A stretch of DNA of 64,000 bases from NCBI RefSeq assembly GCF_003334815.1, contig NZ_QOWO01000021.1, one strand, 5' to 3'. This document shows, one piece after another, positions 1 to 64,000 of the stretch; positions within the stretch are counted from its first letter, which is position 1, and the number at the start of each line of letters is the position of its first letter. A program made the translations under genes and the position numbers. The stretch is from Escherichia coli (GTDB lineage: Bacteria > Pseudomonadota > Gammaproteobacteria > Enterobacterales > Enterobacteriaceae). Below the pieces are notes generated by a model that saw only the letters and a list, made by a program, of their open reading frames with translations, made no database searches and was not told where the DNA came from.

Positions 1-2
1 GC

Positions 3-140
3 TATGAATATCTGCTGGAGAAGTACAGCTCGCTGGAATCCATTCATACTGAGATTGGCACCAACGAACTTGGCGAGCTGGAAGAGCAAAAAATCTTTAC
101 CGGCGATCTGCTGACACCGTGGCGTAACAGGCGATATTGA
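3..140 (+). CDS. 3' end of an uncharacterized upstream gene (C-terminal 45 codons, truncated by window edge)
   Basis: Open frame from window start to a TGA at 138-140 (translation ...YEYLLEKYSSLESIHTEIGTNELGELEEQKIFTGDLLTPWRNRRY); co-directional with and 67 nt upstream of the helicase gene; frame choice not certain. Confidence 0.35.
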   Translation, partial: YEYLLEKYSSLESIHTEIGTNELGELEEQKIFTGDLLTPWRNRRY

Positions 141-207
141 TAGCGACGCCCTCTTCTCTAAGTTAAGTCAGCAGGCTTTTTCAGGACATCTTAAGAGGTA
201 AGTACAT

Positions 208-3200
208 ATGGACTTATTTGACCTGTTAACAATTAAATTTACCTTGCCCGCGAAAGCTGCCCCTGTAAGAAAAGTGGGTGGGAATTATGTTCATAAATTA
301 CTTTGCCGATCAACAACAGTATTGGCTCAAGTCAGAAATGCACGTTTCCAAGGATATTTTGAACTTGTTACGGGTCTAAAGCCCCCTCTGGACTATGTCT
401 ATCTGAAAGATCCAAATTCCAGGGGTAAATGCGCAGATGGTGTAGCTTCCCTTAAAGCTAAGGAACCATTTACATTCGAAAAATGGCGAGAAGATACTGA
501 GTTAAGCTGGGAGCAATTTCCAGAGCAGGTAATTAGCACTTCACCTAATGAAATTAATGAACAATGGCATCATCAATTTCAGTTTAGAGAGGACGATCCA
601 GAGCGCAATTCTCCCGGTCTCAGAAAACCCCAACTGGGTGCACTTCATGCAATTGCAGGCTATTTCGCCACTGATTTGCAGGTAGAACCTGCTACCGTCG
701 TACTGCCCACTGGAACGGGAAAAACGGAAACAATGCTGGCTACCATGATATACCAGCGATGCGAGCGAATTTTGCTCATAGTCCCATCTGACTCTCTCCG
801 AACACAGATATCCAAAAAGTTCATCGATTTAGGATATTTGCCAGAGCTAACAGTCGTTCCACCCAACATTGCACTTCCTAATGTCGCCATTATTAAGAAA
901 GGAATTCAGGTAGCGGAAGAAGCTAAGCAATTAGCTTGTGAATCAAACGTCTTGGTTGCTACGACCAGCGTTTTGTCTGCCTGCTCCGAAACAGCATTAA
1001 ATGCACTTTGCGAGTTGTGTAGCCATCTTTTTGTTGATGAGGCTCATCATATCTCAGCCTCATCATGGCAGACAATTCGCAAACGATTTAAAAACAAACG
1101 TGTAGTGCAGTTTACAGCTACCCCTTTTAGGAATGATAAAAAGTCCCTTGGTGGGAAAATTATCTATAACTACACGATGGGGGAAGCCCAACGAGCAGGC
1201 TATTTTACAAATGTAAATTTGCTGCCTGTAGAAGAGTATTACTCTGACCTTATGGATCACGCAATCGCAGATAAAGCTGTTGGCCAACTGCGTATAGACT
1301 TAAATAATGGCCTTGATCATTTGCTTATGGCCCGTACTAGCAATAAGCAGCGAGCAGAAGAAATACTGACTATTTATCAGAATATTGTACCGAACTTTAA
1401 TCCAATCGTTATTCATTCTGATTATCCTAAAACGGAAATAAAAAAACGTCTTAATAAATTATTATCAAGACAATCAAGAATCGTTATTTGCGTAGACATG
1501 TTGGGAGAAGGCTATGACCTACCCAACCTGAAAATTGCCGCTTTGCATGATCACCATAAGTCTCTTGCAGTAACTTTGCAGTTTATTGGCCGTTTTACTC
1601 GTGTCAATAAAGCACAGAAAATTGGTCAAGCTAGTGTAGTCATGAATGTTGCAGACCCTAATGTTGAAGGTGAATTACAGCATCTATATTCAACAGATGC
1701 CGATTGGGATAACGTATTAAGGCGACTCTCTGAAGGACGAATTGCTAGAGAGATTAGGTTGCAAGAGGTCGTGGATGCCTTAAAAAGGAAAGGTGATTTA
1801 CACGATCAGATCTCTCTCTGGAACCTTGAGCCAAGTTGTTCTGTCATGTTATTTAAAACATACTGTGACAATTGGGAGCCTGAAAGATACAAGGAAAAAC
1901 TGCCTAGATTCGATGAATCATGGCATGCAATAGCAGAAGATGAGAATTTGCTTGTTGTGCTAGCTGTCCAGACAACTTCAGTCCGGTGGGGAAACTACAA
2001 AGATCTTAAAGATACCAATTATAAAATTCTAATTGCTCATTGGGATCAAAGCAGATCCGCCTTGTTTGTATTCTCAAATGACTATAAAGCATTCCGGGTT
2101 GAGAATCTGGTTAGTACTATTTGTGATGATAAATTTGAAATTGTCAGTGGTGAAAAAGTTTTTAATGTATTTAATGGTATTGAATATCCTTTAGCAAGAA
2201 ATTTAGGCGCATCCCAAATTGGAGCAATAAGCTTTACTCAATATTTTGGCCCAAATGTCACTGAGGGGCTATCACTAATTGAAGCGTCTCAATCAAGCTT
2301 AAGCAATATTGCTGCATTAGGTTATGAATCCGGAAACCGTGTAATCTGGGGATGCTCGCAACGCAGAGGTAAGGTCTGGTCACCACAAAAAGGGGGTAGC
2401 ATTGCTGATTGGTGCAACTGGGTTAAGAAAACTTGGGACAAAATCTTTAGTTCTGAACCAGATCCAAACAACCTTACGCGTAACTTTTTGCGTCCTGTCC
2501 CATTACTCGAACCCTATAATGAATATCCAATATCAGCTCAATGGGGTGAGTATTTGCTTACTACGTTCGAAGATAAAGTTATTTTTCATTTTGATGCTAT
2601 ATCAGCTCACTTATATTTAGTAGATGTGAAGACTGCTGGAAAGTTTGACGATGGCAATGTGCGGCTCATTTTTTCTACAGATGAAACTTCATCTGAATAT
2701 AAATTATGTCTTACAGGTAGTACTACAGCAAAAGGTTATGCCTATCAGTTGATTTCTGGCCCTGAAGTCTTTGTACAGCGAGGTGAATCTGAACCTGTAT
2801 CACTATCAGAATATATGGAAATTGATCCAGTAATGATTCATTACTCCGATGGCTCATTTTCTTACAACGCTCATATAGTTCATGTAAGCCCAAATATTGG
2901 CCTTTATGACAAAGACGAAATTGTAGCTTTTGATTGGAATGGAACTGATGTTCGACTGGAATCAATGGGCTATACTCGTGATCCATCATCCATCCAGTGG
3001 CGTTGGTACAGTGAAATTAAAGATAATTACGATGTTATTATTAATGACGACGGTAAAGGTGAGTCAGCTGATTTAGTTGGGTTAAGAATAGTTGATGACT
3101 GTATTGTTCTCTCTTTAATTCATTGCAAGTATTCAGGCTCAGAAGAAGCTGGAGCAAGACTTAAAGATCTTTACGAAGTATGTGGGCAGGCACAGAGATG

Positions 3201-3489
3201 CATTCGTTGGAAGCACCTGAATCTTTCCTATTTATACCACCACATTAAGCGGCGCGAGGAACAGTGGCGATCGCTTGGTCATTCTCGCTTTCTAAAAGGC
3301 ACTATAAAAGACCTTGCAGCTATGAAAGAGCGCTCCAGAATCACACCTCTTAAATTCCAAGTTGTTATTGTTCAACCAGGACTTAGAGTAAACAAAATTA
3401 ATGAAGAAGGCCTTAAGTTACTTGGCAGTACGGCCTTATTTATCAAGAAAACAACGATGGCAGACTTAGTTGTTATTGGTTCTAAATAG
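208..3489 (+). CDS. SF2 (ResIII/DEAD-DEAH type) helicase-family ATPase with long uncharacterized C-terminal region (1093 aa)
   Basis: ATG at 208 preceded by AAGAGG at 193-198; Walker A GTGKT (nt 712-726), DEAHH (nt 1036-1050), TATP motif III, QFIGRFTR motif VI (nt 1579-1602); residues ~470-1093 unassigned; AT-rich codon usage. Confidence 0.85.
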   Translation: MDLFDLLTIKFTLPAKAAPVRKVGGNYVHKLLCRSTTVLAQVRNARFQGYFELVTGLKPPLDYVYLKDPNSRGKCADGVASLKAKEPFTFEKWREDTELSWEQFPEQVISTSPNEINEQWHHQFQFREDDPERNSPGLRKPQLGALHAIAGYFATDLQVEPATVVLPTGTGKTETMLATMIYQRCERILLIVPSDSLRTQISKKFIDLGYLPELTVVPPNIALPNVAIIKKGIQVAEEAKQLACESNVLVATTSVLSACSETALNALCELCSHLFVDEAHHISASSWQTIRKRFKNKRVVQFTATPFRNDKKSLGGKIIYNYTMGEAQRAGYFTNVNLLPVEEYYSDLMDHAIADKAVGQLRIDLNNGLDHLLMARTSNKQRAEEILTIYQNIVPNFNPIVIHSDYPKTEIKKRLNKLLSRQSRIVICVDMLGEGYDLPNLKIAALHDHHKSLAVTLQFIGRFTRVNKAQKIGQASVVMNVADPNVEGELQHLYSTDADWDNVLRRLSEGRIAREIRLQEVVDALKRKGDLHDQISLWNLEPSCSVMLFKTYCDNWEPERYKEKLPRFDESWHAIAEDENLLVVLAVQTTSVRWGNYKDLKDTNYKILIAHWDQSRSALFVFSNDYKAFRVENLVSTICDDKFEIVSGEKVFNVFNGIEYPLARNLGASQIGAISFTQYFGPNVTEGLSLIEASQSSLSNIAALGYESGNRVIWGCSQRRGKVWSPQKGGSIADWCNWVKKTWDKIFSSEPDPNNLTRNFLRPVPLLEPYNEYPISAQWGEYLLTTFEDKVIFHFDAISAHLYLVDVKTAGKFDDGNVRLIFSTDETSSEYKLCLTGSTTAKGYAYQLISGPEVFVQRGESEPVSLSEYMEIDPVMIHYSDGSFSYNAHIVHVSPNIGLYDKDEIVAFDWNGTDVRLESMGYTRDPSSIQWRWYSEIKDNYDVIINDDGKGESADLVGLRIVDDCIVLSLIHCKYSGSEEAGARLKDLYEVCGQAQRCIRWKHLNLSYLYHHIKRREEQWRSLGHSRFLKGTIKDLAAMKERSRITPLKFQVVIVQPGLRVNKINEEGLKLLGSTALFIKKTTMADLVVIGSK

Positions 3490-3584
3490 GACGAAAAATT
3501 GATAATATTCGATTTTAGTAATATTAAATAACGAATTGAATATGCTATAAAAATGATGGAAAAAGCAAGAAAAGAGAGTAAATT

Positions 3585-4907
3585 ATGATCCTATTCTTTT
3601 ATCCCTACATAATGCTTTGCTATAGCGCTGGATACGCTTTATTGCAAACACTGGATGGGATGGGTGTGATTAGTACCAACTTTGTAGAAATGAACGCACA
3701 GGGTGCTCTTTTGAGCAGTTACTGGTCTCCCAATAAAGTTGCTGTAGTCTTAGGAGGATGTTTTCTTGAGCTCTTTATTTTATTATTACCTTTTGTTTTC
3801 TTGAGCTCATGGATACTTGCCAGAAAAAAGGGACTCATCATTTGTTTTGTTCTTCTTATAACCCCTGGCCTATTATCGCTCTGTCACCTTCTTCCTGCTA
3901 TCCAGTGGTTGCCATTGACCTATGAAATAGGAGGTACAGGTGCAACAGGTAACGCAGCTGGACTCGGAAGTCTTAGCTTCATAGGGCTATTGAGTGGTTG
4001 GATTTTGGCAGTAATCATTAGTGATATTTTTGCTACAGGAGAGAAATTCAGACAGTGGACAGATATTTTCCTAATACTGACAGCAGTTGGAAACGGTCTT
4101 TTCTGGGTATCAGACAGAGAGGTGGCTGTCGGTAAAACCGCATATGAGAAAACAATTACGGATATTAATGATGCAGCCAAATACCTTCTTTTTCAGGTGA
4201 AAGACTACAGCCGCATGTGTGACAATAACGGGCTTACCGAAATGTCATCTTGTCAGTGGGCATCGTACATTCAAGAAACGCTAGAAAATATTGCCAGTAC
4301 AAAATCATCTGTTATTGAATATGTAATACCTGAAAATCTTGACACCTTCTACCGAATTCCTGAGTACTATAGCAATCAAGTATCTCCAGATAAAATCAGA
4401 CAGGAATTTCAAGACTTCAATAAAAAACTATGCCCAAATAAATCTCTTTCCAAAACAATAACACAATTGCCATCACCTTCTCGATGGTGCCAGACCCCAC
4501 CCCCAGCTTACTGCAATGCCATTCAAGAGGGAAAATATAAAACAGGCATGTCAGACCGTTTCGCTGTCGCCAATGAGTGTGTAACTACATCATTATTAAG
4601 GTACCGCCAAGTTTTATTAAAAGAACAAGCTCGTTTATCCTTAAGTAAAAATGCCCCTCATTATAGATGGATGTGGTTTATTGCTATGTCTTTTTTTATT
4701 GGAGGGAAAATTGCCAATGTAATGACAAAAATAGGTAATGTAGAGAATCGTCTCATAACTGAGAAACATAGAGTTAAATTCATCCTTCTAAAAACATGTG
4801 GTTTTATTGTGCGTACATTAATAAGATGTGCCATCTTATTTCGGAAAGTGTTTTTTTCAACGATCAATTATATCAAAAGATTGAAGAAAATAAAGCATGA
4901 TACTTAA
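3585..4907 (+). CDS. Putative polytopic membrane protein, function unknown (440 aa; start codon uncertain)
   Basis: 1.3 kb ORF in AT-rich DNA; N-terminal half has several hydrophobic helix-length segments, one more near C-terminus; 95 nt downstream of helicase gene, same strand. Confidence 0.55.
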   Translation: MILFFYPYIMLCYSAGYALLQTLDGMGVISTNFVEMNAQGALLSSYWSPNKVAVVLGGCFLELFILLLPFVFLSSWILARKKGLIICFVLLITPGLLSLCHLLPAIQWLPLTYEIGGTGATGNAAGLGSLSFIGLLSGWILAVIISDIFATGEKFRQWTDIFLILTAVGNGLFWVSDREVAVGKTAYEKTITDINDAAKYLLFQVKDYSRMCDNNGLTEMSSCQWASYIQETLENIASTKSSVIEYVIPENLDTFYRIPEYYSNQVSPDKIRQEFQDFNKKLCPNKSLSKTITQLPSPSRWCQTPPPAYCNAIQEGKYKTGMSDRFAVANECVTTSLLRYRQVLLKEQARLSLSKNAPHYRWMWFIAMSFFIGGKIANVMTKIGNVENRLITEKHRVKFILLKTCGFIVRTLIRCAILFRKVFFSTINYIKRLKKIKHDT

Positions 4908-5425
4908 ATAGAATAGTGACAAACACTCAATTGCAAGGTCATTCTTTGTGTTGAATGAATAAAGAACAAGGGGTACTTTCTCCTGTACCCTTGGAGTTTA
5001 TATTAGATAATACATCTGAATCTACTCTGGTGATTCACACTAGCGGCAATAGTGTTTTGTACTCAACCGTTTATACAATAGCATCCATGACTAATTGAGC
5101 GTAGAGTTCAGTAAGCTTATTAATTATCCACTTATTGAAAGAATTCGTGGAACGCTCTTACCGATAAAATCAGTGAATGTATTGCTCTTGGTGATAATGC
5201 CATTGGGAAAAATTACCAACCAGCCATCCCATTAAGGCTAGCCGATTAACTTTAATTGAATCGCCACGGATTTGGCAAACAATTCACATGTCTCTACTAC
5301 GCTTGATTTTTTCGTAGTATAACAGCGTAACCCTTTTTCTCCCGGTTTACATACAAGAAACCTGTTCATCATTGCTGATGAAGATATATGCTGCCCTTAC
5401 ACGATAATTGTTTAGGATAGTAACA

Positions 5426-6391
5426 ATGCCTTTAGATTTAAGTAACACTTTAGTGATTGGCATCAGCGCGACTGCGCTTTTTGATATGAGTGAATCCGAT
5501 CGCATGTTTTGCGAAACCTATGCGACCGATCCTGATAGCGCCATTGAAAAATACCGCGCCTATATGCTGGAGCACGAAAACCAACCTTTACAGCCCGGAA
5601 CAGGCTACCCTTTAGTCAAAGCGTTGCTGGGTCTGAACCAGTACCGTCAACCGGATGATAAATCACCGTTGGTTGAAGTCGTTGTGATGTCACGTAACAG
5701 CCCTGATACAGGTATCCGCGTTCTGAATACTATTCGCCATGACAGGCTCGATATCACGCGCTCTGCCTTTACAGCAGGCGAAACTGTTGCTGATTACCTT
5801 GATGCCTTTGATGTGGATCTGTTTTTAACAACTAACGTTGAAGATGCGCAAAAGGTGATTGATTCCCGATTCTGCGCCGCTGCAATCCTGAAAGATCCGC
5901 CTTCTGACGCATCTGATATCCCGGAAGGGCAAGTGCGCATTGCTTTTGACGGCGACGCGGTACTTTTTTCCGATCAAAGCGAACTGGTTTATAAGACCCA
6001 AGGAATGGTTGCCTTTCATGCTCAGGAAGACGCGCAGCAGGATATCCCTATGGAAGAGGGGCCTTATGCCACTTTGCTAAAAAAAATAGCCAAGCTTCAG
6101 GAACGATTGCCGACCCGCGTTGAGTATTCTCCTGTTCGTATTGCATTGGTGACAGCCCGAAATAGCCCTTCGGAAATGCGCGTTATTAAAACGCTAAGAA
6201 GCTGGGGGGTATATGTCGATGAAGCTTTTTTTCTTGGCGGCGTAGAGAAAACAAAAGTTCTGAAGGCATTTAAACCACACATTTTCTTCGACGATCAGGA
6301 TGTGCATTTAAATACAGCTGCAAAGGTTGTACCTTCCGGGAAAGTACCTTATGCCAGTAACTCCGAACTGGCAGAGCGTGAAGCATCGTAA
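5426..6391 (+). CDS. HAD-like 5'-nucleotidase-family protein (putative)
   Basis: ORF with AGGA 8 nt upstream of ATG 5426; two internally similar halves each with an Asp-rich segment (LFDMSESD and IAFDGDAVLF) and C-terminal FFDDQD resembling HAD phosphatase motifs; family assignment from recollection. Confidence 0.65.
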   Translation: MPLDLSNTLVIGISATALFDMSESDRMFCETYATDPDSAIEKYRAYMLEHENQPLQPGTGYPLVKALLGLNQYRQPDDKSPLVEVVVMSRNSPDTGIRVLNTIRHDRLDITRSAFTAGETVADYLDAFDVDLFLTTNVEDAQKVIDSRFCAAAILKDPPSDASDIPEGQVRIAFDGDAVLFSDQSELVYKTQGMVAFHAQEDAQQDIPMEEGPYATLLKKIAKLQERLPTRVEYSPVRIALVTARNSPSEMRVIKTLRSWGVYVDEAFFLGGVEKTKVLKAFKPHIFFDDQDVHLNTAAKVVPSGKVPYASNSELAEREAS

Positions 6392-6582
6392 TTATCGCTG
6401 ATAAACCATTTAGTCATTAAGGCTGGATGGTTTGTATACCACACGCAAAATAACGGCCCTACCCCAGATCAATGCTCGCCTCTGAACACCTCTTTCCTGT
6501 GCCATTCCACAAACTGTTCGCCCGGATAATTTTCTTTAACCGGTGGCAACGCAATCGCTTTTCCCGCAAAATCCCAGAACAG

Positions 6583-7344
6583 TCACTGTACCACTCCACC
6601 ATCATTTACCGCACCGGAAACTACCACACGCATATTTTCATCCAGGTCAATCGAACCGCGATCAAACGCTTTATGATGGATTGCGCACAATGCCAGGCCA
6701 TTAGGTACTTCACAAGGGCCATGGTGCTGTTTCCATCTGATATGAGCAGCTTCCAGAGCAATCGGCGCATTGTCGTGGCGCATGTTAAAGCCGCAGATAG
6801 CGCACTGATAATTGTAAGCATGTAGCACCATCTGGCGAAACTTCGGATCGCGTTGACGAAGAGAGGTGCGAATATCAAAACTCCTCTCGTCAGCTATCTC
6901 TTCCTGAATACTGGCCGGGAAATGCGCCTCCAGGAGCTGCTGCGCCAGCGTATCAATTAACCTGTAATTTTTTTCCACCAACGCAAAATTATCGGCATCA
7001 AATCCACCAGCGACATTATATTCAATGAGTTCACGTCGGGGCGGCTGGCGGCTACCACTGGTTGAGCACAGTTCCGCGTTATGTAGTTCCCAGAAGCCAT
7101 CGCCCTTCAGACGCCAGAACGGCATGTCCGGGCGCTGGTCACGGCGCTGCGGTCCATAACGTTCCAGGAGATCCAACAGGGGCTCGTAGATTTCAGAAGC
7201 ATAGTTAAACAGGCGACCATGACTCTGCCGATAGTGTGAGAGAACGTACAGCAGCAATAATGGCTTATGTGGCGCACGTTGTTCACCTTTGCGCCAGATG
7301 GTGATATTTGATATCGCTTGCTTTAGGGTTTTGTCAGAGGTCAT
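6583..7344 (-). CDS. HNH endonuclease-family protein with uncharacterized N-terminal domain
   Basis: C-terminal HNH signature (YQCAICGF ... AAHIRWKQHHG ... NGLALCAIHHKAFDRG); start could be ATG 7344 or upstream TTG 7389. Confidence 0.75.
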   Translation of the reverse strand: MTSDKTLKQAISNITIWRKGEQRAPHKPLLLLYVLSHYRQSHGRLFNYASEIYEPLLDLLERYGPQRRDQRPDMPFWRLKGDGFWELHNAELCSTSGSRQPPRRELIEYNVAGGFDADNFALVEKNYRLIDTLAQQLLEAHFPASIQEEIADERSFDIRTSLRQRDPKFRQMVLHAYNYQCAICGFNMRHDNAPIALEAAHIRWKQHHGPCEVPNGLALCAIHHKAFDRGSIDLDENMRVVVSGAVNDGGVVQ

Positions 7345-7463
7345 TGCGTTGAAGAATCCATGAGCATATGTTTGCGATGATGCTCGCAACTATATGTATA
7401 TTCAAGGCATTATTGCAGACATCCTTTTTGCCTGACGGCTCTGTACCTGGCAGATGGAATTCT

Positions 7464-7518
7464 GAAAAAAATACAGCGACCAACCAGTCCTAAGCGGTCT
7501 GGTTGGTCTTTTAAATTT
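7464..7518. terminator. Hairpin (gaccaaccag / ctggttggtc) flanked by A-run and T-run; candidate bidirectional intrinsic terminator
   Basis: 10-bp perfect inverted repeat at 7478-7487 / 7499-7508 with 11-nt loop, AAAAAAA upstream and TTTTAAATTT downstream. Confidence 0.5.
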
Positions 7519-7549
7519 AAACATCAGCCAAGGAGTAACGGCATTCAAC

Positions 7550-7780
7550 TCACTCGCCATTACCCCGATTGATCTTCGCATAGTCAAACGGCGTAATCGC
7601 TCTTTCCCGATTGGCATCCAGAAAATCGACCCACCACTGCAACATCAGCTTACGCTCATCCAGATATTCCGCTTTATGGATTATACGCGGCCTGCACTGA
7701 GTTACGTCCATGTGGCTCATCTGACGTTCAGCCGCTTTATCTCGTGCTGTTTTGGTCTCAATACTTCCATGCCGTTGCAA
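7550..7780 (-). pseudogene. Remnant of a P4-type tyrosine integrase (C-terminal ~70 codons only)
   Basis: Translation aligns to the C-terminus of the intact integrase at 10668-11933 (about 37 of 58 residues identical by manual alignment, e.g. IHKAE.L.ER.LMLQWW.DFLDANRER); N-terminal catalytic body absent. Confidence 0.7.
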
Positions 7781-7957
7781 TTACCTCTTAAACCATTCCT
7801 TACCATTTTCATGTCTTCGATAAGAAATCTTCATCATGCATGATCGATTTTGTCTATCTATTCGATCGAATTTTTTCTTTTTACCCTGTCTTTTGCATGG
7901 TTTTAAAATAAGCAACCTTCTTTATCGGGTGGGTAAGAACCAACGGAGATGATTGAA

Positions 7958-30706: not shown

Positions 30707-31438
30707 TTAGCCCAAATCGCCAAATCGTACTTGTAGCGCGGTAATGGCGGTGAGCGCAGTTGTCTCTGTACGCAAAACGCGAGGTCCCAACAGGATATCA
30801 GTAAATTGATAGCGGGCAGTCATGGCAATTTCATCTGCCGATAAACCGCCTTCCGGGCCAATCAGCAGGCGGACGCGTTCAACCGGTAACGGCAACGTAT
30901 TGATGCTGTTACTGGCGCGCGGGTGAAGATTCAGTTTCAGTCCTTCATCCTGCTCTGCACACCAGGCTTCCAGATCCATCGCTGGACGGATTTCCGGCAC
31001 CCGGTTACGACCACACTGCTCACAGGCAGCAATTGCAATCTTCTGCCACTGCTGAAGCTTCTTGTTCAGACGTTCACTATCCAGTTTAACGCCGCAGCGC
31101 TCAGAAAAAAGTGGCGTAATGAGGCTTACACCGAGTTCGATCGATTTCTGGATAGTAAATTCCATTTTTTCACCACGCGACATCACCTGACCGAGGTGAA
31201 TATGCAGCGGAGATTCGCGATCGTCGATCTGGCCTTCCAGCACCTTCACTTCCACGCTTTTTTTGCTGGCGCTGGTAATTTCGGCGTCAAAGACCTGGTT
31301 GCTACCGTCAAACAATTGCAACGCCTGCCCCGGCCCCATGCGCAGTACGCGCCCGATATGGTTGGCGGCATCTTCGCAAAGCGCGATGTGAGAATGGCTG
31401 GTCAGTGGTTCAGGATGATAAATGCGGGGGATACGCAT
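30707..31438 (-). CDS. rsmE: 16S rRNA (uracil1498-N3)-methyltransferase
   Basis: Translation [34 protein letters not shown]... recognised as RsmE. Confidence 0.92.
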
Positions 31439-31517
31439 AGTTAAAAATCCGCGTCGTCTCCCCACGCGGTTGTACGCGTGGGGTAGGGGTTAACAAAAAG
31501 AATCCCGCTAGTGTAGG

Positions 31518-32225
31518 TTAGCTCTTTCGCGCCTGGCAAGCGCGTTGCACATACGGGTTATGATTGCCCTGCACCTTCGCGATGCGTTCATCGCGCTCGC
31601 ACTCCCAGTCGGTAACCGGATACATCTTGTTCCATGCGTTGAACAGCTGCGTTTGCTGGCGAGAGAGTGTCAGGTTGTATTGGTCGCGCATATAGAAGTA
31701 GGTGCGCGCAATGGCACCGCGTGCACGCGCTGGTGGTTCGGCAGCTTTTTCTTTGAAATCGACCTTCATGGCGCATTGACCGTACTGGCCTTCACCGCCA
31801 TTCCACTGGCTGTACATAAAGTTGCCGCGATCGCCATTCACCTCACCGACTGACGGCTGCAGGTTATGCATATCGCTTTCCATCTTGCGATAGACCGGAT
31901 CTTTAGCGCAGTTTTTACGTCCACCGTCCTGCCAGCACTGGCGCTGGTGACCGAACTGCCAGGCGGGAACGACATGTTCCCACTCTACGCGGCTGGCGCG
32001 GTTTTCATTTTTGCGCACCTGATAGCCGCACGATTGCAGATCAACAACGCCTTTTTTGCCCTGCCAGTTAATTTTACATCCGCAATAAAACGTACCGGGC
32101 GCGTCAGCGTGGACTTTTACCGCCGCGGCTTTCGCCTGAGAAAAACTATTGATACCTTCGGCCAACGCCGGGCCGGAAAATGCTGCGCTCAGTACCACCG
32201 CAGCAATAGACAAATAACGGTACAT
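31518..32225 (-). CDS. endA: Periplasmic endonuclease I
   Basis: Translation [32 protein letters not shown]... recognised as EndA. Confidence 0.93.
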
Positions 32226-32319
32226 CACTTACTCCGTGTTAAAACGAGCCAGCAACGTAGCGAAAGCTGTTTTGGTATGCAATCAGCCAGATCAGGAAAG
32301 TTCCTGATAGTTCAGATGG

Positions 32320-32817
32320 TTATTTCGCAACCAGCTGTTCACCGCAGTGAACACAGCGATAGACGGCCTCGCCACGAACTACGCGATTATGGCGGCGTAC
32401 GGTAAGCTGATGCTCCTGGCACTTGCAGCGGTAGGGGAAGGTGTTGCGACGCACGGATTGCAGTTCGAACTGATGCGTACGACGGGCGGGAACACCCAGC
32501 ACGTTTTCCATCATCCACTTCCACTCTTTGCCATGTGGCGCTACGCGGCCGAAATGTTTCCATACCAGCAAATGTGCCAGTTCGTGCGGTACCACTTCTT
32601 CAATAAAAGCTTCACTGTTTTCCAACAGCAAAACGGGATTGAGGCGAATTTCATAGCTTTCCAGCCAGGCCGTTCCGGCGGAGGTTCCGCGCTGGGTGTA
32701 AGAGAGTTTTGGCTCCGGGTAGTTACGCCCTAGCTTCAGGTTGGCCTGGGCGAGTTTTTCCCGCAGGCGACGCATAACGGCCTGTTGGATGGCGATAGGG
32801 AGACGGGATGTTTTCAT
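32320..32817 (-). CDS. sprT: SprT-like zinc metalloprotease family protein
   Basis: Translation [48 protein letters not shown]... with HELAH motif; recognised as SprT/YggI. Confidence 0.9.
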
Positions 32818-32893
32818 AGCGGCAGAGGATAGAGCGAAGAAAAGATGACTGCAAGAGGTGGCTTCCTCCGCGATGGGAGGAAGCTTGGGGAGA

Positions 32894-34288
32894 TTAATTG
32901 TGAGCGCCTATTTCGCGCAGTTTACGACCTTTCATCAGATTACGTTCAATATGTTCCAGCGAAACGTGTTTGGTTTCCGGTACCAGCCACAATGTCAGCA
33001 GGATAAACAGTACGTTCAGAGCCGCATACACCCAGAAGGTGTTGGCGTTACCCAGCGTGTTGAGCATGGTCAGGAACGTTGCGCCAACGATCATGTTGGC
33101 AATCCAGTTGGTGGCAGTGGAGCAGGTGATGCCAAAATCGCGGCCTTTCAGCGGCTGAATTTCGGAGCACAGTACCCAAATCAGCGGACCGGCACTCATG
33201 GCAAAACCGACAATAAACATCAGCAGCATGGCGATGGCGAAATACTGCGCCGACGGAGAGTGAATACCGATATGCATCATTGTACCGAGTACGCCCATGC
33301 CAGCAGCCATCACCAGGAAGCCCAGCGTTAGCGTTGGTTTACGTCCCCAGCGGTCAACAAGGCCGATTGCGATAAAGGTGGCAAGTACGTTGGTCAGGCC
33401 GACAATCACGGTCCCCCACATTTGCTCGGTAGTGTTGGTATAACCCGCCAGTTCGAAGATTTTCGGCGCGTAATACATGATGACGTTCATCCCGGTGAAT
33501 TGCTGCATTACCTGCAACAGTACGCCAAGGAACACCGCGCGGCGGAAGTTGCTGTTCTCTTTAAACAGCGCCCAGCCACTCTGTTTAACCTGCAAACTTT
33601 CACGGATTTCATCCAGTTCGCGTTTCGCTTCCGCGCTGGTGTCACGCAGGCGTAGCAGCACGCGTTCGGCATCAACAAAACGGCGTTTGGCGGCAAACCA
33701 ACGTGGGCTGTCTGGCAGGAAGAAGACACCAATCAGCAGCAAAATTGCCGGGATGATAATCACACCCAGCATCCAGCGCCATGCACCGGTGTAGCTGAAG
33801 GCGGTATCAGAAAGATAAGCACCGAGGATCCCGATAGTGATCATCAACTGATACATCGAGATCATACTGCCACGAATTTTTTCCGGCGCAATTTCAGAGA
33901 GGTACAGCGGTGCGGTATAAGAGGCCACACCCACCGCCAGCCCCAGTAGAACGCGGGAAAGAATCAGTACTTCAACGTTTGGCGCAGCCGCAGAGAACAG
34001 CGAACCGGCAACAAACAAAATTGCGCCGATCATCAGGCTCTTTTTGCGCCCGAGTTTAAAGGAGAGCCAGCCGCTGCCCACCGCACCGACTGCCGCACCG
34101 AACATCATGGAGCTTACGACCCATTCTTGCGTGTGCGAAGTAATCTGGAATTCATCTGCAATAAACGGCAGTGCGCCAGCAATTACACCGATATCCAGGC
34201 CAAAGAGTAATCCCGCCAGAGCGGCAAGGAAGCAGACGAAAAACGTCATTGCCTTGTTTGACCGCCCCTGTTTTTTAGCGTCAGGCAT
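32894..34288 (-). CDS. galP: Galactose:H+ symporter (MFS)
   Basis: Translation [43 protein letters not shown]... recognised as GalP. Confidence 0.95.
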
Positions 34289-34632
34289 GATGCCCTCCAA
34301 TATGGTTATTTTTTATTGTGAATTAAGATAGGTGAGTACGACGTAAAAAGATGTGAAGCAAATCACATCAGTGTAATCGCTTACACTAACATTTATCTTA
34401 GTTATGATTTAAGTGCATGAAAATAATTGAGTTATATCATCATAGATTAAACGCTGTTATCTGCAATTAAGACTTTACTGAAAAGAAATGTAACAACTGT
34501 GAAAACCGAATAATAATATGAAAATATTACAAATCTTTGTCTGTTGTGGTTGGTGTAATCGGTTTCAGTTGTGATGATAATCTGCGGTGAAACGTGATCA
34601 GGAAGAATGATGTTATTGTGCGGGCGGTTTTT

Positions 34633-34660
34633 TTGCCGGATGCGGCGTGAACGCCTATCC
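34633..34660. repeat. Single REP unit
   Basis: gccggatgcggcgtgaacgcctatcc adjacent to metK terminator. Confidence 0.6.
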
Positions 34661-34689
34661 AAAAGAAAAAGGCCAGCGCGAGGCTGGCC
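34661..34689 (-). terminator. Intrinsic terminator of metK
   Basis: Hairpin ggccagc / gctggcc followed on the minus strand by TTTTTCTTTT. Confidence 0.75.
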
Positions 34690-34711
34690 TTTGAACGCAG
34701 GTGAAGAAAGA

Positions 34712-35866
34712 TTACTTCAGACCGGCAGCATCGCGCAGCAGCTGCGCTTTGTCGGTTTTTTCCCACGGGAAATGTTCACGACCAAAGTGACCGTATGCTG
34801 CGGTTTCTTTGTAGATCGGGTGCAGCAGATCCAGCATCTGAATCAGACCGTATGGGCGCAGGTCGAAGAACTCACGTACCAGCAGGGTCAGTTGTTCAGA
34901 AGGCACTTTCTCAGTACCGAAAGTTTCTACCATGATGGAGGTCGGTTCAGCCACGCCGATTGCGTAGGAAACCTGAATTTCACAACGATCGGCCAGGCCA
35001 GCAGCAACGATGTTTTTCGCGACATAACGTGCTGCGTAGGCTGCGGAACGGTCCACTTTTGATGGATCTTTACCAGAGAATGCACCGCCACCGTGACGCG
35101 CCATGCCGCCGTAGGTATCAACGATAATTTTACGACCAGTCAGACCGCAGTCACCCATTGGGCCACCGATAACGAAACGACCGGTCGGGTTGATGAAGAA
35201 TTTGGTGGCAGAAGTCAGCCATTCAGCGGGCAGAATTGGCTTGATGATCTCTTCCATTACCGCTTCTTGCAGCGATTTCTGGTCGATCTCTTCAGAGTGC
35301 TGAGTGGAAAGCACGACAGCATCGATACCAACGATTTTGCCGTCGTCATACTGAAAAGTCACCTGGCTTTTCGCGTCCGGGCGCAGCCACGGCAGAGTGC
35401 CGTTTTTACGCACTTCAGCCTGACGCTGTACCAGACGGTGTGCATAGGTGATAGGTGCTGGCATCAGCACGTCGGTTTCATTAGTTGCGTAGCCAAACAT
35501 CAGACCCTGGTCACCCGCGCCCTGTTCCAGCGGATCGGCACGGTCAACGCCCTGGTTGATGTCAGGAGACTGTTTGCCGATAGCGCTCAGAACCGCACAG
35601 GAGTTAGCGTCAAAGCCCATGTCGGAATGCACATAGCCAATTTCGCGAACGGTGTTACGGGTGATCTCTTCGATGTCTACCCAGGCGCTGGTGGTGATTT
35701 CGCCGCCAACTAAAACCATGCCGGTTTTTACGTAGGTTTCGCAAGCAACGCGTGCTTTCGGATCCTGTTCGAGGATCGCGTCTAAAACGGCATCAGAAAT
35801 TTGGTCAGCAATTTTGTCAGGATGCCCTTCAGAGACGGACTCGGACGTAAAAAGGTGTTTTGCCAT
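34712..35866 (-). CDS. metK: S-adenosylmethionine synthetase
   Basis: Translation [43 protein letters not shown]... recognised as MetK. Confidence 0.96.
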
Positions 35867-36170
35867 ATTTAATATCACCTAAAGAGAATTTGGTTAGCTC
35901 AAACTGTTGTGTGGATTTTCTGTGGTAGCGGATCCTACCACGACTCTGCAGGTTAAAAACACTGGCAGTCTGAGTGTTAATCGGTATGGATGGATTAACA
36001 TCTGGATGGCTATTTTAGGTCAATTCTTCACCCTATTTCCACTTTTTTTTTGAATCGTGTCTCATTCTGTTAAAAACGTGGCTGGAAATTTTTCCTGACA
36101 ATGCCGGCATTCTGCGTATTTATCTTTTGCAATTTTCTGCCATTGTGGGGTATAAAACGCGGCGCGCGGC

Positions 36171-36386
36171 TTAAATAAAAAGCACACGACGTTTCTTTCG
36201 TGTTGCCACTTCCAGCCGGGTTGAAATCAGAGTTTTGGCTTGTGGGTTCGTCTTAACAGGCGGCCGTGGAGGTGATACGAAATAATGAACCGTTGTCTGC
36301 TGCTTAACCTGTCTCACCGTTCTGGTGAAGATTCGTTCCCCGCACTCTGCATCTCTGCTTTGCATACCTGCCGATGTTATACCCAT
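36171..36386 (-). CDS. yqgC: Small protein YqgC (71 aa)
   Basis: ORF in metK-speA intergenic region at the position of K-12 yqgC; identity from memory. Confidence 0.5.
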
Positions 36387-36521
36387 CTCGGCGCTTCTCA
36401 GGATTCAAGAGCTGGTTACAGTTACTGAGGACTGAACAAGGGCGCTCTTGTAAAAACAAGAGTTTTCTCGTGGTTTCGCCGAACTTTCACACTTACGTTC
36501 GGTTATGTGCTTAATAATGTT

Positions 36522-36653
36522 ATGAAAAAGAAACCGGTTGCGCAGTTGGAGCGTCAGCATTCACTGCTGGAAAATCCATGTGCTTATGGGTTGTTATCGC
36601 AGTTCCAGGCTGCGATAGTCGTTAACTGTTTTACACTTAATAAAATAATTTGA
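36522..36653 (+). CDS. yqgB: Small protein YqgB (43 aa) in speA leader region
   Basis: ATG 36522 to TGA 36651-36653, translation [43 protein letters not shown]; immediately upstream of speA. Confidence 0.65.
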
Positions 36654-36661
36654 GGTTCGCT

Positions 36662-38638
36662 ATGTCTGACGACATGTCTATGGGTTTGCCTTCGTCAGCG
36701 GGCGAACACGGTGTACTACGCTCCATGCAGGAGGTTGCAATGAGCTCCCAGGAAGCCAGCAAGATGCTGCGTACTTACAATATTGCCTGGTGGGGCAATA
36801 ACTACTATGACGTTAACGAGCTGGGCCACATTAGCGTGTGCCCGGACCCGGACGTCCCGGAAGCTCGCGTCGATCTCGCGCAGTTAGTGAAAACTCGTGA
36901 AGCAGAGGGCCAGCGTCTGCCTGCACTGTTCTGTTTCCCACAGATCCTGCAGCACCGTTTGCGTTCCATTAACGCCGCGTTCAAACGTGCGAGGGAATCC
37001 TACGGCTATAACGGCGATTACTTCCTTGTTTATCCGATCAAAGTTAACCAGCACCGCCGCGTGATTGAGTCCCTGATTCATTCGGGCGAACCGCTGGGTC
37101 TGGAAGCCGGTTCCAAAGCCGAGTTGATGGCAGTACTGGCACATGCTGGCATGACCCGTAGCGTCATCGTCTGCAACGGTTATAAAGACCGCGAATATAT
37201 CCGCCTGGCATTAATTGGCGAGAAGATGGGGCACAAGGTCTATCTGGTCATTGAGAAGATGTCAGAAATCGCCATTGTGCTGGATGAAGCAGAACGTCTG
37301 AATGTCGTTCCTCGTCTGGGCGTGCGTGCACGTCTGGCTTCGCAGGGTTCGGGTAAATGGCAGTCCTCCGGCGGGGAAAAATCGAAGTTCGGCCTGGCTG
37401 CGACTCAGGTACTGCAACTGGTTGAAACCCTGCGTGAAGCCGGGCGTCTCGACAGCCTGCAACTACTGCACTTCCACCTCGGTTCGCAGATGGCGAATAT
37501 TCGCGATATCGCGACAGGCGTTCGTGAATCCGCGCGTTTCTATGTGGAACTGCACAAGCTGGGCGTCAATATTCAGTGCTTCGACGTCGGCGGCGGTCTG
37601 GGCGTGGATTATGAAGGTACTCGTTCGCAGTCCGACTGTTCGGTGAACTACGGCCTCAATGAATACGCCAACAACATTATCTGGGCGATTGGCGATGCGT
37701 GTGAAGAAAACGGTCTGCCGCATCCGACGGTAATCACCGAATCGGGTCGTGCGGTGACTGCGCATCACACCGTGCTGGTGTCTAATATCATCGGCGTGGA
37801 ACGTAACGAATACACGGTGCCGACCGCGCCTGCAGAAGATGCGCCGCGCGCGCTGCAAAGCATGTGGGAAACCTGGCAGGAGATGCACGAACCGGGAACT
37901 CGCCGTTCTCTGCGTGAATGGTTACACGACAGTCAGATGGATCTGCACGACATTCATATCGGCTACTCTTCCGGCATCTTTAGCCTGCAAGAACGTGCAT
38001 GGGCTGAGCAGCTTTATTTGAGCATGTGCCATGAAGTGCAAAAGCAGCTGGATCCGCAAAACCGTGCTCATCGTCCGATTATCGACGAGCTGCAGGAACG
38101 TATGGCGGACAAAATGTACGTCAACTTCTCGCTGTTCCAGTCGATGCCGGACGCATGGGGGATCGACCAGTTGTTCCCGGTTCTGCCGCTGGAAGGGCTG
38201 GATCAAGTGCCGGAACGTCGCGCTGTGCTGCTGGATATTACCTGTGACTCTGACGGTGCTATCGACCACTATATTGATGGTGACGGTATTGCCACGACAA
38301 TGCCAATGCCGGAGTACGATCCAGAGAATCCGCCGATGCTCGGTTTCTTTATGGTCGGCGCATATCAGGAGATCCTCGGCAACATGCACAACCTGTTCGG
38401 TGATACCGAAGCGGTTGACGTGTTCGTCTTCCCTGACGGTAGCGTAGAAGTAGAACTGTCTGACGAAGGCGATACCGTGGCGGACATGCTGCAATATGTA
38501 CAGCTCGATCCGAAAACGCTGTTAACCCAGTTCCGCGATCAAGTGAAGAAAACCGATCTTGATGCTGAACTGCAACAACAGTTCCTTGAAGAGTTCGAGG
38601 CAGGTTTGTACGGTTATACTTATCTTGAAGATGAGTAA
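36662..38638 (+). CDS. speA: Biosynthetic arginine decarboxylase
   Basis: Translation from [49 protein letters not shown]... recognised as SpeA. Confidence 0.95.
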
Positions 38639-38707
38639 GTCCTGTGTTACTTGAATCCGCTTAATTTAGCGGTGATAATCCGCCACAATTTATTGTGACA
38701 AATCCAA

Positions 38708-38747
38708 CCCTTCCTCGTCGGGCCTAACGACGCGGAAGGGTTTTTTT
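38708..38747 (+). terminator. Intrinsic terminator downstream of speA
   Basis: GC-rich hairpin cccttcc...ggaaggg followed by TTTTTTT. Confidence 0.8.
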
Positions 38748-38775
38748 ATATCGACTTTGTAATAGGAGTCCATCC

Positions 38776-39696
38776 ATGAGCACCTTAGGTCATCAATACG
38801 ATAACTCACTGGTTTCCAATGCCTTTGGTTTTTTACGCCTGCCGATGAACTTCCAGCCGTATGACAGCGATGCAGACTGGGTGATTACTGGCGTGCCGTT
38901 CGATATGGCCACTTCTGGTCGTGCGGGTGGTCGCCACGGTCCGGCAGCGATCCGTCAGGTTTCGACGAATCTGGCCTGGGAACACAACCGCTTCCCGTGG
39001 AATTTCGACATGCGTGAGCGTCTGAACGTCGTGGACTGCGGCGATCTGGTATATGCCTTTGGCGATGCCCGTGAGATGAGCGAAAAGCTGCAGGCGCACG
39101 CCGAGAAGCTGCTGGCTGCCGGTAAGCGTATGCTCTCTTTCGGTGGTGACCACTTTGTTACGCTGCCGCTGCTGCGTGCTCATGCGAAGCATTTCGGCAA
39201 AATGGCGCTGGTACACTTTGACGCCCACACCGATACCTATGCGAACGGTTGTGAATTTGACCACGGCACTATGTTCTATACCGCGCCGAAAGAAGGTCTG
39301 ATCGACCCGAATCATTCCGTGCAGATTGGTATTCGTACCGAGTTTGATAAAGACAACGGCTTTACCGTGCTGGACGCCTGCCAGGTGAACGATCGCAGCG
39401 TGGATGACGTTATCGCCCAAGTGAAACAGATTGTGGGTGATATGCCGGTTTACCTGACTTTTGATATCGACTGCCTGGATCCTGCTTTTGCACCAGGCAC
39501 CGGTACGCCAGTGATTGGCGGCCTGACCTCCGATCGCGCTATTAAACTGGTACGCGGCCTGAAAGATCTCAACATTGTTGGGATGGACGTAGTGGAAGTG
39601 GCTCCGGCATACGATCAGTCGGAAATCACTGCTCTGGCAGCGGCAACGCTGGCGCTGGAAATGCTGTATATTCAGGCGGCGAAAAAGGGCGAGTAA
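38776..39696 (+). CDS. speB: Agmatinase
   Basis: Translation [49 protein letters not shown]... recognised as SpeB. Confidence 0.95.
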
Positions 39697-39698
39697 GC

Positions 39699-39895
<197 letters not shown>

Positions 39896-39901
39896 CAGGC
39901 T

Positions 39902-40660
39902 TTACTTAATCCCATCCGCGCTCATGCGATCGCGAATATGCTGGGCGCGTTCGGCGGATGCAGGATGGTCGTCAAACATTGAGCTTTGGCGACCTTCTTC
40001 CAGTTTTGCCAGTTTTTCAAAGCTGGTGGCAAGACCTGCCGGGCTGATGCCGCGTTGGCGCAGAAGATCGTAAGAATAATCATCGGCTTCTGCTTCCTGG
40101 CGCTGGGAGAATTGCGAATTGACTAATTTCTCGCCCAGATTACCAAGTTGTGATTGAGATAAACTTCCGACAATCCCGCCCGCAGAGGCCGCAGCTACTC
40201 GCACGGCATTTGTACCAAGTGCCACCTGCATTCCTTTTTTCACATGGCCTAACGCCACGTGCCCCATTTCGTGACCGATCACCGCTTCGACTTCGTTATC
40301 CGTCATCATATCCATCAGCCCGCTATAGACGCGGATACAGCCGTTAGCCATTGCAAAGGCGTTCACATCCTTCGCCATATACACTTTGTAATTTACCGGC
40401 TGACCGTTGATATTGTTGCCTAGCGCATTGGCAATAGTTGTCAGACGTTTAGCGTATTCGCTATTGGCTGGCGCAATCGTCGCCTTGCTGTCCATCTCCT
40501 GACATGCCTGATCGCTCAGGGTTTTCACCTGCGCATCACTCAAACTGTAAGCCTGAAAAGCTTCCGCTCCTGATGAGAGCAGTCCGTTGGAGTCCATATT
40601 CTGGCAACCAGTCAGTACCGTTGCCACGCTCATTGCTACCAATAAGGCGCGAATTTTCAT
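39902..40660 (-). CDS. loiP: Periplasmic/outer-membrane metalloprotease LoiP (M48 family)
   Basis: Translation from MKIRALLVAMSVATVLTGCQ... with HEMGH zinc motif; recognised as LoiP/YggG; 73-codon upstream extension of the ORF track rejected. Confidence 0.9.
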   Translation of the reverse strand: MKIRALLVAMSVATVLTGCQNMDSNGLLSSGAEAFQAYSLSDAQVKTLSDQACQEMDSKATIAPANSEYAKRLTTIANALGNNINGQPVNYKVYMAKDVNAFAMANGCIRVYSGLMDMMTDNEVEAVIGHEMGHVALGHVKKGMQVALGTNAVRVAAASAGGIVGSLSQSQLGNLGEKLVNSQFSQRQEAEADDYSYDLLRQRGISPAGLATSFEKLAKLEEGRQSSMFDDHPASAERAQHIRDRMSADGIK

Positions 40661-40937
40661 GTTTTCTCTTCCGCACAAGGTCAGGATTATTCTAAAAATG
40701 CGCCGTTTGCAGGTGAATCGACGCTCAGTCTCAGTATAAGGAAAAGCGCAGCGGACGGGCGAGTAGATTGCGCAACATGCGAGCATGATCCAGAGATTTC
40801 TGAAGCGGCAAAAGGATGTTCCATGTACATGACGCGCGGCTTGCGGTAAATTGTTGGCAAATTTTCCGGCGTAGCCCAAAACGCGCTGTCGTCAAGTCGT
40901 TAAGGGCGTGCCCTTCATCATCCGATCTGGAGTCAAA

Positions 40938-42929
40938 ATGTCCTCACGTAAAGAGCTTGCCAATGCTATTCGTGCGCTGAGCATGGACGCAGTACAGAAA
41001 GCCAAATCCGGTCACCCGGGTGCCCCTATGGGTATGGCTGACATTGCCGAAGTCCTGTGGCGTGATTTCCTGAAACACAACCCGCAGAATCCGTCCTGGG
41101 CTGACCGTGACCGCTTCGTGCTGTCCAACGGCCACGGCTCCATGCTGATCTACAGCCTGCTGCACCTCACCGGTTACGATCTGCCGATGGAAGAACTGAA
41201 AAACTTCCGTCAGCTGCACTCTAAAACTCCGGGTCACCCGGAAGTGGGTTACACCGCTGGTGTGGAAACCACCACCGGTCCGCTGGGTCAGGGTATTGCC
41301 AACGCAGTCGGTATGGCGATTGCAGAAAAAACGCTGGCGGCGCAGTTTAACCGTCCGGGCCACGACATTGTCGACCACTACACCTACGCCTTCATGGGCG
41401 ACGGCTGCATGATGGAAGGCATCTCCCACGAAGTTTGCTCTCTGGCGGGTACGCTGAAGCTGGGTAAACTGATTGCATTCTACGATGACAACGGTATTTC
41501 TATCGATGGTCACGTTGAAGGCTGGTTCACCGACGACACCGCAATGCGTTTCGAAGCTTACGGCTGGCACGTTATTCGCGACATCGACGGTCATGACGCG
41601 GCATCTATCAAACGCGCAGTAGAAGAAGCGCGCGCAGTGACTGACAAACCTTCCCTGCTGATGTGCAAAACCATCATCGGTTTCGGTTCCCCGAACAAAG
41701 CCGGTACCCACGACTCCCACGGTGCGCCGCTGGGCGACGCTGAAATTGCCCTGACCCGCGAACAACTGGGCTGGAAATATGCGCCGTTCGAAATCCCGTC
41801 TGAAATCTATGCTCAGTGGGATGCGAAAGAAGCAGGCCAGGCGAAAGAATCCGCATGGAACGAGAAATTCGCTGCTTACGCGAAAGCTTATCCGCAGGAA
41901 GCCGCTGAATTTACCCGCCGTATGAAAGGCGAAATGCCGTCTGACTTCGACGCTAAAGCGAAAGAGTTCATCGCTAAACTGCAGGCTAATCCGGCGAAAA
42001 TCGCCAGCCGTAAAGCGTCTCAGAATGCTATCGAAGCGTTCGGTCCGCTGTTGCCGGAATTCCTCGGCGGTTCTGCTGACCTGGCGCCGTCTAACCTGAC
42101 CCTGTGGTCTGGTTCTAAAGCAATCAACGAAGATGCTGCGGGTAACTACATCCACTACGGTGTTCGCGAGTTCGGTATGACCGCGATTGCTAACGGTATC
42201 TCCCTGCACGGTGGCTTCCTGCCGTACACCTCCACCTTCCTGATGTTCGTGGAATACGCACGTAACGCCGTACGTATGGCTGCGCTGATGAAACAGCGTC
42301 AGGTGATGGTTTACACCCACGACTCCATCGGTCTGGGCGAAGACGGCCCGACTCACCAGCCGGTTGAGCAGGTCGCTTCTCTGCGCGTAACCCCGAACAT
42401 GTCTACATGGCGTCCGTGTGACCAGGTTGAATCCGCGGTCGCGTGGAAATACGGTGTTGAGCGTCAGGACGGCCCGACCGCACTGATCCTCTCCCGTCAG
42501 AACCTGGCGCAGCAGGAACGAACTGAAGAGCAACTGGCAAACATCGCGCGCGGTGGTTATGTGCTGAAAGACTGCGCCGGTCAGCCGGAACTGATTTTCA
42601 TCGCTACCGGTTCAGAAGTTGAACTGGCTGTTGCTGCCTACGAAAAACTGACTGCCGAAGGCGTGAAAGCGCGCGTGGTGTCCATGCCGTCTACCGACGC
42701 ATTTGACAAGCAGGATGCTGCTTACCGTGAATCCGTACTGCCGAAAGCGGTTACTGCACGCGTTGCTGTAGAAGCGGGTATTGCTGACTACTGGTACAAG
42801 TATGTTGGCCTGAACGGTGCTATCGTCGGTATGACCACCTTCGGTGAATCTGCTCCGGCAGAGCTGCTGTTTGAAGAGTTCGGCTTCACTGTTGATAACG
42901 TTGTTGCGAAAGCAAAAGAACTGCTGTAA
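40938..42929 (+). CDS. tktA: Transketolase 1
   Basis: Translation from [41 protein letters not shown]... recognised as TktA. Confidence 0.96.
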
Positions 42930-42943
42930 TTAGCATTTCGGGT

Positions 42944-42971
42944 AAAAAGGTCGCTTCGGCGACCTTTTTTA
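42944..42971 (+). terminator. Intrinsic terminator of tktA
   Basis: Hairpin ggtcgc-ttcg-gcgacc followed by TTTTTT. Confidence 0.85.
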
Positions 42972-43242
42972 TTACCTTGATATGTCCGTTTGCGGACAAG
43001 CAATAGATAAGGCGTGTTGTAGATCACAAATATTTATATGCAATAAATATCAATTATGTAACATGCATCACGATATGCGTATTGACATTTGTTGTTATAT
43101 CTATAACTCAATGTTATATAAGAAATTAATAATTCACTGTTTTCAAAACACCGGTTTCCCTGCTCAATTGCTTTCATTAAACCGCACGAGTATTTTATTT
43201 TTACCGCCGGACGGTACCCTAAAAATAAAATAAGGATAATTT

Positions 43243-43686
43243 ATGCGGCTTAGTGATTATTTTCCAGAATCATCAATCTCAGTTATACATTCAGCAAAAG
43301 ATTGGCAGGAAGCTATCGATTTCTCGATGGTATCATTGCTGGATAAAAACTATATCAGCGAGAATTACATTCAGGCAATTAAAGATTCCACCATTAACAA
43401 TGGCCCTTATTATATTCTCGCACCAGGCGTGGCAATGCCTCATGCGCGACCGGAATGTGGGGCGCTTAAAACCGGGATGTCTTTGACATTACTTGAACAA
43501 GGTGTTTATTTTCCGGGGAATGACGAACCAATTAAATTACTCATCGGACTCTCTGCTGCCGATGCCGATTCGCACATTGGCGCTATTCAGGCGTTAAGTG
43601 AATTACTGTGCGAAGAAGAAATACTCGAACAACTCTTAACAGCATCATCAGAAAAACAATTAGCGGACATTATCAGCCGCGGATAA
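43243..43686 (+). CDS. cmtB: Cryptic mannitol-type PTS enzyme IIA
   Basis: Translation MRLSDYFPESSISVIHSAKDWQEAIDFSMVSLL... recognised as CmtB. Confidence 0.9.
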   Translation: MRLSDYFPESSISVIHSAKDWQEAIDFSMVSLLDKNYISENYIQAIKDSTINNGPYYILAPGVAMPHARPECGALKTGMSLTLLEQGVYFPGNDEPIKLLIGLSAADADSHIGAIQALSELLCEEEILEQLLTASSEKQLADIISRG

Positions 43687-43713
43687 TTACTCTCTCCTCT
43701 ACAGGATAATATT

Positions 43714-45102
43714 ATGGAAAACAAGTCTGCTCGTGCAAAGGTCCAGGCTTTTGGGGGCTTTTTGACTGCAATGGTCATCCCCAATATTGGTGCTTTTATT
43801 GCCTGGGGTTTTATTACTGCGTTATTTATTCCCACCGGTTGGCTGCCTAACGAACATTTCGCCAAAATTGTCGGCCCGATGATTACCTATTTATTGCCCG
43901 TGATGATTGGTTCTACAGGTGGTCATCTGGTCGGCGGTAAACGCGGGGCGGTCATGGGCGGAATAGGTACTATTGGTGTGATCGTTGGCGCAGAGATCCC
44001 GATGTTCCTTGGCTCAATGATCATGGGGCCGCTCGGTGGGTTGGTCATAAAATATGTCGATAAGGCACTGGAAAAACGCATACCTGCCGGTTTTGAGATG
44101 GTTATCAATAACTTCTCATTAGGTATCGCGGGGATGCTCCTTTGTCTGCTGGGTTTTGAAGTTATCGGCCCGGCGGTGTTAATTGCCAATACTTTCGTCA
44201 AAGAGTGTATTGAGGCGCTGGTACATGCGGGTTATCTGCCATTGTTGTCAGTCATCAATGAACCGGCGAAAGTGCTTTTCCTCAATAATGCGATCGATCA
44301 GGGCGTCTATTATCCGCTGGGAATGCAACAGGCTTCGGTTAACGGTAAATCCATCTTCTTTATGGTGGCCTCTAACCCAGGTCCGGGCCTGGGGCTGCTG
44401 CTGGCGTTTACCTTGTTTGGTAAAGGGATGAGTAAACGTTCTGCGCCCGGGGCGATGATTATTCACTTCCTCGGTGGGATCCACGAACTGTATTTCCCGT
44501 ATGTGCTGATGAAGCCGCTGACCATTATTGCCATGATTGCGGGCGGTATGTCTGGCACCTGGATGTTTAACTTACTGGACGGTGGTCTGGTGGCTGGCCC
44601 AAGTCCGGGGTCTATCTTTGCTTACCTGGCACTGACGCCGAAAGGCTCGTTCCTGGCGACAATTGCCGGTGTTACGGTAGGTACCCTGGTGTCCTTTGCT
44701 ATTACTTCGCTGATACTGAAGATGGAAAAAACGGTGGAAACGGAGAGCGAAGATGAGTTTGCTCAGTCAGCCAATGCGGTTAAGGCGATGAAACAAGAGG
44801 GTGCATTCTCGTTAAGCAGGGTTAAGCGTATCGCCTTTGTTTGCGATGCGGGGATGGGCTCCAGTGCGATGGGCGCGACCACCTTCCGTAAACGCCTGGA
44901 AAAAGCGGGGCTGGCAATTGAAGTAAAACATTACGCCATAGAAAACGTGCCTGCGGATGCGGATATCGTCGTTACTCATGCCAGTCTGGAAGGGCGCGTG
45001 AAACGTGTGACGGATAAACCACTGATATTGATTAATAACTATATTGGCGATCCAAAACTCGACACTTTATTTAATCAATTAACCGCCGAACATAAACACT
45101 GA
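43714..45102 (+). CDS. cmtA: Cryptic mannitol-type PTS enzyme IICB
   Basis: Translation MENKSARAKVQAFGGFLTAMVIPNIGAFIAWGFITALFIPTGWLP... recognised as CmtA. Confidence 0.9.
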   Translation: MENKSARAKVQAFGGFLTAMVIPNIGAFIAWGFITALFIPTGWLPNEHFAKIVGPMITYLLPVMIGSTGGHLVGGKRGAVMGGIGTIGVIVGAEIPMFLGSMIMGPLGGLVIKYVDKALEKRIPAGFEMVINNFSLGIAGMLLCLLGFEVIGPAVLIANTFVKECIEALVHAGYLPLLSVINEPAKVLFLNNAIDQGVYYPLGMQQASVNGKSIFFMVASNPGPGLGLLLAFTLFGKGMSKRSAPGAMIIHFLGGIHELYFPYVLMKPLTIIAMIAGGMSGTWMFNLLDGGLVAGPSPGSIFAYLALTPKGSFLATIAGVTVGTLVSFAITSLILKMEKTVETESEDEFAQSANAVKAMKQEGAFSLSRVKRIAFVCDAGMGSSAMGATTFRKRLEKAGLAIEVKHYAIENVPADADIVVTHASLEGRVKRVTDKPLILINNYIGDPKLDTLFNQLTAEHKH

Positions 45103-45116
45103 TTACAGAGGTAAAA

Positions 45117-46394
45117 ATGAAAACCAAAGTTGCTGCTATTTATGGCAAGCGGGATGTCCGTCTGCGCGTATTTGAACTGCCAGAAATTACCGATAATGAA
45201 TTACTGGTGAGTGTAATTTCTGACAGCGTCTGTTTATCGACCTGGAAAGCGGCGTTACTCGGTAGTGAACATAAACGCGTACCCGACGATTTAGAAAATC
45301 ATCCGGTCATTACCGGGCATGAATGTGCCGGGGTTATTGTCGAAGTGGGTAAAAATCTCACTGGCAAATATAAAAAAGGCCAGCGTTTTGTATTGCAACC
45401 GGCGATGGGGTTACCAAGCGGATATTCAGCGGGCTACAGCTACGAATATTTTGGCGGCAATGCCACTTATATGATTATTCCCGAAATCGCCATTAATTTG
45501 GGCTGCGTATTACCGTATCACGGCTCTTATTTTGCTGCGGCGTCGCTGGCAGAGCCTATGTGCTGCATTATTGGTGCTTATCATGCCAATTATCACACCA
45601 CGCAATATGTTTATGAGCATCGCATGGGCGTCAAACCTGGCGGCAATATTGCACTGCTGGCGTGTGCAGGTCCGATGGGCATTGGCGCTATCGATTACGC
45701 CATTAACGGCGGCATACAACCGTCGCGGGTGGTGGTGGTCGATATCGACGACAAACGTCTGGCGCAGGTACAGAAGCTGCTGCCGGTGGAACTGGCGGCC
45801 AGTAAAGGCATTGAGCTGGTGTATGTGAATACCAAAGGGATGAGCGATCCTGTCCAGATGCTGCGGGCGCTGACAGGAGATGCCGGGTTCGATGACATTT
45901 TTGTTTATGCGGCGGTGCCTGCTGTCGTTGAGATGGCTGATGAATTACTGGCGGAAGATGGCTGTCTGAACTTCTTTGCCGGGCCGACGGATAAAAACTT
46001 CAAAGTGCCGTTTAATTTCTACAACGTCCATTACAACAGCACGCACGTCGTCGGTACATCTGGCGGTTCAACGGACGACATGAAAGAGGCGATTGCCCTT
46101 AGCGCCACTGGGCAGTTACAGCCGTCGTTTATGGTGACCCATATCGGTGGCCTGGATGCGGTGCCAGAAACCGTGCTCAATCTGCCGGATATCCCTGGCG
46201 GTAAAAAACTCATTTATAACGGCGTGACCATGCCGCTCACTGCCATTGCCGATTTTGCCGAAAAAGGCAAAACCGATCCGCTGTTTAAAGAGTTGGCGCG
46301 GCTGGTTGAGGAAACGCACGGCATCTGGAATGAACAGGCCGAGAAATATCTGCTGGCACAATTTGGCGTTGATATCGGGGAGGCCGCGCAATGA
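45117..46394 (+). CDS. yggP: Zinc-dependent polyol/sugar-phosphate dehydrogenase-like protein YggP
   Basis: Translation MKTKVAAIYGKRDVRLRVFELPEITDNELLVSVISDSVCLSTWKAALLG... recognised as YggP. Confidence 0.88.
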   Translation: MKTKVAAIYGKRDVRLRVFELPEITDNELLVSVISDSVCLSTWKAALLGSEHKRVPDDLENHPVITGHECAGVIVEVGKNLTGKYKKGQRFVLQPAMGLPSGYSAGYSYEYFGGNATYMIIPEIAINLGCVLPYHGSYFAAASLAEPMCCIIGAYHANYHTTQYVYEHRMGVKPGGNIALLACAGPMGIGAIDYAINGGIQPSRVVVVDIDDKRLAQVQKLLPVELAASKGIELVYVNTKGMSDPVQMLRALTGDAGFDDIFVYAAVPAVVEMADELLAEDGCLNFFAGPTDKNFKVPFNFYNVHYNSTHVVGTSGGSTDDMKEAIALSATGQLQPSFMVTHIGGLDAVPETVLNLPDIPGGKKLIYNGVTMPLTAIADFAEKGKTDPLFKELARLVEETHGIWNEQAEKYLLAQFGVDIGEAAQ

Positions 46395-47356
46395 TGTCCC
46401 TGGCGTGGCCATTATTTCGCGTTACGGAACAGGCAGCGTTGGCTGCCTGGCCGCAAACCGGATGTGGCGACAAAAATAAAATTGATGGCCTGGCGGTCAC
46501 CGCGATGCGCCAGGCATTAAACGACGTCGCTTTTCGTGGACGAGTGGTTATCGGCGAAGGAGAAATTGACCATGCGCCGATGCTGTGGATTGGCGAAGAG
46601 GTGGGCAAAGGCGATGGGCCAGAAGTCGATATCGCGGTTGATCCCATTGAAGGCACGCGGATGGTGGCGATGGGGCAGAGCAATGCGCTGGCGGTCATGG
46701 CTTTCGCCCCTCGAGATAGCCTGTTACATGCGCCCGATATGTATATGAAAAAGCTGGTTGTTAATCGGCTGGCGGCGGGCGCGATTGATCTGTCTTTGCC
46801 TCTGACGGACAACCTGCGCAACGTGGCGAAAGCGTTAGGCAAACCGCTGGATAAGCTGCGCATGGTTACGCTGGATAAACCGCGCCTGAGTGCCGCGATT
46901 GAGGAAGCAACACAGCTGGGCGTGAAGGTTTTTGCCCTGCCGGATGGCGATGTCGCCGCCAGCGTGCTGACCTGCTGGCAGGATAATCCTTACGATGTGA
47001 TGTACACCATCGGCGGTGCGCCAGAAGGCGTGATTTCTGCCTGTGCCGTTAAAGCATTAGGCGGGGATATGCAGGCCGAGCTGATTGACTTTTGCCAGGC
47101 TAAAGGGGATTACACGGAAAATCGGCAGATTGCAGAGCAGGAGCGCAAGCGTTGCAAGGCAATGGGCGTTGACGTTAACCGTGTGTACTCGCTCGATGAA
47201 CTGGTGAGGGGGAACGATATCCTCTTTAGCGCTACGGGCGTGACGGGCGGTGAGCTGGTGAACGGTATCCAACAGACGGCGAATGGGGTGCGGACGCAGA
47301 CATTACTGATCGGCGGCGCGGACCAAACGTGTAATATAATAGACTCCCTGCATTGA
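46391..47356 (+). CDS. yggF: Fructose-1,6-bisphosphatase class II (GlpX paralogue)
   Basis: Translation MMSLAWPLFRVTEQAALAAWPQTGCGDKNKIDGLAVTAMRQALNDV... recognised as YggF; ATGA overlap with yggP. Confidence 0.9.
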   Translation: MMSLAWPLFRVTEQAALAAWPQTGCGDKNKIDGLAVTAMRQALNDVAFRGRVVIGEGEIDHAPMLWIGEEVGKGDGPEVDIAVDPIEGTRMVAMGQSNALAVMAFAPRDSLLHAPDMYMKKLVVNRLAAGAIDLSLPLTDNLRNVAKALGKPLDKLRMVTLDKPRLSAAIEEATQLGVKVFALPDGDVAASVLTCWQDNPYDVMYTIGGAPEGVISACAVKALGGDMQAELIDFCQAKGDYTENRQIAEQERKRCKAMGVDVNRVYSLDELVRGNDILFSATGVTGGELVNGIQQTANGVRTQTLLIGGADQTCNIIDSLH

Positions 47357-47377
47357 TGGTGATCTATCGGAAGACCA

Positions 47378-47887
47378 ATGGCGACGCTGACAGAAGATGA
47401 TGTGCTTGAGCAACTGGATGCACAGGACAATTTATTTTCATTTATGAAAACTGCGCATACCATTTTGCTCCAGGGGATACGCCAGTTTCTGCCGTCGCTG
47501 TTTGTCGATAACGATGAAGAGATCGTGGAATATGCAGTGAAGCCGTTACTCGCCCAAAGCGGCCCGCTTGACGATATTGATGTTGCACTGCGTTTGATTT
47601 ATGCGTTGGGGAAAATGGATAAATGGTTGTACGCCGATATCACGCATTTTTCCCAGTTCTGGCATTACCTGAACGAACAGGATGAAACGCCCGGATTTGC
47701 CGATGACATGACCTGGGATTTTATCAGCAACGTCAATAGCATAACCCGCAATGCGATGCTCTATGACGCGTTAAAAGCGATGAAGTTCGCTGATTTCTCC
47801 GTCTGGTCAGAGGCGCGTTTTAGCGGAATGGTCAAAACGGCGCTGACGCTGGCAGTAACGACCACCTTAAAGGAATTAACGCCGTGA
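47378..47887 (+). CDS. yggD: MtlR-like regulator YggD
   Basis: Translation MATLTEDDVLEQLDAQDNLFSFMKTAHTILLQGIRQF... recognised as YggD. Confidence 0.88.
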   Translation: MATLTEDDVLEQLDAQDNLFSFMKTAHTILLQGIRQFLPSLFVDNDEEIVEYAVKPLLAQSGPLDDIDVALRLIYALGKMDKWLYADITHFSQFWHYLNEQDETPGFADDMTWDFISNVNSITRNAMLYDALKAMKFADFSVWSEARFSGMVKTALTLAVTTTLKELTP

Positions 47888-48597
47888 AAATTGAATTAAC
47901 GGTGAATGGGCTGAAGATACAGGCACAGTACCAGAACGAAGAGATTGAAAATGTACATAAACCGTTGCTGCACATGTTGGCGGCCTTACAGACGGTAAAT
48001 CCGCAGCGGCGTACGGTGGTTTTTCTTTGCGCTCCGCCGGGGACGGGTAAATCAACCCTAACCACCTTCTGGGAATATCTCGCGCAACAAGACCCGGAAC
48101 TGCCCGCTATTCAGACGCTCCCGATGGATGGTTTTCACCATTACAATAGCTGGCTGGATGCGCATCAATTGCGCCCCTTCAAAGGCGCACCAGAGACATT
48201 TGACGTTGCGAAACTGACGGAAAATCTGCGCCAGGTCGTGGAAGGGGATTGTACGTGGCCGCAGTACGATCGACAAAAGCATGATCCTGTTGAAGATGCG
48301 TTGCACGTTACCGCACCACTCGTCATCGTCGAAGGAAACTGGTTGTTACTGGATGATGAAAAGTGGCTGGAGTTGGCATCTTTCTGCGATTTTTCTATTT
48401 TTATTCATGCACCTGCTCAAATTCTGCGGGAGCGCTTGATTAGTCGTAAAATTGCGGGAGGATTAACGCGGCAAGTAGCCGAAGCATTTTATGCCCGCAC
48501 CGATGGCCCCAATGTCGAGCGTGTGCTGATGAATAGCCGTCAGGCCAATCTGATAGTAGAGATGACTGAAGAAGGCCGGTATCACTTCACAAGCTGA
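47884..48597 (+). CDS. yggC: P-loop nucleoside/pantothenate kinase-like protein YggC
   Basis: GTG start 47884 overlapping yggD stop; Walker A PPGTGKST; recognised as YggC. Confidence 0.88.
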   Translation: MKIELTVNGLKIQAQYQNEEIENVHKPLLHMLAALQTVNPQRRTVVFLCAPPGTGKSTLTTFWEYLAQQDPELPAIQTLPMDGFHHYNSWLDAHQLRPFKGAPETFDVAKLTENLRQVVEGDCTWPQYDRQKHDPVEDALHVTAPLVIVEGNWLLLDDEKWLELASFCDFSIFIHAPAQILRERLISRKIAGGLTRQVAEAFYARTDGPNVERVLMNSRQANLIVEMTEEGRYHFTS

Positions 48598-48881
48598 CAA
48601 TTTATTCCAGTTATTGTAGGGTTATTATTACGCCAGCCTGGAATAAAGCTTCCCACAAAAGGGGATAAAAGTGTGATGTGAGTCAGATAAATGTCTTCTT
48701 CGGCTGGACAAACATTCCTTTTATTCCACGTTTCGCTTATCCTAGCTGAAGCGTTTCAGTCGATTAAATGTTCGACAATTAACCAATCAGTCGCAGTTTG
48801 CGACAGGTAAGGTTTCCCCGGACGATTTGCTGGATTACTCTGTCTGGCAAATTTGCTCAGGGAAAACCTTGCAGGAGATCT

Positions 48882-49901
48882 ATGACCGTACGCGTAGCGA
48901 TAAATGGCTTCGGTCGCATCGGGCGTAATGTGGTTCGTGCTTTGTATGAATCCGGACGCCGGGCGGAAATTACCGTGGTGGCAATCAACGAACTGGCGGA
49001 TGCTGCGGGCATGGCGCATTTGTTGAAATATGACACCAGCCATGGCCGTTTTGCATGGGAAGTACGACAGGAACGCGATCAACTTTTTGTTGGTGATGAC
49101 GCCATCCGCGTATTGCATGAACGTTCACTGCAATCGCTCCCCTGGCGTGAACTTGGCGTTGATGTAGTCCTCGACTGCACCGGCGTATATGGCTCCCGCG
49201 AGCATGGCGAAGCGCATATTGCCGCCGGGGCCAAAAAAGTGCTCTTTTCACATCCTGGCAGTAACGATCTCGACGCGACCGTTGTTTACGGCGTCAATCA
49301 GGATCAACTTCGTGCGGAACACCGCATCGTTTCTAACGCTTCCTGTACCACGAATTGCATAATTCCCGTCATCAAATTGTTAGATGATGCGTACGGTATT
49401 GAGTCCGGCACTGTGACCACAATTCACTCCGCCATGCACGATCAACAGGTTATTGATGCATACCATCCTGACCTGCGTCGCACCCGGGCAGCCAGCCAGT
49501 CGATCATTCCGGTCGATACTAAACTGGCCGCCGGTATCACACGATTTTTTCCGCAATTTAACGATCGCTTTGAAGCGATTGCGGTACGTGTGCCAACCAT
49601 AAATGTGACGGCAATCGATTTAAGCGTGACGGTGAAGAAACCTGTAAAAGCCAATGAAGTCAACCTGTTGCTGCAAAAAGCAGCACAAGGTGCATTTCAT
49701 GGTATAGTTGACTATACGGAATTGCCGTTGGTCTCTGTAGATTTTAACCACGATCCGCACAGTGCCATTGTCGATGGCACCCAAACCCGGGTCAGTGGCG
49801 CACACCTGATCAAAACGTTGGTCTGGTGCGATAACGAATGGGGCTTTGCTAACCGAATGCTCGACACGACGTTAGCTATGGCTACTGTTGCTTTCAGGTA
49901 A
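48882..49901 (+). CDS. epd: D-erythrose-4-phosphate dehydrogenase
   Basis: Translation from [55 protein letters not shown]... recognised as Epd/GapB. Confidence 0.94.
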
Positions 49902-49950
49902 GACGCAAGCAGCGTCTGCAAAACTTTTAGAATCAACGAGAGGATTCACC

Positions 49951-51114
49951 ATGTCTGTAATTAAGATGACCGATCTGGATCTTGCTGGGAAACGTGTATT
50001 TATCCGTGCGGATCTGAACGTACCAGTAAAAGACGGGAAAGTAACCAGCGACGCGCGTATCCGTGCTTCTCTGCCGACCATCGAACTGGCCCTGAAACAA
50101 GGCGCAAAAGTGATGGTAACTTCCCACCTGGGTCGTCCTACCGAAGGCGAGTACAACGAAGAATTCTCTCTGCTGCCGGTTGTTAACTACCTGAAAGACA
50201 AACTGTCTAACCCGGTTCGTCTGGTTAAAGATTACCTCGACGGCGTTGACGTTGCTGAAGGTGAACTGGTTGTTCTGGAAAACGTTCGCTTCAACAAAGG
50301 CGAGAAGAAAGACGACGAAACCCTGTCCAAAAAATACGCTGCACTGTGTGACGTGTTCGTAATGGACGCATTCGGTACTGCTCACCGCGCGCAGGCTTCT
50401 ACTCACGGTATCGGTAAATTCGCTGACGTTGCGTGCGCAGGCCCGCTGCTGGCAGCTGAACTGGACGCGCTGGGTAAAGCACTGAAAGAACCTGCTCGCC
50501 CGATGGTGGCTATCGTTGGTGGTTCTAAAGTATCTACCAAACTGACCGTTCTGGACTCCCTGTCTAAAATCGCTGACCAGCTGATTGTTGGTGGTGGTAT
50601 CGCTAACACCTTTATCGCGGCACAAGGCCACGATGTGGGTAAATCCCTGTACGAAGCTGACCTGGTTGACGAAGCTAAACGTCTGCTGACCACCTGCAAC
50701 ATCCCGGTTCCGTCTGATGTTCGCGTAGCAACCGAGTTCTCTGAAACTGCACCGGCTACCCTGAAATCTGTTAACGATGTGAAAGCTGACGAGCAGATCC
50801 TGGATATCGGTGATGCTTCCGCTCAGGAACTGGCTGAAATCCTGAAGAATGCGAAAACCATTCTGTGGAACGGTCCGGTTGGCGTGTTCGAATTCCCGAA
50901 CTTCCGCAAAGGTACTGAAATCGTGGCTAACGCTATCGCAGACAGCGAAGCGTTCTCCATCGCTGGCGGCGGCGACACTCTGGCAGCAATCGACCTGTTC
51001 GGCATTGCTGACAAAATCTCCTACATCTCCACTGGCGGCGGCGCATTCCTCGAATTCGTGGAAGGTAAAGTACTGCCTGCAGTAGCGATGCTCGAAGAGC
51101 GCGCTAAGAAGTAA
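49951..51114 (+). CDS. pgk: Phosphoglycerate kinase
   Basis: Translation from [45 protein letters not shown]... recognised as Pgk. Confidence 0.96.
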
Positions 51115-51328
51115 AAAATCACAGGGCAGGGAAACCTGCCCTTGTTTCAGCGCGCTTTTAGAGCACGCAATTTTTCATACTCTAAATAATTCGAGTTGCA
51201 GGAAGGCGACAAGAGAGTGAATCCCCAGGAGCTTACATAAGTAAGTGACTGGGGTGAGCGAACGCAGACGCAGCACATGCAACTTGAAGTATGACGAGTA
51301 TAAGGCCCGACGATACAGGACAAGAGAC

Positions 51329-52408
51329 ATGTCTAAGATTTTTGATTTCGTAAAACCTGGCGTAATCACTGGTGATGACGTACAGAAAGTTTTCCAGGTA
51401 GCAAAAGAAAACAACTTCGCACTGCCAGCAGTAAACTGCGTCGGTACTGACTCCATCAACGCCGTACTGGAAACCGCTGCTAAAGTTAAAGCGCCGGTTA
51501 TCGTTCAGTTCTCCAACGGTGGTGCTTCCTTTATCGCTGGTAAAGGCGTGAAATCTGACGTTCCGCAGGGTGCTGCTATCCTGGGCGCGATCTCTGGTGC
51601 GCATCACGTTCACCAGATGGCTGAACATTATGGTGTTCCGGTTATCCTGCACACTGACCACTGCGCGAAGAAACTGCTGCCGTGGATCGACGGTCTGTTG
51701 GACGCGGGTGAAAAACACTTCGCAGCTACCGGTAAGCCGCTGTTCTCTTCTCACATGATCGACCTGTCTGAAGAATCTCTGCAAGAGAACATCGAAATCT
51801 GCTCTAAATACCTGGAGCGCATGTCCAAAATCGGCATGACTCTGGAAATCGAACTGGGTTGCACCGGTGGTGAAGAAGACGGCGTGGACAACAGCCACAT
51901 GGACGCTTCTGCACTGTACACCCAGCCGGAAGACGTTGATTACGCATACACCGAACTGAGCAAAATCAGCCCGCGTTTCACCATCGCAGCGTCCTTCGGT
52001 AACGTACACGGTGTTTACAAGCCGGGTAACGTGGTTCTGACTCCGACCATCCTGCGTGATTCTCAGGAATATGTTTCCAAGAAACACAACCTGCCGCACA
52101 ACAGCCTGAACTTCGTATTCCACGGTGGTTCCGGTTCTACTGCTCAGGAAATCAAAGACTCCGTAAGCTACGGCGTAGTAAAAATGAACATCGATACCGA
52201 TACCCAATGGGCAACCTGGGAAGGCGTTCTGAACTACTACAAAGCGAACGAAGCTTATCTGCAGGGTCAGCTGGGTAACCCGAAAGGCGAAGATCAGCCG
52301 AACAAGAAATACTACGATCCGCGCGTATGGCTGCGTGCCGGTCAGACTTCGATGATCGCTCGTCTGGAGAAAGCATTCCAGGAACTGAACGCGATCGACG
52401 TTCTGTAA
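51329..52408 (+). CDS. fbaA: Fructose-bisphosphate aldolase class II
   Basis: Translation from MSKIFDFVKPGVITGDDVQKVFQVAKENNFALPAVNCVGTDS... recognised as FbaA. Confidence 0.96.
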   Translation: MSKIFDFVKPGVITGDDVQKVFQVAKENNFALPAVNCVGTDSINAVLETAAKVKAPVIVQFSNGGASFIAGKGVKSDVPQGAAILGAISGAHHVHQMAEHYGVPVILHTDHCAKKLLPWIDGLLDAGEKHFAATGKPLFSSHMIDLSEESLQENIEICSKYLERMSKIGMTLEIELGCTGGEEDGVDNSHMDASALYTQPEDVDYAYTELSKISPRFTIAASFGNVHGVYKPGNVVLTPTILRDSQEYVSKKHNLPHNSLNFVFHGGSGSTAQEIKDSVSYGVVKMNIDTDTQWATWEGVLNYYKANEAYLQGQLGNPKGEDQPNKKYYDPRVWLRAGQTSMIARLEKAFQELNAIDVL

Positions 52409-52432
52409 GATATTCCTTTCTGCTTATCTCAA

Positions 52433-52457
52433 GGCCCGCTCTGCGGGTCTTTTTTTC
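52433..52457 (+). terminator. Intrinsic terminator of fbaA
   Basis: Hairpin ggcccgc-tctg-gcgggtc followed by TTTTTTT. Confidence 0.8.
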
Positions 52458-52462
52458 GCCAA

Positions 52463-52578
52463 AAGCAAAATTGCCTGATGCGCTACGCTTATCAGGCCTA
52501 CACGTATCCTGCAATATATTGAATTTGCAGGTTTTTGTAGGCCGGATAAGGCGTTCACGCCGCATCCGGCATGACAAA
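52463..52578. repeat. REP/BIME cluster
   Basis: gcctgatgcgctacgcttatcaggcc and taggccggataaggcgttcacgccgcatccggca units; followed at ~52598-52627 by a second copy of the ccgctctgcggg terminator hairpin. Confidence 0.8.
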
Positions 52579-52765
52579 GCGCACATTGATATCTGTCTGA
52601 GCCCCGCTCTGCGGGGATTTTTTCGCCAAAAGCAAGGTGATTCAGATGAGAAATCTGTGATCTATTTGGCAAAATTATGCTTTATTGTTTACCCTTGTCA
52701 GACTGCCCGTCATAAGGCGGCGGAGTGTATTTCTCCATTTTGAGTCAGTTGAAAAGGAATATTGA

Positions 52766-53626
<861 letters not shown>

Positions 53627-53764
53627 TCAACGCTGAGGCCAGATAATACTCTCTGGCCTCTCTCTTATTAGTTTTTCTGATTGCCAATTAATATTATCAA
53701 TTTCCGCTAATAACAATCCCGCGATATAGTCTCTGCATCAGATACTTAATTCGGAATATCCAAC

Positions 53765-54400
53765 GTGTTTTCTTATTACTTTCAAGGTCTTGCACTTGGG
53801 GCGGCTATGATCCTACCGCTCGGTCCACAAAATGCTTTTGTGATGAATCAGGGCATACGTCGTCAGTACCACATTATGATTGCCTTACTTTGTGCTATCA
53901 GCGATTTGGTCCTGATTTGCGCCGGGATTTTTGGTGGCAGCGCGTTATTGATGCAGTCGCCGTGGTTGCTGGCGCTGGTCACCTGGGGCGGCGTAGCCTT
54001 CTTGCTGTGGTATGGTTTTGGCGCTTTTAAAACAGCAATGAGCAGTAATATTGAGTTAGCCAGCGCCGAAGTCATGAAGCAAGGCAGATGGAAAATTATC
54101 GCCACCATGTTGGCAGTGACCTGGCTGAATCCGCATGTTTACCTGGATACTTTTGTTGTACTGGGCAGCCTTGGCGGGCAACTTGATGTGGAACCAAAAC
54201 GCTGGTTTGCACTCGGGACAATTAGCGCCTCTTTCCTGTGGTTCTTTGGTCTGGCTCTTCTCGCAGCCTGGCTGGCACCGCGTCTGCGCACGGCAAAAGC
54301 ACAGCGCATTATCAATCTGGTTGTGGGATGTGTTATGTGGTTTATTGCCTTGCAGCTGGCGAGAGACGGTATTGCTCATGCACAAGCCTTGTTCAGTTAG
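53765..54400 (+). CDS. argO: Arginine exporter (LysE family)
   Basis: Translation [50 protein letters not shown]... recognised as ArgO. Confidence 0.92.
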
Positions 54401-54492
54401 GCGCTATCTGATGGAAAAATAAAACAGAGGCGCTAAGCTTGCCTCCAGAGGTCCTGAATTTTGGGCAAGTCAATTAACACGGAGAGACTAAC

Positions 54493-55233
54493 GTGAAGTT
54501 CAAAGTTATCGCCCTGGCGGCATTAATGGGTATTAGCGGGATGGCAGCGCAGGCTAACGAATTGCCGGATGGACCGCATATTGTCACCTCCGGTACGGCA
54601 AGCGTGGATGCGGTGCCAGACATTGCCACTCTTGCGATTGAAGTTAACGTGGCCGCGAAGGATGCCGCTACTGCCAAGAAACAGGCAGATGAGCGCGTCG
54701 CACAATACATTTCCTTCCTTGAACTCAATCAGATCGCGAAAAAAGATATCAGCTCAGCGAACTTACGCACCCAGCCAGATTATGATTATCAGGATGGTAA
54801 AAGTATCCTTAAAGGCTACCGCGCTGTGAGAACGGTGGAAGTCACGCTCCGTCAGTTAGACAAACTGAATTCCTTGCTGGATGGCGCGCTGAAGGCGGGT
54901 CTTAACGAAATTCGTTCTGTGTCGCTGGGCGTGGCGCAGCCGGATGCCTATAAAGACAAAGCGCGTAAGGCAGCGATTGATAACGCGATTCATCAGGCGC
55001 AGGAACTGGCGAACGGCTTTCATCGTAAACTGGGGCCGGTATATAGCGTGCGCTACCATGTTTCCAACTATCAGCCCAGCCCAATGGTGCGGATGATGAA
55101 AGCCGATGCCGCGCCGGTGTCCGCCCAGGAAACTTACGAGCAGGCCGCTATTCAGTTTGATGATCAGGTCGATGTGGTCTTCCAGTTAGAACCTGTGGAT
55201 CAACAACCCGCTAAAACACCTGCAGCACAATAA
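54493..55233 (+). CDS. yggE: DUF541 periplasmic oxidative-stress defence protein YggE
   Basis: Translation MKFKVIALAALMGISGMAAQANELPDGPHIVTSGTASVDAVPDIATLAIEV... recognised as YggE. Confidence 0.9.
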   Translation: MKFKVIALAALMGISGMAAQANELPDGPHIVTSGTASVDAVPDIATLAIEVNVAAKDAATAKKQADERVAQYISFLELNQIAKKDISSANLRTQPDYDYQDGKSILKGYRAVRTVEVTLRQLDKLNSLLDGALKAGLNEIRSVSLGVAQPDAYKDKARKAAIDNAIHQAQELANGFHRKLGPVYSVRYHVSNYQPSPMVRMMKADAAPVSAQETYEQAAIQFDDQVDVVFQLEPVDQQPAKTPAAQ

Positions 55234-55399
55234 TATTTGTAGCCCGACGTATTCGTCGGGCTAATGCCTTTACCCGATATTGCCTCCTTTTTCTGTAATT
55301 TTCTGTAAAACCATGACGTAATCACCTATCTTTGCTCGCGGTTTCATCAAGGATAGGCTGACTGAAACGGTTAAGCGGACAAGGATGCGGGGGAGGGGG

Positions 55400-64000: not shown

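Follow-up and report, generated by a model that had tools for sequence, protein, structure and literature searches.

Near the 5′ end of the window, by which we mean the whole 64,000-nucleotide stretch of DNA that was analyzed, an hsdM remnant is followed by a gene of 1093 codons whose product is labeled only "DEAD/DEAH box helicase" by NCBI, and then by an ORF for a membrane protein (Table 1). The helicase gene begins with an ATG codon, 9 nt 3′ of an AAGAGG ribosome-binding site, and is under purifying selection: a comparison with an E. coli allele that is 94.7% identical gave a dN/dS of 0.16 for the whole gene.

Table 1. Positions in the window of the helicase gene, its predicted domains and candidate active-site segments, and the adjacent ORFs.
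Feature	Position (nt)	Strand	Basis or remark
hsdM (type I) remnant, directly 5′ of the helicase gene	1..128	+	NCBI annotation, identical region of strain EC556
Putative motor-nuclease gene	208..3489	+	1093 aa; ORF call; NCBI WP_028132769.1
N-terminal beta-rich domain (residues 1-135)	208..612	+	AF2 secondary structure
SF2 motor, two RecA-like lobes (residues 138-483)	619..1656	+	Walker A, DEAHH, motif VI
Linker with long helix (residues 484-540)	1657..1827	+	AF2 model
Middle domain 1, alpha/beta (residues 541-730)	1828..2397	+	AF2 and alignment
Middle domain 2, mostly beta, less conserved (residues 731-915)	2398..2952	+	AF2 and alignment
C-terminal restriction-endonuclease-fold (PD-(D/E)xK) domain (residues 916-1093)	2953..3486	+	Predicted fold
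N946-D947-D948-x-x-G951-E952-x-x-D955, acidic loop and "PD" Asp starting beta2	3043..3072	+	76/76 homologues
H972-C973-K974, end of beta3; "(D/E)xK" position with His for the acid	3121..3129	+	AF2 strand; H and K in 76/76
Q994-A-Q996 in the post-beta3 helix (YEVCGQAQ)	3187..3195	+	Invariant or near-invariant
440-aa membrane ORF, 3′ of the helicase gene	3585..4907	+	Hydrophobic segments

The motor and the domains around it

The only Pfam matches on the protein were ResIII (residues 138 to 308) and Helicase_C (residues 378 to 466). The two RecA-like lobes contain the Walker A motif, the DExH box, and the motif VI arginines of SF2 proteins of the ResIII type, and we located these in PTGTGKTE (G169 to T173, nt 712 to 726), FVDEAHHIS (DEAHH at residues 277 to 281, nt 1036 to 1050), and QFIGRFTR (residues 458 to 465, nt 1579 to 1602), exactly where an earlier sequence-only reading had placed them. 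Walker A, DEAH, and motif VI were 100% invariant in a set of 76 independent full-length homologues (30 to 97% identical overall), and the median identity of the motor to homologues was 56%. The encoded SF2 motor is intact and belongs to the ResIII/HsdR/XPB/Mfd type.

The same reading had recognized nothing beyond about residue 470, and this was borne out: Pfam, NCBIfam, PADLOC, and PHROGs detected the SF2 motor alone (residues 138 to 470), and searches of PDB sequences with the full-length protein and a full-length profile returned only helicase cores or noise. A Pfam search of 47 full-length homologues likewise gave nothing outside the motor, middle domain 1 included.

The N-terminal domain had no match in Pfam or, when used as a profile, in PDB sequences. 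No other part of the protein is as variable, its median identity to homologues being 23% and, within E. coli, its dN 0.10 and its dS 0.44, and we infer that it is a specificity or sensor module. In the AF2 model, the linker that follows the motor has a helix at residues 500 to 527 and low pLDDT at residues 494 to 508. Middle domain 1 is well conserved, including the segments GAISFTQYFGPNVTEGL and WGCSQ(R/K)(R/K)GKVWS. The presence of a degenerate second copy of the nuclease among the middle domains was rejected because hhalign comparisons among the protein's own domains, including middle domain 1 against the C-terminal domain, showed no similarity. About 430 middle and 135 N-terminal residues are unassigned in fold, so the proposed logic of target recognition is pure inference.

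The C-terminal domain and its candidate active site

The C-terminal domain has the fold of the PD-(D/E)xK (restriction-endonuclease-like) superfamily and is closest to the nonspecific type IIS cleavage domains of N.BspD6I and FokI. This likeness to FokI is at the fold level only: when the C-terminal profile was compared with the FokI cleavage domain by hhalign, there was no signal (probability 0.1%). Pfam had no match to a 31-sequence C-terminal alignment, and the C-terminal profile retrieved only helicase cores or noise from PDB sequences.

The stretch NDDGKGESADLVGLRIVDDCIVLSLIHCKYSGSEE, which does begin at N946 (nt 3043), had been read as a possible degenerate PD-(D/E)xK or PLD-like site. 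The former part of that reading is supported by the fold; D955 and K974 are invariant and occupy the canonical positions, but an invariant H972 stands where D/E would be. The latter is contradicted by the fold and by Pfam. It was found that ten residues around the pocket (D947, D948, G951, E952, D955, H972, K974, Y989, G993, and Q994) are 100% invariant in the 76 homologues, which equals the invariance of Walker A, DEAH, and motif VI, in a domain that is only about 47% identical among these sequences. Such conservation is far above chance. Homologues from Acinetobacter and from a Klebsiella plasmid, which are about 30% identical over the full length, also retain the acidic loop and D955. Among the residues that had been singled out, D947/D948, H972, and K974 were present in all 76 sequences, whereas D963/D964 were not in columns conserved at 90% or above. 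The R-x5-H of RCIRWKH lies at residues 997 to 1003 as described, but only its end is conserved, K1002 and H1003 being nearly invariant and R997 not.

Q994-A-Q996 probably belongs to the active site. The arrangement D955...H972-x-K974, together with D947/D948/E952/Q994, is put forward as a candidate active site whose invariance equals that of the ATPase motifs.

Distribution, neighborhood, and proposed function

Relatives were found in 391 of 100,044 species genomes (about 0.4%) and in 108 plasmid records (55 of them near full-length); the plasmids are mostly conjugative and include Klebsiella IncF/IncHI1B plasmids. The gene itself is present in 0.3% of E. coli genomes. Its occurrence is sporadic and mobile: copies lie in tRNA-linked islands, are carried by conjugative plasmids, and neighbor restriction and other defense genes. 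PADLOC-DB v2.0.0 gave no full-length match to any catalogued anti-phage system model, and the best match, PbeA (E 9e-9), covered the helicase core only (residues 163 to 326). Targeted literature searches returned no family name, a guilt-by-embedding preprint contains no description of it, and neither the accessible literature, searched by accession, nor the available portions of the DefensePredictor paper and its supplements mention WP_028132769.1 or its family.

The neighborhoods of 89 loci were surveyed, with flanks of up to 10 kb. There was no universal partner gene, and many loci were without any downstream partner. In the clade of the window, the helicase gene typically closes a type I R-M operon, 6 to 48 nt 3′ of hsdS, and relatives have an intact hsdR-hsdM-hsdS at the position of the remnant (L012, L014 of Lonsdalea, L015, L017 of Pectobacterium, L019, L023, L026, L027, and others). 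Type I HsdM was the sole recurrent methyltransferase, at 16 of the 89 loci. Directly 3′ of the helicase gene we found an LA2681-HEPN gene at 7 loci and a PLDc_2 protein gene in Roseivirga. The membrane ORF accompanies the helicase in all helicase-bearing E. coli genomes and in Lonsdalea, is missing from more distant relatives, and had no match in Pfam, PADLOC, NCBIfam, or PHROGs; it was rejected as a universal conserved partner because it is confined to the Escherichia/Lonsdalea lineage, and it is probably a separate cargo gene. A common downstream partner was also rejected, the 198-aa and 190-aa genes of Geomonas and Roseivirga being unrelated. Genes in defense islands are not always defense genes.

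We favor, with some confidence, the interpretation that the gene product is an ATP-driven motor-nuclease that works alone, a member of a large unnamed family, likely acting in phage or plasmid defense. The motor would load onto DNA and translocate with ATP, the DNA or infection cue that is accepted would be set by the variable N-terminal domain and perhaps by middle domain 2, and the C-terminal domain would then nick or cut DNA nonspecifically. Cleavage may need the meeting of two molecules, which is proposed because dimerization is required for double-strand cutting by the closest structural relatives. The invariant His probably stands in for the second metal-binding carboxylate, by binding metal or by acting as a general base, and D947/D948/E952 would supply the remaining ligands. 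The most likely role would be that of a restriction enzyme, either modification-independent or type IV-like, or of an Hna-like triggered nuclease.

A narrower proposal, which we regard as tentative and rather doubtful, is that of a new ATP-dependent restriction-like class with three features: a FokI-like domain with a His-containing D...HxK variant of the PD-(D/E)xK site, a hypervariable N-terminal reader that sets the specificity, and ancestral co-transcription with type I R-M under a sigma-54 promoter and an RtcR/PspF-like activator. If true, the protein would be a second-line nuclease that is inducible and linked in function to type I restriction and that, for example, finishes off DNA or fires upon inhibition of the type I enzyme. 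The recurrent placement after hsdS, with an apparent sigma-54 promoter, represents a concrete case of defense-gene co-regulation with type I restriction.

It is unlikely that the protein is an accessory of the neighboring type I R-M system, whether as an alternative restriction subunit docking on HsdM2S1 or as a guard or back-up triggered when anti-restriction proteins block the type I enzyme, as PrrC does with EcoprrI. Type I R-M was absent from the flanks at 73 of the 89 loci, including the plasmid copies and the entire alphaproteobacterial clade of about 45% identity, and the order of the genes varies: the helicase gene is 5′ of hsdR at L005, whereas an AAA_15 gene pair lies between hsdS and the helicase gene at L002 and L033. 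Furthermore, each linked type I operon has its own canonical HsdR, and two E. coli lineages whose type I genes have become pseudogenes or been deleted retain an intact helicase gene that is under purifying selection.

Because the canonical second acid is replaced by His, catalysis is not guaranteed, and we also considered an inert nuclease fold that serves as a DNA clamp or dimerization module while variable neighbors, such as HEPN, membrane, or PLD-like proteins, do the killing. The missing (D/E)xK acid and the presence of such candidate effectors (LA2681-HEPN, PLDc_2, and the membrane ORF) directly 3′ at subsets of loci favor this explanation, but we judge it distinctly unlikely: the invariant pocket residues include four acidic residues, His, Lys, and Gln, a set of the kind expected for metal and phosphate chemistry, the C-terminal domain is under the strongest purifying selection within E. 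coli (dN/dS 0.075), and no downstream partner is universal. Moreover, the superfamily includes active enzymes with Q, S, or N at the acid position and a relocated acid, such as MspJI/Mrr (QxK) and Cfr10I/NgoMIV (SxK).

A helicase-nuclease of repair, recombination, or replication forks (compare archaeal Hef and RadD) that serves its mobile element rather than defense is very unlikely, given the rare and patchy occurrence of the gene, the recurring neighbors, which are restriction and defense genes and not repair or replication genes, the fast evolution of the N-terminal domain, which is typical for conflict systems, and NCBIfam scores for RadD, Hef, and UvrB that are far under the cut-offs. Finally, a phospholipase-D (HKD) type site, suggested only by the local H-x-K and following GS in the window sequence, is scarcely credible and was rejected on the fold assignment; there is no conserved HxK(x)4D(x)6G(S/T)xN on a PLD fold, the would-be HKD Asp and GSxN positions are not conserved, and Pfam PLDc had no match in 47 members.

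With the motor-nuclease interpretation, an annotation with 620 blank residues becomes a testable model in which a motor is joined to two domains of unassigned fold and to a FokI-like predicted nuclease with an unusual, strictly conserved D...HxK, and the family becomes a candidate single-gene defense system not listed in current catalogues. Should the protein prove active, its His variant would widen the known chemistry of restriction-fold nucleases, and a compact, nonspecific, motor-coupled cleavage domain may be of interest to enzyme engineers.

Comparison with known systems

Relative to the type IIS enzymes FokI and N.BspD6I/R.BspD6I, the C-terminal domain of the window protein has no detectable sequence homology, has His in place of FokI D467, and has a motor as its fusion partner where those enzymes have a sequence-specific DNA-binding domain. 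Type I HsdR has the order of N-terminal nuclease, motor, and C-terminal methyltransferase-binding region, which is reversed in the window protein; the NCBIfam score was 21.4 bits both for TIGR00348 hsdR (cut-off 284.55) and for EcoAI-type HsdR (cut-off 550). Hachiman (HamA/HamB) is a two-protein complex of a Ski2-like helicase and a DUF1837 nuclease, and PADLOC matched neither HamA nor HamB to the window protein.

SauUSI (type IV, PDB 7clg) and HmaA (PMC11232893) are, like the protein proposed here, single-chain ATP-dependent defense motor-nucleases, and SauUSI was among the best sequence matches for the motor. However, in SauUSI the motor lies between a PLD nuclease at the N terminus and a DUF3427 reader at the C terminus, and HmaA joins a Snf2 motor to a NOV_C nuclease whose D/ExK site is canonical (PMC11232893), whereas Pfam detected none of these domains (PLDc, DUF3427, NOV_C) in the window protein or in 47 members. 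The PADLOC match to mREase_IV (E 1e-5, residues 272 to 362) was to the motor only.

Hna of Sinorhizobium meliloti (Hooper et al. 2026, PMC13381803) is another point of reference, and the window protein does not combine a DinG/XPD-like SF2 motor and a C-terminal PD-(D/E)xK domain with detectable homology to it. The type III Res subunit of EcoP15I (PDB 4zcf) aligned with the window protein over the motor only (329 residues), the N-terminal and middle domains being unrelated, and Res depends on Mod, whereas no Mod-like gene recurs at the 89 loci. The family is best read as analogous to Hna or to a type III Res subunit, with homology at the superfamily level only.

The helicase gene and its island

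The helicase (WP_028132769.1, named 'DEAD/DEAH box helicase') is preceded by a Shine-Dalgarno sequence (AAGAGG) 9 nt 5′ of the ATG, and on re-checking the sequence it was found that all motif coordinates of the sequence-only reading are correct. Pfam matches were confined to the motor (ResIII 138-308, 9e-20; DEAD; Helicase_C 378-466), and NCBIfam, PADLOC and PHROGs gave weak, motor-restricted matches (RadD, HsdR, UvrB, Hef, PbeA, SauUSI-like mREase_IV). Therefore, residues 1-135 and roughly 470-1093 are blank to profile libraries, in agreement with the earlier statement that the N-terminal 135 residues and everything past about residue 470 lack a recognisable domain; sequence-profile searches with residues 1-135 and 484-915 were also without a match. 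The motor is an intact SF2 type of the dsDNA-translocase class.

Coordinates in the window, in the helicase (residues) and in fetched loci around helicase relatives (L-numbers); domains are from the AlphaFold2 model
Feature	Position	Strand	Remarks
hsdR and hsdM fragments	1-128		tRNA-Phe island
Helicase ORF	208..3489	+	ATG start, 1093 aa
N-terminal domain	residues 1-135; 208-612	+	beta-rich
Two RecA lobes	residues 138-483		
Walker A	G169-T173; 712-726	+	
DEAHH	residues 277-281; 1036-1050	+	
Motif VI QFIGRFTR	residues 458-465; 1579-1602	+	
Long linker helix	between RecA lobes and middle domain		
Middle domain	residues 541-730		alpha/beta
Second middle domain	residues 731-915		mostly beta
C-terminal domain	residues 916-1093		alpha/beta
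NDDGKGESADLVGLRIVDDCIVLSLIHCKYSGSEE stretch	from N946; 3043 onward	+	
RCIRWKH	residues 997-1003	+	
Membrane ORF	3585-4907	+	440 aa, at least four strongly hydrophobic segments
5′-nucleotidase (NCBI)	5408-6391	+	327 aa; full-length match to PADLOC candidate PDC-S08 (E 1.7e-134)
Phosphorothioated-DNA-binding restriction endonuclease family ORF	6583-7389	-	NCBIfam NF045808 (1.9e-114)
Outer-membrane protein gene	7949-8698	+	
ORF with EC556 counterpart called phosphoethanolamine transferase	8850-10349	+	
tRNA-Phe	12131-12206		
hsdM fragment and intact hsdS	L093 7490-8988		tRNA-Leu island (PK8568)
LA2681-like HEPN protein	L057 10535-12163		542 aa, Pfam 7e-67; also L032, L044, L047, L050, L059, L061
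PLDc_2/NgoFVII-like protein	L003 5869-7188		439 aa, Roseivirga
Sigma-54 consensus	L016 918-933; L017 1009-1024; L027 1158-1173		

Over its first 8 kb the window is identical to E. coli strain EC556 and to a few further isolates from animals. The island lies at tRNA-Phe with a P4-type integrase and contains, in order, type I hsdR and hsdM pseudogene remnants, the helicase, a membrane ORF, a 5′-nucleotidase gene and a phosphorothioate-DNA-binding restriction endonuclease gene. The membrane ORF had no match in Pfam, PADLOC, NCBIfam or PHROGs. In each of the 15 E. coli carriers, and in Lonsdalea, it lies 95 nt 3′ of the helicase, but the helicase of Pectobacterium, Advenella and relatives further away is not accompanied by it. 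In strain 52F4, another copy of this ORF is present at a different genomic site. The endonuclease ORF also matches the PADLOC HNH model (1.3e-17), and its EC556 counterpart is an NCBI pseudogene with an internal stop. The outer-membrane protein gene and the ORF with the phosphoethanolamine transferase counterpart belong to this island as well; EC556 has an IS3 insertion, not present in the window, between the two.

Neighbourhoods of helicase relatives

ORFs were called in 89 non-redundant loci and the neighbours clustered, and no companion gene family was found to be universal across these loci. The calling and clustering were crude, so the counts are approximate: type I HsdM, HsdR and HsdS in 16, 14 and 14 loci, an AAA_15 ATPase (NsnB/AriA/HEC-03B-like, usually with a ~300-aa partner and on either side of the helicase) in 8, integrases in 7, an LA2681-like HEPN protein in 7, and YjiT/YjiV-like giants, PDC-S31 and LmuA-like/MBL genes in 3-4 loci each.

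In the window's clade (at least 50% identity), a type I system adjoins the helicase in 15 loci, the window included, and 11 of these have hsdR-hsdM-hsdS-helicase on one strand with an hsdS-helicase gap of 6-48 nt. The order varies: the helicase is 5′ of hsdR in an Enterobacter locus (L005), and in Geomonas and Vibrio (L002, L033) hsdS and the helicase have an AAA_15 pair between them. No type I system was found near the copies of Alphaproteobacteria, those on plasmids and several of Gammaproteobacteria, and in E. coli type I R-M has decayed independently in two islands, at tRNA-Phe (the window, where only hsdR and hsdM fragments are left) and at tRNA-Leu, the helicase and membrane ORF being intact in both. 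Weighing this evidence, we regard it as unlikely that the helicase serves a type I R-M system as accessory or guard.

Directly 5′ of hsdR-hsdM-hsdS-helicase, relatives have a gene for a sigma-54 AAA+ activator (PADLOC RtcR_PspF2, 3.5e-140; NCBIfam RtcR, 3e-95; N terminus outside most fetched loci), and a sigma-54 promoter consensus, TGGCAC-N5-TTGC(T), lies within the 29-78 nt gap ahead of hsdR; in L019 and L022 the activator-hsdR gaps, 31-34 nt long, contain near-matches. The activator gene and this consensus suggest that type I R-M and the helicase-nuclease form an operon inducible via an enhancer-binding protein. The E. coli window has lost this segment.

The HEPN protein is encoded directly 3′ of the helicase in seven loci of a branch of ~45-53% identity, and in four of the seven its gene either touches the stop codon of the helicase gene or overlaps it; the pair may represent a two-gene version of the system. 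The Roseivirga helicase has a 190-aa gene next to it and the PLDc_2/NgoFVII-like protein after that, possibly another effector pairing.

Conservation and spread of the family

It was found that D947, D948, G951, E952, D955, H972, K974, Y989, G993 and Q994 are 100% invariant in 47 homologues and in 76 independent full-length homologues from a genome scan, equal to Walker A, DEAH and motif VI, and that Q930, N946, C973, Q996, K1002 and H1003 are nearly invariant. Of the catalytic residues proposed previously, D947, D948, H972 and K974 thus hold in 76 of 76 and D963/D964 are unconserved; of the R-x5-H, H1003 is retained and R997 is not. Two homologues about 30% identical over the full length keep NDDNSGEVAD...HCKYS...YEVCGQ (Acinetobacter) and DDDGSGEVAD...HCKY...YQVVGQ (a Klebsiella plasmid). 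Within E. coli, dN/dS was 0.16 for the whole gene and 0.075 for the C-terminal domain, indicating purifying selection. These values have to be set beside the HEPN and PLDc_2 pairings when considering whether the C-terminal domain is catalytically inert with effectors supplied in trans, which seems quite unlikely.

No part of the protein evolves faster than the N-terminal 135 residues (median identity 23% vs 56% for the motor). Between two E. coli alleles this domain had dN 0.10 and dS 0.44, compared to dS of 0.08-0.23 in the other domains, which suggests that the segment was swapped by recombination and did not diverge in place.

A search with residues 471-1093 retrieved 130 proteins (38-83% identity in this half; about 1080-1095 aa when complete) from Gamma-, Beta-, Alpha- and Deltaproteobacteria, Bacteroidota and others, and in none of them did Pfam recognise a domain beyond the motor. 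A profile built on the final 179 residues matched 1552 clusters (50% identity) at E<=1e-3 and 334 at E<=1e-30; in all of the best 150 clusters the domain forms the protein end, complete proteins being ~1000-1100 aa. When 100,044 species-representative genomes were scanned with two peptide patterns from this domain, 391 proved to carry a relative, extending to Bacillota, Verrucomicrobiota, Planctomycetota, Gemmatimonadota and Cloacimonadota. Relatives occur in 108 plasmid records (55 near full-length, 61 conjugative), including Rhizobium, Agrobacterium and Klebsiella IncFIB/IncHI1B plasmids, and the helicase itself is rare in E. coli (15 full-length copies and one fragment in 5426 complete genomes). 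The distribution is sporadic, mobile and defence-island-associated, without an obligatory partner. A repair or maintenance helicase-nuclease is very unlikely.

A literature search found neither the accession nor a description of the family, and no model in PADLOC-DB v2 represents it. One homologue, labelled 'UvrB', is in a 328-kb record of 'Acinetobacter phage MD-2021a' (L009, CAKLQH020000001.1), which looks like a bacterial chromosome rather than a phage, with paa, leuA and other housekeeping operons flanking the gene.

Predicted fold, mechanism and known systems

The full-length AlphaFold2 model (47-sequence alignment) had a mean pLDDT of 85. The predicted order of its C-terminal elements (helix 929-940, strands 943-946, 956-962 and 965-973, helix 983-997) is that of a classical restriction-endonuclease core, and the fold search returned N.BspD6I (9.9), FokI (9.0), R.BspD6I small subunit (8.0), CdiA-CT (EC869 DNase, 7.9), NucS and AF1548 (both 7.8), Shedu SduA (7.7), LlaBIII (7.6), Upx (7.5), HamA (7.4), Can2 and AspBHI (both 6.7) and the Sinorhizobium meliloti motor-nuclease Hna (6.4), followed by Avs4, McrC, Cap4, NucC and many type II enzymes. 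The domain therefore very probably has a restriction-endonuclease fold, as one half of the earlier proposal of a degenerate PD-(D/E)xK or PLD-like site had it. The other half can practically be dismissed, because HxK is the only conserved part of an HKD motif and PLD-fold proteins are absent from the fold-search matches.

By secondary-structure register and spacing, D955, just ahead of the second strand, would occupy the 'PD' position and H972-x-K974, at the end of the third, the '(D/E)xK' position. This candidate active site is strictly conserved, with His at the place that a second carboxylate would take. The 17-residue spacing D955 ... H972-C-K974-YSGS equals that of FokI, PD450 ... D467-T-K469-AYSGG. 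Profile comparison with the FokI sequence gave no significant similarity; therefore, the relation is at the fold level only. Active enzymes of the PD-(D/E)xK superfamily tolerate substitution at this position (Q in MspJI/Mrr-like enzymes, S with a relocated acid in Cfr10I/NgoMIV). The invariant His may be a metal ligand or general base, and D947/D948/E952 would add further ligands.

On balance we favour the complete reading of the helicase as a stand-alone defence motor-nuclease. It would be a self-contained ATP-dependent nuclease acting on foreign DNA, in which the motor would supply translocation, the fast-evolving N-terminal domain, perhaps with the second middle domain, would pick the substrate or sense infection, and the FokI-like domain would cut without sequence specificity, possibly only once two molecules have come together. 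FokI cuts in this way, and type III and type ISP enzymes cut when they collide.

The combination of a motor with a PD-(D/E)xK or PLD nuclease would be common to the helicase, Hna, HmaA, SauUSI, type III Res and Hachiman, but the helicase belongs to none of these systems. The Hna motor is DinG/XPD-like, with neither a sequence nor a full-length structural match to the helicase, HmaA consists of Snf2 and NOV_C, and SauUSI carries a PLD and a DUF3427 domain. For type III Res a Mod partner is essential, whereas no recurrent Mod is present beside helicase relatives. The domain order of HsdR is opposite to that of the helicase, which scores below the HsdR family cut-offs of NCBIfam.

What the first reader, a model, noticed from the sequence alone, without database searches (positions are those of the whole stretch)
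3585..4907. Polytopic membrane protein directly downstream of the helicase
Uninterrupted 1.3-kb ORF in AT-rich DNA (where stops are frequent by chance), same strand as the helicase. The N-terminal ~170 residues contain at least four hydrophobic segments (e.g. VAVVLGGCFLELFILLLPFVFLSSWIL, LIICFVLLITPGLLSLCHLL, LSFIGLLSGWILAVIISDIF, IFLILTAVGNGLFWV), then a ~200-residue polar region, then another hydrophobic segment (WMWFIAMSFFIGGKIA). Membrane partners of cytosolic NTPases are a recurring theme in abortive-infection type defence. The true start codon is uncertain, since several in-frame Met codons occur in the first 40 codons.
Basis: partly seen in the sequence, partly recalled or inferred. Interest (0 to 1): 0.6.

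Follow-up and report, generated by a model that had tools for sequence, protein, structure and literature searches.

The report
Orphan membrane protein, not a helicase partner
The ORF is a real, conserved six-helix inner-membrane protein with a disulfide-braced periplasmic domain; it belongs to an uncharacterised family that turns up alone among varied anti-phage genes, so it is probably a stand-alone envelope-level protection gene rather than the helicase's partner.

Summary
Window 3585-4907 (+) is a 440-codon gene under purifying selection (dN/dS 0.15-0.18). Its product is a polytopic membrane protein. The start is settled as ATG 3585: residues 1-20 are conserved family-wide, whereas PGAP's TTG 3642 start removes them.

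The interpretation as the helicase's membrane partner is not supported. The two genes are adjacent only in one recently spread Enterobacterales island (hsdRMS-helicase-ORF-integrase). In 11 other contexts the ORF's homologues have no helicase neighbour. They sit beside CBASS, IetAS, SIR2-HerA, a retron and other defence genes, and four have a divergently transcribed gene upstream. The helicase family is far larger. Three homologues outside the island were sampled and none has this ORF. Two follow hsdRMS, with other modules in the downstream slot. One is solitary.

The family has 154 clusters at 50% identity, in Proteobacteria where named. It has no Pfam, NCBIfam, PADLOC or PHROG match, no phage copy and no specific fold match, despite a confident model (pLDDT 93). 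Inferred anatomy:
- six TM helices;
- a roughly 180-residue periplasmic helical bundle with four invariant cysteines;
- a cationic amphipathic C-terminal helix.

Best reading, 0.45: an autonomous envelope-acting defence or exclusion gene. The mechanism is inferred, not shown.

The parts
3585..4907 (+). Coding sequence of the 440-aa membrane protein, stop codon included. ATG 3585 is the true start.
   Evidence: ORF. In-frame TAA at 3579 and start candidates. The N-terminal 20 residues are conserved in homologues down to 47% identity and across the 58-sequence family alignment. dN/dS is 0.15-0.18. AF2 model has pLDDT 93.2 and pTM 0.81.
3490..3584 (+). 95-bp AT-rich gap between the helicase stop and the ORF start, with a GAGAG Shine-Dalgarno-like motif ending 6 nt before the ATG. 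No consensus terminator or promoter was found.
   Evidence: Sequence; scan. By eye there is a weak TTGATA-17-TATTAA candidate promoter, untested. In Morganella, homology to this locus begins only 11 bp upstream of the ATG, so the upstream region is not part of the conserved module.
3588..3662 (+). TM0 (residues 2-26), inferred to run from cytoplasm to periplasm. It carries the family motif F4, P7, Y8, Q21.
   Evidence: AF2 helix 2-26, hydropathy, conservation 84-96%. The orientation is inferred.
3738..3896 (+). TM1 (residues 52-78) and TM2 (84-104), a helical hairpin joined by the cytoplasmic ARKKG turn. P94 is invariant and G95 is 96% conserved.
   Evidence: Kyte-Doolittle maxima of 2.51 and 2.39. 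AF2 gives one helix, 49-99. Conservation. The RKK loop is placed inside by the positive-inside rule, which is an inference.
3954..4112 (+). TM3 (residues 124-149, W139 invariant), the short cytoplasmic loop TGEKFRQWTD (invariant among close homologues), and TM4 (160-176, D160 94% conserved).
   Evidence: Hydropathy, AF2 helices 124-149 and 152-214, conservation.
4113..4664 (+). Periplasmic domain (residues 177-360). It is a helical bundle built on extensions of TM4 and TM5, plus a Cys/Pro-rich loop. C212, C223, C283 and C302 are invariant; C310 and C332 are 79% conserved.
4665..4733 (+). TM5 (residues 361-383), running from periplasm to cytoplasm. W362, G373 and K375 are 93-98% conserved.
   Evidence: AF2 helix 330-383; conservation.
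4770..4901 (+). C-terminal cationic amphipathic helix (residues 396-439), cytoplasmic. Its sequence varies, but the basic character is kept across the family.

Best explanation
The ORF encodes an autonomous inner-membrane protein of an uncharacterised family, found in Proteobacteria wherever a source organism is named. It is a discrete, horizontally shuffled single-gene module that lands in the variable cargo of defence islands, ICEs and Tn7-like elements. It is not a dedicated subunit of the adjacent helicase.

Inferred architecture:
- N-terminus in the cytoplasm, then six TM helices.
- A projecting periplasmic helical bundle of about 180 residues, braced by two to three disulfides.
- A cytoplasmic cationic amphipathic helix of about 45 residues, with no other cytoplasmic domain.

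Most likely function, inferred by guilt by association and anatomy: protection against phage or other invading DNA at the envelope. The periplasmic bundle would detect or bind something that happens at the periplasm or inner membrane during infection, such as tail-tip or ejection-protein insertion, or membrane perturbation. The TM bundle and C-terminal amphipathic helix would then either depolarise the membrane (abortive infection) or obstruct genome entry.

Shown here: gene reality, start codon, family extent, lack of a conserved partner, defence-island context and a confident fold.

Inferred, not shown: topology, disulfides, the defence role, and which of the two envelope mechanisms applies.
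For: The gene is real and selected.

The family has 154 representatives at 50% identity, about 55 of them full length at 380-500 aa. Four cysteines, P94 and W139 are invariant.

The model is confident and is reproduced by AFDB family members at TM-score 0.8-0.9.

There is no conserved neighbour. The contexts are:
- type I R-M plus helicase;
- PT-dependent HNH, a retron RT, a HipA-like gene and PDC-S11 in Morganella;
- an integrase and CBASS in Serratia;
- Metallophos plus HATPase_c_3;
- a NEL-like gene and HipBA;
- HNH plus IetAS in an ICE;
- type II CBASS plus PDC-S06;
- a GTPase conflict operon;
- a small Phage_GPA replicon;
- Tn7-like cargo with SIR2-HerA;
- a ubiquitin-like system in Robbsia.

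Four contexts have a divergently transcribed gene upstream, so the ORF must be expressed on its own there.

In Morganella, homology to the E. coli locus starts 11 bp before the ATG and ends about 107 bp after the stop, so the gene moves as a discrete unit.

Synonymous divergence between E. coli and Lonsdalea is 0.40 for the ORF but 0.19 for the adjacent helicase. The two genes therefore have separate histories even where they are adjacent.

The slot downstream of the helicase holds other modules elsewhere: AAA_15 plus a 308-aa partner in Pectobacterium, and bpMoxR plus VWA in Vibrio.

The gene is not phage-borne.
Against: There is no experimental or homology-based link to any known defence protein: PADLOC, NCBIfam, Pfam and PHROGs all returned nothing.

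The defence role rests on neighbourhood alone, from about a dozen contexts and without a formal background control. Two or three of those contexts show no recognised defence gene.

In E. coli the gene is always next to the helicase, with no terminator found between them, so co-transcription and a local functional link are not excluded.

Two of 15 E. coli copies are broken and two have altered 3' ends. Other loci also carry truncated or split copies (Salmonella arizonae, Klebsiella strain 176). This fits a dispensable or costly gene.

Topology was not predicted with a dedicated tool. No model coordinates were available to check disulfide geometry or pore features.
Confidence: 0.45

Rival explanations
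1. One reading: the protein is the dedicated membrane partner, as effector or sensor, of the upstream 1093-aa helicase, and the two form a two-gene abortive-infection system.
For: The ORF is on the same strand across a 95-bp gap with no predicted terminator. The two genes are adjacent in all 15 E. coli genomes that carry either and in Escherichia sp., Lonsdalea and Klebsiella. Pairings of a membrane component with a cytosolic partner exist in Zorya and Kiwa (abstracts of 10.1101/2023.12.18.572097 and PMC11785009).
Against: All co-occurrences belong to one near-identical island lineage, with hsdR 97-98% identical. None of 11 other contexts of the membrane family has this helicase. The helicase family has more than 7000 clusters, against 154 representatives for the membrane family. 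Three sampled helicase homologues lack the ORF when searched with a family HMM. dS differs twofold between the two genes. In the Morganella copy, homology to the E. coli locus starts only 11 bp upstream of the ATG and no helicase is present.
Confidence: 0.1
2. The protein is a promiscuous membrane module. It acts as a generic envelope sensor or anchor that works with whichever cytosolic nuclease or NTPase is encoded just upstream: the helicase here, and HNH, Metallophos plus GHKL ATPase, or a NEL-like protein elsewhere.
For: In six of eleven contexts the upstream gene is on the same strand within about 95-430 bp. It encodes a nuclease, phosphoesterase or NTPase in four of these and a NEL-like protein in a fifth. 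The only cytoplasmic feature, the variable basic C-terminal helix, could be a docking element. That tail is where close homologues differ most.
Against: Four contexts have a divergent gene upstream. Same-strand neighbours in about half of cases is what random orientation gives. The upstream genes share no domain. Some are recognised self-sufficient systems, such as HNH restriction enzymes. No fusion of the family to a cytosolic domain was found.
Confidence: 0.15
3. The protein is not anti-phage. It is an envelope cargo gene of mobile elements with another role, for example immunity against a membrane- or periplasm-acting bacteriocin, CDI or T6SS toxin, entry exclusion of conjugative elements, or an envelope fitness factor.
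For: The window's island also carries orphan CDI toxin/immunity modules upstream. The Robbsia fragment lies near a T6SS Tae4/PAAR pair. Some copies sit in ICEs. One AFDB family member carries a UniProt TraG_N label. The gene decays in some strains.
Against: No toxin gene is consistently adjacent across contexts. The TraG_N relation fails direct tests: 0 of 58 members match Pfam TraG_N, and hhalign probability is 0.3%. The commonest recognisable neighbours are anti-phage systems.
Confidence: 0.2

Closest known systems
Kiwa KwaA (membrane sensor of the KwaA-KwaB defence supercomplex)
   Same: Both are small polytopic inner-membrane proteins encoded in defence islands. Kiwa is reported to sense membrane changes caused by phage infection and conjugation (PMC11785009, abstract). 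This is the same logic I infer here: the input arrives at the envelope.
   Different: There is no sequence match to any PADLOC model, which includes Kiwa. KwaA always comes with KwaB, whereas this family has no conserved partner. This protein also has a large periplasmic domain with invariant cysteines (inferred to be disulfide-braced) and a long basic C-terminal helix.
Zorya ZorAB with the cytosolic ZorC and ZorD components
   Same: It is a precedent for a membrane component coupled to soluble cytosolic components in phage defence (10.1101/2023.12.18.572097 and PMC11890865, abstracts). That ZorD is an SF2 helicase-nuclease is from my own knowledge.
   Different: ZorAB is a 5:2 MotAB-like complex (PMC11890865, abstract). 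There was no PADLOC match, and the one MotA/TolQ/ExbB-labelled AFDB match is not significant (E 2.1). The helicase link here is confined to one island lineage.
Prophage superinfection-exclusion membrane proteins (T4 Imm, P22 SieA, HK97 gp15; recalled from general knowledge)
   Same: They are solitary inner-membrane proteins that act without enzymatic domains, by blocking genome entry at the envelope. That is one of the two mechanisms I consider.
   Different: Those proteins are phage-encoded and small. This family was absent from 50,697 phage records, from IMG/VR in a scan for close relatives, from PHROGs and from BFVD structures. It rides on islands, ICEs and transposons instead.
Periplasmic helical-bundle sensor domains (chemoreceptor McpZ, TorS, PilJ) and disulfide-stapled four-helix bundles (pectin methylesterase inhibitors)
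   Different: Sequence identity is only 4-13%. No Pfam sensor-domain model matches. There is no kinase or MCP signalling output domain. At this level the similarity is generic to helical bundles.
TraG_N (PF07916), the polytopic conjugation protein of F-like and ICE T4SS
   Same: It has a similar size and is a polytopic inner-membrane protein of Proteobacteria. One AFDB family member carries this label in UniProt.
   Different: Membership was tested and rejected. No Pfam match was found in 58 members. Profile-profile probability against a 16-sequence TraG_N alignment is 0.3%. No genuine TraG_N proteins appear among the Foldseek hits.

Membership tests
   Adjacent only in one island lineage. The helicase is absent from 11 other membrane-family contexts. 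The membrane family is absent from the three sampled contexts of helicase homologues outside the island.
   The gap is 95 bp with no terminator or consensus promoter found, so co-transcription is possible. However, dS is 0.40 for the ORF against 0.19 for the helicase in the same pair of genomes.
Known defence-system proteins (PADLOC-DB 2.0.0, including Kiwa, Zorya, RexAB and TM effectors) | A significant match to a system HMM | tested here: not met
   0 families at E <= 0.01 for the ORF. The ORF's and helicase's protein accessions do not occur in the DefensePredictor supplement or in the full text of any searched paper.
TraG_N (PF07916) | Match to the Pfam model, or profile-profile similarity to bona fide TraG_N | tested here: not met
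   No TraG_N hit for the ORF or for any of 58 family members. hhalign of A2 against A4 gives probability 0.3%, E 0.2; against a single TraG_N sequence it gives 0.1%.
TraG_N (PF07916) | Encoded within a T4SS/conjugation gene cluster | tested here: not met
   The window and most other contexts have no adjacent tra genes. In Serratia a genuine TraG_N lies 5.5 kb away as a separate gene.
Phage superinfection-exclusion proteins | Encoded by phages or prophages | tested here: not met
   No tblastn hit in 50,697 phage records. No PHROG match for the ORF or three distant members. No IMG/VR locus in a scan for close relatives. No BFVD structural match at E <= 0.001.
Phage superinfection-exclusion proteins | Blocks genome entry without killing the cell | not testable with these tools
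   Needs infection assays: plating efficiency at low and high multiplicity of infection, and DNA-entry reporters.
Four-helix-bundle periplasmic sensor domains (4HB_MCP / TorS-like) | Structural and sequence similarity to the sensor bundle, plus a cytoplasmic signalling output | tested here: inconclusive
Polytopic inner-membrane protein with a periplasmic disulfide-bonded domain (architecture claim) | TM helices, a periplasmic location for residues 177-360, and disulfides | tested here: inconclusive
   Hydropathy and AF2 helices, invariant C212, C223, C283 and C302 and a basic C-tail in all 58 members all agree. No dedicated topology predictor, model coordinates or experiment was available.

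The most novel reading that the evidence does not exclude
A single polypeptide acts as both sensor and effector at the envelope. Its disulfide-braced periplasmic bundle recognises the phage genome-delivery apparatus, or the membrane lesion it makes, from the periplasmic side. Its TM bundle and cationic C-terminal helix then collapse the membrane potential or plug the entry channel. This would define a new family of stand-alone, partner-free envelope immunity proteins spread through Proteobacteria on mobile elements.
Probability: 0.2. Interest if true: 0.75.

Novelty: new variant of a known kind. Interest (0 to 1): 0.45.

Why it matters
If the family protects against phage, it would add a compact, partner-free module that reads infection from the periplasmic side. 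Very few defence proteins are known to do that. Kiwa and Zorya are multi-protein systems, and superinfection-exclusion proteins are phage-borne.

The protein is cheap to test:
- It is 440 aa, is predicted with high confidence, and occurs in E. coli.
- It has natural truncated alleles to use as controls.
- It has obvious mutational handles: four invariant cysteines, D160, K375 and the C-terminal helix.

The negative result is also useful. It shows that adjacency within one species, here 15 of 15 E. coli genomes, can be a single-lineage artefact. It also redirects attention to the helicase's more frequent neighbour, the type I R-M operon.

Tried and rejected
- **TraG_N lead.** One AFDB hit carried this label. 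It was rejected by Pfam scans of 58 members and by profile-profile comparison with a purpose-built TraG_N alignment.
- **Domain fusions.** Longer hits (P0215, P0218, P0091, P0107) carry only extra TM or low-complexity sequence, or are spurious.
- **Promoter and terminator scan of 3300-5500.** No + strand promoter or terminator was found near the gene.
- **Rfam scan of 3300-5500.** It returned only a sub-threshold match to a human lncRNA model, which is chance.
- **Literature.** Protein accessions are absent from full texts and from the DefensePredictor supplements. Keyword searches returned only Kiwa, Zorya and R-M papers. A Klebsiella 'type I-like R-M without HsdR' paper could not be tied to this locus.
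- **Scan of genome contigs with A1.** It returned only four loci, because the peptide patterns capture close relatives only.
- **Lipoprotein reading of the N-terminus.** Rejected: Cys12 is not conserved and there is no lipobox.
Full report
**1. The observation**

The window is an E. coli chromosomal island next to tRNA-Phe. ORF 3585-4907 (+) encodes 440 residues.
- At 38.1% GC the stop probability is 0.067 per codon, so 440 open codons have P of about 7e-14 by chance.
- dN/dS against the Morganella and Lonsdalea orthologues is 0.18 and 0.16.

The start codon can be settled.
- An in-frame TAA at 3579 makes ATG 3585 the first possible start.
- A GAGAG motif ends 6 nt upstream of that ATG.
- Residues 1-20 are conserved in homologues down to 47% identity and across a 58-member family alignment, where F4, P7, Y8 and Q21 are 84-96% conserved.
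- PGAP begins the gene at TTG 3642, which removes a conserved helix.

**2. Anatomy**

An AlphaFold2 model built on the 58-sequence alignment is confident, with mean pLDDT 93.2 and pTM 0.81. AFDB models of distant family members match it at TM-scores 0.8-0.9.

I combined its helices with hydropathy, the positive-inside rule and cysteine conservation. The inferred layout is:
- N-terminus in the cytoplasm.
- TM0, residues 2-26.
- A short periplasmic beta-hairpin, residues 32-47.
- TM1 (52-78) and TM2 (84-104), joined by a cytoplasmic ARKKG turn.
- A Gly-rich periplasmic loop.
- TM3, residues 124-149.
- A short cytoplasmic loop, TGEKFRQWTD.
- TM4, from residue 160, which continues as a long helix into the periplasm.
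- A periplasmic helical bundle plus a Cys/Pro-rich loop, residues 177-360.
- TM5, residues 361-383.
- A cytoplasmic 45-residue cationic amphipathic helix, residues 396-439, with hydrophobic moment up to 0.52.

Family-wide conservation is as follows.
- Invariant: P94, W139 and four cysteines (C212, C223, C283, C302).
- 79% conserved: C310 and C332.
- At least 93% conserved: D160, K375, G373, N279, W225, W362 and P306.

Invariant cysteines in a domain flanked by TM helices, in a family reported from Proteobacteria, argue for a disulfide-braced periplasmic domain. This is an inference. I had no dedicated topology predictor and no model coordinates.

**3. Family and resemblance to known families**

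The word-indexed search found only Enterobacterales relatives at 47% identity or more. The exhaustive profile search found 154 representatives at 50% identity, about 55 of them full length. AFDB names place them in Gamma-, Beta- and Alphaproteobacteria, all labelled uncharacterised.

No library or collection gave a match:
- No Pfam, NCBIfam, PADLOC or PHROG match.
- No PDB sequence relative.
- No copy in phage records, in an IMG/VR scan for close relatives, or in BFVD structures.

One AFDB member is labelled TraG_N, so I tested that link. No member matches the Pfam model. A profile-profile comparison with a 16-sequence TraG_N alignment gives 0.3% probability. The family is therefore an orphan.

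**4. Is it the helicase's partner?**

Within E. coli the two genes are always together. Fifteen of 5426 complete genomes carry the ORF, and the same fifteen carry the full-length helicase. The pair also occurs in Escherichia sp., Lonsdalea and Klebsiella.

These are all one island, hsdR-hsdM-hsdS-helicase-ORF-integrase-tRNA. Its hsdR is 97-98% identical between hosts, so this is a single recently spread lineage.

Outside that lineage the ORF's homologues have no helicase neighbour:

| Host or locus | Neighbouring genes |
|---|---|
| Morganella (ORF 90% identical) | PT-dependent HNH, a retron RT and a HipA-like gene (divergent) upstream; PDC-S11 and an integrase downstream |
| Serratia | An integrase (divergent) and a CBASS operon |
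| L004/L005 | Metallophos plus a GHKL ATPase |
| L006/L007 | A NEL-like gene and HipBA |
| L008/L009 (ICE) | An HNH enzyme and IetAS |
| L015 | Type II CBASS and PDC-S06 |
| L016 | A GTPase-centred conflict operon (divergent) |
| L017 | A small Phage_GPA replicon |
| L019 | Short 2.7-kb contig; neighbours uninformative |
| L020 | Tn7-like cargo with SIR2-HerA |
| Robbsia (gene fragment) | A ubiquitin-like system |

The gene also behaves as a discrete unit.
- In Morganella, homology to the E. coli locus begins 11 bp before the ATG and stops about 107 bp after the stop codon.
- Between E. coli and Lonsdalea, dS is 0.40 for the ORF but 0.19 for the adjacent helicase.

Seen from the helicase's side:
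- Its family has more than 7000 clusters spread across phyla.
- In Pectobacterium (84% identity) and Vibrio (53%) it again follows hsdRMS. The next slot there holds AAA_15 plus a 308-aa gene, or bpMoxR plus VWA.
- In Advenella (81%) it is solitary in Tn7-like cargo.
- A family HMM finds no membrane-family member in any of those loci.

In two of the three sampled contexts outside the island, the helicase follows a type I R-M operon. The ORF is one of several interchangeable occupants of the slot downstream of the helicase.

**5. Integrity**

By alignment the ORF is full length and ungapped in 11 of 15 E. coli genomes. ORF length was confirmed as 440 codons in the two of these I fetched, and as 440-447 codons in Escherichia sp., Lonsdalea and Morganella.
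- Copies are also truncated in Salmonella arizonae and split in Klebsiella strain 176.

In the window's own lineage the neighbours are decaying. There is an hsdR/hsdM remnant, and the 5'-nucleotidase and PT-dependent restriction genes are pseudogenes in sister strains. The helicase and the ORF remain intact.

**6. Most likely function**

Shown: this is an autonomous, mobile, single-gene membrane module with no conserved partner. It is repeatedly embedded among anti-phage systems, and at least seven of eleven informative contexts have a recognised defence system within about 6 kb.

Inferred: it protects against phage or other incoming DNA at the envelope. Its only sizeable, conserved soluble part faces the periplasm and resembles sensor bundles. 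Its only cytoplasmic element is a cationic amphipathic helix of the kind that binds or perturbs membranes.

I therefore favour a self-contained envelope sensor-effector. The output would be either membrane depolarisation (abortive infection) or obstruction of genome entry. I cannot discriminate between these two outputs with the tools at hand.

Rival readings and my confidence in each:
- Dedicated helicase partner: 0.10.
- Promiscuous module serving whichever cytosolic nuclease or NTPase lies upstream: 0.15.
- Non-defence envelope cargo, such as toxin immunity or entry exclusion: 0.20.

**7. Novelty and verdict**

The gene is real, and the membrane-protein description is right and can be extended. 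The helicase-partner interpretation is not supported beyond one island lineage.

The family is uncharacterised, and it is structurally and sequence-wise unlike any named family I could test. The general kind, a solitary membrane protein in defence islands, is known. Interest is moderate at 0.45: this is a clean, cheap experimental candidate, but its role rests on neighbourhood and anatomy only.

Noticed in passing
window 208-3489 (+): The 1093-aa helicase has an SF2 core at residues 138-470. Its C-terminal ~600 residues are uncharacterised and extremely conserved, with mean column identity of 70% across 11 homologues from several phyla. They contain an invariant NDDGxGExADLV...LxLxHxKxS motif (D947, D948, E952, D955, H972, K974) that looks like a PD-(D/E)xK nuclease site. 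The family has more than 7000 clusters and matches no PADLOC system. It forms a conserved block hsdR-hsdM-hsdS-helicase in E. coli, Lonsdalea, Pectobacterium and Vibrio, but is solitary in Advenella. This could be an unrecognised accessory to type I R-M, or a stand-alone defence gene.
   Followed up: partly
window 1-207, with L001 7173-8729: In the window's lineage the type I R-M operon upstream of the helicase is reduced to an hsdR C-terminal remnant and the first 245 codons of hsdM; hsdS is gone. The helicase and the membrane ORF stay intact.
   Followed up: partly
window 5408-6391 (+): A 327-aa gene that PGAP calls a 5'-nucleotidase matches the PADLOC candidate single-gene system PDC-S08 at E 1.7e-134. 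It is absent from the tRNA-Leu version of the island. It is frameshifted or carries an internal stop in three sister strains.
   Followed up: partly
window 6583-7389 (-): A phosphorothioated-DNA-binding HNH restriction endonuclease (NF045808, 381.6 bits). PGAP marks it as a pseudogene with an internal stop in sister strains. A 51%-identical intact copy lies in the Morganella island that also carries the membrane ORF.
   Followed up: no
window 7550-12206: The island is nested. An integrase remnant (7550-7780, -) marks the old island end. Next come a Tia-like outer-membrane protein (7949-8698), an EptA-like phosphoethanolamine transferase (8850-10349), an intact P4-type integrase (10668-11933, -) and tRNA-Phe (12131-12206, -).
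   Followed up: partly
window 3585-3641: RefSeq/PGAP annotates the membrane ORF from TTG 3642 (421 aa). This cuts off 19 residues that are conserved across the family and predicted at pLDDT about 96. Many database entries for this family are therefore N-terminally truncated.
   Followed up: yes
L021 10298-12867 and L024 10327-13384: The slot immediately downstream of the hsdRMS-linked helicase is a variable cargo site. It holds AAA_15/AAA_21 ATPase plus a 308-aa gene in Pectobacterium (PADLOC PDC-M55A/NsnB-like) and bpMoxR plus VWA in Vibrio.
   Followed up: partly
literature: PMC12456054: A Klebsiella pneumoniae study reports an active 'type I-like' R-M system with hsdM and hsdS but no recognisable HsdR. 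It would be worth checking whether a helicase-nuclease of the family seen here lies next to that hsdMS pair.
   Followed up: no

Follow-up and report, generated by a model that had tools for sequence, protein, structure and literature searches.

The 518 nt between a membrane protein gene and a 5'-nucleotidase-family gene (positions 4908-5425 of a 64,000-nt stretch of an Escherichia coli contig, hereafter the window) are very probably a scar left by recombination in an integrase-borne defence island, a mosaic located at tRNA-Phe. The spacer is a composite scar and not a dedicated element, made up of a putative terminator hairpin, about 270 nt of filler and the fossil 3' end of an integrase gene, and this explanation requires no separate function for any of the 518 nt. 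A preliminary description of this region had reported a gap of about 500 bp and considered it unusually long. Its coordinates proved exact, the gap running from the ORF stop at 4907 to the ATG at 5426-5428, and its length is accounted for because both the integrase fossil and the integrase's former 3' flank have been retained. The suggestion that the gap might be a module junction is now supported by three breakpoints (~5013, ~5258-5283 and ~5400-5413).

The spacer is AT-rich by the standard of E. coli, but its GC content matches that of its own module: it is 37.1%, against 49.9% for the whole window, 40.1% for the upstream helicase gene and 38.1% for the membrane protein gene, and the earlier characterization as AT-rich therefore holds in the first comparison and fails in the second. 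The longest ORFs of the spacer in the ORF list are 47, 46 and 44 aa long, and none was kept open across the relatives in a six-frame comparison of the aligned copies, in agreement with the earlier statement that there is no ORF of note. The designation as non-coding is correct for most of the spacer, but about a quarter of it is left over from a dead integrase gene, of which the 3' end lies on the minus strand at 5284-~5412. The spacer itself reveals no new mechanism or biology; the outcome is a corrected annotation: a fragment of an integrase pseudogene, ~130 nt long, had gone unannotated, and the hairpin flagged previously is without significance.

An integrase fossil at the nucleotidase end of the spacer

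The last ~40 codons of a P4-type tyrosine integrase gene were recognized on the minus strand at 5284..5412 by collinear alignment and nhmmer, with a right edge that is uncertain and lies between ~5400 and ~5413. In a DNA alignment this segment runs collinear with the final ~150 nt of six integrase genes, and its stop codon (TGA at 5286-5284) falls in the same alignment column as the stops of the intact integrases. In the block encoding VRAAYI, the fossil reads GTA AGG GCA GCA TAT ATC against GTG AGG GCG GCG TAT ATC, the two differing at third positions only. Elsewhere the segment is damaged: CAA TGA TGA stands in place of CAG TGG TGG (QWW), which changes the two tryptophan codons to two stops, a deletion of 31 nt follows behind the VRAAYI block, and the window copy carries one extra A in an A-run, which is a +1 frameshift. 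The two stops and the 31-nt deletion are common to the window fossil and to a copy in Klebsiella pneumoniae (Kp176). The Kp176 fossil can be read in a single frame as Q, two stops, AGFLDANREKRVTLFYYEKINRGNDI and a final stop, where the intact protein reads QWWADFLDANRERAITPFDYAKINRGNGE and a stop; the peptide of the fossil, when repaired, contains VRAAYI followed farther on by QWWAGFLDANREKRVTLFYYEKINRGNDI.

Searches at the DNA level and at the protein level differed in what they detected. With nhmmer and a profile of 11 integrase 3' ends, the window was matched on the minus strand at the expected place with E = 4.2e-05 (13 bits), and the Kp176 copy, also on the minus strand, with E = 3.1e-13 (39.5 bits), while none of six other nucleotidase upstream regions (E6, ET625 and L008-L011) was matched by the same profile. 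A tblastn search with an intact integrase gave 71% identity over 24 aa in Kp176 (E = 3.6e-05), but with three intact integrases it found nothing in the spacer of the window even at E <= 10, because the frameshift, the stops and the deletion defeat a protein-level search. A DNA local alignment of the window fossil to the integrase scored 29, a modest excess over the 16.3 +/- 2.1 of shuffled sequences. Given the negative tblastn result and this modest score, the case for the window copy leans on synteny, the DNA profile and the better-kept Klebsiella copy. With respect to synteny, in islands at tRNA-leuX the ~370-nt flank of the membrane protein gene extends to the stop of an intact integrase gene, and the fossil lies in the same place, orientation and register. 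With ~40 codons, consecutive TGA codons, a 31-nt deletion and a frameshift, and with neither an intact frame nor a catalytic domain, 5284-~5412 is a fossil and not a gene; PGAP annotates nothing there.

Remnants of this kind are familiar from mosaic islands that have accreted in tandem at tRNA genes; examples are the truncated intB of KpLE2, at leuX in E. coli K-12, and pathogenicity islands of mosaic structure at pheV, leuX and selC. As in those cases, the fossil described here is a minus-strand, P4-type sequence oriented like the intact integrase on the tRNA side, has lost its 5' part, contains stops, a deletion and a frameshift, marks a boundary between blocks of cargo, and is accompanied by two further integrase copies in the window. 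It differs from them in being only ~40 codons long and unannotated, in having no att (tRNA 3'-end) repeat beside it, and in abutting the ribosome-binding site of the next gene. An integrase fossil at such a seam is an ordinary by-product of island mosaicism.

The preliminary description had drawn attention to a small hairpin in this part of the spacer. The hairpin is present, with a perfect 7-bp stem (TACTACG at 5295-5301 and CGTAGTA at 5313-5319) and an 11-nt loop, but it lies inside the fossil codons for YYEKIKRS and does not exceed chance level: of 1000 dinucleotide shuffles of the spacer, 34% contained one or more perfect 7-bp inverted repeats with a loop of 3-15 nt. Its folding energy is -6.0 kcal/mol on the plus strand (z = -1.3) and -9.5 kcal/mol on the minus strand. 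The Kp176 copy has a C.A mismatch (TACCACG) and no fold there, and no comparable repeat occurs at the corresponding position of the intact integrases; we judge this hairpin to be a chance feature. Repeats elsewhere in 4700-5600 were limited to short, chance-like matches, including an 8-bp inverted repeat that brackets the fossil.

Relatives of the spacer and positions of the breakpoints

The spacer was found in 15 of 5426 complete E. coli genomes, which fall into two kinds. In ten, the spacer is complete (518 nt, 97-100% identity) and the nucleotidase gene lies downstream; in the two of these that were inspected (A19 and PapRG) the island adjoins tRNA-Phe, with yqgA/speC on one side and a truncated Type I R-M system on the other. 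The other five carry only the first ~350 nt, at 95% identity, with a weak extension to nucleotide 453 into an annotated tyrosine recombinase. In two of these five (PK8568 and CU42ET-1), inspection showed hsdM/S, the helicase gene, the membrane protein gene, 369 nt, an intact convergent integrase gene and tRNA-Leu, in this order; in two more, an integrase annotation lies under the match. Four further loci came from a single search of GTDB species genomes for the membrane protein. The arrangement of membrane protein gene, ~345-370 nt and convergent integrase gene was also found in Lonsdalea quercina, Salmonella enterica arizonae and Escherichia sp.; tRNA-Leu follows beyond the integrase in Lonsdalea quercina and Escherichia sp., and in S. 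arizonae the gene order is the same, with no tRNA found in the stretch of the locus that was examined. In Morganella morganii the context downstream of the membrane protein gene is different. The chromosome of K. pneumoniae Kp176, which is filed among plasmids, contains the whole spacer at 90.7% identity, with the nucleotidase gene downstream, in a tRNA-Leu island. Apart from this misfiled chromosome, the plasmid collection yielded only a record of E. coli C5.

Comparison of these copies placed three breakpoints in the spacer. The first, at ~5013, is the end of the portable helicase/membrane unit: Morganella is 99% identical to the window before this point and unrelated after it. The second, at ~5258-5283, appears as a step in the identity to the leuX islands, which runs at 96, 95 and 96%, then falls to 88% (5226-5283) and to 65% across the fossil. 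When the window is compared with Klebsiella, 5014-5283 and the fossil have diverged equally (~91%), and therefore the step is attributed to a different integrase allele brought in by recombination, not to faster decay. The third breakpoint, at ~5400-5413, is the fusion to the backbone that carries the nucleotidase gene, of which other contexts share only 0-40 nt before the ATG. It had been proposed that homologous islands be examined for contiguity of the two flanking genes, and the opposite was seen: the two genes are not neighbours in related islands, in which the membrane protein gene is followed by an integrase gene, and the nucleotidase gene is preceded by Dsr1, by an AAA-ATPase with an HNH protein, or by others.

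The helicase/membrane module and its probable terminator hairpin

On the left, the spacer is flanked by the plus-strand gene of a 440-aa multi-pass membrane protein (3585..4907), whose partner is a plus-strand helicase gene (208-3489, 1093 aa), both taken from the ORF list. The membrane protein has no family match in Pfam, NCBIfam or PADLOC, and in the loci examined its gene is always located behind a ResIII/DEAD helicase gene and downstream of a Type I R-M system. Identity in the relatives marks 4908..5013 as the 3' tail of this module on the plus strand, and it is the sole part of the spacer that accompanies the gene pair in every relative (99% identity in Morganella morganii, 96-99% in E. 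coli and Escherichia sp., 91% in Klebsiella, and 72% in Lonsdalea and S. arizonae).

Within this tail, a conserved GC-rich hairpin with a stem of 8-10 bp and a loop of 8 nt was located at 4967..4994, on both strands, by a terminator scan, RNAfold and comparison of the relatives. Its core, GGGGTAC/GTACCC, does not vary among the seven sequences compared, which come from five genera, and Lonsdalea has a longer stem that is perfect. The scan flagged a minus-strand terminator at 4990..4971, consisting of a 6-pair stem followed by the tail CTTGTTCTTT; on the plus strand the same stem is followed by a weak U-tract, AGUUUAUAUU, and stayed below the threshold of the scan. The energies calculated with RNAfold were -13.5 kcal/mol on the plus strand and -10.6 kcal/mol on the minus strand. 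Pairing is possible in 88.6% of the cells of the alignment of the seven sequences, compared with 26-57% when the partners are slid; seven pairs never vary, one shows a compensatory change (C-G to U-A), and one changes from G-U to G-C. With only seven sequences the covariation is not significant, and 264 of 500 shuffles scored as high or higher. Taken together, these properties suggest that the hairpin is probably a bidirectional intrinsic terminator between the membrane protein gene on the plus strand and a formerly convergent integrase gene on the minus strand. It resembles known terminators of this type in being a GC-rich hairpin of 8-10 bp between a plus-strand gene and what was formerly a minus-strand gene, T-rich on its minus-strand side and conserved in five genera, and differs from them in the weakness of its plus-strand U-tract and in its non-significant covariation among the seven sequences. 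From these features we infer that the transcript of the helicase and membrane protein genes is probably still terminated at this hairpin.

The filler and the possibility of a small RNA or a small protein

Between the hairpin and the fossil lie ~270 nt of non-coding filler (5014..5283), which in intact tRNA-Leu islands occupy the interval between the terminator hairpin and the stop codon of the integrase gene. This segment is present wherever the convergent integrase is present and is absent from Morganella. It is 95-96% identical in the E. coli leuX islands and 66-70% identical in Lonsdalea and S. arizonae, in each case beside an intact convergent integrase gene, and would thus be the former 3' flank or 3' UTR of the integrase gene. 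In the seven aligned copies it has stops in all six frames, several of which are common to the E. coli-type and the Lonsdalea-type copies, and its substitutions follow no consistent codon phase; a marginal phase bias in 5000-5120 (21, 11 and 9 substitutions in the three phases) fits no ORF. Between E. coli and Lonsdalea, the identity of 66-70% is below that at the third codon positions of the membrane protein gene (79%) and of the helicase gene (89%), and therefore the segment shows no sign of constraint; it appears to be unconstrained and to bear no mark of function.

This comparison also bears on the proposal, made in the preliminary description, that the spacer might host a small RNA. Such an RNA could be a minus-strand transcript of ~260-280 nt that starts at a promoter-like site (5278-5249) and ends at the hairpin with the T-run (4990-4961), or a processed 3' UTR of the integrase gene. 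The segment is indeed bracketed by a minus-strand promoter-like site (TTGCCA, an 18-nt spacer and TAAAGT) and a terminator-like site, and its alignment is nearly gapless across four genera. However, conservation of the -35 and -10 hexamers is lacking both in the leuX copies of E. coli and in Lonsdalea, no Rfam match was obtained in the spacer at E <= 1 when 3000-8000 was searched, the minimum free energies of single-sequence folding on the two strands give z values of only -1.6 and -1.5 and thus no signal of structure, and the covariation term of RNAalifold, +0.44, lends no support. With divergence above that of the neighbouring synonymous sites in addition, a small RNA in 5014-5283 is very unlikely, and the earlier proposal finds no backing here. 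More broadly, it is hardly to be expected that 5014-5283, which goes with the helicase/membrane cargo in four genera, is a functional RNA, derived from the 3' UTR of the integrase gene or produced as an antisense transcript ending at the shared hairpin, or that the fossil has been exapted as a promoter of the nucleotidase gene; no data in this analysis support either.

A small protein is the least probable of the alternatives that we considered, to the point of being almost dismissible. The candidates in the window are a 47-aa ORF (4955-5098) and a 46-aa ORF (5095-5235) on the plus strand and a 31-aa ORF (5124-5219) on the minus strand, two of which (47 and 31 aa) are open in Klebsiella as well, and short ORFs overlap the same place in Lonsdalea. 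However, the 47-aa ORF has no Shine-Dalgarno sequence, passes through the terminator hairpin, contains stops in Lonsdalea and S. arizonae and a 1-nt deletion in PapRG that interrupt it, and differs from Klebsiella mostly by non-synonymous changes; the 46-aa ORF is cut by a stop codon within it in S. arizonae and Klebsiella; and the minus-strand ORF ranges from 26 to 41 aa across the copies, with non-ATG starts and no enrichment of substitutions at third positions. The comparative data disfavour both the small RNA and the small protein.

The nucleotidase gene and the possibility of a promoter

The right flank of the spacer is an intact plus-strand gene of the 5'-nucleotidase family (5426..6391), assigned to PADLOC PDC-S08, a candidate defence gene, with E = 1.4e-133. 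Its ATG at 5426 sits inside an ORF that begins at TTG 5408 in the ORF list, and its product is 98% identical over 321 aa to a protein of the leuX island of E6. The gene is found in ~101 E. coli genomes behind unrelated cargo: it is preceded by dsr1 on the opposite strand in E6, by an AAA-ATPase and HNH pair in ET625, by a 580-aa hypothetical protein behind hsdR in three genomes, and by two hypothetical proteins in a DH5alpha-labelled genome. The homology of these other contexts to the window starts between 5386 and 5426, depending on the island, which is 0-40 nt before the ATG; the DH5alpha-labelled genome has no homology before the ATG, and the selC island of ET625 resembles the window to ~40 nt before it, overlapping the edge of the fossil, where nhmmer finds no fossil in ET625. 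Most of the other contexts examined have the sequence T(A/T)GGA(T/A/C)AGTAAC(A/C)ATG in common. What remains of the native leader in the window is therefore placed at ~5413..5425, plus strand, with the ribosome-binding site AGGA at 5414-5417, and a -10-like hexamer, GATAAT (5403-5408, plus strand), lies just upstream of it, at the junction.

It has been suggested for this spacer that it is a promoter region, and a functional promoter or regulatory region of the nucleotidase gene in the spacer or its right-hand part, with the fossil exapted for promoter elements, is an alternative that we regard as unlikely, though less so than the two just discussed. The nucleotidase ORF is intact in the window, and the upstream hairpin should block read-through, so that a promoter would be needed if the gene is expressed. 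GATAAT is located 18 nt before the ATG, and GATTAT or GATTTT occurs in several of the other nucleotidase contexts. Promoters arise easily in AT-rich DNA. On the other hand, a scan of the spacer detected no sigma-70-like site on the plus strand, and the two sites that it did detect, against 3.5 +/- 1.6 expected from shuffles, are both on the minus strand; GATAAT is isolated, with no acceptable -35 element 16-18 nt upstream; and the native upstream regions found elsewhere are non-homologous beyond 13-40 nt before the ATG. Furthermore, the gene, which is in a single frame in the window, carries a frameshift in A19, PapRG and Kp176, three of the four carriers examined, which suggests weak selection, assembly errors being an alternative. 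A functional promoter is compatible with an origin of the spacer as a scar. As the scar is reconstructed here, the nucleotidase gene is without its native upstream region, and we infer from the junction that it would be expressed weakly, from a residual or fortuitous promoter or by read-through.

Proposed history of the spacer

The homologies, breakpoints and pseudogene lesions described above can be ordered into a series of events, which is put forward as the most economical reconstruction. The ancestral order would have been membrane protein gene, terminator hairpin, flank of ~270 nt, convergent P4-type integrase gene and tRNA gene, an order that survives at tRNA-Leu in E. coli, Lonsdalea and S. 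arizonae. An island of this type (tRNA, integrase, flank, terminator, membrane protein, helicase and Type I R-M system) may then have come to lie beside a second island with the order tRNA, integrase, PT-restriction endonuclease, nucleotidase and cargo, most likely in a setting of tandem islands. The nucleotidase gene would have belonged to the conserved backbone of this second island, together with the genes for the PT-DNA restriction endonuclease and the integrase and the tRNA gene. A deletion or illegitimate recombination between the upstream edge of the nucleotidase ribosome-binding site and codon ~370 of the integrase gene of the helicase island could have removed the first ~370 integrase codons and whatever lay beyond them, and fused the remaining stump ~13 nt before the nucleotidase start codon. 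The stump would subsequently have decayed by two stops, the 31-nt deletion and the frameshift, and the fused block would have moved between Klebsiella (tRNA-Leu) and E. coli (tRNA-Phe). That the composite spread as one block is indicated by Klebsiella, which carries the same junction and the same lesions. When the 3' ends of tRNA-Leu and tRNA-Phe were sought in the window, only the tRNA-Phe gene itself was found, and since there is no att remnant near the junction, tandem integration followed by deletion is not directly documented.

The setting of the spacer is in keeping with this history. tRNA-leuX is the most occupied defence hotspot of E. coli (#37) and is anchored by a site-specific integrase, and defence islands with an integrase only have been described (Hochhauser et al. 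2023, PMC10121019; review PMC12707154). Like those islands, the one in the window has a tRNA anchor, a single arm-type integrase, a Type I R-M system and a variable slot for alternative defence cargo (Dsr1, an AAA-ATPase and HNH pair, or the helicase and the membrane protein), along with a PT-dependent restriction enzyme and the nucleotidase as a defence candidate. Unlike them, the window copy is at tRNA-Phe, between yqgA and the island, rather than at leuX, two islands of this sort are fused in it, and the feature studied here is a seam and not a defence gene. At the level of base pairs, the seam records how defence islands are reshuffled, with cargo blocks swapped at or beside integrase genes; a backbone gene such as the nucleotidase gene can lose its promoter region in the process, and the fused composite then crosses genera. 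The fossil is also a handy marker for tracing the composite, and the three breakpoints delimit the minimal mobile unit of helicase and membrane protein genes.

The window has the same tRNA-Phe gene as A19 and PapRG, at 12131-12206, and three integrase copies on the same strand point at this gene: the fossil at 5284-5412, the last 70 codons of a second copy at 7553-7762, and an intact copy at 10668-11933. This succession is a signature of serial accretion and decay. The PT-restriction gene, which is situated between the integrase copies, carries an internal stop.

Helicase/membrane-protein pair

The variable slot of the islands is occupied here by two genes (window 208-4907, + strand), encoding a helicase of 1093 aa with ResIII, DEAD and Helicase_C domains and a multi-pass membrane protein of 440 aa, and in sister islands by Dsr1 or by an AAA-ATPase and HNH pair. 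The two genes were found to co-occur invariably, in the window and in loci L002, L004, L007 (Klebsiella pneumoniae Kp176) and L012-L015, and islands carrying them were found in five genera. In the annotated loci, the hsdS gene of a Type I R-M system is located directly 5' of the pair. The membrane protein has no family in Pfam, NCBIfam or PADLOC, and the only PADLOC match for the pair is a weak one of the helicase to PbeA (8.6e-09). The two genes appear to form a candidate anti-phage pair that has no name yet.

In Morganella morganii (L014 5430-9320), the pair is followed on its 3' side by a terminator hairpin and then by unrelated sequence with a 302-aa ORF, for which there is only a faint XerC-like match (1e-4). 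Neither a P4-type integrase nor a tRNA lies within 4 kb in this locus, and therefore the pair is carried by another kind of element as well.

Nucleotidase and restriction endonuclease genes

The PDC-S08 nucleotidase gene (window 5426-6391) is intact in the window, while its counterparts are split into two frames in A19 (L001; break near residue 62-75) and in both PapRG and Kp176 (breaks near residue 208-220). Either the gene, lacking a promoter, has genuinely decayed in these genomes, or the split frames stem from sequencing errors in homopolymers. In the selC island of E. coli ET625, the region upstream of the nucleotidase gene (L006 5990-6039) resembles window 5386-5425. The likeness extends to approximately 40-60 nt upstream of the ATG and reaches into the margin of the integrase fossil, the decayed 3' end of a P4-type integrase gene. 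No integrase signal was detected by nhmmer in this region of ET625. From the likeness to ET625, the junction between fossil and nucleotidase gene may be older than the present-day island types.

The phosphorothioated-DNA-binding restriction endonuclease gene (window 6472-7344, - strand; NCBIfam NF045808, 1.9e-114) is a pseudogene: its alignment to the intact E6 protein spans all 291 residues, an internal stop ends the ORF at 6583, and the A19 gene has the identical defect.

Integrase remnants and inverted repeats

Between this pseudogene and tia lies a second integrase remnant (window 7553-7762, - strand), which comprises the last ~70 codons and is 73-74% identical to leuX-type integrases and 63% identical to the window's own intact integrase. 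The latter (10668-11933) adjoins tRNA-Phe (12131-12206), and all three, the remnant, the spacer fossil and the intact integrase, share one orientation.

The fossil is almost exactly bracketed by a perfect 8-bp inverted repeat, AAACAATT / AATTGTTT (window 5277-5284 and 5406-5413), which forms part of 15-nt arms with 80% complementarity. Since the sequence from which each half derives also occurs in intact integrases, this repeat is probably due to chance. A second perfect inverted repeat, of 7 bp (TTCATCA ttgc TGATGAA; window 5365-5382), coincides with the site of the 31-nt deletion and the two stop codons within the fossil.

What the first reader, a model, noticed from the sequence alone, without database searches (positions are those of the whole stretch)
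5426..6391. 5'-nucleotidase-like HAD protein with internal duplication, inside a defence-like island
The protein appears to consist of two related halves, each with a hydrophobic strand followed by an Asp-containing motif (VIGISATALFDMSESD; VRIAFDGDAVLFSDQSE; also RIALVTARNSPSE twice-similar to VVVMSRNSPDT), ending with FFDDQDVH. This is consistent with a HAD-type nucleotide phosphatase. A nucleotide-degrading enzyme positioned convergently with an HNH nuclease could deplete nucleotides as a defence mechanism or process modified nucleotides, but this is speculation.
Basis: inference. Interest (0 to 1): 0.55.

Follow-up and report, generated by a model that had tools for sequence, protein, structure and literature searches.

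The report
Island-borne cN-I-type 5'-nucleotidase gene
This E. coli gene encodes an intact nucleotide phosphatase of the same family as animal cytosolic 5'-nucleotidase I, built from one dead and one active copy of the same fold; it is a fixed part of a mobile anti-phage island, but a role in phage defence is only an untested database candidate.

Summary
Window 5426-6391 (+) is the RefSeq CDS "5'-nucleotidase", a full-length Pfam PF06189 match (E 4e-119). That is the family of human NT5C1A.

The two halves are true duplicates (BLASTP E 7e-7; profile-profile E 2e-19). Only the C-terminal half keeps the four HAD catalytic motifs. The N-terminal half has lost them in every family member examined.

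The gene is accessory in E. coli (72 of 5426 genomes). It sits in tRNA-integrated islands ordered tRNA, integrase, (PT-DNA HNH enzyme), 5'-nucleotidase, variable defence slot, type I RM.

Sequences at least 72% identical form one clade that lies in RM/defence islands in distant bacteria. Relatives below 70% lie in ordinary housekeeping neighbourhoods.

PADLOC lists the family as PDC-S08, one of 145 untested candidates, and its model does not separate the two groups.

Coupling to the HNH gene is not supported. That gene carries a nonsense codon here, is missing in one island variant, and has a different evolutionary history.

Most likely it is a (d)NMP phosphatase recruited as an island backbone gene. 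A defence role is plausible but unproven. Identity and candidate status are already catalogued, so interest is moderate to low.

The parts
5426..6391 (+). Complete CDS (321 codons plus stop) of a cN-I-family (PF06189) HAD 5'-nucleotidase
   Evidence: Pfam PF06189 over residues 1-312, E 3.8e-119. RefSeq annotation 5'-nucleotidase WP_028132771.1. All 11 invariant family residues are present.
5426..5905 (+). N-terminal half (about residues 1-160): a catalytically dead HAD-like duplicate, probably a regulatory or ligand-binding domain (inferred)
   Evidence: hhalign against the C half gives E 2e-19. S14/T16 replace the DxD Asp residues and T135/T136 replace the motif IV Asp pair, while S89, N91 and R98 are kept. 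It has the same secondary-structure order as the C half.
5906..6388 (+). C-terminal half (about residues 161-321): the active HAD phosphatase domain
5948..5962 (+). HAD motif I, DGDAV (D175 nucleophile, D177 acid/base)
   Evidence: Translation. The columns are invariant in 51 homologues.
6152..6160 (+). HAD motif II, TAR (T243)
6248..6250 (+). HAD motif III lysine, K275
6290..6295 (+). HAD motif IV, DD (D289, D290; Mg2+ ligands)
6401..6435 (.). 15-bp hairpin in the 77-nt spacer between the convergent genes; a possible bidirectional terminator
   Evidence: strand folding centroid structure; the z-score of the whole 91-nt piece is only -1.5. Weak evidence.
6469..7344 (-). Neighbour, not part of the same functional unit: phosphorothioated-DNA-binding HNH restriction endonuclease gene with a nonsense codon (TGA at 6583-6585, residue 254 of 291)
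   Evidence: NF045808, E 1.9e-114. Translations. CGA to TGA change. RefSeq marks it as a pseudogene in strain EC556.
208..4907 (+). Variable cargo slot of the island in this strain: a 1093-aa ResIII/DEAD helicase (208-3489) and a 440-aa membrane protein (3585-4907)
   Evidence: In other E. coli islands the same slot holds Dsr1, a SIR2 protein or hypothetical proteins.
10668..12206 (-). Island anchor: tyrosine integrase (10668-11933) and tRNA-Phe (12131-12206)

Best explanation
**What it is**
The gene encodes an intact Mg2+-dependent HAD phosphomonoesterase of the cytosolic 5'-nucleotidase I family (PF06189).

**How the enzyme works** (chemistry inferred from the HAD superfamily)
- The C-terminal HAD domain should hydrolyse nucleoside or deoxynucleoside 5'-monophosphates to nucleoside plus phosphate through a phospho-Asp175 intermediate.
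- D177 acts as acid/base, T243 and K275 hold the phosphate, and D289 and D290 hold the Mg2+.
- The N-terminal domain is an ancient duplicate of the same fold. It has lost every catalytic Asp and Lys but keeps a Ser/Asn/Arg set.
- I infer it is a regulatory nucleotide-binding or oligomerisation module, comparable to the ADP activation known for animal cN-IA.

**Where it sits**
- In E. coli it is not a core gene. It is a conserved backbone gene of a family of tRNA-integrated islands (pheV, leuX, selC).
- The order is tRNA, integrase, (PT-DNA HNH enzyme), 5'-nucleotidase, variable defence slot, type I RM.
- It belongs to one horizontally spread clade that sits directly after RM operons or next to integrases in distant bacteria.

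**Island role I think most likely** (inference, not shown)
- It acts as a high-Km, substrate-gated sink for (d)NMPs released when DNA is degraded during restriction or infection.
- That would deny phages the recycled nucleotides and so support restriction-based defence.
- It acts independently of the neighbouring HNH gene.
For: **Enzyme identity**
- PF06189 full length, E 4e-119. The family includes human NT5C1A (PMC5098729).
- The four HAD motifs are invariant in 51 homologues and present in the window.

**Duplication:**

**Gene integrity and constraint**
- dN/dS is 0.03-0.05 among E. coli alleles, although dS reaches 1-2.

**Accessory status**
- Present in 72 of 5426 complete E. coli genomes.

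**Island architecture**
- Same architecture at three tRNA sites.
- The slot cargo includes Dsr1 and SIR2/PDC-S25.

**Contexts in other bacteria**
- hsdRMS followed by the nucleotidase in Pseudoalteromonas, Azotobacter and Pseudomonas.
- A type III RM, then the nucleotidase, then GmrSD in Desulfomicrobium.
- An integrase, then the nucleotidase, then DUF262 on a P. putida plasmid.
- A variable RM, Zorya or McrBC region beside the gene in Shewanella.

**Clade split**
- RM, type IV or integrase markers lie within 10 kb at 11 of 12 places with at least 72% identity, against 6 of 67 below that (Fisher 1.5e-8).
- The island-borne sequences are monophyletic in an NJ tree.

**Precedents and kinetic logic**
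- HAD phosphatases are effectors in validated defence systems (PMC12715507; 10.64898/2026.01.15.699771).
- cN-IA has a millimolar Km for AMP, is activated by ADP, and has low Km for pyrimidine dNMPs (PMC10383617).
- PADLOC lists the family as candidate PDC-S08.
Against: **No experimental support found**
- No experiment on this protein or any bacterial PF06189 member turned up.
- PDC-S08 is one of 145 explicitly untested candidates.
- Its HMM scores housekeeping-context homologues as high as this one.

**Signs of an ordinary enzyme**
- Relatives at 65-69% identity sit beside uvrC, sppA, rsmB, purM and pepN. More distant ones are syntenic with mutY and glyA.
- No island-specific change touches the catalytic residues. 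Most clade-typical residues are shared with the housekeeping sister lineages.
- There is no sensor domain and no conserved partner.
- Very strong purifying selection is more typical of a metabolic enzyme than of an arms-race gene.

**Weak field data**
- In a P. aeruginosa panel, PDC-S08 split 50/50 between phage-resistant and phage-susceptible strains.

**Method caveat**
- The markers for the context survey were taken from island loci, which biases the test towards the island clade.
Confidence: 0.5

Rival explanations
1. Passenger metabolic gene. It is an ordinary nucleotide-pool housekeeping phosphatase that was captured by an integrative island. It is kept for a general fitness benefit, or simply by linkage, and has no role in phage defence.
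For: - Close relatives lie in housekeeping neighbourhoods.
- No island-specific sequence signature at the active site.
- dN/dS of 0.03-0.05 is typical of enzymes.
- No sensor domain or partner.
- The PDC-S08 candidate is untested and its HMM is not clade-specific.
- A 50/50 split between resistant and susceptible strains in a P. aeruginosa panel.
Against: - The whole clade at 72% identity or more, in at least ten organisms from two phyla, sits inside or beside RM/defence loci. It often starts 21-163 nt after the last RM gene on the same strand.
- It is retained at three E. coli tRNA sites while the neighbouring cargo and the HNH gene change or decay.
- Pure hitchhiking would not predict dN/dS of about 0.04 across alleles with dS above 1.
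Confidence: 0.35
2. One reading: the nucleotidase and the convergent HNH nuclease form a two-gene defence unit. For example, the nuclease cuts modified (phosphorothioated) DNA and the nucleotidase disposes of the modified nucleotides.
For: - The pair is adjacent in most E. coli islands that carry the gene.
- Elsewhere the gene often lies next to other modification-dependent enzymes: GmrSD or DUF262, McrBC and SRA-HNH.
Against: - The HNH gene has a nonsense codon here and in strain ZYB39, with raised dN/dS (0.15-0.25), while the nucleotidase stays at about 0.04.
- It is absent in strain S43, and another gene is inserted between the two in EC291.
- The orientation is convergent, so there is no shared transcript.
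- dS differs about five-fold between the two genes, so their histories differ.
- No PT-REase homologue lies next to the gene outside E. coli.
- Type IV enzymes are common in any RM-centred island, so proximity alone is weak evidence.
Confidence: 0.05
3. A pyridine-nucleotide phosphatase. The real substrate is NMN, NaMN or NADP. On islands it would reinforce NAD+-depleting Sir2-type effectors by blocking the rebuilding of NAD+.
For: - The slot next to the gene holds Dsr1 or a SIR2 protein.
- A Zymomonas plasmid homologue lies beside a SIR2 protein, an NTP pyrophosphatase and an adenosine deaminase.
- A distant homologue is adjacent to NAD kinase and a kynurenine-pathway cluster.
- AFDB holds a fungal NAD kinase fusion with this fold.
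Against: - Sir2 cargo is present in only 2 of 6 E. coli slot variants seen, and in none of the non-E. coli island contexts.
- NAD kinase adjacency was found in only 1 of about 100 loci.
- The characterised family members are AMP and dNMP nucleotidases.
Confidence: 0.07
4. A nucleic-acid end phosphatase, like the T4 Pnkp 3'-phosphatase domain, acting on DNA or RNA termini rather than on free nucleotides.
Against: - Identity is 12-18% and only one half aligns.
- The sequence family is that of biochemically defined 5'-nucleotidases.
Confidence: 0.03

Closest known systems
Animal cytosolic 5'-nucleotidase I (cN-IA/NT5C1A, cN-IB; Pfam PF06189)
   Same: - Same Pfam family over the full length (NT5C1A is listed under PF06189 in PMC5098729).
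- Same HAD motifs.
- The two-domain layout is covered by the single family HMM.
   Different: - Bacterial, and carried on a mobile island.
- Substrates and ADP activation are not tested for any bacterial member. A 2021 review of microbial 5'-nucleotidases lists none of this type.
- No solved structure exists for the family.
PADLOC phage defence candidate PDC-S08
   Same: - The protein matches the model at E 1.4e-133.
- Its relatives are appended to, or embedded near, type I and type III RM systems. That is how PDCs were picked.
   Different: - PDCs are explicitly untested.
- The model scores homologues in housekeeping contexts equally high, so a hit says nothing about defence.
- In this window the flanking type I RM is reduced to pseudogene fragments.
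HAD phosphatase effectors of validated defence systems (CARF-HAD 'Chp' of type III CRISPR; PUA-Cal-HAD)
   Same: HAD catalytic chemistry directed at nucleotides, used in anti-phage immunity.
   Different: - Those effectors are switched on by a sensor (CARF with cA4) or by partners (PUA-Calcineurin-CE with m6-dAMP), and they act on (d)NTPs.
- This protein has no sensor domain and no conserved partner.
- It belongs to a different HAD family and has a dead tandem duplicate.
T4 Pnkp 3'-phosphatase domain, AphA (class B) and class C acid phosphatases, MDP-1 (structural neighbours)
   Different: Only 110-150 residues (one half) align, at 11-18% identity. None of them has the tandem pseudo-HAD plus HAD arrangement.
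Phage T5-induced 5'-nucleotidase (functional analogy only)
   Same: Dephosphorylation of nucleotides from degraded host DNA during infection. The classical observation is cited in the reference list read (Warner et al. 1975).
   Different: - It is phage-encoded and serves the phage.
- No sequence relation was tested here.
- Homologues of the present protein are almost absent from phage genomes (3 of 50,697 records).

Membership tests
Pfam PF06189 / cytosolic 5'-nucleotidase I family | Full-length match to the family HMM | tested here: met
   E 3.8e-119; residues 1-312 on model positions 1-300 of 302.
Pfam PF06189 / cytosolic 5'-nucleotidase I family | HAD motifs I-IV (DxDxV, T, K, DD) intact | tested here: met
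   D175, D177, T243, K275, D289 and D290 are invariant in 51 homologues and present in the window.
Pfam PF06189 / cytosolic 5'-nucleotidase I family | Tandem architecture: a degenerate N-terminal HAD-like half plus a catalytic C-terminal half | tested here: met
   BLASTP E 7e-7; hhalign E 2e-19; repeated secondary-structure order in the model.
Pfam PF06189 / cytosolic 5'-nucleotidase I family | Mg2+-dependent 5'-(d)NMP phosphatase activity and nucleotide (ADP) activation | not testable with these tools
   Known only for the animal enzymes (PMC10383617).
HAD superfamily | Rossmann-like HAD fold | tested here: met
PADLOC PDC-S08 (phage defence candidate) | Match to model PDLC04900 | tested here: met
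   E 1.4e-133. Housekeeping-context homologues score the same.
PADLOC PDC-S08 (phage defence candidate) | Embedded in, or directly linked to, a type I RM, BREX or DISARM system | tested here: inconclusive
   In this window only hsdR and hsdM pseudogene fragments remain further upstream. The link is clear in relatives.
PADLOC PDC-S08 (phage defence candidate) | Protects against phage | not testable with these tools
   The source paper calls the 145 PDCs untested. No later test was found.
Nucleotide-depletion defence effectors (CARF-HAD, PUA-Cal-HAD, dNTPases) | An infection-sensing domain or a conserved activating partner | tested here: not met
   Pfam finds a single family and no extra domain. 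The neighbours differ between lineages.
Nucleotide-depletion defence effectors (CARF-HAD, PUA-Cal-HAD, dNTPases) | Infection-triggered fall of a nucleotide pool | not testable with these tools
   Needs metabolite measurements.
Two-gene system with the adjacent HNH (PT-DNA) endonuclease | Conserved co-occurrence, shared history and both genes intact | tested here: not met
   Nonsense codon in the HNH gene. The gene is absent in S43 and outside E. coli. dS is 0.18 against 1.03.

The most novel reading that the evidence does not exclude
The horizontally spread, island-borne clade of cN-I-type nucleotidases (at least 72% identical to this protein) is a genuine sensor-less immune or RM-accessory factor. 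It would be a high-Km (d)NMP phosphatase, perhaps switched on through its dead N-terminal HAD domain by a nucleotide that accumulates during infection. It would drain the dNMPs released from degraded DNA, so that phages cannot recycle them. If so, a relative of a human muscle enzyme would be a bacterial antiviral protein.
Probability: 0.3. Interest if true: 0.6.

Novelty: already known. Interest (0 to 1): 0.35.

Why it matters
If the island-borne clade does protect against phages, it would add a new and very simple logic to nucleotide-pool immunity. That logic is monophosphate dephosphorylation, without a dedicated sensor.

It would also give the first function and biochemistry for bacterial members of the cN-I family, which has no solved structure. 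And it would tie an animal metabolic enzyme family to prokaryotic immunity.

The practical points shown here are narrower but useful:
- A PADLOC PDC-S08 call should not be read as evidence of defence, because the model also captures housekeeping homologues.
- The family-wide dead-plus-active HAD tandem suggests an allosteric site worth testing.
- The gene marks one edge of a cargo slot where uncharacterised defence candidates sit, including the helicase and membrane protein pair of this window.

Tried and rejected
**Searches on the protein that found nothing**
- NCBIfam and PHROGs gave no family.
- The PDB sequence search found nothing with the single protein. With the family profile the only hit was a chance match at E 0.9 to PdxS.

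**Context look-ups that failed**
- P0124 and P0146 sit on contigs too short to be informative.

**Looking for informative domain fusions**
- Longer homologues (P0260, 708 aa; P0167, 486 aa) showed only PF06189 in Pfam.

**NAD kinase linkage**
- tblastn with the L017 NAD kinase found no second case among about 100 loci. I therefore kept the NAD idea only as a low-probability rival.

**Signals around the gene**
- The promoter and terminator scan of 4800-7600 gave no more sites than shuffled sequence.
- The hairpin between the convergent genes is not significant for the whole 91-nt piece.

**Island-specific residues**
- The search for residues that could indicate a new function found that almost all clade-typical residues, and the 7-residue insertion at positions 33-39, are shared with the housekeeping sister lineages.

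**Literature**
- Searches for PDC-S08, PF06189, and nucleotidase combined with defence terms found no experimental test.

- Two searches and one in-paper term look-up failed on term syntax. One search failed on a queue timeout.
Full report
**1. What is at the coordinates**

The window is Escherichia coli. Bases 5300-6500 are 100% identical to several complete genomes.

The ORF at 5426-6391 (+) is the RefSeq CDS "5'-nucleotidase" WP_028132771.1. An AGGA lies 8 nt before the ATG.

It lies in an island left of tRNA-Phe (12131-12206), which is followed by yqgA and speC. The order of features, read from the tRNA leftwards, is:
- a tyrosine integrase at 10668-11933;
- a phosphoethanolamine transferase;
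- an outer-membrane protein;
- an integrase remnant;
- an HNH gene;
- the nucleotidase;
- a 440-aa membrane protein;
- a 1093-aa helicase;
- type I RM pseudogene fragments, seen in the identical strain.

**2. Family assignment**

| Library | Result |
|---|---|
| Pfam | one full-length domain, PF06189 "5-nucleotidase", E 3.8e-119 |
| NCBIfam | nothing |
| PHROGs | nothing |
| PDB by sequence | nothing, with the single protein or the family profile |
| PADLOC | PDC-S08, E 1.4e-133 |

PF06189 is the family under which human NT5C1A (cN-IA) is filed (PMC5098729).

The family is large:
- 7992 of the 8000 scored candidates reached E ≤ 1e-5 in the 90%-clustered protein set.
- 2356 clusters at 50% identity reached E ≤ 1e-3.

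**3. The internal duplication is real and family-wide**

- The two halves of the window protein align with BLASTP E 7e-7.
- Profiles of the halves, from a 51-sequence alignment spanning 35-82% identity, align end to end with hhalign E 2e-19.

The invariant columns of the family are G58, D175, D177, E201, G212, T243, R245, R252, K275, D289 and D290. All four HAD motifs lie in the second half:

| Motif | Residues |
|---|---|
| I | DGDAV |
| II | TAR |
| III | K275 |
| IV | DD |

At the aligned positions the first half has S14 and T16, S89 and N91, V121, and T135 and T136. It therefore cannot form the phospho-aspartate or bind Mg2+. It does keep a conserved Ser/Asn/Arg set: S89, N91 and R98, where R98 aligns with R252.

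The AlphaFold model is confident (pLDDT 95.1, pTM 0.92) and shows the same strand and helix order twice.

The protein is a dead HAD copy followed by an active one, not two Asp-bearing halves.

**4. The neighbouring HNH gene**

It is a phosphorothioated-DNA-binding restriction endonuclease (NF045808, E 2e-114), that is, a modification-dependent type IV enzyme.

In the window it carries a CGA to TGA change at codon 254 of 291. RefSeq marks it as a pseudogene in the identical strain.

Comparison with the nucleotidase:

| Measure | HNH gene | Nucleotidase |
|---|---|---|
| dN/dS in the two lineages with the stop codon | 0.15-0.25 | about 0.04 |
| dN/dS between intact alleles | 0.08-0.09 | 0.03-0.05 |
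| dS, window against EC291 | 0.18 | 1.03 |

The same stop codon is present in strain ZYB39, which has a different nucleotidase allele.

- Strain S43 has no HNH gene at all.
- In EC291 another gene lies between the two.
- No homologue of the enzyme lies beside the nucleotidase outside E. coli.

An obligate two-gene unit is therefore not supported.

**5. Distribution and island architecture in E. coli**

The gene is found in 72 of 5426 complete genomes. Alleles range from 100% down to 83.5% nucleotide identity.

Six contexts were read. All share the order tRNA (pheV, leuX or selC), integrase, (PT-REase), nucleotidase, variable slot, hsdS-hsdM-hsdR. The slot holds:
- Dsr1;
- a SIR2 protein (PADLOC PDC-S25);
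- unannotated proteins;
- or, in this window, a helicase plus a membrane protein.

Homology between alleles begins only 11 nt before the start codon. The nucleotidase is thus the fixed edge of a cargo slot.

**6. Contexts outside E. coli**

| Organism or element | Order of genes |
|---|---|
| Shewanella (four genomes) | the identical protein beside a region carrying type I RM with Zorya, McrBC or an AAA_15 system |
| Desulfomicrobium | type III RM, nucleotidase, GmrSD |
| Azotobacter, Stutzerimonas | hsdRMS, nucleotidase, DUF262, VWA, PP2C, kinase |
| P. putida plasmid | integrase, nucleotidase, DUF262, VWA, PP2C, kinase |
| Pseudoalteromonas luteoviolacea | hsdRMS, nucleotidase, AAA_15 system, McrBC |
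| Another Pseudoalteromonas | integrase, nucleotidase, GTPase, then three HNH genes |

**7. More distant relatives are not in islands**

A scan of one genome per species gave 80 loci.

| Group (identity to the window protein) | Neighbourhood |
|---|---|
| About 20 Lachnospiraceae and Clostridia species (45-49%) | conserved synteny with mutY, a glycosyltransferase and glyA |
| Oxalobacteraceae | malic enzyme |
| One gammaproteobacterium | NAD kinase and exonuclease I |
| Members at 65-69% | uvrC, sppA, rsmB, purM, pepN or two-component genes |

A marker survey (RM subunits, type IV enzymes, integrases and others) found a marker within 10 kb at 11 of 12 distinct places with at least 72% identity. 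Below that the figure was 6 of 67 (Fisher 1.5e-8). The markers came from island loci, which favours this result. The independent NCBIfam annotations point the same way.

In an NJ tree the island-borne sequences form one clade nested inside chromosomal proteobacterial lineages. That clade includes a Desulfobacterota member, so it has spread horizontally.

No catalytic residue differs between the groups. Most clade-typical residues, and a 7-residue insertion, are shared with the housekeeping sisters.

The PDC-S08 model scores the housekeeping-context proteins (433-449 bits) like the E. coli one (443 bits).

**8. What is known**

- PDCs are 145 candidates chosen because some member was embedded in a BREX, DISARM or type I RM locus. 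The authors call them untested (10.1101/2024.01.29.577857).
- I found no experimental test of PDC-S08 or of a bacterial PF06189 enzyme.
- A 2021 review of microbial 5'-nucleotidases lists no enzyme of this type.
- Animal cN-IA hydrolyses AMP with a millimolar Km, is activated by ADP, and has low Km for pyrimidine dNMPs (PMC10383617).
- HAD phosphatases do serve as effectors in validated systems, but with a sensor or partners.
- Homologues are nearly absent from phage genomes, at 3 of 50,697 records. They are rare on plasmids, at 46 of 72,556 records.

**9. Interpretation**

Shown:
- an intact cN-I-family HAD phosphatase with a dead tandem duplicate;
- very strong purifying selection (dN/dS 0.03-0.05 with dS up to 2);
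- accessory status in E. coli;
- a conserved backbone position in RM-centred integrative islands;
- membership of a monophyletic, horizontally spread island clade.

Inferred:
- the substrate is a (d)NMP;
- the dead domain is regulatory;
- the island role is to drain (d)NMPs released during DNA degradation, and so to support restriction-based defence.

The main rival is that the gene is a metabolic passenger (0.35). The HNH-partner idea (0.05), an NAD-related substrate (0.07) and a Pnkp-like end phosphatase (0.03) are minor.

**10. Verdict**

The finding is accurate as an observation and partly right as an interpretation. The enzyme family, the RefSeq name and the defence-candidate flag all exist already, so I rate it "already known", with interest 0.35.

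The most novel reading that remains open is a sensor-less nucleotidase immunity factor, at probability about 0.3.

Noticed in passing
window 6469-7344 (-): The PT-DNA-binding HNH restriction endonuclease gene has a CGA to TGA nonsense codon at residue 254 of 291 (TGA at 6583-6585). The same stop occurs in strain ZYB39 with a different nucleotidase allele. dN/dS is higher in these lineages (0.15-0.25 against 0.08-0.09), which suggests an inherited pseudogene.
   Followed up: yes
window 208-3489 (+) and 3585-4907 (+): The island's variable slot holds a 1093-aa protein with ResIII, DEAD and Helicase_C domains in residues 138-466 and about 600 C-terminal residues without any Pfam match. It is followed by a 440-aa multi-pass membrane protein with no hit in NCBIfam, PADLOC or PHROGs. 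Given its position, this is a possible uncharacterised defence pair.
   Followed up: partly
window 7550-7780 (-) and 10668-11933 (-): There are two integrase genes. One is a short remnant just beyond the HNH gene. The other is intact and next to tRNA-Phe. An outer-membrane protein and a phosphoethanolamine transferase lie between them, so the pheV island looks like two elements in tandem. Strain EC556 has an extra IS3 between these two genes that the window lacks.
   Followed up: partly
L012 10001-15782; L098 8001-13760; L021 about 9595-15397: In Azotobacter, a P. putida IncP plasmid and Stutzerimonas, the nucleotidase heads a conserved same-strand block: nucleotidase, DUF262 (GmrSD N-terminal-like), VWA, PP2C phosphatase, Ser/Thr kinase. 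The gaps are about 30 nt, so this may be a multi-gene unit.
   Followed up: partly
L004-L007 9661-16343: In four Shewanella genomes the identical nucleotidase is preceded by a conserved 55-aa ORF. It is followed by a conserved cluster of four GTPase or dynamin-like genes plus a small CxxCxxCC protein. The region upstream varies (type I RM with Zorya, McrBC or an AAA_15 system).
   Followed up: no
L017 7161-8933; AFDB A0AA38Y3A3: A 41%-identical homologue lies directly after an NAD kinase gene and near a kynurenine-pathway cluster. AFDB holds a fungal 571-aa protein annotated as NAD kinase that contains this fold. This hints at an NAD(P)-related substrate in some housekeeping clades. No second case was found among about 100 loci.
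   Followed up: partly
L100 6905-10462 (Zymomonas plasmid pZMOB01): An unannotated 42%-identical homologue lies next to a SIR2 family protein, a non-canonical purine NTP pyrophosphatase and an adenosine deaminase, on a 32-kb plasmid that also carries a DNA methyltransferase. This is a nucleotide-metabolising cluster of possible defence relevance.
   Followed up: no
L104 2773-3960 and 10246-11148 (E. coli EC291): A DUF4268 protein (PADLOC PDC-S11, E 3e-172) is embedded between hsdS and hsdR. A 300-aa protein matching PDC-M09A lies between the nucleotidase and the HNH gene.
   Followed up: no
window 6401-6435: A 15-bp hairpin sits in the 77-nt spacer between the convergent nucleotidase and HNH genes. 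It is a possible bidirectional terminator, but it is not significant against shuffles for the whole 91-nt piece (z -1.5).
   Followed up: partly
L099 1830-2759 (E. coli IncI plasmid): A second, only 40%-identical PF06189 gene occurs on a conjugative E. coli plasmid next to fosA10 and an IS4-like transposase. Different clades of the family therefore reach E. coli by different vehicles.
   Followed up: no

What the first reader, a model, noticed from the sequence alone, without database searches (positions are those of the whole stretch)
6583..7344. HNH endonuclease with ~150-residue uncharacterized N-terminal domain: possible modification-dependent (Type IV-like) restriction enzyme
The C-terminal region carries a clear HNH/zinc-finger nuclease signature (CAICGF ... 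AAHIRWKQHHG ... NGLALCAIHHKAFDRG). The N-terminal domain (KPLLLLYVLSHYRQ ... FWRLKGDGFWELHN ...) is not one I can name; in stand-alone HNH enzymes such domains usually read DNA modification (5mC, phosphorothioate). No methyltransferase is adjacent in the window.
Basis: partly seen in the sequence, partly recalled or inferred. Interest (0 to 1): 0.55.

Follow-up and report, generated by a model that had tools for sequence, protein, structure and literature searches.

The report
Broken copy of EcoWI restriction gene
This is a copy of the already characterised E. coli restriction enzyme EcoWI, which cuts DNA carrying sulfur (phosphorothioate) backbone marks. A premature stop codon removes its conserved last 37 residues, so it is an ordinary decaying pseudogene.

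Summary

**What the domains are**
- The "uncharacterised" N-terminal domain is the known DNA sulfur-binding domain (SBD) of ScoMcrA, SprMcrA and EcoWI.
- The C-terminal half is an HNH_2 nuclease of the TagI/VcaM4I type.
- The protein scores 382 bits (cutoff 180) against NCBIfam NF045808, "phosphorothioated DNA-binding restriction endonuclease".
- It is 96.7% nucleotide-identical to the intact 291-aa gene at the leuX island of E. coli W. That gene's 33.41 kDa product matches the size published for EcoWI (cleaves GpsAAC/GpsTTC at N7/N6, Mg2+, dimer).

**Why it is a pseudogene**
- The ORF ends at an in-frame TGA (6583-6585). Intact alleles have CGA or CGG (Arg254) there.
- The frame continues for 37 more codons, to 6469.
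- The lost tail holds one of five invariant family residues (W281) and four near-invariant ones, and is well ordered in a pLDDT-96 model.
- RefSeq flags the identical sequence as a pseudogene ("internal stop").
- Sister alleles share the TGA and add frameshifts and substitutions at sulfur-pocket residues. Non-synonymous:synonymous counts are 21:15, against 2:15 between intact alleles.

**Verdict:** The family is already known and this copy is most likely inactive. Low interest.

The parts
6469..7344 (-). Whole gene: 291 codons plus stop, an ecoWIR-type phosphorothioate-dependent SBD-HNH restriction endonuclease interrupted by one in-frame stop (pseudogene).
   Evidence: In-frame continuation after the TGA. 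PGAP annotates the identical sequence in EC556 and the near-identical one in 52F4 as 'phosphorothioated DNA-binding restriction endonuclease, internal stop' with these limits. It is 96.7% nucleotide-identical to the intact E. coli W gene.
6583..7344 (-). It holds the SBD, the linker and the HNH beta-beta-alpha-metal core.
   Evidence: NF045808 scores 382 bits over profile positions 2-248 of 284. The identical 253-aa product exists in databases as P0041, 'HNH nuclease [E. coli]', on 74 contigs.
6583..6585 (-). Premature stop codon TGA at codon 254, followed by C. Intact alleles have CGA (E. coli W) or CGG (FLI21), both Arg.
   Evidence: Alignments. The TGA-bearing 61-mer is found exactly in 12 complete E. 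coli records.
6469..6582 (-). Orphaned 3' end: 37 codons plus the original stop, encoding the conserved C-terminal part of the HNH domain (P267, W281, H282, V286, F287).
   Evidence: W281 is invariant and P267, H282, V286 and F287 are at least 90% conserved in 127 homologs of 33-76% identity. AF2 block pLDDT is 95-98 over residues 241-290, falling to 65 at terminal residue 291, with a helix at 276-285. The region aligns with the C-terminal end of the VcaM4I HNH domain, 170-308.
6919..7335 (-). Sulfur-binding domain (SBD), residues about 4-142. Sulfur-pocket residues are H26-K27 (7264-7269) and M74-P75 (7120-7125). The motif is KPLLLL...PFWRL...W.
   Evidence: phmmer against PDB gives ScoMcrA SBD 5zmo E=1.5e-6. 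The family profile gives E=4e-25 to ScoMcrA and 1e-16 to SprMcrA SBD. Foldseek to 5zmo_A gives TM 0.81 (target-normalised) and rmsd 2.7 A. Pocket residues are taken by analogy with SBDHga H25/K26/L75/P76 (PMC10602919) and the HR/HK + YP motif of PMC7461809.
6649..6804 (-). HNH_2 core, residues 181-232: zinc ligands C181-x2-C184 and C220-x2-H223, and catalytic H201, N215 and H224. All are intact.
   Evidence: Pfam PF13391 E=6e-9. These residues are invariant or near-invariant in the family. There are sequence matches to TagI 6ghs and to VcaM4I 6yex, and Foldseek matches to both.

Best explanation
Window 6469..7344 (minus strand) is a nonsense-mutated allele of ecoWIR, the gene for the EcoWI-type phosphorothioate-dependent restriction endonuclease.

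How the intact 291-aa enzyme works (established for EcoWI and solved relatives, inferred here): it is a homodimer. The N-terminal sulfur-binding domain buries the Rp sulfur of a Dnd-made phosphorothioate link (GpsAAC/GpsTTC) in a small hydrophobic pocket (here H26, K27, M74, P75) and reads the neighbouring bases. A helical linker positions the C-terminal zinc-stabilised HNH domain. With Mg2+, that domain cuts both strands a fixed distance downstream (N7/N6, 1-nt 3' overhang). This destroys incoming DNA from dnd+ donors. Unmodified host DNA is largely spared (EcoWI does digest unmodified DNA at high enzyme concentration or with Mn2+), so no methyltransferase partner is needed.

What happened in this window (shown): a C-to-T change turned Arg254 (CGA) into TGA and removed the last 37 residues.

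Consequence (inferred): those residues are a conserved, ordered part of the HNH domain. In the related VcaM4I structure the HNH domain as a whole mediates dimerisation. The 253-aa product is therefore most likely misfolded or inactive, and the gene is a decaying remnant on a mosaic pheV island next to a remnant integrase.
For: - Family identity: NF045808 E=1.5e-114, 382 bits against a cutoff of 180. Precomputed Pfam on homologs gives PF26340 DNA-SBD_ScoMcrA plus PF13391 HNH_2.
- Structure: an AF2 model of the intact allele has pLDDT 96 and pTM 0.91. Foldseek top hits are the ScoMcrA, SprMcrA and Hga sulfur-binding domains in complex with PT-DNA, plus VcaM4I and TagI for the HNH half.
- Link to EcoWI: E. 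coli W carries an intact 291-aa ortholog at leuX. Its calculated mass is 33.41 kDa against the published 33.4 kDa for EcoWI. It is 96.7% nucleotide-identical to the window gene and differs by 10 substitutions plus R254stop (PMC7461809).
- EcoWI biochemistry and in vivo restriction of dnd+ plasmids: PMC7461809.
- Truncation: in-frame TGA followed by 37 conserved codons. PGAP marks the gene 'internal stop' in EC556, 52F4, A12, A19, O22:H8 154, ZYB39 and N10.
- Importance of the tail: W281 is one of only 5 invariant columns, and P267, H282, V286 and F287 are at least 90% conserved. Nearly all 150 diverse representatives align through residue 288-290. The tail is ordered in AF2 and aligns with the end of the VcaM4I HNH domain, whose HNH domains dimerise (PMC7897488).
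- Decay: alleles sharing the TGA also carry extra frameshifts (Z1323MEC0001 and the second 52F4 copy) and substitutions at near-invariant SBD residues (A24S, K27N, P75L in ZYB39 and N10). Within this clade the non-synonymous:synonymous count is 21:15, against 2:15 between the two intact alleles (Fisher p=0.0024).
Against: - No experiment shows that the 253-aa product is inactive. Every catalytic and zinc-binding residue and the whole SBD are retained.
- The TGA allele has persisted across strains that differ by about 5% at synonymous sites. The 21:15 ratio is somewhat below a strict neutral expectation (binomial p=0.015-0.15 depending on the assumed fraction of non-synonymous sites), so some residual constraint cannot be excluded.
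- The stop is UGA followed by C, which from general knowledge is a leaky terminator in E. coli.
- That EcoWI is the E. coli W protein is inferred from the enzyme's name and the mass match. The papers I could read give no accession.
Confidence: 0.82

Rival explanations
1. The truncated 253-aa protein is still functional. It could be a weaker PT-dependent nuclease or nickase, or a non-cutting phosphorothioate 'reader' that binds modified DNA and blocks its replication.
For: The SBD, linker, zinc ligands and H-N-H catalytic residues are all intact. The same 253-aa ORF occurs on 74 contigs, and the TGA allele is shared by diverged strains. Lutz et al. suggested that EcoWI binding alone may slow replication of weakly restricted plasmids (PMC7461809).
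Against: The deleted tail contains an invariant Trp and four near-invariant residues and is an ordered part of the nuclease domain. Sister alleles add frameshifts and lose sulfur-pocket residues, and constraint is relaxed more than tenfold relative to intact alleles. PGAP calls it a pseudogene.
Confidence: 0.1
2. Leaky readthrough of the UGA-C stop by tRNA-Trp yields a small amount of full-length (R254W) enzyme, giving low-dose, less toxic restriction.
For: The stop is TGA followed by C, a context known from general knowledge to be read through at the percent level in E. coli. The 37 downstream codons are still open and unchanged from the intact FLI21 allele in this window. EcoWI expression lowered transformation efficiency 2-5 fold, which suggests mild toxicity (PMC7461809).
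Against: In ZYB39 and N10 the downstream tail has also acquired R283W, next to the invariant W281 and near-invariant H282. Other sister alleles have upstream frameshifts, which is not expected if the full-length product were selected. There is no specific readthrough signal and no experimental evidence.
Confidence: 0.04
3. It is a base-modification (5mC/5hmC/6mA)-dependent Type IV enzyme of the McrA, SRA-HNH or PUA-HNH kind.
For: The HNH half resembles TagI, VcaM4I and EcoKMcrA. PADLOC gives a weak mREase_IV hit. ScoMcrA itself also senses 5mC/5hmC, through a separate SRA domain (PMC7461809).
Against: There is no SRA, PUA, EVE or NEco domain. Residues 4-142 match only sulfur-binding domains. 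The PADLOC mREase_IV hit covers the SBD-equivalent segment, 94-228 of a 560-position model, the same span as in ScoMcrA.
Confidence: 0.02

Closest known systems
EcoWI (ecoWIR; very likely WP_000199891.1 of E. coli W), an SBD-HNH phosphorothioate-dependent restriction endonuclease (Lutz et al. 2020, PMC7461809; Yang et al. 2022, PMC9521924)
   Same: Same gene family and same species. It is 96.7% nucleotide-identical, and 280 of the 290 comparable residues are identical. It has the same SBD-linker-HNH layout and the same neighbours (tyrosine integrase on one side, a convergent 5'-nucleotidase on the other) in a tRNA-associated island.
   Different: The window allele has R254-to-stop (CGA to TGA) and lacks the last 37 residues. 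It has 10 amino-acid substitutions. It sits beside an integrase remnant inside a pheV island rather than next to an intact integrase at leuX.
SprMcrA (Streptomyces pristinaespiralis), SBD-HNH; SBD structures 7cc9, 7ccd and 7ccj
   Same: Two-domain SBD-HNH architecture without an SRA domain. PT-dependent cleavage at GpsAAC/GpsTTC.
   Different: Only about 18% identical to EcoWI. It depends on Mn2+ and cuts at a variable distance, so it is classed as Type IV (PMC7461809). Its sulfur pocket uses Tyr-Pro where the window protein has Met-Pro.
ScoMcrA (Sco4631), head-SBD-SRA-HNH Type IV enzyme; structures 5zmm, 5zmn and 5zmo
   Same: Homologous sulfur-binding domain (profile E=4e-25; Foldseek TM 0.81 normalised to the target), with the conserved H-(K/R)-P-L-L-L and P-F-W motifs.
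   Different: ScoMcrA has an extra N-terminal head and an SRA domain for 5mC/5hmC. Its HNH domain is a different, weakly matching type (16 bits).
TagI (6ghs) and VcaM4I (6yex), PUA/EVE-HNH modification-dependent endonucleases
   Same: Same HNH_2-type nuclease domain. The VcaM4I alignment (170-308) includes the C-terminal extension that is lost here, whereas the TagI match covers only the core, to residue 243. VcaM4I dimerises through its HNH domains, and these HNH dimers leave single-nucleotide 3' overhangs (PMC7897488).
   Different: Their sensor domains are PUA-superfamily base-flipping readers of modified cytosine, not sulfur-binding domains.

Membership tests
EcoWI-like SBD-HNH phosphorothioate-dependent restriction endonucleases (NCBIfam NF045808) | Whole-protein score above the curated NCBIfam cutoff | tested here: met
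   382 bits against a cutoff of 180, E=1.5e-114.
EcoWI-like SBD-HNH phosphorothioate-dependent restriction endonucleases (NCBIfam NF045808) | N-terminal DNA sulfur-binding domain (PF26340 fold) | tested here: met
   PDB matches to the ScoMcrA, SprMcrA and Hga SBDs. Foldseek to 5zmo gives TM 0.81 (target-normalised) for the model of the intact allele. PF26340 is listed on all close homologs.
EcoWI-like SBD-HNH phosphorothioate-dependent restriction endonucleases (NCBIfam NF045808) | Sulfur-pocket and DNA-contact motif: H-K/R ... (Y/L/M)-P, KPzzLL ... PF-L-W | tested here: met
   H26-K27-P28-L-L-L-L, M74-P75-F76-W77-R78-L79 and W85 are present. These positions are near-invariant in 127 homologs. 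The motif is defined in PMC7461809 and PMC10602919.
EcoWI-like SBD-HNH phosphorothioate-dependent restriction endonucleases (NCBIfam NF045808) | C-terminal HNH_2 core with a CxxC...CxxH zinc site and H-N-H catalytic residues | tested here: met
   Pfam PF13391 covers residues 181-232. C181, C184, H201, N215, C220, H223 and H224 are all present.
EcoWI-like SBD-HNH phosphorothioate-dependent restriction endonucleases (NCBIfam NF045808) | Uninterrupted reading frame through the conserved C-terminal extension (residues 254-291, with invariant W281) | tested here: not met
   There is an in-frame TGA at codon 254, and PGAP marks an 'internal stop'. It is therefore a pseudogene member of the family, not an intact one.
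EcoWI-like SBD-HNH phosphorothioate-dependent restriction endonucleases (NCBIfam NF045808) | Phosphorothioate-dependent DNA cleavage and restriction of dnd+ DNA | not testable with these tools
   Shown only for EcoWI and four homologs in PMC7461809. Not measured for this allele.
EcoWI-like SBD-HNH phosphorothioate-dependent restriction endonucleases (NCBIfam NF045808) | No dnd modification cluster of matching specificity in the same genome | tested here: inconclusive
   There are no dnd genes in the first 30 kb of the window or the 15 kb upstream of it. The later part of the window was not examined. dndCD occurs in 207 of 5426 E. coli genomes. None of the 60 listed are strains carrying this TGA allele, but 147 were not listed.
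SRA/PUA/EVE-HNH or McrA-type base-modification-dependent Type IV enzymes | SRA, PUA/EVE or NEco sensor domain for modified cytosine | tested here: not met
   Pfam finds only HNH_2. The sensor half matches SBD structures only.

The most novel reading that the evidence does not exclude
The shared, fairly old TGA allele might be kept rather than merely decaying. The 253-aa SBD-HNH could act as a phosphorothioate 'reader' or nickase. Alternatively, UGA-C readthrough could supply a trace of full-length EcoWI, a self-attenuated form of an enzyme that has star activity on unmodified DNA.
Probability: 0.06. Interest if true: 0.35.

Novelty: already known. Interest (0 to 1): 0.08.

Why it matters
This matters little beyond correct annotation. 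The family is biochemically characterised (EcoWI is already used for PT mapping by EcoWI-seq), structurally understood at the SBD level, and named by NCBI's pipeline. There are two modest points of interest. The truncation shows that the C-terminal 37 residues are a conserved part of this HNH domain that no one appears to have tested. And E. coli populations carry both intact and repeatedly inactivated ecoWIR alleles while about 4% of complete genomes carry dnd. That fits a defence gene with a cost that is easily lost.

Tried and rejected
- **EcoWI accession or sequence.** I looked in PMC7461809 (main text and supplement) and PMC9521924 and found none. I fetched the leuX region of E. coli W instead and used the 33.41 versus 33.4 kDa mass match.
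- **PADLOC.** It gave only generic HNH and mREase_IV hits and has no dedicated model.
- **Promoter and terminator scan of 6350-7950.** There was nothing upstream of the gene and counts were at the shuffle level.
- **5'-nucleotidase as an obligate partner.** Rejected. A 76%-identical E. coli paralog sits next to McrBC and a ScoMcrA_N protein, and a 58% homolog sits next to dndB, both without a 5'-nucleotidase. The two genes are also convergent.
- **Does the host carry dnd, which could explain the inactivation?** I reached E. coli dnd loci through a metagenomic dndCD query: 207 of 5426 genomes have them. Only 60 records can be listed, so strain 52F4 could not be settled.
- **Sequencing error as the cause of the TGA.** Rejected. 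The identical 61-mer occurs in 12 independent complete genomes.
- **Selenocysteine or programmed recoding.** There is no supporting feature, so I did not pursue it.
- **The TTG at 7389 as the start (268-aa ORF).** Rejected. All homologs and PGAP start at the ATG at 7344.

Full report
**1. Observation**

The ATG at 7344 is the start used by all homologs and by RefSeq annotation. The upstream TTG at 7389 is not supported. The match to known families is far beyond chance: NCBIfam NF045808, "phosphorothioated DNA-binding restriction endonuclease", gives E=1.5e-114 and 382 bits against a curated cutoff of 180. Pfam HNH_2 matches residues 181-232.

**2.

The NCBIfam alignment ends at profile position 248 of 284. 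Reading on in the same frame past the TGA at 6583-6585 gives LFWDFAGKAIALPPVKENYPGEQFVEWHRKEVFRGEH and then a stop at 6469. The real gene is therefore 6469..7344, 291 codons, with one internal stop.

- RefSeq/PGAP annotates the identical sequence in strain EC556, and a near-identical one in strain 52F4, as a pseudogene with an "internal stop".
- Intact alleles have Arg at this codon: CGG in strain FLI21 and CGA in E. coli W. The lesion is a single C-to-T transition.
- The TGA-bearing 61-mer is found exactly in 12 complete E. coli records, so it is not a sequencing error.

**3. What the domains are**

The N-terminal domain is not uncharacterised.

- Residues 4-142 match the sulfur-binding domain (SBD) of ScoMcrA (5zmo, 5zmm) at E=1.5e-6 with the single sequence. 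A profile of 127 homologs gives E=4e-25.
- The same profile matches the SBDs of SprMcrA (7cc9, E=1e-16) and Hga (8h0l).
- Close homologs carry precomputed Pfam PF26340 (DNA-SBD_ScoMcrA) plus PF13391.
- An AlphaFold2 model of the intact E. coli W allele, built on that alignment, has mean pLDDT 96 and pTM 0.91.
- Foldseek against the PDB returns SBD-PT-DNA complexes as top hits (5zmo_A: TM 0.81 normalised to the target, rmsd 2.7 A). VcaM4I (6yex) and TagI (6ghs) follow for the nuclease half.
- The sulfur-pocket residues are present as H26-K27 and M74-P75, within the conserved KPLLLL...PFWRL...W motif. They are known from the SBD structures as H-K/R plus a hydrophobic residue followed by Pro (PMC7461809; PMC10602919).
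- The zinc ligands (C181, C184, C220, H223) and catalytic H201, N215 and H224 are also present.

**4. Relationship to the characterised enzyme**

Lutz et al. 2020 (PMC7461809) characterised EcoWI.

- It is an SBD-HNH enzyme that recognises GpsAAC/GpsTTC and cuts at N7/N6, leaving a 1-nt 3' overhang.
- It uses Mg2+, is a dimer in solution, and has a predicted mass of 33.4 kDa.
- In vivo it strongly restricts dnd+ plasmids.

The papers give no accession, so I fetched the leuX region of E. coli W. It carries an intact 291-aa "phosphorothioated DNA-binding restriction endonuclease" (WP_000199891.1) between the island integrase and a 5'-nucleotidase. Its calculated mass is 33.41 kDa. The window gene is 96.7% nucleotide-identical to it, with 10 amino-acid substitutions plus R254stop. 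I therefore treat the window gene as an allele of ecoWIR. That EcoWI is this exact protein is an inference from the enzyme's name and the mass match.

**5. Is the truncated copy functional?**

The lost 37 residues are not a dispensable tail.

- In 127 homologs of 33-76% identity only five columns are invariant, and one of them is W281. P267, H282, V286 and F287 are at least 90% conserved.
- Nearly all of the 150 best 50%-cluster representatives align through residue 288-290.
- In the AF2 model the region is ordered. Block pLDDT is 95-98 over residues 241-290, dropping to 65 at terminal residue 291, and there is a helix at 276-285.
- The region aligns with the C-terminal end of the VcaM4I HNH domain (profile 144-291 against VcaM4I 170-308). 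In the VcaM4I crystal structures the protomers dimerise through that domain (PMC7897488).

Population data agree with decay.

- All nine sampled alleles that sit beside the integrase remnant are flagged as pseudogenes. Eight share the TGA.
- Z1323MEC0001 and the second copy in 52F4 add frameshifts. PapRG-04-4 keeps CGA but has its own frameshift.
- ZYB39 and N10 add A24S, K27N, Y33C, P75L, A196D and R283W, several of them at near-invariant or sulfur-pocket positions.
- Within the TGA clade I count 21 non-synonymous and 15 synonymous changes plus two indels. Between the two intact alleles, W and FLI21, the count is 2:15 (omega 0.04). Fisher p=0.0024.
- The database also contains many other broken forms of this gene in Enterobacteriaceae. 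Most are N-terminally truncated ORF calls, and one is an insertion allele.

My conclusion, with about 0.8 confidence, is that this copy is an inactive, decaying pseudogene. Residual activity of the 253-aa product, or trace readthrough of the UGA-C stop, is not excluded. I keep these as low-probability rivals.

**6. Context**

The first 25 kb of the window match E. coli strain 52F4 (calf, Switzerland) at about 100% identity. The match starts at record position 4,270,148. The gene itself is identical to that of strain EC556, whereas the 52F4 copy differs by one base. Reading leftward from the chromosome backbone, the order is as follows:

| Feature | Window coordinates |
|---|---|
| Chromosome backbone (yqgA-speC) | not determined |
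| tRNA-Phe (pheV) | 12131..12206 |
| Intact integrase | 10668..11933 |
| Phosphoethanolamine transferase | 8850..10349 |
| Outer-membrane protein | 7958..8698 |
| Integrase remnant | 7550..7735 |
| ecoWIR pseudogene | 6469..7344 |
| Convergent 5'-nucleotidase | 5426..6391 |
| Hypothetical membrane protein | 3642..4907 |
| DEAD/DEAH helicase, 1093 aa | 208..3489 |
| Truncated type I hsdM and hsdR fragments | window 1-128 and upstream |

A leuX-type "integrase-ecoWIR-5'-nucleotidase" module has apparently been captured inside a pheV island, with its integrase eroded. Strain 52F4 carries the whole module twice, at pheV and at pheU, and both ecoWIR copies are broken.

The 5'-nucleotidase is not a family-wide partner. 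A 76%-identical E. coli paralog sits next to McrBC, and a 58% homolog sits next to dndB.

dndCD occurs in 207 of 5426 complete E. coli genomes. I could not establish whether the host of this window is among them.

**7. Verdict**

Its interpretation is right in kind: a modification-dependent HNH nuclease with no methyltransferase needed, and phosphorothioate was one of the two guesses. But the sensor domain is a known, solved fold, the enzyme family is biochemically characterised and routinely annotated, and this copy is a nonsense-mutated pseudogene. Novelty: already known. Interest: low.

Noticed in passing
window 5426..6391 (+): The convergent neighbour is a PF06189 5'-nucleotidase (E=4e-119). 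It matches the PADLOC defence candidate PDC-S08 at E=1.7e-134. It lies next to ecoWIR in E. coli W, FLI21 and this window. It is itself frameshifted or stopped in several strains that carry the broken ecoWIR. It is absent from the neighbourhoods of two more distant homologs.
   Followed up: partly
window 208..3489 (+) and 3585/3642..4907 (+): A 1093-aa DEAD/DEAH (ResIII + Helicase_C) protein has about 600 C-terminal residues with no Pfam, NCBIfam or PADLOC family. Only weak PbeA and type I R hits fall on the helicase core. By eye, a possible D...E-x-K nuclease-like motif lies near '...ADLVGL...LIHCKYS'. It is followed by a 421-440 aa predicted membrane protein with no family hit. The pair sits between type I R-M fragments and the 5'-nucleotidase and may be an undescribed defence pair.
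   Followed up: partly
window 7550..7735 (-), 10668..11933 (-), 12131..12206 (-): The island is nested. A 62-76 aa C-terminal integrase remnant lies immediately upstream of the pseudogene. A second, intact P4-type integrase lies next to tRNA-Phe (pheV). Strain 52F4 carries the same ~12 kb module a second time at the other tRNA-Phe (pheU, next to dicD-dsbD-cutA), again with a broken ecoWIR (L013).
   Followed up: partly
L017:1-3670 (metagenome contig ERZ12636457): A 58%-identical EcoWI homolog (2373-3245) lies about 700 bp from a divergently oriented dndB. An upstream ORF was not looked up and is possibly dndC. The closest named DndB is from Orbus. This is one of the rare cases of a PT-dependent nuclease beside a dnd cluster, which Lutz et al. 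put below 3.6% of predicted PTDRs.
   Followed up: no
protein P0038 (E. coli, 263 aa, 7 contigs): Another E. coli ecoWIR allele is cut just two codons after the window's stop: ...VVQRL then GDDANLLI. From memory, that foreign tail looks like the end of an IS1 element. If so, the same C-terminal region has been knocked out independently by an insertion.
   Followed up: no
L014:5214-10297 (E. coli CP181453.1): A second E. coli paralog group (P0059, 290 aa, 76% identity, 779 contigs) sits between a 216-aa protein made of the ScoMcrA N-terminal 'head' domain (PF26345) and an McrBC system. This is a different defence-island context from the leuX/pheV module.
   Followed up: no
E. coli complete genomes: dndB/C/D clusters are present in 207 of 5426 complete E. 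coli genomes (3.8%), all chromosomal, including B7A and 55989. This is the pool of phosphorothioate-modified DNA that an active EcoWI would target.
   Followed up: partly
window 7958..10349 (+): The island carries an outer-membrane protein followed by a 499-aa phosphoethanolamine transferase, between the two integrase genes. In EC556 an IS3 element is inserted between them; it is absent here.
   Followed up: no

Follow-up and report, generated by a model that had tools for sequence, protein, structure and literature searches.

The closest described relatives of the locus analysed here are islands that sit beside tRNA genes and behind P4-like integrases. GI-pheV is known to be mosaic and modular, and recombination among its modules is established (PMC11537424). 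A gene order that runs from the tRNA gene through an integrase and (shiA) to a sulfatase/phosphoethanolamine (pEtN) transferase and tia is known to recur at more than one tRNA gene and with more than one integrase, and YjgX-like transferases have been noted before at pheU, pheV and selC (PMC7371111, PMC6174562, PMC7545054). A 39-kb element is also known at leuX of O157:H7 NADC 6564 (PMC6408774). E. coli has, in addition, integrase-only defence islands and P4-like satellite hotspots, and their mobilisation has been described as unclear (PMC10121019).

The window, which is the whole 64-kb stretch of DNA that was analysed, belongs to the E. coli chromosome, and its tRNA-Phe gene is pheV. Read away from the tRNA gene, the island consists of an intact integrase gene, a proximal module with two cassette genes, the stump of a second integrase gene and a distal module that starts with a nuclease gene. 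The features concerned are the following.

12131..12206, minus strand: tRNA-Phe (pheV), the attachment site of the island, located between yqgA and speC; identified by ARAGORN.
10668..11933, minus strand: intact P4-type integrase of 421 aa that adjoins pheV; an open reading frame, annotated as intact in EC556.
10668..10853, minus strand: 3' end of the intact integrase gene, the direct-repeat partner of the stump; defined by alignments and by two repeat families at an offset of 3118.
10350..10667, no strand assigned: transferase-to-integrase spacer of 318 bp; read from the sequence.
8850..10349, plus strand: YjgX-like pEtN transferase gene, part of the cassette; its product matches NCBIfam pEtN-transferase families, all under the curated cut-offs.
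7949..8698, plus strand: outer membrane protein (OMP) gene of the Tia/Hek/Hes family, part of the cassette; an open reading frame.
7736..7948, plus strand: upstream region of the OMP gene, the right side of the junction; conserved at junction-bearing loci.
7730..7741, no strand assigned: truncation junction (...agccgc/tttatc...), which falls between 7735 and 7736; located by multiple alignment and a 100-mer search.
7736..7780, minus strand: spurious 5' extension of the stump's open reading frame, 15 codons with a TTG start; past 7735 there is no homology to any full-length integrase.
7550..7735, minus strand: integrase remnant, the last 61 codons and the stop of a P4-type (PRK09692-like) tyrosine integrase, a pseudogene; BLASTP and tblastn.
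7478..7508, minus strand: conserved hairpin that separates the integrase stop from the HNH gene, with a 10-bp stem and an 11-nt loop; found by folding.
6469..7344, minus strand: gene of a phosphorothioated (PT)-DNA-binding HNH restriction endonuclease, the first gene of the distal module; NCBIfam NF045808, E 1.9e-114.

Beyond the HNH gene, the distal module continues with a 5'-nucleotidase, a membrane protein and a 1093-aa DEAD/DEAH helicase, and the defence-type nucleotidase family among the island cargo is PDC-S08. In EC556, which carries a 99.9% identical sequence, the island runs for another ~14 kb, up to the kps capsule genes. Comparison with the translation of the intact FACU 2024 copy revealed an internal stop in the HNH gene at 6583-6585 (Arg to stop), and judging from this lesion the nuclease gene of the window is now inactivated. 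On the proximal side, the RefSeq homologues of the OMP are named 'outer membrane protein' or 'invasion outer membrane protein Tia', and a putative promoter is suggested by a promoter-like match at 7880-7909, upstream of the OMP gene. The pEtN transferase gene is kept beside the OMP gene at all four tRNA loci where the junction occurs (pheV, pheU, leuX and selC). The spacer behind it contains a GC-rich hairpin at 10646-10663, right after the stop of the intact integrase, and is common to leuX and pheU islands at 85-100% despite their different integrase 5' parts; homologues of the spacer are also present behind the stump in EM10-18-28 and behind intB in K-12.

The original prediction held that the open reading frame at 7550-7780 encodes the last ~70 residues of an integrase that is about 64% identical to the intact one. 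The homology is genuine, with 41 of 65 residues identical to the product of 10668-11933 (63%, E = 2e-26, BLASTP), and the integrase-derived part amounts to only 61 codons, not ~70. The accompanying claim that the DNA is similar too was borne out at 75% identity over 164 nt (E ~1e-24): the motif quoted in its favour is present in both copies, with the coordinate pair given for it ~12 nt out of register. Furthermore, comparison of 7400-7800 with 10600-11000, which had been proposed as a check, recovered in-register direct repeats in two blocks, 7568-7681 with 10686-10799 (75%) and 7713-7735 with 10831-10853 (91%), both at the offset of 3118 (repeat search). The stump matches only positions 355-400 of the 413 positions of the NCBIfam PRK09692 profile, and at the same place in EC556 PGAP annotates an 'integrase; incomplete; missing N-terminus'.

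Both the protein and the DNA comparisons place the stump closer to the leuX integrase than to the neighbouring pheV integrase. The leuX integrase of other strains is 70% identical to it in protein (E 9e-27), with an identical ...YAKINRGNGE end followed by the stop, and the stump together with its downstream flank reaches 92% in DNA. The stump clusters with the FACU leuX integrase at 88-90%, as compared to 67-74% for the pheV-type 3' ends.

A functional integrase of this type is a product of ~400-420 aa with arm-binding and core-binding domains, of which the stump retains 61 C-terminal codons only. The R-H-R-Y residues are not found in frame either: the break point lies after the HGFR box, so the HxxR box is absent, and a +1/-1 indel pair scrambles ~12 codons and leaves the ancestral RNSV(R/Q)AAY segment in another frame. 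Because this indel pair shifts the RAAY frame, the catalytic Tyr codon is lost from the open reading frame; here the RAAY Tyr and the R-H-R-Y motif are those that we take to be the catalytic ones, as is general for tyrosine recombinases. When two full-length integrases were used as tblastn queries, no other integrase pieces were detected in the 64-kb window. Since only the intact gene and the stump were found, frameshifts cannot rebuild an integrase gene, and this rules out the objection raised in advance that the fragment might belong to an intact gene broken by frameshifts. The stump thus combines significant partial homology with the absence of the rest of the gene, which is what defines an integrase remnant, and the annotation of other stump alleles records frameshifts or an internal stop. 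As judged by these lesions, 7550-7735 is a non-functional pseudogene stump of a P4-type integrase, and it presumably has no function of its own. An integrase pseudogene is an ordinary kind of feature, one that is already annotated in public genomes.

It might be argued that the 76-codon open reading frame or the stump DNA is functional, either as a small integrase-interfering protein or as a regulator of the OMP or nuclease gene. The frame is indeed open in the window, a conserved hairpin lies downstream of it, and the junction-proximal ~63 nt are kept even in the most eroded stump allele. However, alleles with frameshifts, a 12-nt deletion and internal stops exist, the window allele is a compensated frameshift, the start codon lies in unrelated DNA, and on its left the stump ends at 7546, 7559, 7569, 7616 or 7673 depending on the locus, which together leave a functional role with very little probability.

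The hairpin with A/T runs that had been placed at 7464-7518 proved to be real. Its stem, formed by 7478-7487 and 7499-7508, has a dG of -24.5 kcal/mol (z = -3.3) and lies between flanking runs of A7 and T4. The hairpin is 96.6% conserved behind the full-length leuX integrase, and in RIVM_C039227 it displays one compensatory pair change from C-G to T-A. A terminator scan of 7300-8000 called no site, though the hairpin is strong; on the integrase-sense strand the U7 run begins 6 nt past the stem and the loop is 11 nt long. The hairpin at 7478-7508 is a candidate terminator or insulator of the integrase.

The most informative property of the stump is the point at which it breaks off. In a multiple alignment of seven stumps from other genomes and two full-length integrases, all stumps stop at one nucleotide (...CTGACGTTCAGCCGC/TTTATCTCG...), and to the right of the boundary between 7735 and 7736 every aligned stump is followed by the upstream region of the OMP gene. 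Of 5426 complete E. coli genomes, 973 contain a junction-spanning 100-mer at a coverage of at least 80%, and 1085, roughly one in five, contain it when all matches are counted, with no more than three copies per genome. Beyond the window, 16 junction-bearing loci out of these ~1000 genomes were inspected, and the junction was located at four tRNA genes.

pheV: the window, EC556 and ECONIH6.
pheU: AR_0055 and RM14721.
leuX: O157:H7 86-24/NADC 6564, EM10-18-28 and 89-3156.
selC: MSB1_6C directly; in RIVM_C039227, W409 and STEC005 the proximal module is of the same kind.

In the selC islands the OMP-stump junction lies behind an unrelated phiR73-type integrase without 3' homology, and the same pEtN transferase gene is also present in two of the three. 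Of ten junction-bearing loci, seven match the OMP upstream region at 7736-7948 at 95.7-98.1%, and the three others (at pheV, pheU and leuX) match it at 84-85%. Outside E. coli, the exact junction pattern had no match in a collection with one genome per species, which holds few Escherichia, and a looser 17-base pattern gave 50 matches, a chance number, the five enterobacterial ones among them having no similarity to 7540-7960.

The same break nucleotide in ~1000 genomes at four tRNA loci argues that the truncation arose once, long ago, and not by decay in the lineage of the window. On this distribution, the break point was created once in an ancestral island and then inherited. The single ancestral junction could have come from two tandem islands and a deletion, or from a tandem duplication.

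The first of these possibilities has to be distinguished from the history that had originally been proposed for the window, in which the island is composite or was built by serial insertions. Spelled out for pheV, this would mean that two islands integrated in turn there in the lineage of the window, that the second integrase decayed in place and that the tRNA repeat was lost. Such a history agrees with the orientation of the stump, which is that of the intact integrase (both on the minus strand), with the position of the HNH gene and the other cargo on the expected distal side, and with the G+C content of the modules, 36-40% over 1-5000 versus 45-49% over 5400-10500; tandem accretion followed by deletion is also a possible origin of the one ancestral junction. 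Nevertheless, serial insertion at pheV does not account for an identical junction at four tRNA loci in ~1000 genomes. Among full-length integrases, the one most similar to the stump sits at leuX beside the same HNH gene and is not of the same-tRNA type, and no att repeat separates the modules: a second copy of the 23-nt pheV 3' end was absent at up to three mismatches from the window and from the 41.6-kb EC556 locus, which reaches 20 kb further left. The earlier failure to find a tRNA-Phe 3'-end direct repeat between the modules thus holds at this threshold, where pheV alone was matched. In addition, the reciprocal mosaic of EM10-18-28, described below, indicates homologous and not site-specific recombination. 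Serial insertion at pheV is therefore improbable; of the original proposal, the composite nature of the island stands, with blocks that reassort across loci, and the second insertion at pheV falls with the shared break point.

The explanation that we favour, and regard as probable, is that the stump is an old, shared scar that flanks a tia/pEtN-transferase cassette, and that the repeated integrase 3' end provides the homology for exchange of the cassette and of the cargo. The cassette is a unit of ~3.1 kb composed of the tia-family OMP gene, the yjgX-like pEtN-transferase gene, the spacer and the integrase 3' end, with the stump on its distal side. The terminal ~190 bp of an integrase gene, present as the direct repeats 10668-10853 and the stump, enclose it. 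Once the break between 7735 and 7736 had arisen in the ancestral island and been inherited, the cassette and the cargo past the stump would later have moved among P4-type-integrase islands at pheV, pheU, leuX and selC. In this movement, homologous recombination would have used the integrase 3' repeat as its patch of homology, and it could have taken the form of gap repair, of insertion or excision of the Campbell type, or of a crossover with a full-length integrase from another island. Integration and excision by a single crossover between direct repeats (Campbell-type) is a general mechanism of homologous recombination. We infer the recombination mechanism and its direction from the observed homology, break point, distribution, collinearity and stump polyphyly, together with the reciprocal mosaic of one strain.

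Collinearity is seen in pairs of empty and filled alleles. FACU 2024 and JX21CE33 have the order leuX, full-length integrase, the same hairpin and an intact HNH gene, collinear with 6475-7735 of the window at 92-96%, and over 6475-7723 the leuX islands with this integrase-HNH order are 95.6% identical to the window. The stump, the hairpin and the HNH gene are thus the usual sequel of a full-length leuX-type integrase, which means that the distal module begins inside the stump. A second pair is provided by K-12, where the order is leuX, intB, spacer and yjgX and the part behind intB is 96-99% identical to the sequence behind the stump of EM10-18-28, also at leuX, in which the stump is followed by the spacer and then by a yjgX pseudogene. 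The filled alleles differ from the empty ones by a block made of the OMP gene, the transferase gene, the spacer and the integrase 3' end. Campbell-type events are expected to leave both of the resulting marks: the direct repeats that bracket the cassette (7550-7735 versus 10668-10853, offset 3118, 75-91%) and empty alleles, which are FACU 2024 and JX21CE33 for the window-type stump with HNH gene and K-12 for EM10-18-28.

EM10-18-28 also carries the trace of a crossover. Its informative sites were scored against K-12 intB as the resident type and against the 3' end of the intact integrase of the window as the cassette type. The stump is of cassette type at nt 24-70 from the junction and of K-12 type from nt 88, and the intact integrase is of K-12 type up to nt 70 and of cassette type from nt 85. 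This pattern, which comes from one strain, is that of one reciprocal crossover in the repeat, and would correspond to a Campbell-type insertion of the cassette into intB or to the reverse excision. The intact integrase of the window is pheV-type throughout, with no reciprocal partner visible, and the reciprocal pattern was seen in EM10-18-28 only.

The same strain bears on the origin of the junction, as opposed to its later spread. An illegitimate tandem duplication of the OMP gene, pEtN transferase gene, spacer and integrase 3' end within one island could have joined a point upstream of the OMP gene to a point inside the integrase, the distal copy being later eroded or replaced, and no second island would then be needed. 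The layout of EM10-18-28 (pEtN transferase, spacer and integrase 3' end, followed by OMP, pEtN transferase, spacer and integrase) is exactly that of such a duplication, and in EM10-18-28 and MSB1_6C the stump has a cassette-type part that is pheV-like, as are the 3' ends of cassette-bearing intact integrases. However, the two transferase-spacer-integrase copies of EM10-18-28 are 89-92% identical to each other and the distal copy is 99% identical to K-12; the copies being diverged and the distal one K-12-like, they did not arise by in-situ duplication, and the insertion of a diverged cassette is indicated instead. Moreover, the OMP loci that lack the stump did not yield an unduplicated, pre-junction ancestor in which the native OMP upstream region is longer. 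Those examined are either cut by IS600 or have an H-NS-family gene where the upstream region would be expected, and they are uninformative about the ancestor because they are secondarily disrupted. We treat duplication as a tentative possibility for the origin of the junction alone.

Exchange through the repeat is also supported by the polyphyly of the stump alleles, which are 88-95% identical to differing full-length integrase 3' ends and 67-84% identical between clusters. The stump of MSB1_6C clusters with the pheV integrase (95%), that of EM10-18-28 with the cassette-type 3' end of the intact integrases of the window and AR_0055 (92-93%), and that of AR_0055 stands alone. The right flank is shared by the stumps, and their first 7 nt, GCGGCTG, are constant, with one-base exceptions in RIVM_C039227, whose extracted segment does not include the first base, and in 89-3156. 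In most stump alleles the type switches within ~25 nt of the junction, which is short for a RecA-dependent crossover and is a point against the recombination model. The switch adjoins a 17-nt block that is near-invariant in integrases, one full-length integrase and two stumps differing by one to three bases.

An abrupt switch beside such a block, at the same break point in very different stump types, might suggest that a mobile element consisting of tia and the pEtN transferase gene inserts site-specifically at the integrase motif …GAACGTCAGATGAGCCA…, with the break point recurring independently. Such an element is highly unlikely: the cassette contains no recombinase or transposase, and the opposite side never carries the N-terminal part of a target integrase but an intact gene. 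Furthermore, the crossovers of EM10-18-28 lie 70-88 nt off the junction and not at it, and the constancy of the first 7 nt past the junction, with its two single-base exceptions, is what inheritance predicts.

The recombination that we favour does not extend to every case. The phiR73-type integrase at selC is unrelated and has no 3' homology, and recombination at the integrase 3' end therefore cannot explain every transfer. The chimeric leuX integrase of O157, with a leuX-type 5' part and a window-type last ~130 nt and spacer, was considered separately as a product of cassette insertion and was rejected, because K-12 intB shares this 3' end and spacer without the cassette, and the mosaic thus predates the cassette.

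The sequences on the two sides of the junction vary independently. Behind the stump, the distal cargo may be the PT-DNA HNH gene, dptFGH, a type I R-M system with an AAA ATPase, a TerB-N/ATPase/helicase trio, a DUF4365 gene, IS1 followed by a type I R-M system, papG, or a K-12-like yjgX-nanXY block. The proximal side varies too, in the OMP gene, in the transferase gene and in the DNA between transferase and integrase, where there is either nothing extra or else a 3.5-kb AAA-protein gene, a TPR gene or leoABC. In the window, the OMP upstream region is 97-98% identical to "tia" loci, and the OMP coding region matches the O157/AR_0055 allele at 97% and tia at only 73%; by these comparisons, the window is a mosaic at the scale of genes.

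Whole blocks are also found in new company. The stump and HNH block occurs at pheV, at pheU and in a selC-type island behind different proximal modules, with the same kind of internal stop in the HNH gene, and the same proximal block of OMP and pEtN transferase genes lies beside many different distal cargos. One chimeric leuX integrase protein, WP_001218930.1, is accompanied by three sets of stump and cargo, namely dptFGH, a type I R-M system with an AAA ATPase, and the K-12-like block. The comparison with pheV islands of other strains that had been recommended at the outset, extended here to pheU, leuX and selC, points to free reassortment of the proximal and distal modules. These findings support the view that the proximal (OMP and pEtN transferase) and distal modules have separate histories and that the island is composite, and homologous recombination via the integrase 3' repeat appears to be the best-supported way in which the modules were joined and reshuffled.

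A broader claim, which we put forward as a possibility at most, is that the ~190-bp integrase 3' end is a recurrently used homology handle, by which the cassette hops between pheV, pheU, leuX and selC and anti-phage cargo is swapped without site-specific machinery. If this were true, it would show concretely how the integrase-only defence islands of PMC10121019 could be mobilised, and recurrent recombination of this kind would help to explain how cargo passes from one tRNA island to another, across loci and strains, with no dedicated mobility genes. At the stump, a fixed landmark, a conserved virulence/LPS-modification cassette borders on cargo that is highly variable and for the most part defensive, and the junction sequence would be a handy anchor for cataloguing the distal cargo.

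The general Campbell-type scheme resembles the present case in the direct repeats that bracket the cassette, in the reciprocal mosaic at the crossover of EM10-18-28, and in the existence of empty and filled sites. It differs in that the repeats of the window are just ~75% identical.

GI-pheV (PMC11537424) and the LAA island (PMC5539235) share with the window a P4-like integrase beside pheV and modules of differing history and G+C content, and in both the turnover of modules has been ascribed to recombination, insertion and deletion. Unlike in the window, their modules are separated by IS elements, and the searched text of these two papers makes no mention of the stump, the invariant break point or the occurrence at four tRNA genes. 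The tRNA-proximal gene order is common to SE-PAI and PAI tia (PMC7371111, PMC7545054, PMC6174562) and to the leuX element of NADC 6564 (PMC6408774). In contrast to the SE-PAI/PAI tia backbone, the window lacks subAB, shiA and leoABC, and its OMP allele is of the O157/AR_0055 type, 73% identical to tia; the stump past the OMP gene is not discussed in these four papers. In the full-text literature searched, the backbone and its mosaicism are described, and the stump, the invariant junction and recombination through the stump are not.

KpLE2 of K-12 (leuX, intB, yjgX) has a homologous integrase 3' end, spacer and transferase, 84-87% identical to 10350-10988 of the window. It represents the empty allele for EM10-18-28 and, unlike the window, contains no OMP gene, stump or junction. 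Finally, the islands of PMC10121019 are similar in having a P4-type integrase at a tRNA gene and highly variable defence cargo after it, and at the loci compared here the defence cargo includes the PT-DNA nuclease, the PDC-S08 nucleotidase, dptFGH, and a type I R-M system with an AAA ATPase. They differ from the islands described here in two respects: the stretches inspected here contain no satellite genes, and the cargo here begins past a truncated integrase, behind a virulence/LPS cassette, and not after an intact integrase.

A recombination seam lies at the start codon of the tia-family OMP gene (within 7736-8698). The 213 bp upstream of this gene are 97-98% identical to the corresponding DNA of 'tia' loci, while the coding region shares 97% identity with the O157/AR_0055 allele and only about 73% with tia. 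Strain EC556, which carries a near-identical pheV locus, is 99.9% identical to the window apart from an IS3-family element (22421-23649 of that locus), which is inserted between the OMP and pEtN-transferase genes and is absent from the window (8699-8849).

Further features on either side of the cassette and the truncated integrase (the stump) are as follows.

1-128, hsdM remnant from a type I R-M system; the window begins inside it
208-4907, plus strand, a DEAD/DEAH helicase (1093 aa) followed by a multi-pass membrane protein (440 aa)
5408-6391, plus strand, '5'-nucleotidase' gene matching PDC-S08
6469-7344, minus strand, PT-DNA-binding HNH restriction endonuclease gene (NF045808), with an internal stop at 6583-6585
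10646-10663, perfect GC-rich hairpin with a 7-bp stem (CCCGGGC attt GCCCGGG), 5 nt past the stop codon of the intact integrase

The internal stop of the HNH gene replaces an arginine codon and removes the last 38 residues when compared to the intact copy of FACU 2024, a strain with a full-length leuX integrase. In other strains, HNH copies located at pheU and within a selC-type island are likewise annotated with an internal stop. The neighboring '5'-nucleotidase' is matched over its full length by PDC-S08, a PADLOC candidate single-gene defence family (E 1.7e-134). The hsdM remnant shares 95-100% identity with intact hsdM genes found behind the stump in other strains; the EC556 annotation lists it as an M subunit without its C-terminus, adjoining an hsdR fragment and symE. 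The helicase and membrane-protein block sits amid defence genes; its G+C content is low (36-40%), and no family matches were obtained for the long C-terminal region of the helicase or for the membrane protein. These two genes may represent an uncharacterised defence pair.

ECONIH6 (pheV) and AR_0055 (pheU) have in common the integrase protein WP_001218773.1, the cassette, the stump and the TerB-N, ATPase and helicase cargo, and this shared set is consistent with either tRNA-Phe gene serving as target in place of the other. The terminator-like hairpin at 10646-10663, which differs from the element behind the stump, is retained behind pheV-, pheU- and leuX-type integrases with the cassette-type 3' end, and is also conserved behind intB, the leuX integrase gene of K-12.

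Follow-up and report, generated by a model that had tools for sequence, protein, structure and literature searches.

The interval 36171–36661 lies in a 64,000-nt stretch of Escherichia coli DNA (assembly GCF_003334815.1, contig NZ_QOWO01000021.1; hereafter the window, whose coordinates are used throughout, with features on the plus strand unless stated otherwise) that matches 5426/5426 E. coli complete genomes at an identity of at least 95%. It falls in the 795-nt intergenic region flanked by metK (34712–35866, minus strand) on one side and by speA and speB, on the plus strand, on the other. A sequence-only reading of this interval had recognized two small open reading frames (ORFs), and the coordinates confirm both: yqgB, of 43 codons (36522–36653; ATG at 36522, TGA at 36651–36653), stops 8 nt short of the speA ATG, and yqgC, of 71 codons (36171–36386), is on the minus strand, where it runs antisense both to the initial 220 nt of the speA leader and to a further ORF, yqgG. 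The gene names it gave are likewise correct. What it overlooked is yqgG itself and the fact that transcription covers the entire interval as the 5′ untranslated region (UTR) of speA. The 5′-UTR fusion primer of Adams et al. 2021 (PMC7815308) begins at GCGCGGCTTAAATAAAAAGC, window position 36164, which places the published 5′ end of the yqgG-yqgB-speAB leader there and makes it 498 nt long (36164–36661); a northern legend in the same study names a yqgG-yqgB-speAB transcript. Just upstream lies a conserved promoter (36127–36156) consisting of a −35 element TTGCAA (36127–36132), an 18-nt spacer and a −10 element TATAAA (36151–36156), followed by a GC-rich discriminator. The hexamers and the downstream GCGCGCGG are conserved at 95% or more in 73 non-Escherichia loci, and the promoter is also recognizable in Yersiniaceae and Dickeya; a consensus scan missed it because its −10 element ends in A. 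Three other promoter sites returned by that scan were rejected as being without conservation support. An Rfam search of 35700–36900 at E≤1 matched zero families, and the speA leader therefore corresponds to no described riboswitch or leader RNA. The interval is best explained as the speAB mRNA leader rather than as two independent tiny genes, and yqgB lies within it as an upstream ORF (uORF); yqgB, yqgG and yqgC have been published before, as has the uORF idea.

The first ORF of the leader, yqgG (36285–36428), is a 47-codon uORF annotated in RefSeq. It is preceded by a Shine–Dalgarno (SD) sequence, GGAGGTGAT (36268–36276), a 9-nt match to the anti-SD that is invariant or nearly so in 76/78 loci and takes the form GGAGGTG(A/G)T in Yersiniaceae and Dickeya. 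Both translation of yqgG and its tagged product have been published (Weaver et al. 2019). The protein matches Pfam PF23505 and carries a conserved C-terminal peptide, RCYTH(L/M)GA(S/T)QDSRAG, whose QDSRAG portion sits 0–6 codons from the stop codon, with the stop directly after the motif in Yersiniaceae and Dickeya. Its dN/dS is 0.55 in frame versus 0.89 and 0.95 off frame, and the motif is retained in Yersinia, Serratia and Dickeya despite differing third codon positions. yqgG is a conserved, translated uORF, and the apparent selection on its peptide rests on third-position differences across nine codons. Reading the Arg42 change from AGA to CGG as several synonymous steps was ruled out: with AGG at this codon in most Enterobacteriaceae, a single step is enough. 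We did not adopt a classical arginine-codon attenuator for yqgG, which has only two invariant Arg codons, and these are non-adjacent.

The second uORF, yqgB, is separated from the speA ATG (36662) by exactly 8 nt (36654–36661), and its TGA overlaps the speA SD (T-GAGG, 36652–36655). As read from the sequence, the speA initiation region comprises this GAGG and the ATG at 36662–36664 (36652–36664), and TTGAGGTTCGCTATGTCTGACGA at the ribosome-binding site is invariant in 32 sequences. A ribosome terminating on the SD could occlude speA initiation instead of promoting it. On inspection, the yqgB start itself has no recognizable SD. By profile match, YqgB is a full-length member of an already annotated family (NF033844, 90.1 bits against a cutoff of 35, residues 1–40; PF11036, E=4.3e-33, residues 1–43), entitled 'acid stress response protein YqgB' in NF033844 and 'Virulence promoting factor' in PF11036. 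The earlier description of yqgB and yqgC as tiny proteins of unclear function is thus outdated, yqgB having curated families and an acid-stress annotation, and yqgC being unsupported as a protein. The YqgB family is confined to Enterobacteriaceae in the strict sense, and in 78/78 Enterobacteriaceae loci with upstream sequence yqgB lies between metK and speA, on the same strand as speA. Initiation at the yqgB ATG is seen in vitro (INRI-seq) but absent from in vivo Ribo-RET, a pattern consistent with regulated or weak initiation; a tagged YqgB product has been reported (Hemm et al. 2008, as cited in Adams et al. 2021), and YqgB overexpression elicits a heat-shock, aggregation-type response (PMC11890864). 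A dnaX-like slippery site at yqgB codons 2–3 (G AAA AAG) was ruled out, since codon 2 is AAT or AAC in 50/78 loci.

When the 795-nt intergenic region was shuffled 2000 times with its dinucleotide composition preserved, 35% of the shuffled sequences contained an ATG-initiated ORF of at least 71 aa, and each is expected to hold about 1.9 ORFs of at least 43 aa. The size of these ORFs is at chance level, and we therefore judged the reality of yqgB and yqgC from comparative and published evidence. The comparative sample comprised 78 Enterobacteriaceae loci with speA upstream sequence; two loci were rejected as uninformative, one (L085, SpeA match P0059) from a Salmonella-like assembly full of frameshifts, and the other (L086) encoding a SpeA of 72% identity among different neighbours, without metK and with no recognizable yqgG or yqgB upstream. 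Across the 78 loci the yqgB ATG is invariant and the yqgB frame is open without a single in-frame stop, versus 278 and 179 stops in the other two frames, at 21 and 16 distinct positions. The distance from the yqgB start to the speA ATG takes 12 distinct lengths, none of which puts yqgB in frame with speA; in 55 loci an 8-nt gap separates the yqgB stop from the speA ATG, and in the other 23 the stop falls within speA, 8 nt beyond the A of its start codon, so that its juxtaposition to the speA start or SD is conserved. Six independent palindromic insertions of 37–145 nt have entered yqgB, whose frame remains open every time, versus 5/12 cases for the other frames. The nucleotides conserved around the speA ribosome-binding site would on their own halt an ORF entering in two of the three frames, so the absence of interruptions in the yqgB frame tells more than where its stop falls. 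In Serratia, Chania, Dickeya and Gibbsiella, too, speA has an upstream ORF whose end lies either 8 nt short of the ATG or 8 nt beyond the A of that codon, and the YqgB peptide is not conserved in this corresponding ORF. In the sampled Yersinia the yqgB-like ATG ORF terminates early, 55–100 nt upstream of speA; therefore, tight coupling is not universal.

For the structure of the leader RNA, helices were kept only if recovered by RNAalifold and were then counted on alignments; a minimum free energy fold of the whole leader and pairwise scans with RNAduplex were set aside, having produced extended, loop-rich 'duplexes' that defied interpretation. Three consensus stem-loops lie in the 5′ half: one near the 5′ end (36182–36206; 92% of cells paired, 2 pairs changed on both sides), one just upstream of the yqgG SD (36248–36263; compensatory both-side changes in 6/6 pairs) and one inside yqgG at codons 10–14 (36314–36328; compensatory changes in 4/5 pairs). 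A terminator scan located a terminator-like element (36444–36476), in which a hairpin (36445–36462; 3 compensatory pairs) that begins 15 nt past the yqgG stop is followed by an invariant U-rich tract, TTTTCTCGTGGTTT. It has the conserved structure of an intrinsic terminator, a GC-containing stem with a U-tract, and an equivalent hairpin and U-rich tract occupy the same place, with different sequences, in Dickeya, Serratia, Gibbsiella and Chania. In published Term-seq tables, which speak for that study's conditions only, the sole 3′ end between K-12 positions 3085900 and 3086499 is 3086295, and none is listed at this terminator-like element (Adams et al. 2021, PMC7815308). Downstream follow a CCGAAC/GTTCGG stem-loop with a variable loop (36479–36502; 2 compensatory pairs, 95% of cells paired) and a candidate long-range clamp from the RNAalifold consensus (36472–36535), in which GGUUUC (36472–36477) would pair with GAAACC (36530–36535, yqgB codons 3–5) and enclose the yqgB start. 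All 6 clamp pairs are invariant in both 32 and 78 sequences, so that covariation neither supports nor refutes the clamp. Inside yqgB, a hairpin (36589–36623) pairs 36589–36600 with 36612–36623 through 12 pairs around a variable 11-nt loop; 99.7% of cells are paired, 8 pairs are invariant and 4 are changed on one side only. Its arms are invariant even at synonymous sites, and the 3′ arm, GCTGCGATAGT, is retained in Yersiniaceae. Last, RNAalifold recovered a small hairpin, AUGUC-UGAC-GACAU, that contains the speA start codon (36662–36675), and a candidate pairing joins the leader 5′ end to 36651–36660; both fit nearly all sequences, yet they are invariant and so beyond a test by covariation. The helices that would mask the yqgB and speA starts are, in short, invariant and so without covariation support.

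Judged by the substitutions over its full length, YqgB shows no sign of protein-like constraint: dN/dS is 0.88 in frame and 0.81 and 0.63 off frame, and no third-position periodicity was found across the 78 loci. A motif is conserved nonetheless, M(K/N)KKPVAQ..QH..L....VYGLLS....AIVVNCFTL, and A7 (4 codons), V33, V34 and H13 are kept despite synonymous variation, which suggests that the peptide sequence may matter, in cis or in trans. The best-conserved blocks (GGG TTG TTA TCG and GCG ATA), however, are invariant at four-fold sites and form the two arms of the internal hairpin, which points to constraint at the RNA level. Codons 40–43 vary freely and the C-terminus is the least conserved part of the protein; the tail being free to vary, the feature kept would be translation to the end rather than the tail sequence. 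Insertions of 12–50 codons are tolerated in the C-terminus and move the conserved motif that far from the stop. With these insertions and the last 4 codons variable, yqgB holds no nascent-peptide motif at a fixed distance near its stop.

These patterns bear on whether YqgB is chiefly a trans-acting small protein whose place ahead of speA reflects co-expression only, a reading that we consider unlikely though deserving of weight. The names of the curated families NF033844 and PF11036 imply such a protein, and the residues of the motif that are held over synonymous codon changes agree with it, whereas an in-frame dN/dS no better than that of the off frames, the lack of periodicity, hairpin arms invariant at four-fold sites, a C-terminus that accepts long insertions and the narrow range of the family do not. 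The overexpression response implies that the YqgB peptide accumulates, but initiation in vivo is weak. Acid-shock and colistin phenotypes have been reported for deletions (Hobbs et al. 2010, as cited elsewhere; Cai et al. 2026) and would favour a protein acting in trans; yet they are as expected from lowered speAB and may be cis effects on these genes, the authors noted polyamine dependence, and complementation was not reported.

Published expression data place Rho-dependent termination within the same leader. The sum of K-12 and window coordinates is 3122583, by which the Rho region mapped at K-12 3086055 corresponds to window 36528 and the dominant 3′ end at K-12 3085854, recorded in the table as 57 nt into speA, corresponds to window 36729, giving a termination zone of 36528–36729 (Adams et al. 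2021, PMC7815308). Termination in the speA 5′ UTR has a Rho score of 3.1 and is backed by a lacZ fusion and by a northern blot in the rho R66S mutant, and the same study lists yqgB-speA among uncharacterized candidate uORF-regulated pairs (Adams et al. 2021, PMC7815308). In Salmonella, deletion of yqgB decreased speA and speB mRNA and arginine decarboxylase, in a study that reports no complementation or polar-effect control; the deletion also removes conserved RNA elements. In the literature searched we found no RNA-level mechanism for speA control.

We think it probable that yqgB is a uORF acting mainly in cis: its translation would couple ribosomes to speA and protect the RNA against Rho. 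The sequence-only reading had suggested that yqgB could be a leader peptide coupled to speA translation; its position inside the speA leader, a frame open to the speA ribosome-binding site in 78/78 loci and its listing as a candidate pair speak for that idea, and from there we infer that yqgB translation activates speA, together with the coupling and both routes proposed here. Transcription starts at approximately 36164 from the conserved sigma-70 promoter and yields a leader carrying the yqgG and yqgB uORFs; ribosomes on yqgB would run to a stop codon that in E. coli lies on the speA SD and in other genera falls 8 nt beyond the A of the speA ATG. By the first route, translational coupling, these ribosomes would be delivered to speA or re-initiate there, melting structure around the ribosome-binding site; by the second, they would cover the RNA from yqgB to early speA and block Rho termination there. 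Poor yqgB initiation would then mean less speA translation and Rho termination in 36528–36729, and such poor initiation is plausible because the start has no SD and lies within the conserved candidate clamp.

The opposite sign, that yqgB translation represses speA because ribosomes at the TGA occlude the speA ribosome-binding site or because the uORF diverts ribosomes, strikes us as improbable. Such occlusion would suit the conserved arrangement in which the stop overlaps the SD GAGG, where a ribosome would cover the speA start region; however, yqgB deletion lowered rather than raised speA and speB mRNA and enzyme, and the Rho zone begins where yqgB begins, so that an untranslated yqgB should reduce downstream expression. 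Stop–start distances of 8 nt are, moreover, typical of positive coupling. We find it very doubtful that the leader is a purely RNA-based regulator with the yqgB frame incidental to conserved RNA and its translation irrelevant, for although strong nucleotide-level conservation, several covariation-supported helices and the absence of a protein-like substitution pattern in yqgB would accord with this, variable columns make many stops in the other frames and none in that of yqgB, the frame stays open through independent insertions, its ATG is invariant, and there are published reports of initiation and, in Hemm et al. 2008 (as cited), of a tagged YqgB.

Translationally coupled pairs such as trpE-trpD and galT-galK, which work by termination–reinitiation or by unmasking of the ribosome-binding site, offer one comparison for a cis-acting yqgB. 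The putative yqgB-speA coupling resembles them in an upstream stop within 8 nt of the start that overlaps the SD and is conserved across genera, and differs in having a leader ORF of 43 codons, rather than an enzyme gene, as its upstream member. The leader of mdtU-mdtJI, encoding a spermidine exporter (Adams et al. 2021, PMC7815308), is similar in that a polyamine-related E. coli operon has a long 5′ UTR with a translated uORF and Rho-dependent premature termination, detected in the same dataset. For mdtU, experiments demonstrated translation of the uORF and, unlike for yqgB, dependence on a ligand, spermidine; the C-terminus is the conserved part of mdtU but the least conserved part of yqgB, and only the yqgB stop abuts the main ORF. 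The speFL (orf34)-speF leader (Ben-Zvi et al. 2019, PMC6386406) likewise has an ORF before a polyamine-biosynthetic decarboxylase in Enterobacteriaceae and Rho-dependent control of the downstream gene. In an arrest-peptide screen (PMC11890864), YqgB gave a heat-shock signature, unlike the cold-shock-like signature of the arrest type. A SpeFL-like ORF in the speA leader, if there is any, would be yqgG and not yqgB. Herrero del Valle and colleagues reportedly described SpeFL in 2020 as an ornithine-sensing peptide that undergoes ligand-dependent ribosome arrest at a fixed position, unlike YqgB, in which insertions shift the conserved motif 12–50 codons from the stop.

By analogy with SpeFL, we tentatively raise the less likely possibility that the two uORFs form a metabolite sensor, in which YqgG would be an arrest peptide responsive to arginine, agmatine or a polyamine and would control the translation of yqgB, the access of Rho and the initiation of speA. 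A ribosome stalled on yqgG would set the folding of the terminator-like hairpin downstream and of the GGUUUC/GAAACC clamp over the yqgB start, and also the state of the leader 5′ end, which could base-pair either with the RAG codons (36409–36416) or with the SD of speA (36651–36660).

On the opposite strand, yqgC is most likely a chance open frame and not a gene. It is intact in 6/78 loci, all Escherichia, and interrupted by stops or frameshifts in the other 72, so that among the 78 loci its frame is not kept beyond the genus even though the DNA is conserved for the opposite strand. RefSeq PGAP no longer annotates it. Ribosome profiling found no density on yqgC with or without initiation inhibitors, and no SPA-tagged protein was detected in exponential or stationary phase (Weaver et al. 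2019). Want of ribosome occupancy is what the sequence-only reading had named as counting against the two ORFs, and for yqgC the published profiling found exactly that. That yqgC is nonetheless a genuine small protein, expressed in conditions so far untried, we hold to be highly improbable: YqgC does match Pfam PF17430 (E=2.8e-39, residues 1–51) and is intact in the Escherichia species sampled, but the broken frames outside Escherichia, an ORF length reached in 35% of shuffles, the missing ribosome density and tagged protein and the loss of the annotation all weigh against it. Together with yqgD, yqgC is a legacy K-12 ORF call without backing from comparative data.

speA opens the arginine route to putrescine, which was reported decades ago to repress speA; the two-uORF sensor, if true, would be a mechanism for feedback control of the biosynthetic arginine decarboxylase. 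The comparative data single out the yqgB start codon, the yqgB stop position and the yqgG motif as testable sites in the leader. The acid sensitivity and colistin sensitization ascribed to the 'YqgB protein' may instead result from polarity on speAB; this matters for the claim of YqgB as a drug target, one study having reported drug screening and binding assays against the YqgB peptide.

The metK–speA intergenic region lies in the window as the reverse complement of its K-12 orientation (K-12 coordinate + window coordinate = 3122583), and the 1 kb around the finding has at least 95% identity to 5426 of 5426 complete E. coli genomes. Between metK (34712–35866, − strand) and speA (ATG at 36662, + strand; speB starts at 38776), the two small ORFs of the sequence-only reading were exact by sequence: yqgB (36522–36653, +) has 43 codons and stops 8 nt 5′ of the speA start, its TGA (36651–36653) overlapping the speA Shine–Dalgarno GAGG (36652–36655), and yqgC (36171–36386, −) is a 71-codon ORF on the opposite strand. 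That reading overlooked yqgG (36285–36428, +), a 47-codon uORF antisense to yqgC. RefSeq has four features here, namely yqgD (marked frameshifted), yqgG, yqgB (product name 'acid stress response protein') and speA, and no annotation for yqgC in the interval. ORF size carries no weight, because shuffled intergenic DNA often yields such lengths: an ATG-initiated ORF of at least 71 codons occurred in 35% of shuffles that preserved the dinucleotides of the 795-nt intergenic region, and chance alone predicts about two ORFs of at least 43 codons.

Scanning one genome per species gave 80 Enterobacteriaceae speA loci, 78 of them with usable upstream sequence; metK lay divergently upstream in 77 of the 78, at a distance of 633–1039 nt. 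Distant loci (Dickeya, Yersinia, Serratia, Gibbsiella, Chania and Chimaeribacter) were obtained by exact-protein look-ups. Enterobacteriaceae-type speA leaders, YqgG and YqgB also turned up in records labelled Chryseobacterium sp., Vagococcus sp. and Pseudomonas aeruginosa (locus L045; proteins P0164 and P0332, P0223 and P0230), likely owing to contaminated or mislabelled assemblies.

The yqgB ATG is invariant in the 78 loci, and its frame contains no stop up to the speA ribosome-binding site, versus 278 stops at 21 distinct positions in one of the other frames of the same DNA and 179 at 16 in the other. The earlier proposal that yqgB could couple to speA translation agrees with this pattern, the coupling itself being a suggestion. 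The stop is the TGA of TTTGAGG, 8 nt before the speA ATG, in 55 loci and the TGA of ATGTCTGA, 8 nt past the A of that ATG, in 23; the distance between the two starts takes 12 different values, none of which places yqgB in frame with speA. Invariant nucleotides around the speA ribosome-binding site would by themselves close an ORF arriving in either of two frames, so what is informative is that the yqgB frame runs uninterrupted and that fusion to speA is avoided. Six independent palindromic, hairpin-forming insertions (37–145 nt) at one site near the yqgB 3′ end keep the yqgB frame open in six of six cases, versus only 5 of 12 for the other frames. The inserted elements end in ATACCC...GGGTAT and occur in several genera (loci L015, L026, L041, L055, L056 and L075) at the equivalent of window position ~36633. 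In Yersiniaceae the nucleotide block GCTGCGATAGT is kept, and there too a frame ends 8 nt beyond the A of the speA start codon. Neither the yqgB ATG nor most of the YqgB peptide is retained in this family, and the yqgB-like ORF that begins with ATG in Yersinia terminates early.

On the best-supported reading, yqgB is probably a cis-acting uORF, and what selection keeps is translation that starts at its ATG and reaches the speA ribosome-binding site; this fits translational coupling and also protection from Rho. Translation of yqgB would be coupled to that of speA by re-initiation or unmasking, and would protect the stretch on which Rho acts, from the yqgB start to early speA. The speA 5′ UTR was cloned from GCGCGGCTTAAATAAAAAGC (window 36164), giving a leader of 498 nt, and Rho-dependent premature termination of speA was found by reporter fusion and northern blot, with 3′ ends at window 36729 and 36288 and a Rho termination region at 36528 (Adams et al. 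2021, PMC7815308). [quoted passage not shown] The Term-seq end at 36288 lies 3 nt past the yqgG ATG, directly 3′ of its strong Shine–Dalgarno, and could reflect processing or protection by a bound ribosome. INRI-seq detected in vitro initiation at the yqgB ATG, which, as its authors point out, had not been seen in vivo. Downstream, a SpeA form shortened by 26 residues has been reported from an internal in-frame start at window 36740 (speA codon 27), along with one that begins 4 residues later. No paper in the literature searched dissects the mechanism of the speA leader.

That YqgB instead acts in trans, as an acid-stress protein, is possible although unlikely, and does not exclude the other readings. 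YqgB matches NF033844 (90.1 bits versus a cutoff of 35) and PF11036, with profile matches confined to Enterobacteriaceae in the strict sense, and residues A7, H13, V33 and V34 are held despite synonymous variation. Taken as a whole, the peptide lacks a protein-like pattern of evolution: dN/dS is 0.88 in frame, versus 0.81 and 0.63 off frame, and third codon positions show no excess of summed entropy. Overexpressed YqgB induced heat-shock proteins and not an arrest-type signature (arrest-peptide screen, PMC11890864). Deletion of yqgB in Salmonella lowered speA and speB mRNA, arginine decarboxylase and spermidine and sensitised cells to colistin at low pH, in a report that does not mention complementation or a polar-effect control (Cai et al. 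2026). The direction of this effect agrees with a positive role of yqgB, and does not separate RNA, translation and protein effects; repression of speA by yqgB translation, through occlusion of the Shine–Dalgarno, seems improbable.

We give very little credence to a leader acting as RNA only, with the yqgB ORF incidental. In a 32-sequence alignment the named leader helices are 95.8% paired, with 110 compensatory cells versus 40 ± 7 in shuffles and 13–31 in slid controls, and with both-side changes in helices 36248–63, 36314–28, 36445–62 and 36479–502. Helix 36445–62 is a terminator-like hairpin followed by an invariant U-rich tract, at which no Term-seq 3′ end is listed in E. coli; other families likewise have a hairpin and U-rich tract 3′ of yqgG, of different sequence. 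The best-kept yqgB blocks, GGG TTG TTA TCG and GCG ATA, do not vary even where sites are four-fold degenerate and form the arms of a predicted 12-pair hairpin (36589–36623) with a variable loop, and yqgB AAG AAA CCG is complementary to an invariant upstream GGUUUC (candidate clamp, 36472–36477 with 36530–36535, enclosing the yqgB start). Both of these, and a candidate hairpin at the speA start (36662–36675), are invariant in this alignment and so carry no covariation. The leader 5′ end, GCGCGGCU(C/U) at 36164–36172, can pair with the yqgG Arg-Ala-Gly codons (36409–36416) or, alternatively, with the speA Shine–Dalgarno region (36651–36660). These pairings, compatible in at least 97% of the 78 sequences, may form a conformational switch; they are a lead and not a result, since the changes are one-sided only. 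Immediately 3′ of the speA promoter (TTGCAA-18-TATAAA, within 36127–36172), the GC-rich stretch ACGCGGCGCGCGG, which comprises the discriminator and the start region, is conserved from family to family; discriminators of this kind are characteristic of promoters under stringent (ppGpp/DksA) control.

The yqgG ORF has a perfect 9-nt Shine–Dalgarno, GGAGGTGAT, an ATG conserved in 76 of 78 loci and, in most loci, 44–50 codons, with its stop usually 15 nt before the hairpin. Its C-terminal motif RCYTH(L/M)GA(S/T)QDSRAG reaches Yersinia, Serratia, Gibbsiella, Chania, Chimaeribacter and Dickeya, with the stop directly after RAG in most of these genera; across families nearly every codon of GA(S/T)QDSRAG differs at its third position with the amino acid unchanged. 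Within Enterobacteriaceae, dN/dS of the C-terminal half is 0.44, versus 0.84 and 2.97 off frame, a substitution pattern that indicates peptide-level selection. The ...SQ..RAG ending may be akin to the arrest motif of SecM (...SQAQGIRAGP). A tentative, rather doubtful idea is that YqgG acts as an arrest peptide that senses a ligand and thereby gates yqgB and speA. In L016 and L027 (Citrobacter portucalensis and a Citrobacter sp.), a ~100-nt insertion splits the conserved 3′ portion of yqgG; in this natural variant the motif is lost (...CYIHKII...) and the stop lies 116 nt before the hairpin. Tagged YqgG is detectable and yqgG is translated, whereas yqgC shows neither ribosome density, in treated or untreated cells, nor a tagged product (Weaver et al. 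2019), which speaks against its earlier description as a tiny protein.

That yqgC is a real gene is hardly credible: its frame is intact in only 6 of the 78 loci, all Escherichia, with 1–7 stops or frameshifts per locus elsewhere, and its N terminus looks conserved only because the opposite strand there carries the conserved 3′ end of yqgG. Given this restriction and the lack of translation in published work, a chance ORF is the best description of yqgC, its Pfam entry notwithstanding. The yqgD ORF (35922–36174, +), found in Escherichia only and frameshifted in the window at a T9 run (36043–36051), sits 5′ of the speA transcription start, spanning the metK and speA promoter region, and is probably another spurious legacy ORF. 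Upstream of metK, a nucleotide block at 35962–36055 is at least 95% conserved and presumably comprises the metK promoter and operator region.

Earlier publications cover the two ORFs of the sequence-only reading as well as yqgG, the length of the leader, its dependence on Rho and the proposal of a uORF. The present analysis adds the comparative evidence for upkeep of the yqgB frame rather than its peptide, the evidence against conservation of yqgC and yqgD, and the recognition of yqgG as having a deeply conserved C-terminal peptide adjoining a structurally conserved hairpin.

Follow-up and report, generated by a model that had tools for sequence, protein, structure and literature searches.

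Which substrate does the cmtB-cmtA-yggP-yggF-yggD-yggC block of Escherichia coli serve, and what controls its expression? We addressed this question in a 64,000-nucleotide stretch of contig NZ_QOWO01000021.1 (assembly GCF_003334815.1), here called the window, in which an earlier note, made from the sequence alone, had placed a cryptic sugar-utilisation operon. The six genes, their order and their coordinates agree with that description: the open reading frames match 43243-48597 on the + strand exactly, RefSeq annotates the same six, and the segment is 100% identical to the block of E. coli K-12 MG1655. The glycolytic neighbours are also in place, with the block lying between tktA and epd-pgk-fbaA in the RefSeq annotation.

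40938-42929: tktA, upstream of cmtB
43243-43686, + strand: cmtB, PTS EIIA of the mannitol/fructose type, 147 aa, His67 in PHARPE
43714-45102, + strand: cmtA, PTS EIICB, 53% identical to E. coli MtlA
45117-46394, + strand: yggP, zinc MDR dehydrogenase of the SorE (ketose-1-phosphate reductase) family, 425 aa
45637-45653, + strand: sigma-54 binding site within yggP, CTGGCGGCAATATTGCA, from published ChIP-seq
46391-47356, + strand: yggF, class II (GlpX-type) fructose-1,6-bisphosphatase (FBPase)
47378-47887, + strand: yggD (RefSeq: fumE), MtlR-family all-helical protein, 169 aa, pI 4.3
47884-48597, + strand: yggC, a PRK/uridine-kinase/PanK-family P-loop kinase whose Walker A motif APPGTGKST lies at residue 50
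48882-49901: epd, downstream of yggC, followed by pgk and fbaA

Family calls were made by NCBIfam curated cut-offs, and they support the enzyme and transporter classes proposed earlier. CmtB scores 326 bits against the PTS mannitol IIA model (cut-off 192), CmtA 480 against the MtlA-type IIC/IICB model TIGR00851 (468), YggF 588 against the class II FBPase (GlpX) equivalog (259) and YggC 504 against a nucleoside/nucleotide-kinase-family model (402). For YggP the only hits are zinc-MDR dehydrogenase models, none reaching its cut-off, and YggD, at 333 bits, exceeds the cut-off of 167 for a YggD-type equivalog named "putative regulator". YggF also aligns with GlpX structures at E = 5e-111; its FBPase activity has been demonstrated (Brown et al. 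2009, as reported in a citing paper) and is described as less efficient than that of Fbp. The solved structure nearest to YggC was deposited as a "fructokinase".

The gaps from cmtB to yggC are, in order, 27, 14, -4, 21 and -4 bp. The sequence itself shows both overlaps described earlier: ATGA at 46391-46394 joins the yggP stop to the yggF start, and GTGA at 47884-47887 joins the yggD stop to the GTG start of yggC. Terminator-like sites inside the block showed no excess over shuffled sequences. Upstream, the tktA terminator folds at -19.2 kcal/mol (z = -4.2; none of 200 shuffles equally stable) and insulates the cmt promoter from tktA. On the basis of the short gaps and overlaps, the shuffle-level internal sites and this upstream terminator, the block is probably a single operon. 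The elements ahead of cmtB are as follows.

42944-42973, + strand: tktA intrinsic terminator, a stem with a UUCG loop, then a U run
43013-43028, no strand assigned: CRP site 1, CGTGTTGTAGATCACA, 2 mismatches to TGTGAN6TCACA, centre 43020.5
43057-43072, no strand assigned: CRP site 2, TGTAACATGCATCACG, 2 mismatches, centre 43064.5
43082-43087, + strand: TTGACA, a possible -35 element inferred from sequence

The CRP site centres lie exactly 44 bp apart, and no other such pair occurs in the window. The reverse complement of site 1, TGTGATCTACAACACG, is the cmtB CRP ChIP-seq site of ETEC H10407; cmtB is also a CRP SELEX target, and its promoter activity is lower in a crp mutant. The 44/45-bp spacing is kept in 22 of 24 Enterobacterales loci (shuffle control at most 1/2000), while the pair lies at differing distances from the ATG and the sequence between the sites is not conserved. 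In stacked orthologous promoters, the TTG of the putative -35 element falls 10-12 nt past site 2 in almost all genera. Across 1.4 Mb, 17 of the 22 such pairs found were upstream of cmtB orthologues and 4 upstream of mtlA, and the scan recovered the published mtl operator spacings of 43/44/73/44. The pattern is weak in Vibrionaceae.

This architecture resembles that of the E. coli mtl operon, which also has a CRP-dependent promoter with tandem sites 44 bp apart, an Mtl-type PTS and an MtlR-family protein without a DNA-binding domain. There are differences: mtl has five CRP sites, whereas cmt has one pair (with a third site in some genera), and the cmt EIIA is a separate protein, encoded first. 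MtlR is reported to dock on CRP only at pair spacings of 43-46 bp, and mutation of its R167 or L178 abolishes docking. These residues correspond to YggD R147 and L158 and are among 18 invariant columns of the MtlR and YggD alignment. Additionally, CmtA shares with MtlA, without a single difference, the IIB active-site loop (C377-DAGMGSSAMGA in CmtA) to which MtlR binds, and YggD is acidic, as is the MtlR surface that binds IIB. Taken together, the spacing, the docking residues and the loop suggest that YggD is probably a second MtlR-type anti-activator. A YggD dimer would dock on the two CRP dimers, with site 2 as the predicted platform for YggD and possibly MtlR, and block activation; when CmtA transports its substrate, dephosphorylated IIB would sequester YggD and turn the operon on, as in the MtlR mechanism. 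YggD is nevertheless distant from MtlR: it is 28% identical, its 89 bits fall short of the 149 set for the MtlR subfamily, some 25 residues are missing at its N-terminus, and it aligns with an E. coli-type MtlR in the PDB over residues 6-112 only.

To place the enzymes in context, we compared 80 YggP loci. YggC adjoins YggP in 56, of which 50 also carry an Mtl-type PTS, and this linkage holds across Enterobacterales, Vibrionaceae and Firmicutes; mannitol-type EIIA and EIICB, YggP and YggC are the conserved core. YggD was found at 38 loci; in each it sits between YggP/YggF and YggC, and none of them has a PRD regulator. PRD-type regulators fill its slot in Firmicutes. In a sister clade, the operon (IICB, PRD regulator, IIA, FruK, YggP-like) follows the Firmicutes mtlA-mtlR-mtlF-mtlD order, with a PfkB enzyme and the YggP homologue replacing MtlD. 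This enzyme precedes the YggP homologue, takes the place of YggC and passes the 1-phosphofructokinase equivalog (332 bits vs 292). FBPase II is found in 20 loci, a PPi-dependent PFK is a lineage-specific neighbour (529 vs 273), and a class II FBP aldolase lies directly 3' of YggP in Anaerostipes (397 vs 343). These three enzymes act on fructose-1,6-bisphosphate (FBP); a YcdX-like PHP phosphoesterase, a neighbour in 14 Vibrionaceae loci, may do so as well.

YggP itself is 45.8% identical to Klebsiella pneumoniae SorE over 98% of its length, the SorE in question being encoded in a canonical sorCDFBAM-E operon, and 42% identical to the Lactobacillus plantarum sor-operon enzyme. After SorE, the best matches in a plasmid collection reach at most 29%, and annotated galactitol-1-phosphate dehydrogenases only about 25%. 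The catalytic zinc ligands C39, H68, E69 and E146 are invariant in 82 family members, and YggP shares these, its length class and a C-terminal extension with SorE. Its regiochemistry is extrapolated from this 46% identity. A clade at similar identity adjoins a 2-oxoacid-dehydrogenase-like complex, which indicates that function drifts within the family.

We therefore propose, at a probability of roughly 0.45, that the block is a CRP-dependent catabolic operon for a PTS-imported, mannitol-like hexitol under MtlR-type control. The firm steps are the MtlA-type CmtB/CmtA pair, the active class II FBPase YggF and the binding and activation of the cmtB promoter by CRP. Beyond these, the neighbourhoods suggest a route from hexitol-1-phosphate through a ketose-1-phosphate, probably fructose-1-phosphate, to a 1,6-bisphosphate. 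CmtAB would deliver hexitol-1-phosphate, most likely D-mannitol-1-phosphate, and YggP would oxidise the carbon beside the phosphorylated one, most likely giving fructose-1-phosphate. This would be the SorE reaction in the opposite direction, on a substrate whose only difference lies at the centre most remote from the phosphate. YggC would then fill the 1-phosphofructokinase role and the neighbouring FbaA would cleave the bisphosphate, while YggF may return part of it to fructose-6-phosphate for biosynthesis, as is thought for GlpX in glpFKX.

The proposed route shares parts with several known systems. Where mtl has MtlD, cmt has a SorE-type zinc dehydrogenase, a P-loop kinase and an FBPase. 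As in fruBKA, fructose-1-phosphate would be phosphorylated to FBP, but YggC has no sequence relationship to FruK, a PfkB-family enzyme, and is at most a functional analogue. As in glpFKX, an FBPase II is encoded within a catabolic operon that feeds carbon in at the level of FBP or below, although the partner genes differ. The logic is that of gatYZABCD (PTS-derived hexitol-1-phosphate, zinc MDR dehydrogenase, ketose phosphate, kinase, ketose-1,6-bisphosphate, class II aldolase); unlike the proposed YggP, however, GatD oxidises a carbon remote from the phosphate to give tagatose-6-phosphate, and gat has a galactitol-family PTS and its own aldolase.

Our full-text literature search found no assigned substrate or pathway, so the earlier interpretation of the cluster as lacking one stands; a comparative-genomics study of 2011 gives yggC no more than the predicted role "sugar/polyol kinase, in progress". 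Counting against the mannitol-like reading, E. coli K-12 without mtlA or mtlD is not known to use mannitol, a mannitol phenotype in a 2024 study needed mtlA, not cmtA, and mannitol was among the compounds tested on PcmtA-gfp and is not reported as an inducer. That 2025 screen of 198 Biolog compounds covers part of the induction assays suggested in the earlier note: it gave no specific sugar inducer, with uridine and other nucleosides at the top. It also counts against this reading that the operons linked to 1-phosphofructokinase belong to the sister clade, not to the YggC clade.

A phosphatase following the kinase could mean a phosphate shift instead of FBP supply. Here another polyol or ketose would enter as its 1-phosphate, YggP would form a ketose- or pentulose-1-phosphate that no aldolase handles, YggC would phosphorylate the far end, and YggF, PHP or a reversible PPi-PFK would remove the first phosphate, leaving a 6- or 5-phosphate for the pentose-phosphate or glycolytic pathway; D-arabitol, for example, would pass through xylulose-1,5-bisphosphate to xylulose-5-phosphate beside tktA. 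The accessory slot is shared across lineages by three unrelated enzymes (GlpX-type, PHP, PPi-PFK), each able in principle to turn a 1,6-bisphosphate into a 6-phosphate, YggC falls in the Pfam PRK (phosphoribulokinase/uridine kinase) family, and tkt lies directly upstream in Enterobacterales and three Vibrionaceae loci. Furthermore, most species with the cluster also carry mtlADR (the two adjoin in Rahnella), which suggests either that the substrate is not plain mannitol or that the niche differs. However, Rahnella, Budvicia and most Firmicutes clusters lack the phosphatase, which is thus accessory, not core; the substitutes and neighbours that pass equivalog cut-offs are fructose-phosphate enzymes (1-phosphofructokinase, class II FBP aldolase). 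With the demonstrated FBPase activity of YggF, as reported, and the closeness of CmtA to MtlA, we consider a phosphate shift rather unlikely.

The earlier label of YggD as an MtlR-like regulator is best supported by context but conflicts with its official RefSeq name, "fumarase E", and with a report of fumarase activity in vitro. Were YggD a metabolic enzyme, the operon would have no dedicated regulator, and the tandem sites would serve CRP activation only, or another CRP-dependent co-regulator such as CytR or MtlR. Any CRP pair spaced 43-46 bp suffices for recognition by MtlR, so MtlR alone could act at cmtB, and the nucleosides that best induced PcmtA-gfp are reminiscent of CytR regulons. 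Yet 13 further transporter promoters responded to uridine in the screen, a sign of a general CRP effect, and the spacer, being unconserved, retains no CytR-type operator. The only models and structures that YggD matches are those of the MtlR family, with no hit to any fumarase family, and both its fixed position, complementary to PRD regulators, and its retained docking residues speak for regulation. ChIP-exo detected no DNA binding by YggD, which fits a protein without a DNA-binding domain. An enzyme-only YggD is accordingly improbable in our view.

Less probable still is that YggP works in the reductive direction, although its sole characterised relatives do so in vivo. CmtAB would then import a ketose as ketose-1-phosphate, YggP would reduce it to hexitol-6-phosphate, SrlD or MtlD, encoded elsewhere, would oxidise this, and YggC and YggF would have side or regulatory roles. 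The PTS family does include fructose transporters, and CmtB weakly matches fructose IIA models. The L-sorbose operons sorCDFBAME (K. pneumoniae, E. coli ST131, Lactobacilli), however, carry the SDR SorD, a SorC regulator and a mannose-family PTS and have no kinase or phosphatase, whereas cmt has no second dehydrogenase and its kinase, the most tightly linked partner of YggP, would be left unexplained. The IIC is of the MtlA type, not the FruA type, and the Clostridia operon architecture copies mtlARF-D.

All six genes have dN/dS of 0.02-0.16 against E. albertii, comparable to tktA and epd, and the block is under strong purifying selection; "cryptic" thus does not mean decaying here. That the block is a remnant without present function in E. 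coli is very improbable: the literature search found no growth phenotype on a substrate and no inducer, the CRP sites of E. coli match the consensus least well of all genera compared (2+2 mismatches, 3+2 in another strain), and 37 of 5426 complete genomes fall below 80% coverage, with occasional IS1 insertion or partial loss, but all 5426 carry the block (5389 at coverage of at least 80%), the six frames are intact, gene order and promoter layout are kept throughout Enterobacterales, and mutants have phenotypes (a raised tobramycin MIC in ΔcmtA, poorer growth in glycerol fermentation in ΔyggF).

The genes of this operon were already known; the function in hexitol catabolism and the MtlR-type control proposed for them here are new, testable hypotheses.

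The six open reading frames of cmtBA-yggPFDC were called at 43243-48597 on the plus strand of the window, exactly where an earlier note, made from the sequence alone, had placed them. This segment is 100% identical to E. coli K-12 MG1655. Both overlaps described in that note were recovered, ATGA at 46391-46394 and GTGA at 47884-47887, and the other intergenic gaps in the block measure 27, 14 and 21 bp. The glycolytic setting was also as described, with epd, pgk and fbaA downstream. tktA lies upstream (40938-42929) and ends in a strong intrinsic terminator (fold -19.2 kcal/mol, z = -4.2). In RefSeq, the K-12 MG1655 genes are annotated as follows.

Genes of the block at 43243-48597 (+), with their RefSeq annotation
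cmtB, 43243-43686 (+): PTS mannitol IIA
cmtA: PTS IICB
yggP: zinc-binding dehydrogenase
yggF: glpX-like, class II FBPase
yggD: now fumE, yggD being the former name
yggC: nucleoside/nucleotide kinase family protein

The protein families proposed in the note were supported by NCBIfam matches above curated cut-offs for all products except YggP, which matched generic zinc-MDR models only. The block is real, its genes have long been known, and the note read it correctly.

Every complete E. coli genome surveyed carries the block (5,426/5,426). Comparison with E. albertii gave dN/dS values of 0.02-0.16 across the six genes (tktA, 0.016; epd, 0.042), indicating that they are held by selection and are not decaying. 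Coverage fell below 80% of the block in 37 of the 5,426 genomes, so inactivation occurs now and then. In strain PSJ-07 (NZ_AP027619.1, 790203-796334; match H1 of the genome survey), an IS1A element cuts the block in two. Recent horizontal acquisition was rejected, since GC content is normal (0.46-0.57) apart from the AT-rich promoter/cmtB stretch (0.38) and the tkt-epd synteny is common to Enterobacterales.

Both PTS proteins belong with the mannitol type. CmtB scores 326 bits on the mannitol IIA model NF007358 (cut-off 192), while CmtA passes the MtlA IIC/IICB models TIGR00851 (480 bits, cut-off 468.4) and NF011663 (593 bits, cut-off 589). The IIB loop of CmtA, CDAGMGSSAMGA (C377-DAGMGSSAMGA), is identical to the C384 loop of MtlA. 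His67 of CmtB lies within PHARPE and, by family analogy, is the probable phospho-His.

To place YggP, we searched a plasmid collection that included chromosome-size records. The enzyme is 45.8% identical to K. pneumoniae sorE over 98% of its length (E = 4e-114) and 42% identical to the L. plantarum sor-operon enzyme, with all remaining matches in the collection at 29% identity or less. The K. pneumoniae match sits within a canonical regulator-SDR-IIA-IIB-IIC-IID-sorE operon, with sorC, sorD and sorFBAM homologues around it. This context, a mannose-type sorbose PTS together with SorD, was not found for YggP, which instead lies beside a kinase and a PTS of the Mtl type and is thus a paralogue, not SorE itself. 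The zinc ligands C39, H68, E69 and E146, together with G185 and G188, are invariant in 82 of 82 YggP-family sequences, and position 209 is Asp in 79 and Glu in 3. Asp209, which follows a Rossmann strand, had seemed to point to NAD+ and hence to the oxidative direction, a clue that was dropped because SorE has the same Asp.

SorE reduces L-sorbose-1-phosphate to D-glucitol-6-phosphate. The enzyme therefore works on the carbon beside the phosphorylated carbon. D-mannitol-1-phosphate and D-glucitol-6-phosphate agree in configuration at the three centres closest to the phosphate; the most distant centre alone sets them apart. By analogy, the reverse SorE reaction on mannitol-1-phosphate would yield D-fructose-1-phosphate.

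We then compared the genomic contexts of YggP. Enterobacterales, Vibrionaceae and Firmicutes all have orthologues, at 59-99% identity. For 80 loci from species-representative genomes (individual loci carry L numbers below), open reading frames were called and clustered, and recurrent families were annotated. Besides YggP (80), these were IIA (58), IICB (57), YggC (56), YggD (38), YggF (20), a PRD regulator (16) and a PHP protein (14).

Gene orders at YggP loci
E. coli-type Enterobacterales: IIA-IICB-YggP-YggF-YggD-YggC
Rahnella, Budvicia: the E. coli-type order without YggF (IIA-IICB-YggP-YggD-YggC)
Vibrionaceae: IIA-IICB-YggP-YggD-YggC-PHP (YcdX-like, PRK09248)
Firmicutes: PRD regulator-IIA-YggC-IICB-YggP, in some with a PPi-dependent PFK
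Anaerostipes: DeoR regulator, then YggC-YggP-class II FBP aldolase

YggP and YggC form an invariant partnership, with a Mtl-type PTS as the usual third member; loci with both genes carry this PTS in 50 cases and lack it in 6. Most species with the cluster have mtlADR as well, which counts against plain mannitol as the substrate or speaks for a different niche. In Rahnella (L023 and L024, 12600-17800), true mtlA-mtlD-mtlR lies downstream of a cmt-type cluster that lacks yggF, with a dsbA-like gene between the two. In three Vibrionaceae (L027, L041, L043), as in Enterobacterales, the gene immediately upstream of the cluster encodes transketolase, an arrangement that suggests an old tkt-cmt linkage or a common insertion point in the tkt-epd-pgk-fba region. 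The yggC-epd interval contains a minus-strand insert in L005, L006, L007, L010, L011, L013, L017 and L022 (E. albertii, Citrobacter, Superficieibacter and Phytobacter). The insert consists of one or more ABC ATPase genes, joined at most loci by two membrane proteins and a 141-aa protein, and from its sequence looks like an ECF-type transporter; E. coli has no such ABC/membrane module there.

In a neighbour-joining tree, the YggC-linked YggP clade is sister to two other clades. The operon of the first reads IICB-PRD regulator-IIA-(1-phosphofructokinase)-YggP-like-HPr-EI, and its kinase scores 332 bits on the 1-phosphofructokinase equivalog (cut-off 292). The mtlA-mtlR-mtlF order of Firmicutes is kept here, with FruK and the dehydrogenase filling the place of mtlD. 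Members of the second clade lie beside an E1/E2/E3 complex, and this YggP-like gene clearly has a different role. The second clade comprises Clostridial genes, 55-58% identical (L061, L062, L068, L069, L073, L074, L077, L078, L083; for example L068:10001-18162). Their clusters encode the components of a 2-oxoacid/acetoin-dehydrogenase-like complex (E1 alpha and beta fused in one protein of 823 aa, E2 and E3), lipoate ligase/synthase, a sorbitol-6-phosphate-dehydrogenase-like SDR, a DeoR regulator, a class-II-aldolase-like protein and a 430-aa PHP-like protein without an NCBIfam match. The whole looks like an uncharacterised sugar-phosphate pathway.

YggC scores 504 bits on NF006742 (cut-off 402) and has a Walker A motif, APPGTGKST, at residue 50. 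Pfam places its orthologues in the PRK family, no PfkB match was found for it in NCBIfam, and the closest solved structure, 3c8u (E = 5e-21), was deposited as 'fructokinase'. The one basis for a 1-phosphofructokinase-like role is positional: a true 1-phosphofructokinase occupies the place of YggC in the first sister clade, which by analogy supports such a function. YggF scores 588 bits on TIGR00330 (cut-off 259) and matches GlpX structures at E = 5e-111.

We favour a route from hexitol through hexitol-1-phosphate and fructose-1-phosphate to fructose-1,6-bisphosphate, whose steps after transport we infer. A SorE-type YggP would oxidise hexitol-1-phosphate beside the phosphate to give the ketose-1-phosphate, YggC would act as a non-homologous, P-loop 1-phosphofructokinase on this product, and YggF may supply fructose-6-phosphate, as is thought for GlpX in glpFKX. 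Before it becomes an aldolase substrate, a ketose-1-phosphate must be phosphorylated by a second kinase. This requirement would explain why YggC or FruK is the constant partner of the dehydrogenase. Other lineage-specific neighbours of YggP fit this route: fructose-1,6-bisphosphate is a substrate or product of FBPase II, PPi-PFK and FBP aldolase alike. In E. coli, fbaA lies three genes downstream of the block. The main rival suggested is a phosphate-shift route for another polyol, which draws on the three unrelated enzymes (YggF, PHP phosphoesterase and PPi-PFK) found in one accessory slot; it is weakened because many clusters lack the accessory-slot enzyme altogether.

The published record bears out the statement in the earlier note that the substrate is unknown, as full-text literature searches gave no assigned substrate or pathway. 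A 2011 report predicted yggC to encode a 'sugar/polyol kinase', with work 'in progress'. FBPase activity of YggF is credited by a later paper to Brown et al. 2009, and a ΔyggF mutant grew more poorly in glycerol fermentation. A σ54 ChIP-seq site, CTGGCGGCAATATTGCA, has been reported within yggP, sense-oriented and 744 bp ahead of yggF; it maps to 45637-45653 (+). One published mannitol effect requires mtlA, not cmtA. In a screen of 198 Biolog compounds with a CRP-dependent PcmtA-gfp fusion, uridine and other nucleosides gave the best response, and uridine also switched on 13 other transporter promoters. Uridine as the true inducer, tempting given that YggC belongs to the uridine-kinase superfamily, was discarded: 14 transporter promoters respond to this nucleoside, and YggC reaches only 37 bits on the uridine-kinase model (cut-off 180).

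Regulation by CRP is documented: SELEX identified cmtB as a CRP target, activity of the cmtB promoter is lower in a crp mutant, and CRP ChIP-seq in ETEC identified a site, TGTGATCTACAACACG, at cmtB. We scanned for the consensus TGTGAN6TCACA, defining a pair by a spacing of 43-46 bp and a summed mismatch of at most 4. As a control, the scan recovered the published spacings of the E. coli mtl operator (43/44/73/44). One pair in the 64-kb window qualified.

CRP sites upstream of cmtB
43013-43028: CRP site 1, 2 mismatches, the published ChIP-seq site
43057-43072: CRP site 2, 2 mismatches

Their centres are exactly 44 bp apart. Such a pair is present in 22 of 24 Enterobacterales loci, at 44 bp in 17 and 45 bp in 5. 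Other spacings occur in at most 4 loci each, except 42 bp, seen in 8 loci and due to a third CRP site further upstream. The half-sites are conserved and the spacer between them is not, Limnobaculum having two perfect consensus sites, and the distance from the pair to the ATG differs by genus (-76 to -291). For each locus, no more than 1 in 2000 dinucleotide shuffles matched the observed pair quality. The fetched loci, 1.40 Mb in total, contain 22 pairs: 17 precede cmtB orthologues, 4 precede Rahnella mtlA and 1 lies elsewhere. The Rahnella mtlA promoter has two 44-bp pairs 73 bp apart, as in the E. coli mtl operator. Vibrionaceae show the tandem pattern far less clearly, which agrees with the divergence outside Enterobacterales described in a July 2026 paper on MtlR. 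CytR-type co-regulation at the tandem sites was rejected because the spacer is not conserved among genera.

The sites of E. coli K-12 (43013-43072; 2+2 mismatches) are the poorest against consensus among the genera compared (L005, L008, L012, L020), several of which have 0-1 mismatch; strain SCPM-O-B-8794 has 3+2. Such weak sites could add to the low expression behind the 'cryptic' label. A promoter/terminator scan gave no more hits than shuffled sequence, and also missed the tktA terminator confirmed by folding; with no confident σ70 promoter, TTGACA at 43082 is at most a tentative candidate. The spacer of 284 bp between yggC and epd contains a CRP site with one mismatch, TGTGATGTGAGTCAGA (48672-48687), some 200 bp ahead of the epd start. 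An obvious terminator was not seen after yggC, so read-through into epd-pgk-fbaA may occur. Elsewhere in the window, a perfect CRP consensus, TGTGAAGCAAATCACA, at 34352-34367 just upstream of galP corresponds to the published galP CRP site read on the opposite strand and is thus already known.

According to the July 2026 paper, MtlR, which lacks a DNA-binding domain, docks on a pair of CRP dimers with sites 43-46 bp apart (optimum 44-45 bp) and thereby represses mtl. R167 and L178 are required for docking, and MtlR is sequestered by the dephosphorylated IIB of MtlA. That paper makes no mention of YggD or cmt. YggD matches Shigella YggD (3c8g, E = 4e-108) and the MtlR structures 6kcr (3e-12) and 3brj (5e-9), and Pfam MtlR was found in an Aliivibrio orthologue. 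Its 89 bits fall below the cut-off of the MtlR subfamily model (149), which makes it a paralogue. Alignment of 2 MtlR and 7 YggD sequences (24-30% identity) gave 18 invariant columns that include R167 and L178, corresponding to R147 and L158 of YggD. YggD is acidic (pI 4.3), as is the IIB-binding face of MtlR, and Firmicutes loci without YggD have a PRD regulator in its place. These features, with a cmtB promoter whose CRP spacing lies within the range of MtlR, suggest that YggD is a MtlR-type anti-activator of the cmt operon. ChIP-exo of YggD gave no peaks, a result made uninformative by the growth conditions and the indirect contact expected.

YggD has been described as 'verified as fumarase E', a name traced in secondary sources to a reported in vitro activity. 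Only YggD/MtlR models in NCBIfam and YggD/MtlR chains in the PDB match it, with no known fumarase family among them, and the label probably misses its main role. Since MtlR recognises spacing only, it may repress cmt too, and MtlR and YggD might cross-regulate the mtl and cmt operons.

Beyond the known genes, we thus add two testable hypotheses, one pathway and one switch, neither of which was found in the literature searched. Jointly, they propose a previously undescribed hexitol route with YggP and the non-homologous 1-phosphofructokinase YggC, and YggD as a second natural MtlR-type anti-activator on 44-bp CRP dimers. This reading is tentative, and we give it a probability of about 0.35.

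Few PTS clusters of E. coli K-12 still lack an assigned substrate, this block among them, and two of its annotations, 'fumarase E' and 'nucleoside/nucleotide kinase family protein', may mislead. If the proposal is true, four y-genes would gain functions, 1-phosphofructokinase function would gain a new enzyme family, and the presence of an FBPase II inside the cluster would have a reason. The spacing rule of the July 2026 paper itself predicts MtlR binding at cmtB. Under the proposal, the cmt operon would also provide a second, independently evolved case of the MtlR-type switch described in 2026, which combines CRP docking with membrane sequestration; the mtl operator would not be the sole architecture of this kind in E. 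coli, the cmtB promoter being a counter-example visible in sequence.
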